Source: Aeromicrobium sp.
GTDB lineage: Bacteria > Actinomycetota > Actinomycetes > Propionibacteriales > Nocardioidaceae
Length of the DNA: 33,260 bases
Assembly: GCA_023254755.1 (NCBI GenBank)
Contig: JALRKU010000385.1
Coordinates: forward strand, 1-33,260
Reading direction: 5' to 3'
Made by a program: the position numbers and the translations under genes. Shown here piece by piece: positions 1-33,260 of this stretch. Within the stretch, counting starts at the first letter, position 1. Each line of letters starts with the position of its first letter. A model generated the notes under the pieces. The model searched no databases. It was given only the letters and a program-made list of their open reading frames with translations, and was not told where the DNA came from.

Positions 1-13
1 GCAGACTGTCTCC

Positions 14-475
14 ATGCCGCACCCGGAGGATCGCCCGTCGCGAGGATGGGTGGGACGTGGTGCCACGAAGCAGCGCTGGTGGCGCGAAGTACCCGGACTG
101 GCACTGCTTGTGGGGTGGTGGACCCTGAGCTGGGCGCTCACCGAGGACCGCGGAGCGGTGTGGCCGATCGTCGTCTCGTGGGGCCTGTTCGTCGTGGCAC
201 TCCTTGTCGCCTACCTGCAGCGGCACCAGCAGCCGTACGAGAGGCTGCGCAGCTTCGAGCGCTGGTCGGTGCCCGCGTGGAGCGCGGCCGGCGGAGTGCT
301 CGGCGCGGGCGCCGGCGGATTGATCCTCGTGTTCATGAGCGACAGGGCCGAGGCGGTCGCCTGGGCGATCGCGTGCGTGGTCCTCGGTGCCGTGTTCGGC
401 GGCCTCCAGGCTCGCGATCACAACGAGAACCTCCGCGCGTACCTCCAGGCGAGGGCGGAGCAGAAGCGCTCCTGA
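14..475 (+). CDS. Hypothetical integral membrane protein (about 4 TM helices)
   Basis: 153-aa ORF with four hydrophobic stretches; CAGACT -10-like hexamer 6 nt before the ATG; ends just before a shared terminator hairpin. Confidence 0.7.
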   Translation: MPHPEDRPSRGWVGRGATKQRWWREVPGLALLVGWWTLSWALTEDRGAVWPIVVSWGLFVVALLVAYLQRHQQPYERLRSFERWSVPAWSAAGGVLGAGAGGLILVFMSDRAEAVAWAIACVVLGAVFGGLQARDHNENLRAYLQARAEQKRS

Positions 476-490
476 CGCTCCCGAGACGAC

Positions 491-526
491 GAAGCGGCCC
501 GTCACCTCTGGGTGACGGGCCGCTTC
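491..526. terminator. Bidirectional terminator-like hairpin between convergent genes
   Basis: Perfect 16-bp inverted repeat GAAGCGGCCCGTCACC-tctg-GGTGACGGGCCGCTTC, followed by TTCTCT on the + strand. Confidence 0.8.
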
Positions 527-536
527 TTCTCTGGGT

Positions 537-740
537 TCAGAGCGCGCGGATGTTCGCGGCCTGCAGGCCCTTCTGGCCCTGCTCGACGTCGAACTCGACC
601 TTCTGGCCCTCGTCGAGGTTGCGGAAGCCGGAGCCGGCGATCGCGCTGAAGTGCGCGAACACGTCGTCTCCACCCTCGTCGGGAGCGATGAAGCCGAAGC
701 CCTTCTCGCCGTTGAACCACTTCACGGTTCCGGTAGCCAT
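537..740 (-). CDS. cspA: Cold-shock protein (CspA family), 67 aa
   Basis: [18 protein letters not shown] (RNP1), DVFAHFSAI (RNP2), ends [10 protein letters not shown]; AGGAGG Shine-Dalgarno upstream of the ATG at 740. Confidence 0.97.
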
Positions 741-875
741 GTCTGCCTCCTGATGGTTGATGCGCTCGCACGGATTGCGGGCGACGGGGTCGCGACGCAC
801 ATCAAACGAGGAACACTTACGGCCGAGGCCGATCGAGCACAGGTACAACAGACGTCTACAACTGCGACCATCTTA
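741..875 (-). promoter_or_regulatory. cspA promoter (-10 TAAGAT) and ~120-nt structured 5' UTR
   Basis: TAAGAT on the minus strand at 870-875; the UTR has a TTGATGTGC...GCGCATCAA stem just upstream of the SD; long UTRs are typical of cold-inducible csp genes. Confidence 0.5.
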
Positions 876-1013
876 CCCGAGCGCGACGACACCTCATGCC
901 ACCAGCCTGGCACTCGTGTCCGTCGACCTGCGGTCGCGTCGTGGTCCTGAGCCTCAGCCGCCCATCGCGGGACCGAGCAGGTGCTCCAGGTCGGCGTCGG
1001 TGTCGCCGAGTCC

Positions 1014-2354
1014 CTAGCCGCGAAGGGGTGCCGGCACCCGGTCGAGGCCCAGGTGCTCGCGCAGCGTCGACCCCGTGTAGCGCTCGCGGAACAGGCCGCG
1101 GCGGCGCAGCTCGGGCACGACCGCGTCGACGAAGTCGTCGAAGCCGCCGGGCGACTGGCCGACCGACAGGATGAAGCCGTCGGCCTGGTCGCCGGGAGCG
1201 AAGATCTCCTCGATCTGGTCGGCGACCTGCTCGGCGGTGCCGACGAGCTGCGGCAGGAGCACGCCCTGAGCGTAGAGCTTGCCGATGTCGCGCAGCGTGA
1301 GGCTGTCGCGGTCGGTGAGCCGCTTCGCCAGGTCGAACAGGCCCTGGCTGCCACCGACCGTCACCTGCTCCACCGGGCCGTCGAGGTCGTACTGGCTGAA
1401 GTCGTGGTCGGTGTGGACCGACAGAGTGTGCAGGCCCGAGACCGGGTCGGCCAGCTCGTTGTGGAACGCCTGCTTCTCCCGCGCGATCGACTCGGTCTCG
1501 CCGATGAAGGGGATGAACGACGGGAACACCTTGACGAGGTCGGGATCGCGGCCGGCGTCGGACGCGAGGCTCTTGATGCTGTCGTAGTAGGCGCGGCGGC
1601 CCTCGGGCGTCGGGTCGATCTCGAAGATCGCGTCGGCCCAGCGTGCCGCGAAGGCCTTGCCCTTGCCCGACGAACCTGCCTGGATCAGCACCGGACGACC
1701 CTGCGGCGAGTGCGGCACCGGCAGCGGACCCTGGGACTTGTAGAAGAGTCCGTCGTGGTTGGTCGTGTGTACCTTCGACGGGTCGGCGAAGACGCCGGTG
1801 CGCTTGTCCTGCACCAGGGCGTCCGGCTCCCAGCTGTTCCACAGGGCGACGGCCGCCTCGACGAACTCCTGGGCGCGGTCGTAGCGCAGGTCGTGGTCGA
1901 GCGCCTGCTCGAGACCGAAGTTCCGCGCCTCGGCGCTGCTCAGCGAGGTCACGATGTTCCAGGCGACGCGGCCCTGGGTGACGTGGTCGAGGCTCCCGAA
2001 GATGCGCGCCACCTCGAACGGGTGGAAGTACGTCGTGCTCTTCGTGATCGCGACGCCGAGATGGGTCGTGACCGCCGCGATGCTGGCCGCGACGATGCTC
2101 GGGTCGATCGTGGCGGCGGCCTGCGTGCCCCTGCGCAGCGCCTCGTCGGGCGACCCGCCGTAGTTGGTCGGCGTCGCCAGGAGGTCGGCGAAGAAGACGA
2201 AGTCGAACGTGCCGCGCTCCAGGGTGCGGCCGACACGGTGCCAGTACTGCGGCGTCAGGAAGCCGGGGTCGCTGGAGGGGTGCCGCCAGGCGGCGTGCGA
2301 GTGGGTCACGTTCGAGGCGATGTTGAATCCGCCGAGGTGGAGCTGTCGGGTCAT
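1014..2354 (-). CDS. LLM-class FMN-dependent monooxygenase (NtaA/DmoA/SnaA/DszA family)
   Basis: MTRQLHLGGF...HSHAAWRHP, FDFVFFAD, LDHVTQGRVAWNIVTS, PQGRPVLIQAGSS, VPELRRRGLFRERYTGSTLREHLG; start taken at the ATG at 2354 after a GGACAGGA SD-like site. Confidence 0.92.
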   Translation of the reverse strand: MTRQLHLGGFNIASNVTHSHAAWRHPSSDPGFLTPQYWHRVGRTLERGTFDFVFFADLLATPTNYGGSPDEALRRGTQAAATIDPSIVAASIAAVTTHLGVAITKSTTYFHPFEVARIFGSLDHVTQGRVAWNIVTSLSSAEARNFGLEQALDHDLRYDRAQEFVEAAVALWNSWEPDALVQDKRTGVFADPSKVHTTNHDGLFYKSQGPLPVPHSPQGRPVLIQAGSSGKGKAFAARWADAIFEIDPTPEGRRAYYDSIKSLASDAGRDPDLVKVFPSFIPFIGETESIAREKQAFHNELADPVSGLHTLSVHTDHDFSQYDLDGPVEQVTVGGSQGLFDLAKRLTDRDSLTLRDIGKLYAQGVLLPQLVGTAEQVADQIEEIFAPGDQADGFILSVGQSPGGFDDFVDAVVPELRRRGLFRERYTGSTLREHLGLDRVPAPLRG

Positions 2355-2630
2355 GTCGGGGTCCTGTCCGAGGAGGTGTGATCGCCTCCCGGACGCTAGA
2401 AGCAGGCGCCCGGAGCGCCTCGGCCGTCTTGCGGGCCAAGACGTCCGAGGCCGATCGGTCGGCCCGTGGCATCCTGCCTGCCCTCCAATCGGTGGACAGG
2501 TCGTCTCTTTTCGCCCCGCGCGAGGCGCAAATGCCCTAGGATCGCAGCCGACACGACGTCTCGGTCGCGCCCTCGGCCGGCCACCAGCCGTCGGCGTCGT
2601 CCGCCACATCACTCCCCCTGCCAGGTGCCC

Positions 2631-2903
2631 ATGACCGCATCGCTGAACGACCACATGCGCGACCTGACCAGTCGTCTCGACGGCTGGCTGACCGAGCTGC
2701 CCGCTGCGGAGCGCATCGATCCCCTGACCGATCTGCGGTCGGCGATCGCCGAGCTCGACGCCCTCGTCAAGCGGATCCGCCGCGACACGCTGGTCGAGCT
2801 GGTCGACCAGCACGGCGTCGACAGCGTCGCCGCGTCCTTCGACGTCACCACGGACCGCTTGCTCGAGGTGATCGCCACCCCGATCCGGCGCCTCCGGGCC
2901 TGA
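2631..2903 (+). CDS. Small hypothetical helical protein (90 aa), possible C-terminal HTH
   Basis: MTASLNDHMRDL...VDSVAASFDVTTDRLLEVIA; strong GC3 codon bias; CAGGTG SD-like site before the ATG. Confidence 0.7.
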   Translation: MTASLNDHMRDLTSRLDGWLTELPAAERIDPLTDLRSAIAELDALVKRIRRDTLVELVDQHGVDSVAASFDVTTDRLLEVIATPIRRLRA

Positions 2904-2973
2904 CCCGGACGCGCCCGCGACGGTCCCCAGCGGCCGCGTCACCCGTGTCGGTGCGTCGGCCCTTCCGCCACGT

Positions 2974-4347
2974 TCAGGAGCAGAGGTCGTCGTCGGCGTG
3001 ACGACTGGTGGCCTCGACGGGTTCTCCGTCGACCGGCTCGAGGCCCTTGCTCACCCGGTCGGTGCCGATGATGAGCCACACACCGTCGATCTGGGAGCCC
3101 TGGTTCACGATCTCGGCCTTGAAGCCGAAGTCCTTGTTGAGCGCCTTGGCCGTCGCGATCGACTCGTCGGAGCCGTCGACGAAGATGCGGGTGACGCCGG
3201 ACTGCTGCTCGGCGTCGGCCAGCTCCGCGACCGTGTAGTCCAGCGCCTGCAGCTCGCGCTGCGCGGTCGTCGCCAGGCCCGGGGTCCGGGCCGCGTTGAG
3301 CACCCTGATCGGGCTCGAGGGCTCGGCGTCGTCGCCCGCCAGCCGCGGAGCGCGGTCCTTCGCGATGGCCTTGAACACCGTCGTGGCCGCCTCGGTGGGC
3401 ACGACCCGGTTGGGATCGGTGGGCGCGGCCGCCGACGGCATCGCGATGAAGGTGATGTTCTTGGTGTCGACCGACCGGGCCCGCTGCGCCAGCTTGGTCA
3501 GCTCCCTGATCGACGAGATGCCCTCGTCGACCGTGATCGACTTCGTGACCGCGCTCAGGAACCTGTAGAGCTTGTCGGGACGCGTGAGGACGCTGGTGGA
3601 CTTGGCGCGGTGGATGATCGCCGACATCACCATCTGCTGGTGGCCGATGCGGCCGATGTCGCTGCCGTCGCCGACGGCGTGGCGCGTGCGAGCCAGCGCC
3701 AGCGCGTCCTTGCCGTCGAGCTTCTGCTTGCCCGCCGGCAAGTCGAGCTTGGCGTAGGAGTCCTGCAGCGGCTCGGGCAGGCAGACGCCCACGCCGCCGA
3801 GCGCATTGACCATCGACGCGAAGCCGTCGAAGTCGAGCTCGACGAAGTGGTCGATGTGCACCCCGCTGAGCTGCTCGACCGTGCGCACGGAGCACGACTG
3901 ACCGAACTGCAGTGCCGAGTTGATCTGGCCGTAGCCGCCCCCGAAGGCGCCGTCGCCGGTGTCGGGGCACGACGGCATGTCGAGCATCGTGTCGCGCGGG
4001 ATCTGCACGGCGTCGATGCGCGTGTTGCCCTTCGAGAAGTGCACCAGCATCAGCGAATCGCTGCGACGGGTGCCGTTGCCCTTGCCGTAGCCGTCGCCAC
4101 TCTTGAGGTCACGCGAGTCCGAGCCGATGAACAGGATGTTCATCGCACCCTTGGGGGTGTCGTCGGCCGCCACGTGGGGTGCGAGCTTCTTGCTGGTGAT
4201 GTTGGCGTCGAGCTTGTAGTACGCCGCCGCCGCGACGACGCCCACCAGTGCGAGCAGGACGCCGAGCACGATCGCGGCGCGACGCGCCCATCGACGACCC
4301 GTGCGCGGGCTGCGTCGGTGGCTCGTGGCAGGGTCGGTCGCGGTCAC
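2974..4347 (-). CDS. LCP (LytR-CpsA-Psr) family cell-wall glycopolymer transferase with LytR_C domain
   Basis: N-terminal TM anchor; NILFIGSDSR, RSDSLMLVH, IPRDT, ALALARTRH, SDIGRIGHQQ; C-terminal IRVLNAARTPGLA...LIIGTD. Confidence 0.93.
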   Translation of the reverse strand: MTATDPATSHRRSPRTGRRWARRAAIVLGVLLALVGVVAAAAYYKLDANITSKKLAPHVAADDTPKGAMNILFIGSDSRDLKSGDGYGKGNGTRRSDSLMLVHFSKGNTRIDAVQIPRDTMLDMPSCPDTGDGAFGGGYGQINSALQFGQSCSVRTVEQLSGVHIDHFVELDFDGFASMVNALGGVGVCLPEPLQDSYAKLDLPAGKQKLDGKDALALARTRHAVGDGSDIGRIGHQQMVMSAIIHRAKSTSVLTRPDKLYRFLSAVTKSITVDEGISSIRELTKLAQRARSVDTKNITFIAMPSAAAPTDPNRVVPTEAATTVFKAIAKDRAPRLAGDDAEPSSPIRVLNAARTPGLATTAQRELQALDYTVAELADAEQQSGVTRIFVDGSDESIATAKALNKDFGFKAEIVNQGSQIDGVWLIIGTDRVSKGLEPVDGEPVEATSRHADDDLCS

Positions 4348-4453
4348 CCGCTGGCTCCTCAGGTCGGGGGTCGTGGGTGTCCCACGGGATGCATCCCCAC
4401 GACGTTACCGGCCAACCCTGAGAATCGCCCGTGAGACCAGCGTGATGTGCGGC

Positions 4454-5449
4454 TCACGCACGACGGAGCATGCGCAGCACCGACTTCTCCAGCGTCCGGT
4501 TGACCGCCGCACCGGGTCGGACCCCTCGATAGGAGCCCGGCACCGTGATGCCGTCCTCGAACAGGTCGATCACCCGGGGATCGACGTACGACGACCTCGC
4601 GACGGCGGGTGTGTTGCCCAGGTGCTCGGAGACCACGCGCATCGCGGCCGCCACCGACCTCTTGCGTGCCGTCGGCGTGTGGGCGTCGGCGCCGGCCATG
4701 CTCCACGCGGCGACGACGTTGGCCCGCCAGGTGCGGAAGTCCTTCGCGGTGAAGTCGCCCTCCAGAGTCTCCCGCACGTAGGCGTTGACGTCCTCGGCCG
4801 TGAGCGGGCGCCACGACCGACCGATCCGGTAGGAGAGCAGCCGGTCGCCACCGCTGCGGCGCGCACGCAGCCGCGACATCACCTCGACGACGCGGGCGTC
4901 GCGGACCGTCACCTCCACCTCCTGACCCGACTTCGCGACGTACGAGAACTCCAGCCCCCTGCCGTGGGGACGGACGTGCGACTTCTCCAGGGTCGTGAGC
5001 CCGTAGCTGCCGTTGTCGTCGGCGTAGCGGTCGCTGCCGATCCGGAACATGCCGAGGTCCAGCAGCCCGAAGGTCGCAGCGGCGACGGTCGTCAGGTCGA
5101 GCTCGCCGCCGGCCAGGTCGCGACGTGCACGACCACGGTGCCGGATGAGTGCCTTCGCGAACTGCTCCATGTGCTCGTACTTCTCGACGTCGCGCTGCAC
5201 CCGCCAGTCCGGGTGGTAGAGGTACTGGCGCCGACCGGCCGCGTCGGTGCCCACGGCCTGGAGGTGACCGTTCGGCAGCGGACAGATCCACACGTCGGTC
5301 CACGCCGGCGGGATGACCAGCTCCTTGACCCGCACCACGTCGAGGTCCTCCAGTGCCTGACCGGTGTGGTCGACGTAGCTGAACCCTCGACCACGGCGCA
5401 GTCGGCGCCACCCCGGCATCGTGGGGGTGACACGCCGGAGTCGGACCAT
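4454..5449 (-). CDS. DNA topoisomerase IB (bacterial, poxvirus-like)
   Basis: IPPAWTDVWIC, GHLQAVGTDAAGRRQYLYH; catalytic FRIG (R), AKSG (K), KDFRTW (R), LGNT and SSY (Tyr nucleophile). Confidence 0.93.
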   Translation of the reverse strand: MVRLRRVTPTMPGWRRLRRGRGFSYVDHTGQALEDLDVVRVKELVIPPAWTDVWICPLPNGHLQAVGTDAAGRRQYLYHPDWRVQRDVEKYEHMEQFAKALIRHRGRARRDLAGGELDLTTVAAATFGLLDLGMFRIGSDRYADDNGSYGLTTLEKSHVRPHGRGLEFSYVAKSGQEVEVTVRDARVVEVMSRLRARRSGGDRLLSYRIGRSWRPLTAEDVNAYVRETLEGDFTAKDFRTWRANVVAAWSMAGADAHTPTARKRSVAAAMRVVSEHLGNTPAVARSSYVDPRVIDLFEDGITVPGSYRGVRPGAAVNRTLEKSVLRMLRRA

Positions 5450-5621
5450 GCACGGTAGGTAACCGCCACGGTGCCGGATATGCGCGTCGTCACCGTCCAG
5501 CGCGGCAGGCCCCGGGTCGAGGACGTCTCGAGCCTCGTCCCCACCAGGATGTCGTCGCCTCGAACGGAATCACGGTCGCGCTGCGCTTTCGGTGAACCAG
5601 CCCATCCTCCACAATAAAGAC

Positions 5622-6563
5622 ATGATCTCTGACCCCGTGGCCGAGGGCGCCGACGCGTTCTCGGCCGCGGCGCGCGCGGTCGTCGACTACCTCAACCAGA
5701 ACACCCCGCTCAGCGACTGGTCCGTCTCCCGCATCGCCGGTGGCGAGCAGGTGCACGTGCACGTCCACCACGAGCAGTTCCTCGAGGTCGGCACCCGGGT
5801 GCCGTGGGACGAGACCTTCTGTCGCCAGATGACCACGACGGGCAAGCACGTCGTCACCGACTCGGCGCAGCATCCCGAGCTCGCCTGCCTTCCTGCGTCG
5901 GCGGACGTGCGGGCCTACGTCGGGTTCCCGATCACCGACGACGACGGGGCCCTGTTCGGCACGTTGTGCGGCGTCGACTCCCGCCCGCTGGCCGGCGCGG
6001 ACGACGTCGACGCCGAGCTGGTGCGCCTCCTCAGCACGCTGCTGTCCTCGCATCTCGCCACCGCACGATCGGCCGACCGCGAGCGCCGCGCCGCGCAGAT
6101 CACCGCGGCGCTGGCCGACGTCGACGCCCTCACCGGGCTGATGAACCGTCGGGGCTGGGACACCGTCGTCGCCGACGCCCAGCAGCGCATCGACGCGTTC
6201 GGCGACCTGGTGGCGGTCGCGGTGGTCGACCTCGACGGACTGAAGTCGGTCAACGACACCCAGGGCCACACCGCCGGCGACGCGCTGCTGCGCCGGGCCG
6301 CCGAGGCGCTCGCGGCCGCCGAGTCCGAGGGGGACCGGGTCGCCCGCCTCGGCGGTGACGAGTTCACGATCCTCACCAACAACGTCGGCGTCGCCGACCT
6401 GCCGGCGCACTTCGGCCGCTTCGACGCCCAGCTGGCGGAGCGCGGCGTCGCGGCCTCGATCGGCCACGCGTTCACCGGCCCCGGCGAGCTGTCGGTCGCC
6501 GAGGCCTTCCGACGCGCCGACGCGGCGATGTACGAGGCGAAGCGGGCCCGCCGCGCGAGCTGA
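5622..6563 (+). CDS. GAF-GGDEF diguanylate cyclase
   Basis: GAF domain (ETFC, YVGFPI...GTLCGVD), then DALTGLMNRR, DLDGLKSVNDTQGHTAGD, RLGGDEF. ATG 5622 lies 6 nt after CACAAT; alternative GTG at 5592. Confidence 0.92.
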   Translation: MISDPVAEGADAFSAAARAVVDYLNQNTPLSDWSVSRIAGGEQVHVHVHHEQFLEVGTRVPWDETFCRQMTTTGKHVVTDSAQHPELACLPASADVRAYVGFPITDDDGALFGTLCGVDSRPLAGADDVDAELVRLLSTLLSSHLATARSADRERRAAQITAALADVDALTGLMNRRGWDTVVADAQQRIDAFGDLVAVAVVDLDGLKSVNDTQGHTAGDALLRRAAEALAAAESEGDRVARLGGDEFTILTNNVGVADLPAHFGRFDAQLAERGVAASIGHAFTGPGELSVAEAFRRADAAMYEAKRARRAS

Positions 6564-6567
6564 CCGC

Positions 6568-7668
6568 CTACGGGCTCGCGGCGAGGAAGACGAAGGCCGC
6601 GAGGATCGAGAGGTGGATGCCGCCCTGCAGCACGGTGGCGCGGCCGGGCACGACGGTGAGCACGCCCGTGAGCGCCGTGAGCGCCAGCAGCACCATCTCG
6701 GTCGCGCCGAGGCCCAGCACGAGCGGGCCGTCGAGCCAGATCTGAGCGATCGCGATGACCGGGATCGTCAGGCCGATGCTGGCCATCGCCGACCCGTACG
6801 CCAGGTTGAGGCTGACCTGCACGCGGCGCCGGCGCGCGGCGCGGACCGCGGCGATCGTCTCGGGCAGCAGGATCAGCAGCGCGATCAGGACGCCGACGAC
6901 CGACTGCGGGAGGTCGGCCGCGGCGACCGCGTCCTCCATCGCCGGCGACACGGTCTTGGCGTCGCCGACGACGGCGACCAGGGCGACGAGCAGCAGCACC
7001 AGGCTGAAGACCGCCTCGCGGTTCGACGGAGGGTCGGCGTGCCAGTCCTCGGTGTCGGGTCCGCCGTCGGGCCTGGGCAGGAAGTAGTCGCGGTGGCGAC
7101 GCGTCTGCATCGCCACGAACAGGGCGTACAGGCCGAACGAGGCGACCGCGGCGAAGGCGAGCTGGCCGGGCGTGAACTCCGGTCCGCTGCGCCCCTGCGT
7201 GAACGTGGGCAGCACCAGGCACAGGGTCGCGACCGTGACGACGGCACCGAGCGCGCTGCCCGCTCCCTCGGCATTGAACACCGGCGCCCGGCCGCCCCGG
7301 CTGGCGAACAGCAGCGAGAGGCCGACGATGCCGTTGCAGGTGATCATGATCGCCGCGAACACCGTGTCGCGGGCCAACGAGTCGGCACCCTTGGCACCCG
7401 TCGTGACCAGCGTGACGATCAGCGCGACCTCGATGACGGTGACCGCGACGGCGAGCACGAGCGAGCCGAACGGCTCACCGACGCGGTGGGCGATGACCTC
7501 GGCGTGGTGCACGGCCGCCAGCACAGCACCGGCGAGCAGTGCCGCCACCAGGACCAGCAGGATCCCGTCGGGATCACTGCCCCACGTGAAGACCATGACC
7601 GCCAACGCGAGGAGGGGCACCGACGTCGTCCAACGAGCGAGATGGACGGCGGCCGGTGTGGTCGTCAT
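6568..7668 (-). CDS. Ca2+/H+ antiporter (ChaA/CaCA, y4hA-like)
   Basis: HHAEVIAHRVGEPFGSLVLAVAVTVIE and LILLPE...SLNLAYGSAMASIGLTIP alpha-repeat motifs; about 10 TM helices. Confidence 0.9.
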   Translation of the reverse strand: MTTTPAAVHLARWTTSVPLLALAVMVFTWGSDPDGILLVLVAALLAGAVLAAVHHAEVIAHRVGEPFGSLVLAVAVTVIEVALIVTLVTTGAKGADSLARDTVFAAIMITCNGIVGLSLLFASRGGRAPVFNAEGAGSALGAVVTVATLCLVLPTFTQGRSGPEFTPGQLAFAAVASFGLYALFVAMQTRRHRDYFLPRPDGGPDTEDWHADPPSNREAVFSLVLLLVALVAVVGDAKTVSPAMEDAVAAADLPQSVVGVLIALLILLPETIAAVRAARRRRVQVSLNLAYGSAMASIGLTIPVIAIAQIWLDGPLVLGLGATEMVLLALTALTGVLTVVPGRATVLQGGIHLSILAAFVFLAASP

Positions 7669-7750
7669 GGGTCCAGTGTCCCAGAGACTTCGATGCCGAT
7701 CGAATCCGTCGACCCCGGACACCGTGCGGTCGACTGCGTACGCTGGTGAC

Positions 7751-8698
7751 ATGACGACGGTCGAGGTGCTCAGCGCCCGCGACGTGCCACTCGGAGGCCT
7801 GCGGGCCATGACCGTCCGGCGGTCGCTCCCGCAGAAGGCCCGCACCCTGATCGGCGCGTGGTGCTTCGCCGACCACTACGGCCCCGACGACGTCGCCGCG
7901 TCCGGCGGCATGGACGTGCCGCCGCACCCGCACACCGGGCTGCAGACCGTCAGCTGGCTGTTCTCCGGCGAGATCGAGCACCGCGACAGCCTCGGCGTCC
8001 ACGAGCTGGTCCGTCCCGGCGAGGTGAACCTGATGACCGGCGGCCGAGGCATCTGCCACTCCGAGGTGTCGACGCCCTCGACCACCGTGCTGCACGGCGT
8101 CCAGCTGTGGGTCGCCCTGCCCGGCGAGCACCGCGACGCGCCGCGCGACTTCCAGCACCACGCCCCCGAGCCGGTCGCGCTCGACGGCGCCACGGTGCGG
8201 GTCTTCCTGGGCTCGCTCGCCGGATCCACGTCGCCGGTCGCGACGTTCACCCCGCTGCTCGGCGCCGAGCTCGTGCTCGAGCCGGGCGCGTCACTGACCC
8301 TCGACGTCGACCCCTCGTTCGAGCACGGCGTGCTCGTCGACGGAGCCTCCGCCGAGGTCGACGGCGCACCGGTCGAGCGCGGCGCGATCGCCTACGTCGC
8401 GCCGGGCGCCACCACGCTCACCGTCCGCAACCCGCTCGAGCAGACCCAGCGCCTCGTCCTCATCGGCGGACCGCCGTTCGGCGAGGAGATCGTCATGTGG
8501 TGGAACTTCGTCGGGCCGGACCACGACACCGTCGTCCGCTTCCGCGAGGAGTGGGAGGCGTACTCCGAGCGGTTCGGCGCGGTCGAGGGATACGTCGGCC
8601 AGGTCGACCGCATCCCCGCGCCCGCGCTCCCCAACGCCCGACTCCGTCCACGCGGCAACCCGCCCGTCGAACCCCAGCTGCTCCAGGAGACCCCGTGA
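7751..8698 (+). CDS. Pirin family (bicupin) protein
   Basis: IGAWCFADHYGP, PHPHTGLQTVSWLFSGEIEHRDSLG, GICHSE, WWNFV; ATG 6 nt after TACGCT. Confidence 0.93.
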   Translation: MTTVEVLSARDVPLGGLRAMTVRRSLPQKARTLIGAWCFADHYGPDDVAASGGMDVPPHPHTGLQTVSWLFSGEIEHRDSLGVHELVRPGEVNLMTGGRGICHSEVSTPSTTVLHGVQLWVALPGEHRDAPRDFQHHAPEPVALDGATVRVFLGSLAGSTSPVATFTPLLGAELVLEPGASLTLDVDPSFEHGVLVDGASAEVDGAPVERGAIAYVAPGATTLTVRNPLEQTQRLVLIGGPPFGEEIVMWWNFVGPDHDTVVRFREEWEAYSERFGAVEGYVGQVDRIPAPALPNARLRPRGNPPVEPQLLQETP

Positions 8699-8985
8699 CC
8701 GACGAGACCACCACCGTCCGCCAGGACGGCCAGCGCTTCGTGATCAGCGTCGACGGCGTCGACGCCGGCTTCACCGAGTTCCGCGACCACGAGGGCGAGC
8801 GGGTCTTCCTGCACACCGAGCTCGACGACGCCTTCTCCGGCCGCGGGCTGAGCGGCATCCTGGTCCAGCAGGCGCTCGACGCGACCCGCGACGCCGGGCT
8901 GCGGATCGTGCCCGTGTGCCCGCTGATCGCCCACTGGCTCACCAAGCACCACGACTTCGACGACATCGTCGACCTGCCCGCCTGA
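8695..8985 (+). CDS. Small GNAT N-acetyltransferase (YjdJ-like)
   Basis: GTGA overlap with the pirin stop; FLHTE, FSGRGL, IVPVCPLIAHWL. Confidence 0.88.
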   Translation: MTDETTTVRQDGQRFVISVDGVDAGFTEFRDHEGERVFLHTELDDAFSGRGLSGILVQQALDATRDAGLRIVPVCPLIAHWLTKHHDFDDIVDLPA

Positions 8986-9150
8986 CGGGCGGTGGCGCGG
9001 CGAGTCCCTCGGCTCACCAGCGCCTGACCGCACTCGTCGCTGCGCTCCTCGGCCGGCGACCGGTGACAGCGCCAGGCTGGGTCGCCAGGCGCCGAGCCCC
9101 CACCGGCCTGGACGTGGTCCAGGTCACGACGCGACCGCTACGGTGGGCCG

Positions 9151-9849
9151 ATGGAAGCGGTCCGCAGCCCCTGGCTCCTGGCGTTCGGCGTCGTCACGGT
9201 CGTCCACCTGGCCCTCAACGCCGCCGACGCCGCCCCGTGGGACAGCATCACCAAGTGCCTGCTGGCACCGCTGCTGATCGGCTGGGTCGCCCAGCTCGGT
9301 GGACCGCGACTGCTGGTCCTCGCGCTCGTCGGCTGCTTCCTGGGCGACCTGTTCCTCGAGCTTCCCGAGGCGTGGTTCCCCGTGGGCATGGCGGCCTTCG
9401 CGGCGGCGCACGTGTGCTTCATCCGGTTCTTCGTGCAGCGCGGCGCGCTGGCGCGTCTCCGTCGACGCCCATGGATCGTGCTGGTGTACGGCGCGGCCGC
9501 GGTCGCGATGATCGCCTGGTGCTGGGGCGGGCTGGCCGATGACATCCGCCCGCTGGTCCCCGTCTACGCGGCTCTGCTGGCGGGCACCGCGGCGACGGCC
9601 CTCGCGGTCGACGTGCGCGCGGGCCTCGGCGGTCTGCTCTTCCTGGTGTCCGACGGGATCATCGCGGCGTCGGAGGCGGGTCGCCTCGACCCCGACGCCG
9701 TGGGCACCGGTCTGGCGATCATGGCCCTGTACATCGGTGCGATCTTCCTGCTGACGACCGGCATCCTCGACAAGGAGCGGCGGACCCTCGCGGCGAGCGA
9801 CGTCGAGCCGTCGGCCCGCACCGACTGCTGGCCGCGCATGCCCGCCTGA
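9151..9849 (+). CDS. Lysoplasmalogenase (YhhN/TMEM86 family) membrane protein
   Basis: TKCLLAP, LGDLFL, GMAAFAAAHVCFI, VPVYA, GGLLFLVSD motifs. Confidence 0.85.
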   Translation: MEAVRSPWLLAFGVVTVVHLALNAADAAPWDSITKCLLAPLLIGWVAQLGGPRLLVLALVGCFLGDLFLELPEAWFPVGMAAFAAAHVCFIRFFVQRGALARLRRRPWIVLVYGAAAVAMIAWCWGGLADDIRPLVPVYAALLAGTAATALAVDVRAGLGGLLFLVSDGIIAASEAGRLDPDAVGTGLAIMALYIGAIFLLTTGILDKERRTLAASDVEPSARTDCWPRMPA

Positions 9850-9891
9850 CGTCCTCGCGTTGCCGCTTGCCCGACGTGTGAGGGTGGCTCC

Positions 9892-10650
9892 ATGCCCACC
9901 GACGTCGTCTACCGCCTCGTCGTCCGGCTCGTCGGCGCCGCGTACCGCTTCATGGGATACCGGTTCGACGTCCGCGGCGTCGAGCACCTCCCGTCCGAGG
10001 GTCCTGCCGTCGTCGCCGCCAACCACATCGGGTTCCTCGACTTCACGTTCATCGGCTACGCGGCGCGCCGGCGACGGCGCCGGATCCGGTTCATGGCCAA
10101 GCGGTCGGTGTTCGAGCTGCCGGTCGTCGGCCGGCTGATGCGGGCGATGCGGCACATCCCCGTCGACCGTCGCACGGGCGCCATCGCGTACCGCCGGGCC
10201 CTCGAGGCGGTCGACGCGGGCCAGGTCGTCGGCGTCTTTCCCGAGGCCACGATCAGCCGGTCGTGGCTGCTCAAGCCGTTCCGGCGTGGCGCGGCCGGCG
10301 TCGCCGTCAATCGTGGAGTCCCGCTGGTGCCGGTCGTCGTGTGGGGAGGCCACCGCATCTACACGGTCGACGGGCACCGGTCGCTGCGCCGCCGCGTCCC
10401 CGTCACCATCTCGCTCGGCGAGCCTCTCGTGCCCGCCGACGGCGAGACCGTCGACGAGCTGACCGCGCGGCTGCACGCGACCATGGGCCTGCTGCTCGAC
10501 GACGCCATCTCCACCTACCCCGAGACGCCCGTGGACGACGCCGACCGATGGTGGCTGCCACACGACCGGGGTGGCAGCGCCCCGGATCCCCAGACGGCGG
10601 CGGTGCTCGACCGGGAGGCGGTCGCACGGATCGGCGACAGCCTGGACTGA
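9892..10650 (+). CDS. Lysophospholipid / 1-acyl-sn-glycerol-3-phosphate acyltransferase (PlsC-like)
   Basis: NHIGFLD (HX4D), FMAK, HIPVDR, VFPEAT. Confidence 0.92.
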   Translation: MPTDVVYRLVVRLVGAAYRFMGYRFDVRGVEHLPSEGPAVVAANHIGFLDFTFIGYAARRRRRRIRFMAKRSVFELPVVGRLMRAMRHIPVDRRTGAIAYRRALEAVDAGQVVGVFPEATISRSWLLKPFRRGAAGVAVNRGVPLVPVVVWGGHRIYTVDGHRSLRRRVPVTISLGEPLVPADGETVDELTARLHATMGLLLDDAISTYPETPVDDADRWWLPHDRGGSAPDPQTAAVLDREAVARIGDSLD

Positions 10651-10669
10651 GCGCGATAGGTTCGCGAGC

Positions 10670-11521
10670 GTGACGAGCTGGGGACGACCGACGACGGTCG
10701 AGATCGGTGTCGGCACGCTGGACGTGCGGGTCGACGGACCCGACGACGGTGAGCCCGTCGTGCTGCTGCACGGCTTCCCGCAGACCTCCCTCAGCTGGGG
10801 CGGTGTGGCGCCGCGGCTCGCAGCGGCAGGGCTGCGGGTCGTCGCCCCGGACCAGCGCGGCTACTCTCCTGGCGCACGTCCGACGGGGGTCCAGCACTAC
10901 ACGGGCGACGCGCTGGCCGACGACGTCGCCGAGCTCGCCGACGAGCTGGGCCTGTCCACGTTCCACCTGGTCGGGCACGACTGGGGCGCGTCGAACGCCT
11001 GGGTGTTCGCGACGCGTCACGCCGCCCGGCTGCGCAGCCTCACCACGGTGTCGGTGCCGCACCTCGCCGCGTTCGGCGAGGCCCTGCGGACGTCGACGGA
11101 CCAGCAGGAGCGTTCGGCCTACATCCGGCTGTTCCGCGTCGAGGGCAAGGCCGAGGGGGTCCTGCTGACCGACGGAGCCGAGCGGCTCGTCGGCATGTAC
11201 GAGGGCCGGGTGTCGGCCGACGACGTCGCGGCCTACGTGGCGCTGCTCGCCGAGCCCGGGGCGCTCACGGCGGCGCTCGACTACTACCGCGCGATGAGCG
11301 CGGAGCTGTCGCACCTGCCGGCGGTCACGGTGCCCACCACGTTCGTGTGGAGCTCGGGCGACCGGGCCCTCGGCCGCCAGGGGGCGGAGCGGTGCGGCGA
11401 CTTCGTCGACGCGCCCTACCGGTTCGTCGAGCTCGACGGGCTGAGCCACTGGATCCCCGACGAGGCGCCGGCCGCCCTGGCCGACGCCGTGCTCGCGCAG
11501 GTTCAGGCAGTGCGGGCCTGA
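10670..11521 (+). CDS. Alpha/beta hydrolase, epoxide hydrolase-like
   Basis: LLHGFP, APDQRGYS, GHDWG (Asp nucleophile), DYYRA, SHWIP; GTG 7 nt after TAGGTT. Confidence 0.9.
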   Translation: MTSWGRPTTVEIGVGTLDVRVDGPDDGEPVVLLHGFPQTSLSWGGVAPRLAAAGLRVVAPDQRGYSPGARPTGVQHYTGDALADDVAELADELGLSTFHLVGHDWGASNAWVFATRHAARLRSLTTVSVPHLAAFGEALRTSTDQQERSAYIRLFRVEGKAEGVLLTDGAERLVGMYEGRVSADDVAAYVALLAEPGALTAALDYYRAMSAELSHLPAVTVPTTFVWSSGDRALGRQGAERCGDFVDAPYRFVELDGLSHWIPDEAPAALADAVLAQVQAVRA

Positions 11522-12354
11522 TGCGGCCCCAGCGCCGACGGCTCTGACACCAGCGGCCAGGAGTGCCGGTCGATCGGCGCGCGGCCCTTGGCGACGGCGT
11601 ACACGTTCCAGTCGTCGACCCGCTCGGCGTGCCACAGGTGCTGGCGCAGCATGAGGTCGGTGAGCGAGCACTCGCCGGCCTCGCGGTGGCGGGCGCCCAT
11701 CTCGACCGCGACGTCGCGTGCTGCCCTGGCATCGGCCAGGGCGTCGTGGGCGTGATCGAGCGTGACGCCGTAGTAGGCGGCGACGTCGACGAGACGCCGC
11801 TGACCCAGGCCGCCGCGCTCGAGTCCCCAGTCGACCACGTAGGGATCGACCACCAGCAGGCGGTCCCACTGCGGCTGGCGGATGCCGTGGCGGGCCGCCT
11901 CGGCGCGCAGCATCGTGAGGTCGTAGGCCGCGTTGAACACCACCAGGCCGATGCGGCGGTCGACCAGTGACTGGACCCAGTCGGCCACGACCGTGATGGC
12001 CTCGCGCGACGACGGCGCACCGACCAGGGCCGACGCCGTGATGCCGTGCACCTCGGCCGACGCGTCGGGGATGGGGACGCCGGCGTCGACCAGGCTCTCG
12101 CGCTCGTGGACCGGGTCGACCAGGGCGTAGGAGAGCACGCGGTCGCGATGGGCGTCGACGCCCGTGGCCTCGAAGTCGAGGGCCGCGAGGGGGCGCTCGA
12201 ACCACCCGTGATGGGTGCCCCGCGACGGCGCGACCGGGCGACAGGCGAGGCACAGGACCCGCTCGCGTCCGGGGTGGCCGACGACGCGACCGGTGCTCGC
12301 CGGGACCGGCGTGCAGCACGTGTCGCAGGTGCCGTTCTCGTCGTTCGTGCGCAC
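11503..12354 (-). CDS. DEDDh 3'-5' exonuclease (DnaQ-like) with N-terminal Cys4 zinc-ribbon-like segment
   Basis: ExoI LDFEATG, ExoII FNAAYDL, ExoIII HAHDALADA; N-terminal CDTC...CLAC; GAGGAGG SD before the GTG. Confidence 0.88.
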   Translation of the reverse strand: MRTNDENGTCDTCCTPVPASTGRVVGHPGRERVLCLACRPVAPSRGTHHGWFERPLAALDFEATGVDAHRDRVLSYALVDPVHERESLVDAGVPIPDASAEVHGITASALVGAPSSREAITVVADWVQSLVDRRIGLVVFNAAYDLTMLRAEAARHGIRQPQWDRLLVVDPYVVDWGLERGGLGQRRLVDVAAYYGVTLDHAHDALADARAARDVAVEMGARHREAGECSLTDLMLRQHLWHAERVDDWNVYAVAKGRAPIDRHSWPLVSEPSALGPHQARTA

Positions 12355-12453
12355 CGTGACCTCCTCGTACCCAGGTCACGCTAGAGGGAGCGTCGGACAA
12401 CTCCTCGTCGCGACACACGCCCCGAGGCGCTCCGTTGCCCCTACCCTGTGCCC

Positions 12454-13314
12454 ATGCGCAGGACGAGCTTCGACGGCGCCGTCGCCGTCATCACCGGGGC
12501 GGGGAGCGGCATCGGCCGGGCCGCCGCCGCGAAGGTCGTCGAGCGCGGTGGACGCGTGGTGCTCACCGACGTGTCGGCCGACGGACTGGCAGACGTCGCG
12601 GCCTCGTTGCCGGCCCGGTCGGTCGTGCACCACGCCGCGTTCGACGTCACCGACGAGGTCGCCGTCGCGACGTTCGCCGAGGCGGTCCACGCGATCGTGC
12701 CGGCCGTCGACGTCGTGATGAACGTGGCCGGCATCTCGACGTGGGGACGCATCCAGGACCTCGAGCCACGGCACTGGCGCGCGTGCGTCGAGGTCGACCT
12801 GATGGGACCGATCCACGTGATGTCGGCGTTCGTCCCAGCGATGATCGAGCGCGGTCGCGGTGGTCACGTGGCGAACGTGTCGTCGGCCGCCGGCCTGTTC
12901 GGCCTCCCGCTGCACGCGCCGTACAGCGCCGCCAAGTTCGGGCTGCGCGGCGTCAGCGAGGTGCTGCGGTTCGACCTCGCCCAGCACGACATCGGCGTGA
13001 CCCTGGTGTGTCCGGGCGCGGTCGACACGCCCCTCGTGCGCACGGTGAACATCGTGGGCGTCGACCGCGACGACCCGCGCGTCGCCAAGGCCGTGAAGCG
13101 GTTCCAGCGGCACGCGGTCACGCCCGACCACGCGGCCGAGAAGATGCTTCGCGCGGTCGAGAAGGGCCGCGCGATGGCCTTCACCTCACCCGACATCCGC
13201 CTCGGCTGGTACGGCCAGCGCTACGTCCCGTGGGGCTACGACCTCGCGATGCGCGTCGCCAACCGCCAGGCCACCCGCCTCCTCGACCGCGTCCGCACCG
13301 AACCCCGCCGCTGA
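12454..13314 (+). CDS. Short-chain dehydrogenase/reductase (SDR)
   Basis: TGAGSGIG Rossmann motif, NVAG, NVSS, catalytic YSAAK, CPGAVDT. Confidence 0.94.
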   Translation: MRRTSFDGAVAVITGAGSGIGRAAAAKVVERGGRVVLTDVSADGLADVAASLPARSVVHHAAFDVTDEVAVATFAEAVHAIVPAVDVVMNVAGISTWGRIQDLEPRHWRACVEVDLMGPIHVMSAFVPAMIERGRGGHVANVSSAAGLFGLPLHAPYSAAKFGLRGVSEVLRFDLAQHDIGVTLVCPGAVDTPLVRTVNIVGVDRDDPRVAKAVKRFQRHAVTPDHAAEKMLRAVEKGRAMAFTSPDIRLGWYGQRYVPWGYDLAMRVANRQATRLLDRVRTEPRR

Positions 13315-13486
13315 CGAGTCGCGACGTCGTCTGTCGGCCGAAGGTCGACGATCGCCTCGGCAGCAGGCGGCCCGGCGCAGCAGACGACCGCCCGGCGAGG
13401 CTGCCATCGGTGACTCGTCAGCGGAAACGAGTGACTCGTCACCGGAAACCCGTGACTCGTCAGCGGAAACGAGTGACTCGTCAGCG
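13309..13486. repeat. REP/MITE-like intergenic element: one inverted CGCTGACGAGTC end plus four 21-bp-period GTGACTCGTCA(G/C)CG units
   Basis: Units start at 13410, 13431, 13452 and 13473; an inverted copy is at 13309-13320; both ends overlap the TGA stops of the convergent flanking genes. Confidence 0.85.
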
Positions 13487-14293
13487 CAGGGCGAGGAAGA
13501 CGCGGAGGGCGGAGACGAAGGCGGCGGGCTGCTCGGAGTGGACCCAGTGGCCGGCGCCCTTGATGGTGACGAGGCGGGTGGCGGGGAAGAGGCGGCGCAT
13601 CTCGGCCTGGTGGTCGTCGCGGACGTAGTCCGACCGCTCGCCGGCGACCCACAGCACCGGGTGGTCGAACGTCGTGTCGACGTGCGGGAACCCGGCGATG
13701 ACCGGCAGGTCGCGTCGCAGCAGGTCGAGGTTCGCCTGCCAGGTGTACCCGTGCTCGGTGGACCGCAGGTTCTGCAGCAGGAAGCCGCGGACCGTGTCGT
13801 TGGGGATGGGTCCGCGCAGCTGCTCGTCGGCGTCGCTGCGGCGCTCGATCGTGGCCAGGTCGACGGCGGCGAGCGAACCCAGCAGGTGCTCGAACTCGCC
13901 CGCTCCGTCACTGTCGTCCGGGGCGATGTCGACGACCACGAGCCGGTCGACCAGCTCGGGGTGCCGCAGCGCCACCAGCATCGCGACCTTGCCCCCCATC
14001 GAGTGGCCGACCAGCTCGACCGGCTCGCTCGACCACGCGCGGATGGTGTCGGCGACCGCGTCGGCCATGCCCTCGTAGCTGACCTGCTCGGTCCACGGCG
14101 AGCGACCGTGGTCGGGCAGGTCGAGCAGCAGCGACGTGGCTTCCGGCAGCAGCGACTTCGCGATCTGGGTGAAGTTGCGCCCCTGCCCGAACAGCCCGTG
14201 CACGAAGACGATGCGGGCGCCGCCCGCGGACTCGTCGTCGGATCGACCTTCGGTGTCGCCCCCGACCTGCGTGGTGTGGAGGGCGGTCGTCAC
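13481..14293 (-). CDS. Alpha/beta hydrolase, YbfF/ABHD11-like esterase
   Basis: VHGLFGQGRNF, DLPDHGRS, GHSMGGK, VVVDIAP, FLLQNL, AGHWVHSEQP; GTG 7 nt after TAGGCT. Confidence 0.9.
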   Translation of the reverse strand: MTTALHTTQVGGDTEGRSDDESAGGARIVFVHGLFGQGRNFTQIAKSLLPEATSLLLDLPDHGRSPWTEQVSYEGMADAVADTIRAWSSEPVELVGHSMGGKVAMLVALRHPELVDRLVVVDIAPDDSDGAGEFEHLLGSLAAVDLATIERRSDADEQLRGPIPNDTVRGFLLQNLRSTEHGYTWQANLDLLRRDLPVIAGFPHVDTTFDHPVLWVAGERSDYVRDDHQAEMRRLFPATRLVTIKGAGHWVHSEQPAAFVSALRVFLALR

Positions 14294-14379
14294 GCCGTCC
14301 AGCCTAGGCCGTGCCCGAGGGCGAGTCCTCGACCACGTCCCTGCCTCGGACGATCGGGGCCCGGGCACGGGGACGAGCG

Positions 14380-15015
14380 CTAGTCCTCGCGCCGGGCCTC
14401 CTCGGCCTCACGCTGACGGGCCCGCAGCTCGTCGCGCTCGCCCTTGAGCTGCGCGACCTGCTTCTTGCGGCGTGCGAGGCGCATGCTCGCGCCGGTGATG
14501 AGGACGGCGAGCACGGCACCCACCACGGCGCCCCACAGGCTGCCCCAGCGGAAGCCCGGCGCGTTGTCGCTGAAGATGCGCTCGCCGTCGTGGGCCGCCT
14601 TCGAGCCGCTGACGACGATGTACAGCGTCAACCAGTTGGGGATCGCCAGGACCACGGCGGCGACCGCGACGATCCCGCGCCACGCCCAGGAGAAGAACCG
14701 CCGCCGGATCTGGAACAGCAGGACCAGCGGCACGAAGGTGAAGACGAAGCCGTAGAAGAGGCCCCAGCTGGTCCCGGCCGTCAGGCTGCCGTTGGCCTGG
14801 CCCTTGACGTGCTGGGCCCACTCCCTCGGGAGCAGGGAACGTCCGACCCACCAGACGAGGAGCGCGACGCCGACGAGCACGATGACCGCGACGATCTTCA
14901 CGACCCACCGAGCCGGCGCGACGGTCGGCTGGTCGTGGATCGCGCGCTCGAGCCGTTCGGCGTCGGACTCCTCCGCGGGAGGCGGAGGCGTGGTCGGCTC
15001 CTGGTCGTCGCTCAT
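14380..15015 (-). CDS. Hypothetical membrane protein (about 4 TM, charged coiled C-terminus)
   Basis: 211-aa ORF with four hydrophobic segments and GC3 bias; CATGAT 6 nt before the ATG. Confidence 0.8.
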   Translation of the reverse strand: MSDDQEPTTPPPPAEESDAERLERAIHDQPTVAPARWVVKIVAVIVLVGVALLVWWVGRSLLPREWAQHVKGQANGSLTAGTSWGLFYGFVFTFVPLVLLFQIRRRFFSWAWRGIVAVAAVVLAIPNWLTLYIVVSGSKAAHDGERIFSDNAPGFRWGSLWGAVVGAVLAVLITGASMRLARRKKQVAQLKGERDELRARQREAEEARRED

Positions 15016-15031
15016 GGCGACATCATGGCAG

Positions 15032-16183
15032 TCAGCCGACGTCGGCAGCGAGAGCCTTCCACTCCGCCGCGCCCATGATCCCGTCCTGCTTCAGGTCGTG
15101 GTCGGCCTGCAGCTTCTTGACCTTCGCCTCCGTCACGTCGGCGAACACGCCGTTCTGCTGGCGCGCCGGCATGCCGAGGGCGATCTGCAGGATCGCGACG
15201 TCCTTGCCGAAGGTCACCGGCTTCAACGTCGCGGATCCGCGGTCCAGCCCCCAGTCGATCGCCTTCGCGCGGGTGTAGCCGGAGACCGCGTCCGTCTTGA
15301 CGCTCGACGGCTGGATCGAGGCCCACGTGGCCTGGTCCAGGACGCCGGTCTGCCGCAGCTCGTTGTCCTTCTGGTAGGCCAGGATCGCCTTCCAGGTGGT
15401 CGTGTCGACGTTGCCGGTCTGCTTGACGCCGAGCACCTTCTGCGCCGCCTTCACCGTCGACGAGCCCTTGTCGCCGAACACCCGGTCGCCACGGGCGGAG
15501 GTCTTCACCAGTGGCACCAGGGCCGGGCACGGCGTGGTGCGCGGGGCGTCGCGCAGGGCGCCGCGCAGCTTGTGGAAGACCGCGCAGGGGCCGTAGTCCT
15601 CGCCCGCGACCTTGCCGGTCCAGAACGAGGTGTTGCCGCGGGCGCCGGCCCAGCTGAGCGAGATGTGGACGTGGTCGGTGTGGCCCGAGCTGGTGCGCCA
15701 GCCGTCCTTGACGCGGTAGATCGACCAGATCTTCTTGTTGTAGATGATGTACATGATCCCGAGCCGGCGGGCGTTCCTCCCGTCGTCGGCGGTGGCCCAC
15801 GCGATGAAGTCGGCCGCGGCGGCCTTCTCCTTGACCACCTTCACGTCGACCATCCAGTCGATCGCGCGACCGTCCGAGTGCTCCGAGACGCCCTCCTTGC
15901 AGGAGCGGCTGATCCCGCCTCCGCCGCCGACCTTGTAGGTCGTGCGGAGCAGGTCGCGCAGCTTGACCGACCCCGCCTTGTCGGTGGGCCAGCACGCCGA
16001 CTGGGGGATGTAGCGCGCGGGCGGGTCGACCGCCGACGGCAGCGTGACGGGCGACTCGAGCCCGTCGGGGTCCTTCGGCAGCGTCACGGGCGGCGAACCC
16101 GCGGCCCCGGCCGGCAGCCCGAACGCGATGACGACGACCAGGGCGGCGAGGACCGTGGCGGCGCGCCGCGACACGCGGTTCAT
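15032..16183 (-). CDS. Secreted putative cell-wall peptidase: M15-like Zn domain plus C-terminal peptidoglycan-binding repeats
   Basis: Signal peptide MNRVSRRAATVLAAL...; SEHSDGRAIDW and HTDHVHIS; PG_binding_1-like repeats (AILAYQKDNELRQTGVLDQATW, KKLQADHDLKQDGIMGAAEW); AGGAG SD. Confidence 0.8.
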   Translation of the reverse strand: MNRVSRRAATVLAALVVVIAFGLPAGAAGSPPVTLPKDPDGLESPVTLPSAVDPPARYIPQSACWPTDKAGSVKLRDLLRTTYKVGGGGGISRSCKEGVSEHSDGRAIDWMVDVKVVKEKAAAADFIAWATADDGRNARRLGIMYIIYNKKIWSIYRVKDGWRTSSGHTDHVHISLSWAGARGNTSFWTGKVAGEDYGPCAVFHKLRGALRDAPRTTPCPALVPLVKTSARGDRVFGDKGSSTVKAAQKVLGVKQTGNVDTTTWKAILAYQKDNELRQTGVLDQATWASIQPSSVKTDAVSGYTRAKAIDWGLDRGSATLKPVTFGKDVAILQIALGMPARQQNGVFADVTEAKVKKLQADHDLKQDGIMGAAEWKALAADVG

Positions 16184-16306
16184 CAATGCTCCTGACGTCG
16201 GGGAAGTCCACCTATCATGCACACCTCCTGGCTCATCTGTCACACGATTCACGCCGGTCCCCACCTGCGTGGGGGCGTCGTCGCACGGCTGGGCTAGGTT
16301 CGGCGG

Positions 16307-17098
16307 GTGCGCATCGCGACCTGGAACATCAACTCCGTCCGCAGCCGCATCGACCGCGTCGTCGCCTTCCTCGATCGCCACGACGTCGACGTGCTGGCAC
16401 TGCAGGAGACCAAGTGCCGCGACGACCAGTTCCCGGGCCTCGAGCTCGCGGGCATGGGCTACGAGTACGCACACCTCGGCCTCAACCAGTGGAACGGCGT
16501 CGCGATCCTGTCGAGGGTCGGGCTCGACGAGGTGGCGACGGTCTTCGCCGACGACCAGCCGGCGTTCGGAGACCCGCCCGTCGTCGAGCCCCGCGCGCTC
16601 GGCGCCACGTGCGGCGGCGTGCGCATCTGGAGCCTGTACGTGCCGAACGGCCGCGAGATCGGCCACCTGCACTACGACTACAAGCTCGCGTGGCTCGAGC
16701 GGCTGCAGGTCGCCGGCGCCGGCTGGCTCGCCGACGACCCGCAGGCCCAGATCGCGCTCGTCGGCGACTGGAACATCGCGCCGGAGGACGACGACGTGTG
16801 GGACATGGCGGCCTTCGAGGGCCTCACGCACGTCTCGGAGCCGGAGCGCGCGGCGTTCCGGTCGTTCGTCGACACCGGGTTCGCCGACCTCGTCCGCCCG
16901 TACACGCCGGGGCCCGGGGTCTACACCTACTGGGACTACCAGCAGCTGGCGTTCCCCAAGAAGCGCGGCATGCGCATCGACTTCGCCCTCGGCTCCCCCG
17001 CCCTCCAGGCCCGCGTCACCGATGCGTTCATCGACCGCGAGGAGCGCAAGGGCAAGGGCGCCAGCGACCACGCCCCCGTCGTCGTCGACCTCGCCTGA
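16307..17098 (+). CDS. xth: Exodeoxyribonuclease III / AP endonuclease
   Basis: MRIATWNINSVR, LALQETK, YVPNG, GDWNIAP, YTYWDY, GMRIDF, ASDHAPV. Confidence 0.96.
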   Translation: MRIATWNINSVRSRIDRVVAFLDRHDVDVLALQETKCRDDQFPGLELAGMGYEYAHLGLNQWNGVAILSRVGLDEVATVFADDQPAFGDPPVVEPRALGATCGGVRIWSLYVPNGREIGHLHYDYKLAWLERLQVAGAGWLADDPQAQIALVGDWNIAPEDDDVWDMAAFEGLTHVSEPERAAFRSFVDTGFADLVRPYTPGPGVYTYWDYQQLAFPKKRGMRIDFALGSPALQARVTDAFIDREERKGKGASDHAPVVVDLA

Positions 17099-17233
17099 CC
17101 CACCCCTCGTCGCCGGCGGCCGCGGGATCGGGACGGAGTTCACGCAGTTCCGCCGGGGCTGGACGGAATTCACGCACCGTGACCGTCGGGATCACGCAGT
17201 TCGGGTAGCCAGGGCTACCCGAAGAGCGTGATC
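17095..17233 (+). repeat. Left inverted repeat with REP-like 44-bp palindrome (17190-17233)
   Basis: GGACGGA(G/A)TTCACGCA at 17131 and 17161; GATCACGCAGTTCGGGTAGCCAGGGCTACCCGAAGAGCGTGATC. Confidence 0.88.
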
Positions 17234-17329
17234 TGCGTCGGATCCACAGGCCGAGCGCCCCGAAGGCGCCGTCCACAGCGCGCTGGCGAGACGTCCACGC
17301 GGGTCCTCGTCCGCGGCCAGGCTCGGACC

Positions 17330-18199
17330 ATGACGGTCCTGACCACGGCGCAAGCCCTCGCGACCCACGGTCGCGGCGCGGTGCGCCATCGCCTCGCGAC
17401 CCGCGCCTGGCAGAGCCCCACGCGAGGTGTCGTCGTCACCCACAGCGGACCGATCGACCGCGAGACGCGTCGTCTCGTCGTGCTGGCAGCGGCACCGAGC
17501 GGGAGCGTCCTCGCAGGTCTGACCGCGCTCGAGATCGCCGGGCTGCAGAACTTCGCCAGCGAGCGCGTCGTCATCGCCCTGCCCAACGGCGGGCGCAAGC
17601 CGCGCTCACTCACCGGGGTCGAGGCGCACCAGAGCATCCACCTCGGACCCGACGACGTCCTTCACCGCACACCGCCTCGCACCACACCCGCCCGATCGGT
17701 CATCGACGCTGCGTCGTGGACGACGTCCGACCGCCACGCGCGAGCGATCGTCATCTCGGCGATCCAGCAGGGCCTGATGTCCACCCACCAGATCAGGGAG
17801 GCGCTGCAACGACGTCCGACCCAGCGACGTCGAGGACTGGTGATCGAGTCCGTGCTCGACGCGGCGGGCGGGATCCAGTCGCTCCCCGAACGCGACTTCG
17901 AGGAGGCGCGGGTGCGCGCCGGACTGTCGCGGCCGATCCGGCAGCGCCGCGTGCAGGGGCCCGGCGGACGCTACTACCTCGACGTCTGGTTCGAGCTGGA
18001 GCAGCTGGCGGTCGAGATCCACGGCATCCCGCACCTGTCGGTCCAGCGCTGGGACGCCGACCTGTTCCGCGCCAACGAGATCGTCATCGGCGGAGACCGC
18101 ACCGTGACGTTCTCGTCGTACGCGGTGCGGCACGAGCGCGACGCCGTCGTCGACCAGCTGCGCCGAGCCGCCGCGGCCCCCCGCCCGCGCGCGGCGTGA
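17330..18199 (+). CDS. DUF559 / Vsr-like PD-(D/E)XK endonuclease-domain protein with AbiEi-like N-terminal region
   Basis: N-terminal RGVV...SVLAGLTALEIAG...TTPARSVIDAA typical of actinobacterial AbiEi-like/DUF559 proteins; C-terminal QSLPERDF..Q..YYLDVWF..LAVEIHGIPH..D..RAN; ATG 6 nt after CAGGCT. Confidence 0.8.
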   Translation: MTVLTTAQALATHGRGAVRHRLATRAWQSPTRGVVVTHSGPIDRETRRLVVLAAAPSGSVLAGLTALEIAGLQNFASERVVIALPNGGRKPRSLTGVEAHQSIHLGPDDVLHRTPPRTTPARSVIDAASWTTSDRHARAIVISAIQQGLMSTHQIREALQRRPTQRRRGLVIESVLDAAGGIQSLPERDFEEARVRAGLSRPIRQRRVQGPGGRYYLDVWFELEQLAVEIHGIPHLSVQRWDADLFRANEIVIGGDRTVTFSSYAVRHERDAVVDQLRRAAAAPRPRAA

Positions 18200-18203
18200 G
18201 GGG

Positions 18204-18310
18204 CACGGAGATCACGCACTTCGGGTAGCCAGGGGTACCCGAACTGCGTGATCCCCGTGGCCAACCTGCGTGAATTCCGTCCCCACCCCCGGGCGACGAA
18301 GGAGGGTCAG
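18204..18310 (-). repeat. Right inverted repeat with REP-like 44-bp palindrome (18210-18253)
   Basis: GATCACGCACTTCGGGTAGCCAGGGGTACCCGAACTGCGTGATC (40/44 identical to the left copy); TGCGTGAATTCCGTCC at 18267-18282 is the exact reverse complement of 17161-17176. Confidence 0.88.
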
Positions 18311-19614
18311 CTCAGCCAGGTGGGGCGCAGAGGCCAGGCGGCCTCGCCGGTCTGCGGGTCGACCTTGACGCCGAGGACGTGGTGCAGCTCGATCTCGTTG
18401 CGCTCGAACGCCAGGCGGGATCCGGCCATGTACAGGCCCCACACCTTGGCGCGGCCCACCGTGACCTCCTCGAGCGCGTCGTCCCAGTTCTCGACCAGGT
18501 TGCGGCACCAGTCGCGCAGCGTCATGGCGTAGTGCTCGCGCAGGTTCTCGACGTGACGCACCTCGAGGCCCGCGTCCTGGGCCGCGACCGTGATGCGTCC
18601 GACGCCGGTGAGCTCGCCGTCGGGGAACACGTAGCGGTCGATGAACGCGCCGGTCTGCGTGGTCTTGTTGTCGGGGCGCGTGATGCAGTGGTTGAGCATG
18701 CGGCCGCCGACCTTGAGCCGCGACTCGATGAACTGGAAGTACGCCGGGTAGTTCTTGACCCCGATGTGCTCGGTCAGGCCGATCGAGCTCACCGCGTCGA
18801 AGCCGGTCTCGACCACGTCGCGGTAGTCGCCGAAGCGCACCTCGGCCAGGTCCTGCAGGCCCTGGCGCTCGATCTCGGCCTGGGCCCATGCGGCCTGCTC
18901 GCGGGACAGCGTCACCCCGATGACCTTGACGCCGTAGTGCTTGGCCGCGTGGCGGACCATGCCACCCCAGCCGCAGCCGATGTCGAGCAGCCGCTGACCC
19001 GGCTTGAGGTCGAGCTTGCGGCAGATCAGGTCGTACTTCTCGTACTGCGCCTGCTCGAGCGTGGAGTCGAGCTCGGGATAGCAGGCGCAGGTGTAGGTCA
19101 TCGACGGACCGAGGACCAGCTCGTAGAAGCGGTTCGAGACGTCGTAGTGGTGGTGGATCGCCTCGGCGTCGCGCTTCTTGTTGTGCCGCAGGCCCTCGAA
19201 CGCGCGCCGCCACTTCGGCAGGTGCTCCTCGGCGGGCGGCGTCGGGGGCTTGAGGTTGCCGAAGCCCAGGCTGCGCACGATCTGCAGCATCTCCGGCGCC
19301 GACGGCACCTTGAAGCGCAGCTGGCTCATCAGCAGCTTCATCACCTCGTACGGGTCGCCGGGGTGCACGCCGTCGACCTCGAGGTCGCCCGACACGTAGG
19401 CGCGGGCGAAGCCGAGGTCACCGGGTGCGGTCATCAGGTAGGCGAGGCCTCGCTCGGAGACCAGGCGCAGCGTGATCGGCGAGTCCTCGGGTCCGGCCGT
19501 GCTGCCGTCGAAGGCCTCGAAACGGAACGCCAGGCCGTCCTTCATCAGGCGTTCCAGCGCCTGGGCGATCGTCAGCCGCGTGCCGAGCTCGGACTTGTCC
19601 TCGAGGAGAGTCAT
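18307..19614 (-). CDS. cfa: Cfa-family SAM-dependent fatty acyl methyltransferase (BfaB/TmsB-like, 10-methylene-stearate formation)
   Basis: GDLGFARAYVSG, AIHHHYDVSNRFY, SMTYTCA, LLDIGCGWG, SIGLTEHIG, FIDRYVFPDG, ENLREHYA; ATGA overlap with the upstream reductase. Confidence 0.92.
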   Translation of the reverse strand: MTLLEDKSELGTRLTIAQALERLMKDGLAFRFEAFDGSTAGPEDSPITLRLVSERGLAYLMTAPGDLGFARAYVSGDLEVDGVHPGDPYEVMKLLMSQLRFKVPSAPEMLQIVRSLGFGNLKPPTPPAEEHLPKWRRAFEGLRHNKKRDAEAIHHHYDVSNRFYELVLGPSMTYTCACYPELDSTLEQAQYEKYDLICRKLDLKPGQRLLDIGCGWGGMVRHAAKHYGVKVIGVTLSREQAAWAQAEIERQGLQDLAEVRFGDYRDVVETGFDAVSSIGLTEHIGVKNYPAYFQFIESRLKVGGRMLNHCITRPDNKTTQTGAFIDRYVFPDGELTGVGRITVAAQDAGLEVRHVENLREHYAMTLRDWCRNLVENWDDALEEVTVGRAKVWGLYMAGSRLAFERNEIELHHVLGVKVDPQTGEAAWPLRPTWLS

Positions 19615-20969
19615 GAGTTGCGTACCGCCTTCTCGTACAGGGTGCTCAGACGTGCGTCGGGGTCGTACCTCCGGCGGACGGCGGCGAGCACCTCGCCGCC
19701 GTACATCGACTCGAACGTGTCCTGGTCGTAGAACGCCTCCGAGTACAGGGACTTGTGGCCGTCGAGGCCGTGGACGGCCTCCTCGATCCGACGGTTGACC
19801 CAGCCGTCGGGCGCGTCGGCCGGGACGACGACCGTGCCCCAGAAGCCGACGTTGACGTAGATCTCGCCGGTCTGCAGCGGGTACACCGGCCACGGCCTGG
19901 TGGTCCGCAGCGGGCACAGCCAGACGGGCCGCATGCCCACCTCGGCGTCGAACCAGTCGATGAACTCCGGCAGCCGCTCCAGCGGCACCTCGATGTCCTG
20001 CACGACCCGTTCGCGTCCCGGCACCTTCTTGAGGCGGTCGAGCGTGCGGATGATGCCGAAGCGCTCGTCGAGCCCGACGATCTTGTGGAACACGTCGCTG
20101 CGCCGCCAGCGGCGCGGCCAGAGCCGCCGCACGAGCGGGTTCTGCGCGCCGAACGCGCCGGAGCACCAGAACCAGTCGGTGTCCCAGCGCCACAGGTAGT
20201 CGTACATCGTGAGCGCGTCGGACTCGCGCTGCTGGATCGAGCGGTAGTAGATCTGCTGACCCGTGTAGTCGCTGGTCTGGTGCGGCCGGTCGGTGAAGTG
20301 CGCGAGCGTCAGGTAGACCTCGTCGGGGCTGAACGCCGTGCCGTCGAGCCCGTCGACGCGCTGGTTGAGGTACTCCCCGGTGGCCGCGACCTCCCCGATG
20401 ACCTTGACCGCCGCGGCGACGTCGGGCACCTGCACGTGGCGCAGCGTCACGTAGGGCGGCACCTTCTCGAGCCGGATGCGCAGCCGGGTGGCGTAGCCCA
20501 GCGAGCCGTACGAGTTCGGGAACGCCTCGAACAGGTCGGCGTGCTCGTTGTCGGGGGTCGCGGTGACGACCTCGCCGCCGCCGGTGAAGACGTCCATCTC
20601 GAGGACCGACTCGTGGGGCAGTCCGTTGCGGAACGACGTGGACTCGATGCCGAGTCCGGTGACCGCGCCACCGAGCGTGATGGTGCGCAGCTGCGGCACC
20701 ACGAAGGGGATGAAGCCGTGCGGCAAGGTGGCGTCGACGAGGTTCTCGTAGGTGCACATGCCCTGGACGTCGGCGGTGCCCGCCTCGGTGTCGATCGCGA
20801 TGACGCCGTCGAGGCCCGAGACGTCGAGTCCGGGAGCGTCGGAGACGGTCCGGGGACGGAAGAGGTTCGAGGTCCGCTTCGCGAGGCGGACCCGCTTGCC
20901 GGGCGGGATCGCTGCGTACGACGCTGTCAGGCGGTCGACCGCCTCCTGATGAGAGTCCCAGCCCTTCAC
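19611..20969 (-). CDS. FAD-binding oxidoreductase (BfaA/TmsA-like, DHCR24-like)
   Basis: LAKRTSNLFRPR, VVPQLRTITLGGAVTGLGIESTSFRNG, PNSYGSLGY, YLWRWDTDWFWCS, GHKSLYS; GTG 20969 lies 7 nt after TAGCGT (alternative GTG 20978). Confidence 0.92.
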   Translation of the reverse strand: MKGWDSHQEAVDRLTASYAAIPPGKRVRLAKRTSNLFRPRTVSDAPGLDVSGLDGVIAIDTEAGTADVQGMCTYENLVDATLPHGFIPFVVPQLRTITLGGAVTGLGIESTSFRNGLPHESVLEMDVFTGGGEVVTATPDNEHADLFEAFPNSYGSLGYATRLRIRLEKVPPYVTLRHVQVPDVAAAVKVIGEVAATGEYLNQRVDGLDGTAFSPDEVYLTLAHFTDRPHQTSDYTGQQIYYRSIQQRESDALTMYDYLWRWDTDWFWCSGAFGAQNPLVRRLWPRRWRRSDVFHKIVGLDERFGIIRTLDRLKKVPGRERVVQDIEVPLERLPEFIDWFDAEVGMRPVWLCPLRTTRPWPVYPLQTGEIYVNVGFWGTVVVPADAPDGWVNRRIEEAVHGLDGHKSLYSEAFYDQDTFESMYGGEVLAAVRRRYDPDARLSTLYEKAVRNS

Positions 20970-21036
20970 GGATTCCACGCTACTCCCGTGATCGCGGGCA
21001 CATCCTCGGGGGGATGATTGCGGGACGCAACAGACG

Positions 21037-21699
21037 TCAGTCGAGCTGCCAGACGAGCACCTCGCCGGCCGTTCCGGCCCACGACAGGTCGTAGGGCCCG
21101 GCCCCCGTCAGGCGCGCCTCGTCGCCCGCGTCCAGACGGTGGTCGCGCAGGAGGACCGACCCGCGGGTGACGAGCACCAGGCCTCGGGGGGTCGCCGGGA
21201 CCAGCACCGCCTGCTCGCGCTCGAGCCGCACGACGCCGAGCCGCCCGGGCGCGTGCACGTCGACCGTGGGCTGCAGGACACCGGTCCGGTCGGCGACCTC
21301 GGCCGCCGCGTACTCGGGAGCGCCCCCGCGGTCGGACGCGAGCATCATCTGGACGAACACGAGGCGCTCGGTCTCGGACGCGTTGACCTCGGAGTGCTCG
21401 GCGCCGTCGCCCGCACTGAGTCGCTGGGCGGTCCCCGGCGAGACGACGCCTCCGCCACCCGCGGAGTCCTCGTGCCGCAAGGTTCCCTCGAGGACCCAGG
21501 TGACGATCTCGACGTCGCTGTGGCGGTGCGCGGCGTAGCCGGCACCCGGGTCGAGGGTCTCGGTGTTGACCGCGCGGACGGGGCCGAAGCCGACGTTGTC
21601 GGGGTCGTAGTGGGCGCCGTAGGAGAAGCTGTGGCGGGTGCTCTTGCCGTCGCCCTCGGTGAGGTAGCGGTCGGCGGCGCGGCGGATCTCGATGCTCAC
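21037..21699 (-). CDS. Pirin-like protein (YhhW/YhaK type)
   Basis: HSFSYGAHYDPDNVGFG, HRHSDVEIVTWVLEG, SAGDGAEHSE; GTGA overlap with the upstream gene. Confidence 0.88.
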   Translation of the reverse strand: MSIEIRRAADRYLTEGDGKSTRHSFSYGAHYDPDNVGFGPVRAVNTETLDPGAGYAAHRHSDVEIVTWVLEGTLRHEDSAGGGGVVSPGTAQRLSAGDGAEHSEVNASETERLVFVQMMLASDRGGAPEYAAAEVADRTGVLQPTVDVHAPGRLGVVRLEREQAVLVPATPRGLVLVTRGSVLLRDHRLDAGDEARLTGAGPYDLSWAGTAGEVLVWQLD

Positions 21700-22046
21700 G
21701 CGTATCCCAGCTCGTGCAGTCGGGCGTCGTCGATGCCGAAGTGGTGGGCGATCTCGTGGACGACGGTGATGCCGACCTCGTCGACCACGTCGGCCTCGGT
21801 GTCGCAGATCGCGAGGGTCGGGTTGCGGAAGACCATGATCCGGTCGGGCAGGGCGCCGGCGTAGGTCGAGTCGCGCTCGGTGAGGGGCACGCCGTCGTAG
21901 TAGCCGAGCAGGTCGGGGTCGTCGGCGGGCGGGTCGTCCTCGACGAAGAGGACGACGTTGTCCAGCAGCGCCGCGAGCTCGGGCGGCAGCTCGGCGAGGG
22001 CCTGCTCGGCCAGCTCGGCGAAGCGCTCGTGGCTGACCTCGACCAT
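21696..22046 (-). CDS. Minimal zincin metallopeptidase (Zincin_1/DUF1025)
   Basis: LLGYYDGVPL, LPDRIMVFRNP, VVHEIAHHFG (HExxH); ATG 6 nt after CAGGAT. Confidence 0.92.
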   Translation of the reverse strand: MVEVSHERFAELAEQALAELPPELAALLDNVVLFVEDDPPADDPDLLGYYDGVPLTERDSTYAGALPDRIMVFRNPTLAICDTEADVVDEVGITVVHEIAHHFGIDDARLHELGYA

Positions 22047-22094
22047 GCGCCCATCCTGCCGGACGCCGAGGCACCTAGAATGAGCCGCGTCCCG

Positions 22095-22170
22095 GCCCCC
22101 GTCGTCTAGCGGCCTAGGACGCCGGCCTTTCACGCCGGTAGCGCGGGTTCGAATCCCGTCGGGGGTGCCA
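22095..22170 (+). tRNA. tRNA-Glu (anticodon TTC), CCA encoded
   Basis: Cloverleaf: acceptor GCCCCCG/CGGGGGT, D-arm GTCTAGCGGCCTAGGAC, anticodon loop CT-TTC-AC, T-loop GGTTCGAATCC; TAGAAT -10 at 22076-22081. Confidence 0.97.
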
Positions 22171-22555
22171 CGAGCTCTGCGAGGGGCACGCCCGACGGGA
22201 TTCGGGAGGAGCACCCGCGGCCGGAGGCCGCCATGACAGACCGCGGCGCAGCCGCTCCGCGGCGACGGATCCCGTCGGGGGTGCTTCGCCCCCTGTGGGG
22301 TGTGCCTTCGGCCGCAGGCCCGACGCGCACCTCACAGGGGGCGAAAACTCGTCCAACGCTGCGATTCGAGGAGGAGCGAGCGCAGCGAGCGACGGAGTCC
22401 CGTCGGGGGTGCCACGAGCTCTGCAAGGGGCACGCCCGACGGGATTCGGGAGGATCGCCCGCGGCCGGAGGCCGCCATGACAGAGCGCAGCGCAGCCGCT
22501 CCGCGGCGACGGATCCCGTCGGGGGTGCCAGGAGCTCTGCGAGGAGCCGGAGGCC
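22154..22555 (+). repeat. tRNA-linked repeat array (A-B-A-partial); each unit starts with the tRNA 3' end
   Basis: TCCCGTCGGGGGTGC at 22154, 22270, 22398 and 22514 (spacing 116/128/116); the two A units differ at 5 of 116 positions. Confidence 0.9.
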
Positions 22556-22593
22556 AACGCCGCCGCTTCACCACGACCTGGGAGCATGGACCC

Positions 22594-22896
22594 GTGCCAG
22601 GCACTCACACCCCCGAGCAGCAGGAGGCGTACAACCGCGTCCGGCGGCGGGTCTCCGCGCTGGGGTTCTTCGCGGTGGCGATCCACGGCGTGCTGGGACT
22701 GATCGTCGTGGCGCACCACGTGGTCGACGAGCCGGGACGGCGGGGAGACGCGGCGGCGCTGCTGGTGATGTCGGGCGTGGTCGCGGCCCTGACGTACACC
22801 GGCGTGCGTCTGATCCTCGGAGCGCGGTGGTTCCACCCGCTGTGGCTGGCGCTCGCGGCGGTGCCCACCGTCGTCGGCTTCTTCTGGGTGCTGTGA
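22594..22896 (+). CDS. Small hypothetical membrane protein (3 TM, 100 aa)
   Basis: GTG 6 nt after GAGCAT; three hydrophobic helices; GC3 bias. Confidence 0.7.
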   Translation: MPGTHTPEQQEAYNRVRRRVSALGFFAVAIHGVLGLIVVAHHVVDEPGRRGDAAALLVMSGVVAALTYTGVRLILGARWFHPLWLALAAVPTVVGFFWVL

Positions 22897-22932
22897 CGCG
22901 CTGACGTCCGACGCGTGCGCCACGATGGGGTG

Positions 22933-23979
22933 ATGGCGGCACGGTCGTGGATCCTCCACGTCGACATGGACATGTTCCTGGCGGCGGTCGAGATCCAGCG
23001 CCGTCCCGAGCTGGCGGGCAAGCCGCTGATCGTGGGCGGCCGCGGCGACCCGACCGAGCGGGCGGTCGTGTCGACGGCGTCGTACGAGGCGCGGGAGTTC
23101 GGCGTCCGATCGGGCATGCCGCTGCGGGTCGCGGTGCGCAAGTGTCCTGAGGCGATCCTCCTCCCGGTCGACTTCCCGGTGTACGAGGCGGCGTCCGAGC
23201 GGGTCATGGCGGCGCTCCGCGCGTACCCGGGCGCCGTCGTGCAGGTGCTCGGCTGGGACGAGGCCTTCGTCGGCCTGACCGTCGACGACCCCGTCGCGGC
23301 TGCGCGCGATCTGCAGCGCACCGTGCTCGAGGCCACGGGCCTGCACTGCTCGGTGGGGGTCGGCGACACCACCACGCGCGCCAAGATCGCGACCGACTTC
23401 GACAAGCCGCGAGGCGTGTTCGTGCTGACGCGCGACAACTGGCTGGAGGTCATGGGCGAACGGCCGGTCACGTCGCTGTGGGGTGTCGGCCCCCGCATCG
23501 CCGAGCGGTTGAACCGCCTCGGCATCGAGACCGTCCACCAGCTCGCCGCGAGTCCCGAGGAACCGCTGGCGGCCGAGTTCGGTCCGAACACCGGCCCGCA
23601 CATCGGTCGACTCGGACGTGGATGGGGTGCCACGAGCGTCGACGACACGCCCTGGGTCGCGCGGGCGCACGGACACGAGACCACGTACCAGCAGGACCTC
23701 ACCGACCCGGCCGACATCGACGCAGCCGTCCGAGTCCTGGCCGGTCAGGTCGCCGAGGACCTTCGCGCCGAGGGCAGGGCCTGCCAGCGCGTGCACCTGA
23801 AGGTCCGGTTCGCTCCGTTCTTCACCACGAACCGCAGCCGCAAGCTGGCCGAGCCCACGTTCGACGCCGACGTCGTGGCCGACACGGCCCTCGACCTGCT
23901 CGCCCGCCTCGACGACTCTCGCCCCGTCCGCCTGCTCGGCGTCCGGGGCGAGATGGTGCCGCCCGAGGGCGGCTACTGA
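22933..23979 (+). CDS. dinB: DNA polymerase IV (Y-family)
   Basis: ILHVDMDMFLAAVE, STASYEAREFGVRSGMP, GWDEAF, AKIATDFDKPRG, LWGVG, VRLLGV. Confidence 0.95.
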   Translation: MAARSWILHVDMDMFLAAVEIQRRPELAGKPLIVGGRGDPTERAVVSTASYEAREFGVRSGMPLRVAVRKCPEAILLPVDFPVYEAASERVMAALRAYPGAVVQVLGWDEAFVGLTVDDPVAAARDLQRTVLEATGLHCSVGVGDTTTRAKIATDFDKPRGVFVLTRDNWLEVMGERPVTSLWGVGPRIAERLNRLGIETVHQLAASPEEPLAAEFGPNTGPHIGRLGRGWGATSVDDTPWVARAHGHETTYQQDLTDPADIDAAVRVLAGQVAEDLRAEGRACQRVHLKVRFAPFFTTNRSRKLAEPTFDADVVADTALDLLARLDDSRPVRLLGVRGEMVPPEGGY

Positions 23980-23989
23980 GCCAGGGTCA

Positions 23990-24024
23990 GTGACTCGTCA
24001 GCGTGAACCAGTGACTCGTCAGCG
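23990..24024. repeat. Second locus of the 21-bp GTGACTCGTCAGCG repeat (2 units)
   Basis: GTGACTCGTCAGCGTGAACCA-GTGACTCGTCAGCG; the second unit contains the stop codon of the AIM24 gene (TCA at 24019-24021). Confidence 0.85.
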
Positions 24025-25818
24025 GGGTGAGGAGGTAGCGGGGGCGGGGTAGCCCTCGGACGGCTGCACGATGACGAAGCCCTGGCCGGCGAACGAGACC
24101 TGGATGGCCTCGCCCGAGCCGCGGCCGATCAGCGCACCGGCCGACACGCTGGTCTTGAGGCTGGTCTGCAGGTCGGCCGACCACGCGACGACGGCGTTGG
24201 TGTCGGCGTAGGTGGGGGCCTCGCCCGCGTTGAGGACGACCGGCTCGCCGTCGGTCGTGATGGCGACCCAGCCGGTGCCGCGCAGGGTCGTGTTGAACAG
24301 GCCGCCGGCCGCGATGCTGCCGCCCTTGACCCGCTCGACGTTCCACTCCAGCGACGACGAGAAGGCCAGCACGTTGGCGCCGTTGACCGAGATGCCGCTC
24401 TGGGTCAGCTGCAGCACGTGCACGTGCTTGGCGGTGTCGGCCAGGAAGACGTCACCCGCGCCCTCGACGCGCATCAGCGACAGCCCCTCGCCGGTCACGG
24501 CCTTCTTGAGGAACTTGGCGGCGCCGCCGCCCTGGTAGGCGAACGAGACGTCGCCCTGGTAGGCGACCATCGCGCCCTGCCGGGCCATGAACGGCTCGCC
24601 CACGCGCACGCGGAGCAGCCGATTGTTCTGCAAGGTGGCCCCGGCGCCCTGGACCTCGGCGAAGCGGCCGTCGATCAGGTCCCCGCTGATGCCGGGAGCC
24701 GCGACCGGGGCCTCGGTGGCGACCGGAGCGGGCGCGACCTGGGCCGGCGCCTCGAGGACGGGCTCGGGGGCCGGAGCGTCGACCACGGGCGGCACGGCCG
24801 CGACGGCGGGATCGGGAACGGGAGCGACGAGCGGTGCCGACACGTCCGGTGCCGAGACGTCGGCGGCAGGGGCGTCGGTCTCGAGCGCGCCGGCCTCGAC
24901 CGCACCGGTCTCGATCGGCTCCGGAGCGGGCTGCAGGTCGTCGACCGGGCCCCCGACGTCCGCGGGCGTGCCCTCGGCCTCGACGGGTGGGAGGACCGAC
25001 TCGAGCGGACCGGCCTCAGGCTCGACCGGCTCGGCAGGTCCCTCGGCGGACGGCGCGCCGTCGTACGGCCCGACCTCGGGCTGGACCGGCCCGGACTCGA
25101 CCAGACCGGAGTCGATGGGCCCAGAATCGATGGGCCCGGACTCGATGGGCCCGGGCTCGACCGCCGCGTAGTCCTCGGCCTCGTAGGGCTCGTCGTCGAT
25201 GGGTCCGGCGGTCAGCGGGCTGCGGCCGTAGACCGACTCCGACGCCGCCGCGGCAGCGTCCGGTGACGGTGAGAACCAGTCGTCGTCGGCGGGCCCAGGC
25301 GCTGGATCGGCGACCGGAGTCGCGTCGACGAGCGTGGACTCGACCCACGGCTCCGCGGCGGGCTGGGCGTCGGCGTCGATCGACGCGGTGGTCTCATTCG
25401 GCGCAGGCTCCGTGTCGGCCGCGATCGACTCGACGGGCTCGGTCGTCACCGGATCGCTCGCCGTCGGCTCCTCGGCGACCGACTCCTCGGCCACGGGCTG
25501 CTCCGCGACCGGCTCCTCGACCACGGGCTGCTCCGCGACCGGCTGCGCGGCGACGGGCTCCTCGGCCACGGGCTGGGCGCTCGCGGCGACGGCCTCGGCG
25601 GCCTTCTCCTCGGTGCGGGCGGCGTAGGGGTCGTCGGCGACGGTCTCCTCGACCTGCTGCTGCACGACCTGCTCGGCCTGCTGCGTGGCGGGCGGAGCGG
25701 TGGGCAGCGGCGAGATGGACTGGATGCCCTGGTCGGCGACGTGCTCGGTCCAGATGCGGCCGTCCCAGTAGCGGAGCTCGTGCTCGCCGGTCGGGTCCGG
25801 GTGCCAGTTGGCAGTCAT
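24019..25818 (-). CDS. DUF2510 - acidic Pro/Glu/Ala-rich linker - AIM24 domain protein
   Basis: N-terminal WHPDPTGEHELRYWDGRIWT (DUF2510); C-terminal ARQGAMVAYQG, AVTGEGL, GDVFLAD, GGLFN, GSGEAIQVSFAGQGFVIVQPSE (AIM24); GAGGGGG SD. Confidence 0.88.
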   Translation of the reverse strand: MTANWHPDPTGEHELRYWDGRIWTEHVADQGIQSISPLPTAPPATQQAEQVVQQQVEETVADDPYAARTEEKAAEAVAASAQPVAEEPVAAQPVAEQPVVEEPVAEQPVAEESVAEEPTASDPVTTEPVESIAADTEPAPNETTASIDADAQPAAEPWVESTLVDATPVADPAPGPADDDWFSPSPDAAAAASESVYGRSPLTAGPIDDEPYEAEDYAAVEPGPIESGPIDSGPIDSGLVESGPVQPEVGPYDGAPSAEGPAEPVEPEAGPLESVLPPVEAEGTPADVGGPVDDLQPAPEPIETGAVEAGALETDAPAADVSAPDVSAPLVAPVPDPAVAAVPPVVDAPAPEPVLEAPAQVAPAPVATEAPVAAPGISGDLIDGRFAEVQGAGATLQNNRLLRVRVGEPFMARQGAMVAYQGDVSFAYQGGGAAKFLKKAVTGEGLSLMRVEGAGDVFLADTAKHVHVLQLTQSGISVNGANVLAFSSSLEWNVERVKGGSIAAGGLFNTTLRGTGWVAITTDGEPVVLNAGEAPTYADTNAVVAWSADLQTSLKTSVSAGALIGRGSGEAIQVSFAGQGFVIVQPSEGYPAPATSSPR

Positions 25819-25928
25819 GGGCTATCCCCCTCAGTTCGTGACCACGCCATCCTGTCAGGTCCGCAGGTCCACTGCGCGACGACCGTCTCACCTGCGCGCC
25901 GACGTGCTTCGGATGGCAGGATCGCGCC

Positions 25929-26813
25929 ATGGCTGCCGGGCGCTACGCACCCTCCCCATCGGGGGACCTGCACCTGGGGAACCTCCGCACCGCGCTCCTG
26001 GCGTGGGTCGCCGCTCGACGCTCCGGCCGCGCCTTCGTGCTGCGGGTCGACGACCTCGACCGGGTCCACCCAGGCGCCGAGGAACGTCAGCTCGAGGACC
26101 TCGCCACGCTCGGCCTGGACTGGGACGGACCCGTGCTGCACCAGTCCGACCGCGTCGCCGCGTACGACCGCGTGGTCGACGAGCTGACGGCCCGCGGACT
26201 GACCTACGAGTGCTTCTGCACGCGGCGCGAGATCCTCGAGGCACCGACCGCACCGCATCACCCGCCGGGGTCGTACCCGGGCACGTGCCGCGACCTGACC
26301 GACGACGAACGAGCCCGCCGACGCGCCGAGCGGCCGGCCGCGGTCCGGCTGCGGGCCGAGGTCGACACCTGGACGGTCGACGACGTCGCCCACGGTCGGT
26401 TCACCGGAGCCGTCGACGACCTGGTGCTGCGGCGCGGCGACGGCGTGCCGGCCTACAACCTCACGGTCGTGGTCGACGACGACGTCCAGGGCGTCGACCA
26501 GGTGGTCCGCGGTGACGACCTGCTGCCGTCGACCCCCCGCCAGGCCTACCTCGCGACCGTGCTGGGCCTGCGGCTGCCGACGTGGTGGCACGTCCCGCTG
26601 GTCCTCGGCCCCACGGGCGCCCGCCTGGCCAAGCGCGACGGAGCCGTCACGTCGCGCGAGCTCGTCGCCCACGGCCTCGACCCCGTCCGCCTCATCGCGG
26701 CGTCCCTCGGGTCGTCGGCGAGCACGGCGGCCGAGCTGCTCGACGACCTCGACCTGTCTGCGATCCCTCGCGATCCCTGGGTGTTCTCCCCGCCGGGGCA
26801 CGCAGGGCGGTGA
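25929..26813 (+). CDS. gluQ: tRNA glutamyl-Q(34) synthetase (GluRS catalytic-domain paralog)
   Basis: RYAPSPSGDLHLGN (HIGH-like), YECFCTRRE...YPGTC, VVRGDDL, LAKRD; 294 aa with no anticodon-binding domain. Confidence 0.92.
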   Translation: MAAGRYAPSPSGDLHLGNLRTALLAWVAARRSGRAFVLRVDDLDRVHPGAEERQLEDLATLGLDWDGPVLHQSDRVAAYDRVVDELTARGLTYECFCTRREILEAPTAPHHPPGSYPGTCRDLTDDERARRRAERPAAVRLRAEVDTWTVDDVAHGRFTGAVDDLVLRRGDGVPAYNLTVVVDDDVQGVDQVVRGDDLLPSTPRQAYLATVLGLRLPTWWHVPLVLGPTGARLAKRDGAVTSRELVAHGLDPVRLIAASLGSSASTAAELLDDLDLSAIPRDPWVFSPPGHAGR

Positions 26814-26935
26814 CCCTCGCACCCTTCGCTTCTCGGGCCGGTGGCTCCGGCACCTGGTGAGCGTCGAATCCGGTGCGAGATCGACCGCCCCGTCGCGGCG
26901 TTCGGTGCCGGACTCACCGCTCGGGTGGCGGAGGG

Positions 26936-27751
26936 TCAGTGGGCGTCGACGTGCGCCTCGATCAGGTCGGCGAGCACGGCGGGCTGCTCGAGCGTGCTGG
27001 AGTGGCCGGCCGCCGGCACGACCTCCAGGCGCGAGCCCGCGATCCCCGCATGGATGGCCTCGGCCTTGGCGACCGGAGTCGCCACGTCCTCCGCACCGAC
27101 CACGACGAGGGTCGGCGCCGTGATGGCGGGCAGCAGGTCGTGCACCGGCGCGCGGTCGGTGACTCCATGGATCGCGCGCTGCATGCCCCTGCGCTCGACA
27201 CCCTTCAGCACGCGCATCCAGTCGTCCGTGTGCACACGGCTGCCCGGGTCGGCCAGGAACGTCGGACCGAACATGATGGGTTCGACCTGGCCGCGCAGCG
27301 GGCCCATGCCGACCCAGCGGTAGACCCTGCCGAGCAGCCGGTAGCGCGAGATCTTGTCGGGGTCCTCGGGCCCGGAGCTGGTGTCGAGCAGGGTGAGCGA
27401 GCGGACGAGATCGGGGCGACGGGCCGCGAGTCGGATCCCGACGAAGCCGCCCATCGACAGCCCCACGTAGTGCACCGGTCCGGCGTCGAGCGACTCGACG
27501 ATCGCGGTGGCGTCGGCCGCGAGCGCGTCCATGTCGTACCCGTCCGGCGCCGCGGGCGACCGACCCTGCCCGCGCCAGTCGATCGTGACGCAGCGGTACC
27601 GCGACCGCAGGCGCTCGACCTGGGCCGCGAACATCAGACCGCTGAAGAGCAGTCCGTGCCCGAACACGACGGCCGGCGCGTCGGGACGGCCGGGCGGCGC
27701 ACCGGTGTCCTCGACGTGGACGCGAGCACCGTTGACCGACACGAGAGGCAT
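26936..27751 (-). CDS. Alpha/beta hydrolase (PcaD-like enol-lactonase family)
   Basis: FGHGLL, DWRGQGRS, GLSMGG nucleophile elbow, GAEDVATP, AGHSSTLEQP. Confidence 0.9.
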   Translation of the reverse strand: MPLVSVNGARVHVEDTGAPPGRPDAPAVVFGHGLLFSGLMFAAQVERLRSRYRCVTIDWRGQGRSPAAPDGYDMDALAADATAIVESLDAGPVHYVGLSMGGFVGIRLAARRPDLVRSLTLLDTSSGPEDPDKISRYRLLGRVYRWVGMGPLRGQVEPIMFGPTFLADPGSRVHTDDWMRVLKGVERRGMQRAIHGVTDRAPVHDLLPAITAPTLVVVGAEDVATPVAKAEAIHAGIAGSRLEVVPAAGHSSTLEQPAVLADLIEAHVDAH

Positions 27752-27823
27752 GGACCCGTGCCTACCCGCTGGGCCGGACCGTGGCAAGGGTGGCGCGCGG
27801 CGATGGGAGCTCGGCGGCACCGC

Positions 27824-27859
27824 TTGACATAGTTTGTGAGTCATCACTAACTTGCTGGC
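27824..27859 (+). promoter_or_regulatory. Sigma70-type promoter with overlapping TetR operator-like palindrome
   Basis: TTGACA (27824-27829), 18-nt spacer, TAACTT (27848-27853), 6 nt, ATG; inverted repeat AGTTTGTGA-gtca-TCACTAACT (27831-27852, 8/9). Confidence 0.75.
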
Positions 27860-28435
27860 ATGGTGACCGGACAGCGCATGAAGGCAGAGGACCGCAAGGT
27901 CTTGATCCTGGAGAAGGCGGTCGAGGAGTACGGCCGGGTCGGCATGCACGCGACGTCGACCGAGCGCATCGCCGAGCTCGCCGGAGTCTCGCAGCCCTAC
28001 CTCTTCCGTCTCTTCGGCACCAAGGCCGACCTCATCGTCGCGGCGATCGAGCAGCACACCGCGCGACTGCGCACCGCGTTCCGCGCGGCCGTCGAGCAGC
28101 GCGCCGAGGGCACGTCACCGCTCGAGGCGATGGCGTTCGCCTACCTGTCGTTCATGGACGCCGACGCCAACGCGCTGCGCTGCCAGCTGCACACCTGGGC
28201 CGCGGCGTCGGACCCGGCGATCAAGGACGTCGCCCAGCGCACGTACCGCGAGATCTGGGACGACGTCGTCGAGCTCAGCGGCGCGCCGGCCGACGAGGTC
28301 CGCGACTTCATGGCCCAGGGCATGCTGCTGACCGTCCTGGGCTCGATGGACCTGATGGACCTGTTCGGGGACCCCGCTCCCGTCGTCGCCGACCTGTTCG
28401 GCGGAACCGACGACTCCACCCAGGAGGCTCAGTGA
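27860..28435 (+). CDS. TetR/AcrR family transcriptional regulator
   Basis: N-terminal HTH: GMHATSTERIAELAGVSQPYLFRLFGTKADL. Confidence 0.94.
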   Translation: MVTGQRMKAEDRKVLILEKAVEEYGRVGMHATSTERIAELAGVSQPYLFRLFGTKADLIVAAIEQHTARLRTAFRAAVEQRAEGTSPLEAMAFAYLSFMDADANALRCQLHTWAAASDPAIKDVAQRTYREIWDDVVELSGAPADEVRDFMAQGMLLTVLGSMDLMDLFGDPAPVVADLFGGTDDSTQEAQ

Positions 28436-30534
28436 TGTTCACCGCCCTGTCCCACCTCGCGACCAGTCACCCACGCCGCGTCCTCCTGGCGACGGTCGTG
28501 TTCTTCGCCTTCGCCGGGGTGGTCGGCGGACCGGTCGCCGGCCTGCTGAACGCCGACAACGACTCGTTCGCCGACACCGGCGCGCCCAGCGCGCACGCCA
28601 TCGACCGGATCGAGGAGGCATCGGGCCTCGCGGCGTCGCCCGCCACGATCGCCCTGGTCGCCACCGACGACACCGAGGCGCTCGACGCCGCGCGCGCTGC
28701 GCTCGAGGCGAGCTCCGAGGTCGCGCAGGTCGTCGGCGGCCCCGACGCCGGTCCGCAGTTCGTGTCGCGCGACGGCTCCCTCACCTACCTGGCCGCGATC
28801 TACGCGGCCGACGCCGACGCCGACCACACCACCGAGGAGCTGCGTGACGCGCTCGGTCGCATCGACGGCGTCACGATAGGCGGCGCGGGTCCGGCCTACC
28901 AGCAGGTCAACGAGCAGGTCGAGAGCGACATCGTGCGTGCCGAGATGCTCGCCTTCCCGCTGCTGTTCGTGGTGTCGCTGTTCGTGTTCCGCTCGGCGGT
29001 GTCGGCGCTCCTGCCGCTGCTCGTGGGCGGGCTGACGATCGTCTCGTCGCTGGTCGTGCTCCGCGCAGCCAACGAGGTCGTCGACATCTCGATCTTCGCG
29101 CTCAACCTCATCACGGGCCTGGGGCTCGGCCTCGCGATCGACTACTCGTTGTTCATGGTGTCGCGCTTCCGCGAGGAGCTGGTGCGTCAGGGTCCCGGCG
29201 CCGACGCCGTCCGCACGACCGTGATGACCGCCGGGCGGACGGTGCTGTTCTCGGCGGTCACGGTCGCCGGAGCGGGGCTCGCGCTGCTGGTCTTCCCGCT
29301 GCGGTTCCTCTACTCGATGGGCATCGGCGTGACGATCGTGGCGCTGGTCGCGGCGGCGGTGTCGCTGCTGGTGCTGCCCGCGCTCTTCGCGGTGCTGCAG
29401 CTGCGGGTCAACGCCCTCGCGCCCGCCCGGTGGCGGCGGGCCCAGGAGGCCGACGCCCGGAGCGAGACCCGGGGCTTCTGGTATCGGCTCTCGCACTTCG
29501 TGATGCGATTCCGCATCGGGACCGCGCTGGCCGGTGCCGCCGTGCTGGTCGCGCTCGGCCTGCCGTTCCTGGGCGTGAAGTTCACCGGGGTCGACGCCAC
29601 GGTGCTGCCCGACAGCGCGTCGGCCAAGGTCGTCGACTCGACCCTGCGGGCGGAGTTCGAGGGCGCCGAGTCGACGCCGATCGTGGTCGCGATCGATGCG
29701 CCGGAGTCCGACGCCGCCGCGATCGCCGAGTACGCCCGCGAGCTCGGTTCGCTCGACGACGTCTCGCAGACCGCGGAGCCGCGCTACGTCGGCGACGACA
29801 CGTGGCAGGTCGACGTGATCCCGGCGCACTCCACGCTCGACGAGAGGACGCTCGAGCTCGTGGACGCCGTGCGCGACGTGCCCGCACCGGGCCCGGCCCT
29901 GGTCGGAGGCGACAGCGCCGCGCAGGTGGACCAGGTCGCCTCGATCGTCGACGGGATCCCCCTCGCGCTCGGCATCCTCGCAGTCCTCACCTTCGTGACC
30001 CTGTTCCTGATGACGGGGTCGGTCGTGCTGCCACTCAAGGCGCTCGTGATGAACCTGCTGACCATCTCGGCGACGTTCGGCGTGCTGGTGCTGGTGTTCC
30101 AGGACGGGCGGTTCGAGGGGCTGCTCGACTACACGAGCCAGGGCGGCCTGGAGTCGTCGCAGCCGGTCTTCCTGTTCGCGGTCGCCTTCGGCCTGTCGAC
30201 CGACTACGCGGTGTTCCTGCTGACCCGCATCAAGGAGGCCCGCGACGCCGGGGCCGGGGAGCGCGAGGCGGTCGCGCTCGGCTTGCAGCGCACCGGTCGG
30301 ATCGTGACGGCGGCCGCCCTGCTCTTCGCGATCGCCCTGGGCGCCTTCGCGACCTCGGAGATCATCTTCATCAAGGAGCTCGGCGTCGGGACGGCCGTCG
30401 CGGTGCTCGTCGACGCGACGATCGTGCGGGCCCTGCTCGTCCCGTCGCTGATGGCGATGCTCGGCCGTGCCAACTGGTGGGCCCCCGCCCCCCTGCGCCG
30501 CCTCCACGCCCGCATCGGGCTGCGCGAGGGCTGA
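28435..30534 (+). CDS. MMPL family (RND superfamily) transporter
   Basis: TGATG overlap with TetR; GLGLAIDYSLFMVSRFREEL, TAGRTVLFS, FGLSTDYAVFLLTRIKE, DATIVRALLVP, ANWWAP. Confidence 0.94.
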   Translation: MFTALSHLATSHPRRVLLATVVFFAFAGVVGGPVAGLLNADNDSFADTGAPSAHAIDRIEEASGLAASPATIALVATDDTEALDAARAALEASSEVAQVVGGPDAGPQFVSRDGSLTYLAAIYAADADADHTTEELRDALGRIDGVTIGGAGPAYQQVNEQVESDIVRAEMLAFPLLFVVSLFVFRSAVSALLPLLVGGLTIVSSLVVLRAANEVVDISIFALNLITGLGLGLAIDYSLFMVSRFREELVRQGPGADAVRTTVMTAGRTVLFSAVTVAGAGLALLVFPLRFLYSMGIGVTIVALVAAAVSLLVLPALFAVLQLRVNALAPARWRRAQEADARSETRGFWYRLSHFVMRFRIGTALAGAAVLVALGLPFLGVKFTGVDATVLPDSASAKVVDSTLRAEFEGAESTPIVVAIDAPESDAAAIAEYARELGSLDDVSQTAEPRYVGDDTWQVDVIPAHSTLDERTLELVDAVRDVPAPGPALVGGDSAAQVDQVASIVDGIPLALGILAVLTFVTLFLMTGSVVLPLKALVMNLLTISATFGVLVLVFQDGRFEGLLDYTSQGGLESSQPVFLFAVAFGLSTDYAVFLLTRIKEARDAGAGEREAVALGLQRTGRIVTAAALLFAIALGAFATSEIIFIKELGVGTAVAVLVDATIVRALLVPSLMAMLGRANWWAPAPLRRLHARIGLREG

Positions 30535-30607
30535 CACTCCCACGCGGTGACCGGTTCACAGCGGCGTCGGTGCCGACGCCGACCGGTCGGGCTGCGGTGC
30601 CCCGACG

Positions 30608-30647
30608 ACGTCGCCCCCTCCCGGACGGATCCGGGAGGGGGCGACGT
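30608..30647. terminator. Strong hairpin between convergent MMPL and ABC operons
   Basis: Perfect 18-bp stem ACGTCGCCCCCTCCCGGA-cgga-TCCGGGAGGGGGCGACGT; no clear U-tract. Confidence 0.7.
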
Positions 30648-30662
30648 GTCGTGCCGATCAGG

Positions 30663-31568
30663 TCAGATCAGACCCTTGTCGGTCAGCCACTGCTTGGCCA
30701 GGTCGGCCGGCTTGGCCTTGTCGGCGCCCTGGTTCTTGGCGTTCAGATCCAGCAGGTCCTGCGTCGTGAGCTCGGCCGAGATCTTGTCGAGGACGTCCTC
30801 GACCTTGTCGCTGGCCTTCTTGTCGGCGATCAGCGGGATGACGTTCTGCGCCGCGATGAGGTTCTCGGGATCCTCGAGCGTCACGAGGTCGTTCTCGACG
30901 ATCGACGGCGTGGTGGAGTAGATGTCGGCCACGTCGACCTTGCCGTCGAGCAGCGCCTTGAGGGTGGCGGGGCCGCCGCCGTCGCTGATCGGCGTGAACT
31001 TGATCCCGGTGATGCCGTAGACCTTCTCCAGACCGGGGATGCCGTACGAGCGGGTCTTGAACTCGGGGTTGGCGCCCAGCTTGAGGCCGTCGATCTTCTT
31101 CAGGTCGGCGATCGTGGTGAGTCCGTTCTTCTCCGCGAACTCCTTGGTGACGTTGAGGGAGTCCTTGTCCTCGGCCGCCGACGCGTCGAGCACCTCGAGG
31201 TCCTCGGGCAGGGCGTCGTCGAGCGCGTCGTCGATCTGCTCGGGCGACGTGGCCGTGGCCTCGGGGTCGAAGTAGGTGAGCAGGTTGCCCGAGTACTCCG
31301 GCACCAGGTCGATCTCGCCGTTCTGCAGGGCCTTGATGTAGACCTCACGAGCACCGATGTTGAGCTTGGTCTCGACCTTGACACCCTCGGCCTCGAGGGC
31401 CTGGGCGTAGATCTCGGCGAGGATCTCGTTCTCGGGGAACGCGGCCGAGCCGACCGTGATGGTGTCGGACGCGGACTGCTCGCCCTCGGTCGGGTCGCCC
31501 CCGCACGCGGCGAGGGACAGACCCAGGACGGCCGTCGCGGCGACGGCGGTGAGCTTGCGAGTGAACAT
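30663..31568 (-). CDS. Osmoprotectant (glycine betaine/choline) ABC transporter substrate-binding lipoprotein
   Basis: Lipobox LAAC; ITVGSAAFPENEILAEIYAQAL, IDLVPEYSGN, LEDPENL; OpuAC/OsmF-like. Confidence 0.92.
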   Translation of the reverse strand: MFTRKLTAVAATAVLGLSLAACGGDPTEGEQSASDTITVGSAAFPENEILAEIYAQALEAEGVKVETKLNIGAREVYIKALQNGEIDLVPEYSGNLLTYFDPEATATSPEQIDDALDDALPEDLEVLDASAAEDKDSLNVTKEFAEKNGLTTIADLKKIDGLKLGANPEFKTRSYGIPGLEKVYGITGIKFTPISDGGGPATLKALLDGKVDVADIYSTTPSIVENDLVTLEDPENLIAAQNVIPLIADKKASDKVEDVLDKISAELTTQDLLDLNAKNQGADKAKPADLAKQWLTDKGLI

Positions 31569-31614
31569 GTTCTCTTCTTCTCTCTTCGGGGGAGCTGTTG
31601 CAGTGGAGGTCGGC

Positions 31615-32292
31615 TCAGGCGCCGACCGGACGAGCGGCGGGCCGGCGGCCCGACGCGAGGGACTGGAGGGCGGCGAAGACACCGTCGAGGACGAGCGCCA
31701 GGGCCACGACGACGACCGACCCGCCGGCCATCTGCGGGTAGTCGCTGACGGCCTGGCCGTCGATCAGGTAGCGGCCGAGTCCGCCGAGACCGACGTAGGC
31801 GGCGACCGTCGCCGTGGCGACGACCTGCAGGACCGCCGACCGGATGCCGCCGACGATGATGGGCAGACCGAGCGGGATCTCGACGCGGGTGAGGATCTGC
31901 CACTCGGTGAACCCCATCGCCCGCGCGGCATCGACGGTCTGGCTGTCGACGGCCTCGACGCCGGCGTACGCACCGGCGAGCAGCGGCGGGATCGCGAGGA
32001 CGACGAGGGCGATGAGCGGAGGGGTCAGCCCGATGCCCAGGTACAGCGCGATGAGCGTGAGCAGGCCCAGCGTGGGCAGGGCTCGCATCGCGCCGGTGAG
32101 GGCGACCGCGACCGACCGGAAGCGTCCGGTGTGGCCGATCCAGAACCCCAGCGGGACCGCGATGACGGCCGCGATCGCGATGGTCTCGGCCGTGTAGCCG
32201 ACGTGCTCGAGGAGCCGGTGCGGGATGCCGTCGTCGCCGCTCCAGCGCACGGAGTCGGTGAGCCACTCGACGGTGTCGGTGACGACGCTCAT
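31615..32292 (-). CDS. Osmoprotectant ABC transporter permease
   Basis: RALPTLGLL, EAA loop DAARAMGFTEWQILTRVEIPL, GLGGLGRY. Confidence 0.92.
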   Translation of the reverse strand: MSVVTDTVEWLTDSVRWSGDDGIPHRLLEHVGYTAETIAIAAVIAVPLGFWIGHTGRFRSVAVALTGAMRALPTLGLLTLIALYLGIGLTPPLIALVVLAIPPLLAGAYAGVEAVDSQTVDAARAMGFTEWQILTRVEIPLGLPIIVGGIRSAVLQVVATATVAAYVGLGGLGRYLIDGQAVSDYPQMAGGSVVVVALALVLDGVFAALQSLASGRRPAARPVGA

Positions 32293-32990
32293 GCGCGCAC
32301 CCCCGTGAACCTGGACCAGAACGCCTGCCTCGGCCGCGACGTGGGCGCCGCGGTGCGCTGGGCCCGCGACCAGGGCATCAGCACTCGCCCGGCGAGCACC
32401 AGCAACAGGTCGAGCAGGAGCGCGAGCAGCACGATCGCGCCGATGCCGATGACGATCTCGGTGAGGAAGTCGCGCCGGAACCCGTCGGTGAACAGGGAGC
32501 CGAGGTTGGAGACGCCGATGAGGCTGGCGACGCTGAGCATGCTGACCGTGCTGACCGACACGACGCGCAGTCCGGCCAGCAGCACCGGACCGGCGAGCGG
32601 CAGCTCGACGCGGAACACGCGTTGCGCTCCGGAGAAGCCGGCTGCGGTGGCGGCGTCGACCACCGCCGGCGACACCGATCCGAAGGCGTCGGTCGCGGTG
32701 CGCACCATGACGGCCGCGGCGTAGGTGGACAGGGCCACGACGACGTTGACGACGCTGAGGAAGCCCGTGCCCAGCACGCCGGGCAGGATCACGAACAGCG
32801 CGATCGACGGGATCGTGTAGAGGACGCCGACCAGGGCGACGGTGAGACCGCGGATGCGGGGGTGCTGGTGGGCGTACCAGCCGATGGGCAGCGACACCGC
32901 GAAGCCGATCAGCGTCGACACGACGCTGATCCAGGCGTGGCGCACGAACAGCTCGCGCACCAGGTCGAGGTTGTCGAGGAGCCAGGTCAT
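32289..32990 (-). CDS. Osmoprotectant ABC transporter permease
   Basis: YTIPSIALF, DAATAAGFSGAQRVFRVELPLA; ATGA overlap with the next permease. Confidence 0.92.
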   Translation of the reverse strand: MTWLLDNLDLVRELFVRHAWISVVSTLIGFAVSLPIGWYAHQHPRIRGLTVALVGVLYTIPSIALFVILPGVLGTGFLSVVNVVVALSTYAAAVMVRTATDAFGSVSPAVVDAATAAGFSGAQRVFRVELPLAGPVLLAGLRVVSVSTVSMLSVASLIGVSNLGSLFTDGFRRDFLTEIVIGIGAIVLLALLLDLLLVLAGRVLMPWSRAQRTAAPTSRPRQAFWSRFTGVRA

Positions 32991-32997
32991 CGGCGGG

Positions 32998-33260
32998 TCA
33001 CGCCTTCAGCACGCCGGCGGCCTTGCCGGTGCCGTCGACGACGACCCGGACGCCGTCGCGCTCCTCGACCCGTAGCTCGCGGTGGCCCTTGTCGAGGCCG
33101 ATGAAGCTGCGCACGAAGTCGTCGGCCGGGTGGGCCAGGATGTCGGCCGGTGCGCCGACCTGGGCGACCACACCGCCCTTCTTGAGGATGACGACCTGGT
33201 CGCCGAGCAGGACCGCCTCGTCGATGTCGTGCGTGACGAACACGATCGTCTTGTCGAGCT
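32998..33260 (-). CDS. Osmoprotectant ABC transporter ATP-binding subunit (3' part; 5' end outside window)
   Basis: LDKTIVFVTHDIDEAVLLGD (H-loop), PADDFVRSFIG. Confidence 0.9.
   Translation of the reverse strand, partial: LDKTIVFVTHDIDEAVLLGDQVVILKKGGVVAQVGAPADILAHPADDFVRSFIGLDKGHRELRVEERDGVRVVVDGTGKAAGVLKA

Follow-up and report, generated by a model that had tools for sequence, protein, structure and literature searches.

The closest described counterparts of the locus reported here are the REP/REPIN-RAYT systems, or REPtrons (PMC5581495, PMC3733652), whose enzyme is a HUH/Y1 tyrosine transposase with the IS200 fold. In the CGTC-tagged REPs, the tag at one end of the 8–9-bp stem remains unpaired; the accessible text of the study reports no case of CGTC units flanking a transposase gene, and it does not contain the term "actinobacteri" (PMC3733652). 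Three further groups of proteins are relevant. The homing endonuclease I-Bth0305I acts as a dimer on a pseudo-palindrome, which it cuts, with contacts spanning up to 60 bp (PMC3239194). AbiEi and Rv2827c, of the type IV toxin-antitoxin class, bind to inverted repeats located in the promoters of their own genes (PMC7319586). YraN and CoiA belong to the PD-(D/E)XK nucleases and process intermediates of transformation; YraN acts with ComM on transformation D-loops (bioRxiv 10.1101/2024.02.06.579203).

The gene analysed here lies in a window of 33,260 nt (the whole stretch of Aeromicrobium DNA under study, from an assembly that is 71% complete) and encodes a protein with an AbiEi-like part and a Vsr-like nuclease part. 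As in REPtrons, a low-copy chromosomal enzyme gene is framed by cognate palindromes, is mostly inherited vertically at one site, and is under purifying selection; the repeats are dispersed between genes, are species-specific, and avoid divergent gaps. In contrast to REPtrons, the enzyme has a hydrolytic AbiEi-Vsr nuclease fold instead of that of a HUH/Y1 transposase, the units are single imperfect palindromes of 56–60 nt (tandem 21-mers in some families), several systems coexist per genome, and the promoter is shared with competence genes. Many units start with GACG and end with CGTC, like the CGTC-tagged REPs, but both ends pair and the stems are about 18–26 bp long.

The nuclease fold and catalytic pattern are those of I-Bth0305I and Vsr. 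However, the DNA-binding part is AbiEi-like and not of the NUMOD type, no intron or intein is involved, and the presumed target frames the gene and is not interrupted by it; instead of the single conserved target of a homing endonuclease, 37–38 unrelated sites are occupied. The fold of the N-terminal 180 residues is shared with AbiEi and Rv2827c, whereas the fusion to a nuclease, the lack of a toxin gene next to it at this locus, and the presence of repeats on both sides and throughout the genome are not. YraN and CoiA are likewise PD-(D/E)XK nucleases tied to transformation, and boxes of the nuclease promoter are also found upstream of yraN in these genomes, but the AbiEi-Vsr proteins are another family, patchily distributed, with multiple paralogues that are each tied to a repeat of their own. 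No publication linking the AbiEi-Vsr family to repeats was found in a search of the openly accessible literature, and the partnership of nuclease and palindrome is apparently undescribed for this enzyme class.

The xth-cfa locus and its empty alleles

The unit comprises 1208 nt (17099..18306) between the stop codons of two convergent genes, i.e. xth (exodeoxyribonuclease III; 16307..17098, forward strand; TIGR00633, E 4.5e-73), the TGA of which adjoins the unit, and cfa (cyclopropane fatty acid synthase family; 18307..19575, reverse strand; PF02353, E 7.6e-101). The nuclease gene (17330..18199, forward strand; 289 aa) is enclosed by a left full palindrome (17186..17240, core 17190–17233) and a right one (18201..18262, core 18210–18253). 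The two 44-nt cores are identical at 40 of 44 positions, whether scored direct or inverted. Both are predicted to fold into hairpins with z values of −6.95 and −8.05 (−7.0 and −8.1 when rounded), and none of 200 shuffled sequences folded equally well. Outside the full palindromes lie two single repeat arms on the left (17131..17150 and 17161..17176, both forward strand) and one on the right (18263..18282, reverse strand). The second left arm is an exact 16-mer that recurs reversed at 18267–18282 and, with one mismatch, at 17131. CTGACCC is found at 17095 and 18304, and TCGTCGCC at 17107 and 18292; the inverted match of the two flanks extends over 78 nt with 85% identity.

All features that the earlier note had listed, including the gene, the 16-mer and the palindromes, are present at the positions given there. 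Its reading of the flanks as a common order of modules holds for the sequences, but not for their independence: the 16-mer constitutes the outer arm of one imperfect palindrome of about 58 nt, which makes the "modules" half copies stacked outside a full copy. The same stacking is seen at the solo repeat of contig C108 and at the copy at the end of contig C118. Similarly, both ends do start at the neighbours' TGA, as had been noted, but the CTGA of CTGACCC is the stop-codon context of these neighbours, is also present at empty junctions, and does not belong to the unit. An Rfam search yielded a single chance-level match (E 0.87), and a scan of the locus for sigma-70 promoters and terminators returned nothing, a U-tract terminator included.

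The mRNA of the nuclease gene is predicted to be leaderless, as had been proposed. A weak putative −10 hexamer (17318..17323, forward strand) lies shortly before the start codon. Of the 75 homologues with a clear start, 63% have an A at position −11 and 72% have a T at position −7. Only 11 of these 75 have an SD-like word upstream.

From relatives, 20 junctions with closely spaced xth and cfa genes were fetched on the basis of a DNA-level search across 101 genomes of the genus. None of the 20 fetched junctions contains the nuclease gene. Ten are empty, with gaps of −8 to 29 nt that lack the entire unit, and the other ten contain 160–3371 nt of other DNA. Conversely, the pair xth and cfa does not recur as neighbours at the other 107 homologous loci. 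Thus, the empty sites that the earlier note had suggested looking for exist, and the gene is not fixed between xth and cfa across the genus. In genome G099, the same gap contains solo copies of the repeat that frames a distant paralogue of G099 itself, showing that a system of this kind colonized the gap independently.

The nuclease family and its cognate repeats

The domain make-up of the 289-aa protein was established from several sources. The Pfam score for DUF559 is 17.2, below the cut-off of 20.6, and NCBIfam has no matching family; among 22 aligned members, DUF559 is recognized in 16 and AbiEi_4 in seven, and PADLOC assigns AbiEi to all 22. In a predicted structure (pLDDT 86.7), residues 1–179 match AbiEi (6y8q; Z 12.5, rmsd 3.8, 171 residues aligned). 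Residues 182–286 match the Vsr-like ngo0050 (3hrl; Z 7.4, rmsd 3.2, 86 aligned), the catalytic domain of I-Bth0305I (3r3p; Z 7.0, rmsd 4.7, 86 aligned), and Vsr (Z 5.9). The Z values of the nuclease domain are modest; a profile search separately finds ngo0050 (E 7e-4). The AbiEi-like N-terminus and the DUF559/Vsr-type C-terminus recognized in the earlier note are therefore borne out by the Pfam and fold searches and by PADLOC, and the two domains cover the chain, in agreement with a PD-(D/E)XK rather than a HUH enzyme.

E187, D218, E229, H235 and D244 are nearly invariant, with each present in 107–108 of the 108 homologues, and 97 of these also have H231. The order and approximate spacing of these residues, by which they were assigned without superposition, are those of the Vsr/I-Bth0305I active site (PMC3239194), so that both the fold and the E-D-x-H-D pattern of the EDxHD/Vsr group are present. 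The gene appears to be under purifying selection, with a median dN/dS of 0.12 for 33 same-site pairs; six of the 108 homologues have an in-frame stop within the aligned part. Modelling supports a homodimer formed through the nuclease domain: the predicted interface (residues 233–284) scores 0.55, compared with 0.00 for the best control, a mark that is reached by 20 of 30 solved homodimers and one of 23 monomers. At least 85% of the contacts are common to the runs, and the pLDDT values are at least 82. Likeness to already solved dimers may contribute to this score.

For the analysis of homologues, 108 non-redundant loci with full flanks were used (two loci with short flanks were left out); a locus scan with the single protein had returned nothing, and a tighter alignment served as a successful query. 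The genomes are related, and the counts are thus not independent. Matching repeats upstream and downstream are found at 99 of the 108 loci, compared with eight of 917 ordinary ORFs and 29 of 856 cross pairs of flanks. When a single locus per site is counted, 33 of 37 are framed. The possibility raised in the earlier note that homologues lack flanking repeats is thus contradicted, and its expectation that repeats are clade-specific and co-vary with the protein agrees with the comparison of same-site pairs: 33 of 36 pairs with at least 80% protein identity have a repeat in common, versus none of 117 pairs below 60%. Of different-site pairs with 65–80% identity, 30 of 89 share a repeat. Judged from these sequence comparisons, the repeat tracks the protein and not the site, repeats turn over faster than sites do, and both flanks are renewed together while the protein drifts. 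The relative orientation of the flanking palindromes is variable; 17 of 51 scorable loci are direct, 11 inverted, 12 tied, and 11 unrelated. Framing extends to distant paralogues in the genus (18 of 18 loci examined) but becomes weaker across the phylum, where eight of 25 distant homologues are framed, versus none of 600 cross pairs (two short and two unpublished loci were left out).

Nuclease matches occur in 41 of 91 genus genomes, with one to six per genome, and a search of 151 genomes from the phylum found the AbiEi + DUF559 family in 49; this tally includes the unpublished genomes G133, G179 and G241, and a separate tally includes G304, but none of the flank and motif counts rest on these four. 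The homologues occupy 37–38 different, unrelated sites. The targeting of convergent gaps suggested in the earlier note is a preference and not a requirement, since they account for 15 of 38 sites. The identity of copies at different sites does not exceed 75.8% among the 108 loci, and protein clades largely follow the insertion site in a quick tree with SH-aLRT support only, which indicates that the gene moves rarely. The distribution is consistent with rare movement, long persistence at one site, and frequent loss. At one site, the cassette is present in both orientations. A search of a plasmid collection revealed no copy of the nuclease, and that of a phage collection one weak match.

Solo repeats were searched for as the earlier note had advised. 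The repeat of this locus recurs at five further loci of the assembly, and the 16-mer has ten matches in this genome; none of 116 other genomes of the genus has more than one. The repeat of a second clade has 13–27 matches in all four genomes whose gene it frames, and that of a third clade 18–61 matches in five of six such genomes; the remaining genome, G060, has the gene and only six matches, five of which are at the gene. A cluster of matches in G131 proved on inspection to frame a nuclease gene. Genomes G057 (99% complete) and G099 have 14 and 13 matches, respectively, of one clade's repeat and no close homologue, and G047 (58% complete) has 11 matches of the other clade's repeat, with no homologue found. 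These genomes and G060 speak against a strict coupling of gene and repeat. A k-mer census with an AT filter, in which tRNA repeats were set aside, identified non-coding repeat families at 47, 23, 6 and 3 loci of this genome, and each of them frames one AbiEi-type nuclease gene. An unfiltered census was dominated by GC-rich coding words; in the filtered one, the remaining top family of 82 loci was judged by eye to be coding noise, as were other short TCGAC-type words.

Of 61 placed repeat sites (12 at contig ends were left out), 30 are in convergent, 29 in co-directional, and two in divergent gaps; among 809 ORF pairs, the corresponding numbers are 220, 414 and 175 (crude strand calls). The alternative mentioned in the earlier note, that the palindromes are genome-wide terminators unlinked to this family, is at odds with these results, and no U-tract terminator was found at this locus. 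Whether an orthologous gap contains a solo varies between species, and families stack or replace each other in these gaps. Alignments of solo sites contain filled and empty alleles that are too diverged for exact ends to be assigned; for one of four sites searched no syntenic empty allele was found, and no target-site duplications were seen in comparisons with empty alleles from other species. Small genes lie between two solos in contig C79 and at one site in genomes G018, G118 and G107. A 1085-nt "excision" joint in three read runs carries the loop letters of the C108 solo and was rejected as a mapping artefact.

Paired TCCACAG boxes upstream of nuclease and competence genes

Between the left palindrome and the start codon lie two TCCACAG boxes on the forward strand, a distal one at −87 (17243..17249) and a proximal one at −58 (17272..17278). 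The earlier note had not remarked on them. TCCACA is present at −150 to −40 in 99 of the 108 homologues, compared with 13 of 917 ordinary ORFs, and is often paired, with a distance of 28–30 nt. At the 75 loci with a clear start, a box is found at 56–60 nt in 50 cases and at 84–92 nt in 45. It is also present at 17 of 18 distant paralogues within the genus; for distant homologues of the phylum the value is five of 25, versus three of 25 in the control.

A genome-wide scan for this architecture gave 15 matches, 12 of them at 57–59 nt. The latter include four AbiEi-type nuclease genes as well as comEA, comF, yraN, and ssd of the tad cluster; the others are a DUF4192 gene, a sigma-70 factor, an amidase, and one that is likely intragenic. 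ComF is a known competence protein. The NCBIfam scores of comEA and comF in this genome do not reach the full-length cut-offs. A box precedes comEA in 29 of 30 genus genomes, with the start chosen among in-frame candidates. For yraN, the start of which is fixed, the values are 30 of 30 genus genomes versus one of 30 downstream controls, and 25 of 27 class genomes versus none of 27 controls (one unpublished locus was left out). Motif and spacing of the nuclease promoter are thus the same as those of the com genes. Because the boxes are shared with comEA, comF, yraN and tad-ssd, the nuclease is likely to be co-regulated with natural-transformation genes. Transformation of Micrococcus luteus requires tad pili and ComEC (PMC4322843).

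In sequence, the box is similar to the DnaA box of actinomycetes (PMC4285127); the DnaA-box pattern occurs within one mismatch in 58 of 108 upstream regions, compared with six of 1000 random windows, and box-like words also surround dnaA. This likeness makes DnaA the first candidate regulator, and the box may mark a wider set of genes linked to DnaA or DNA stress and not competence alone. According to the accessible text of PMC6667448, no homologue of known competence master regulators was found in M. luteus, and the string TCCACA is absent from the available texts of PMC4322843 and PMC6667448. Judged from these two texts and from literature searches of which one concerned DnaA boxes, the paired motif is only tentatively new.

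Proposed mechanism, alternative explanations and significance

Taken together, we regard as moderately probable a REP/RAYT-like partnership built on an unrelated enzyme, in which a nuclease timed with competence would nick its own palindromes as a dimer and host recombination would copy them. The upstream signal is that of DNA-uptake genes, so the palindromes are likely to spread during DNA uptake. The nuclease gene would be switched on together with competence, and the AbiEi parts of the dimer could read the palindrome arms, in line with the repeat binding described for AbiEi and Rv2827c. The nuclease domains would then nick or cut near the unpaired centre of the palindrome; I-Bth0305I, a dimer that spans about 60 bp of a pseudo-palindrome, offers a precedent (PMC3239194). 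Imported single-stranded DNA may be the substrate, supplying both folded hairpins and templates. Because a hydrolytic nuclease cannot join DNA, joining would be left to host repair of the RecA/ComM type, by which palindromes would be copied to new sites. Of the two ideas put forward in the earlier note, that of a REPtron-like unit with a PD-(D/E)XK nuclease is favoured by the empty sites, the solo palindromes, and the clade-specific repeats, whereas that of an IS-like unit with inverted ends is disfavoured by the mixed orientation, the lack of different-site copies above 75.8% identity, and clades that follow the site.

The main rival reading is that the nuclease is a domesticated transformation factor that processes incoming DNA or D-loops at palindromes, which would be species-specific marks or joining points for gene cassettes and would have spread as a by-product. 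We consider this rather unlikely. The promoter shared with comEA, comF, yraN and ssd, purifying selection without any copy found on plasmids, the small genes between two solos, and the precedent of the PD-(D/E)XK proteins YraN and CoiA (bioRxiv 10.1101/2024.02.06.579203) are all compatible with it. However, a patchy gene (41 of 91 genus genomes, versus 31 of 31 for both comEA and yraN) with several copies per genome, each with a different repeat, is not what such a factor would suggest, and repeats with 3–50 sites per family seem too few to serve as uptake or Chi-like marks.

Three other readings fit worse. A self-mobilizing element of the IS or free-standing homing-endonuclease type, moving as a unit bounded by its palindromes, would account for clean empty junctions, 37–38 different sites, a cassette in both orientations at one site, and the fold shared with I-Bth0305I, but we judge it quite improbable: neither the near-identical copies at different sites nor the terminal inverted repeats of fixed orientation that are typical of IS elements are found, clades largely follow the site, the target is not one conserved site, and the plasmid and phage searches gave nothing beyond the weak match. 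It is very unlikely that the gene is an AbiEi-type self-repressing toxin-antitoxin or defence gene and the palindromes are only operators or terminators; the AbiEi fold, its PADLOC assignment in 22 of 22 members, and own-promoter binding by AbiEi and Rv2827c (PMC7319586) agree with an operator, but not so the matching copy downstream, the dispersed solos, the absence of a U-tract terminator at the locus, or the neighbours xth and cfa in place of the AbiEii nucleotidyltransferase toxin. Autoregulation could be an added role of the nuclease. The repeats in G057 and G099 without a close gene, and the piling up and replacement of families in the same gaps, would also be expected if another enzyme or host recombination alone spread the repeats and the nuclease merely collected them. 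This is highly improbable, given that in this genome each family has one gene and each gene one family, and that repeat and protein identity go together even between different sites.

The REP/RAYT-like partnership can be extended to a broader scenario that we put forward tentatively: repeat-spreading elements of actinobacteria may have captured a competence promoter, so that the nuclease would cut its own hairpin, on the incoming strand or in the chromosome, during uptake, the transformation machinery would paste hairpins, and sometimes the genes enclosed by them, into new gene ends, and the box would be a competence operator of the class.

The results point to a likely function for the large and uncharacterized actinobacterial AbiEi + DUF559 family. 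The partnership would represent a second, independent origin of the REP/RAYT arrangement, on an enzyme that is unable to join DNA, and it bears on how repeat-plus-enzyme systems are maintained and how competence is regulated in actinobacteria. The many natural pairs of nuclease and palindrome, which differ in specificity, could also provide nickases that recognize a sequence or a structure. If the link to transformation holds, this would be a categorically new repeat-plus-enzyme system.

The xth-cfa gap and genes between repeats

Inspection of the gap between xth and cfa at the compared loci (L052-L060), together with a genus-wide DNA search, revealed palindromes and also unrelated genes (0.4-3.4 kb), and several genomes of the genus carry blocks of 9-19 kb within it. 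In this genus, the site is a hotspot of insertion.

Solo copies of the palindrome, i.e. copies without an adjacent nuclease gene, can also enclose other genes. On contig C79 of the window's genome (G000), two solos of the palindrome of the studied locus surround a two-gene pair directly after polA (C79:2283-3772, locus L324). The pair encodes a lipoprotein-like and a secreted protein, is preceded by a TCCACA-like box and has another location in relatives. It is possibly a cargo that was relocated via the palindromes.

A single convergent gap (L271, L272 and L273 versus L274 and L275) is empty in two genomes and contains 1-3 palindromes from two families in four others. Some of these palindromes enclose a small gene.

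Repeat frames, paralogues and homologues of the nuclease

G000 encodes six further, more distant AbiEi-type nuclease paralogues, each with a different repeat frame (contigs C87, C430, C438, C171, C7 and C50; loci L211-L216 and L316). The match on C438 consists of two overlapping pieces, and this paralogue may be broken. The frame of the C87 paralogue belongs to the 47-locus repeat family, which is also represented in the window by solo tandem repeats of ~21 nt at 13410-13485 and 23990-24025, in both cases after a stop codon.

At one site, nuclease genes of the same clade are found in both orientations (L119, L123 and L159 versus L072, L077, L102, L121, L134 and L150), consistent with inversion between the flanking repeats. 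On one contig (coded run X2), the right flank contains an extra 22-nt module at window position 18243; this could reflect an expansion of the repeat array among members of the population, or else a mistake in assembly. Two relatives, G057 and G099, have 13-14 matches of a clade-specific repeat, and a close nuclease gene was not found in these genomes; the repeats are likely orphans that remained after loss of the nuclease gene. One homologue, 29% identical to the nuclease, is present in a phage collection record (MT837139.1, 7.6 kb, unannotated), which may be a piece of a chromosome, so that the gene would not be of phage origin.

The paired TCCACAG motif and competence genes

In G000, paired TCCACAG boxes at about -58/-87 precede comEA, comF, yraN and ssd/tad, and likewise the genes for a DUF4192 protein and a sigma-70 factor (contigs C393, C415, C469, C400, C45 and C317, loci L315-L321; for yraN also L355-L412). 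Upstream of yraN, the motif is retained in 25 of 27 genomes of the class. The paired motif is a candidate actinobacterial competence operator, and the DUF4192 and sigma-70 factor genes are candidates for new competence genes.
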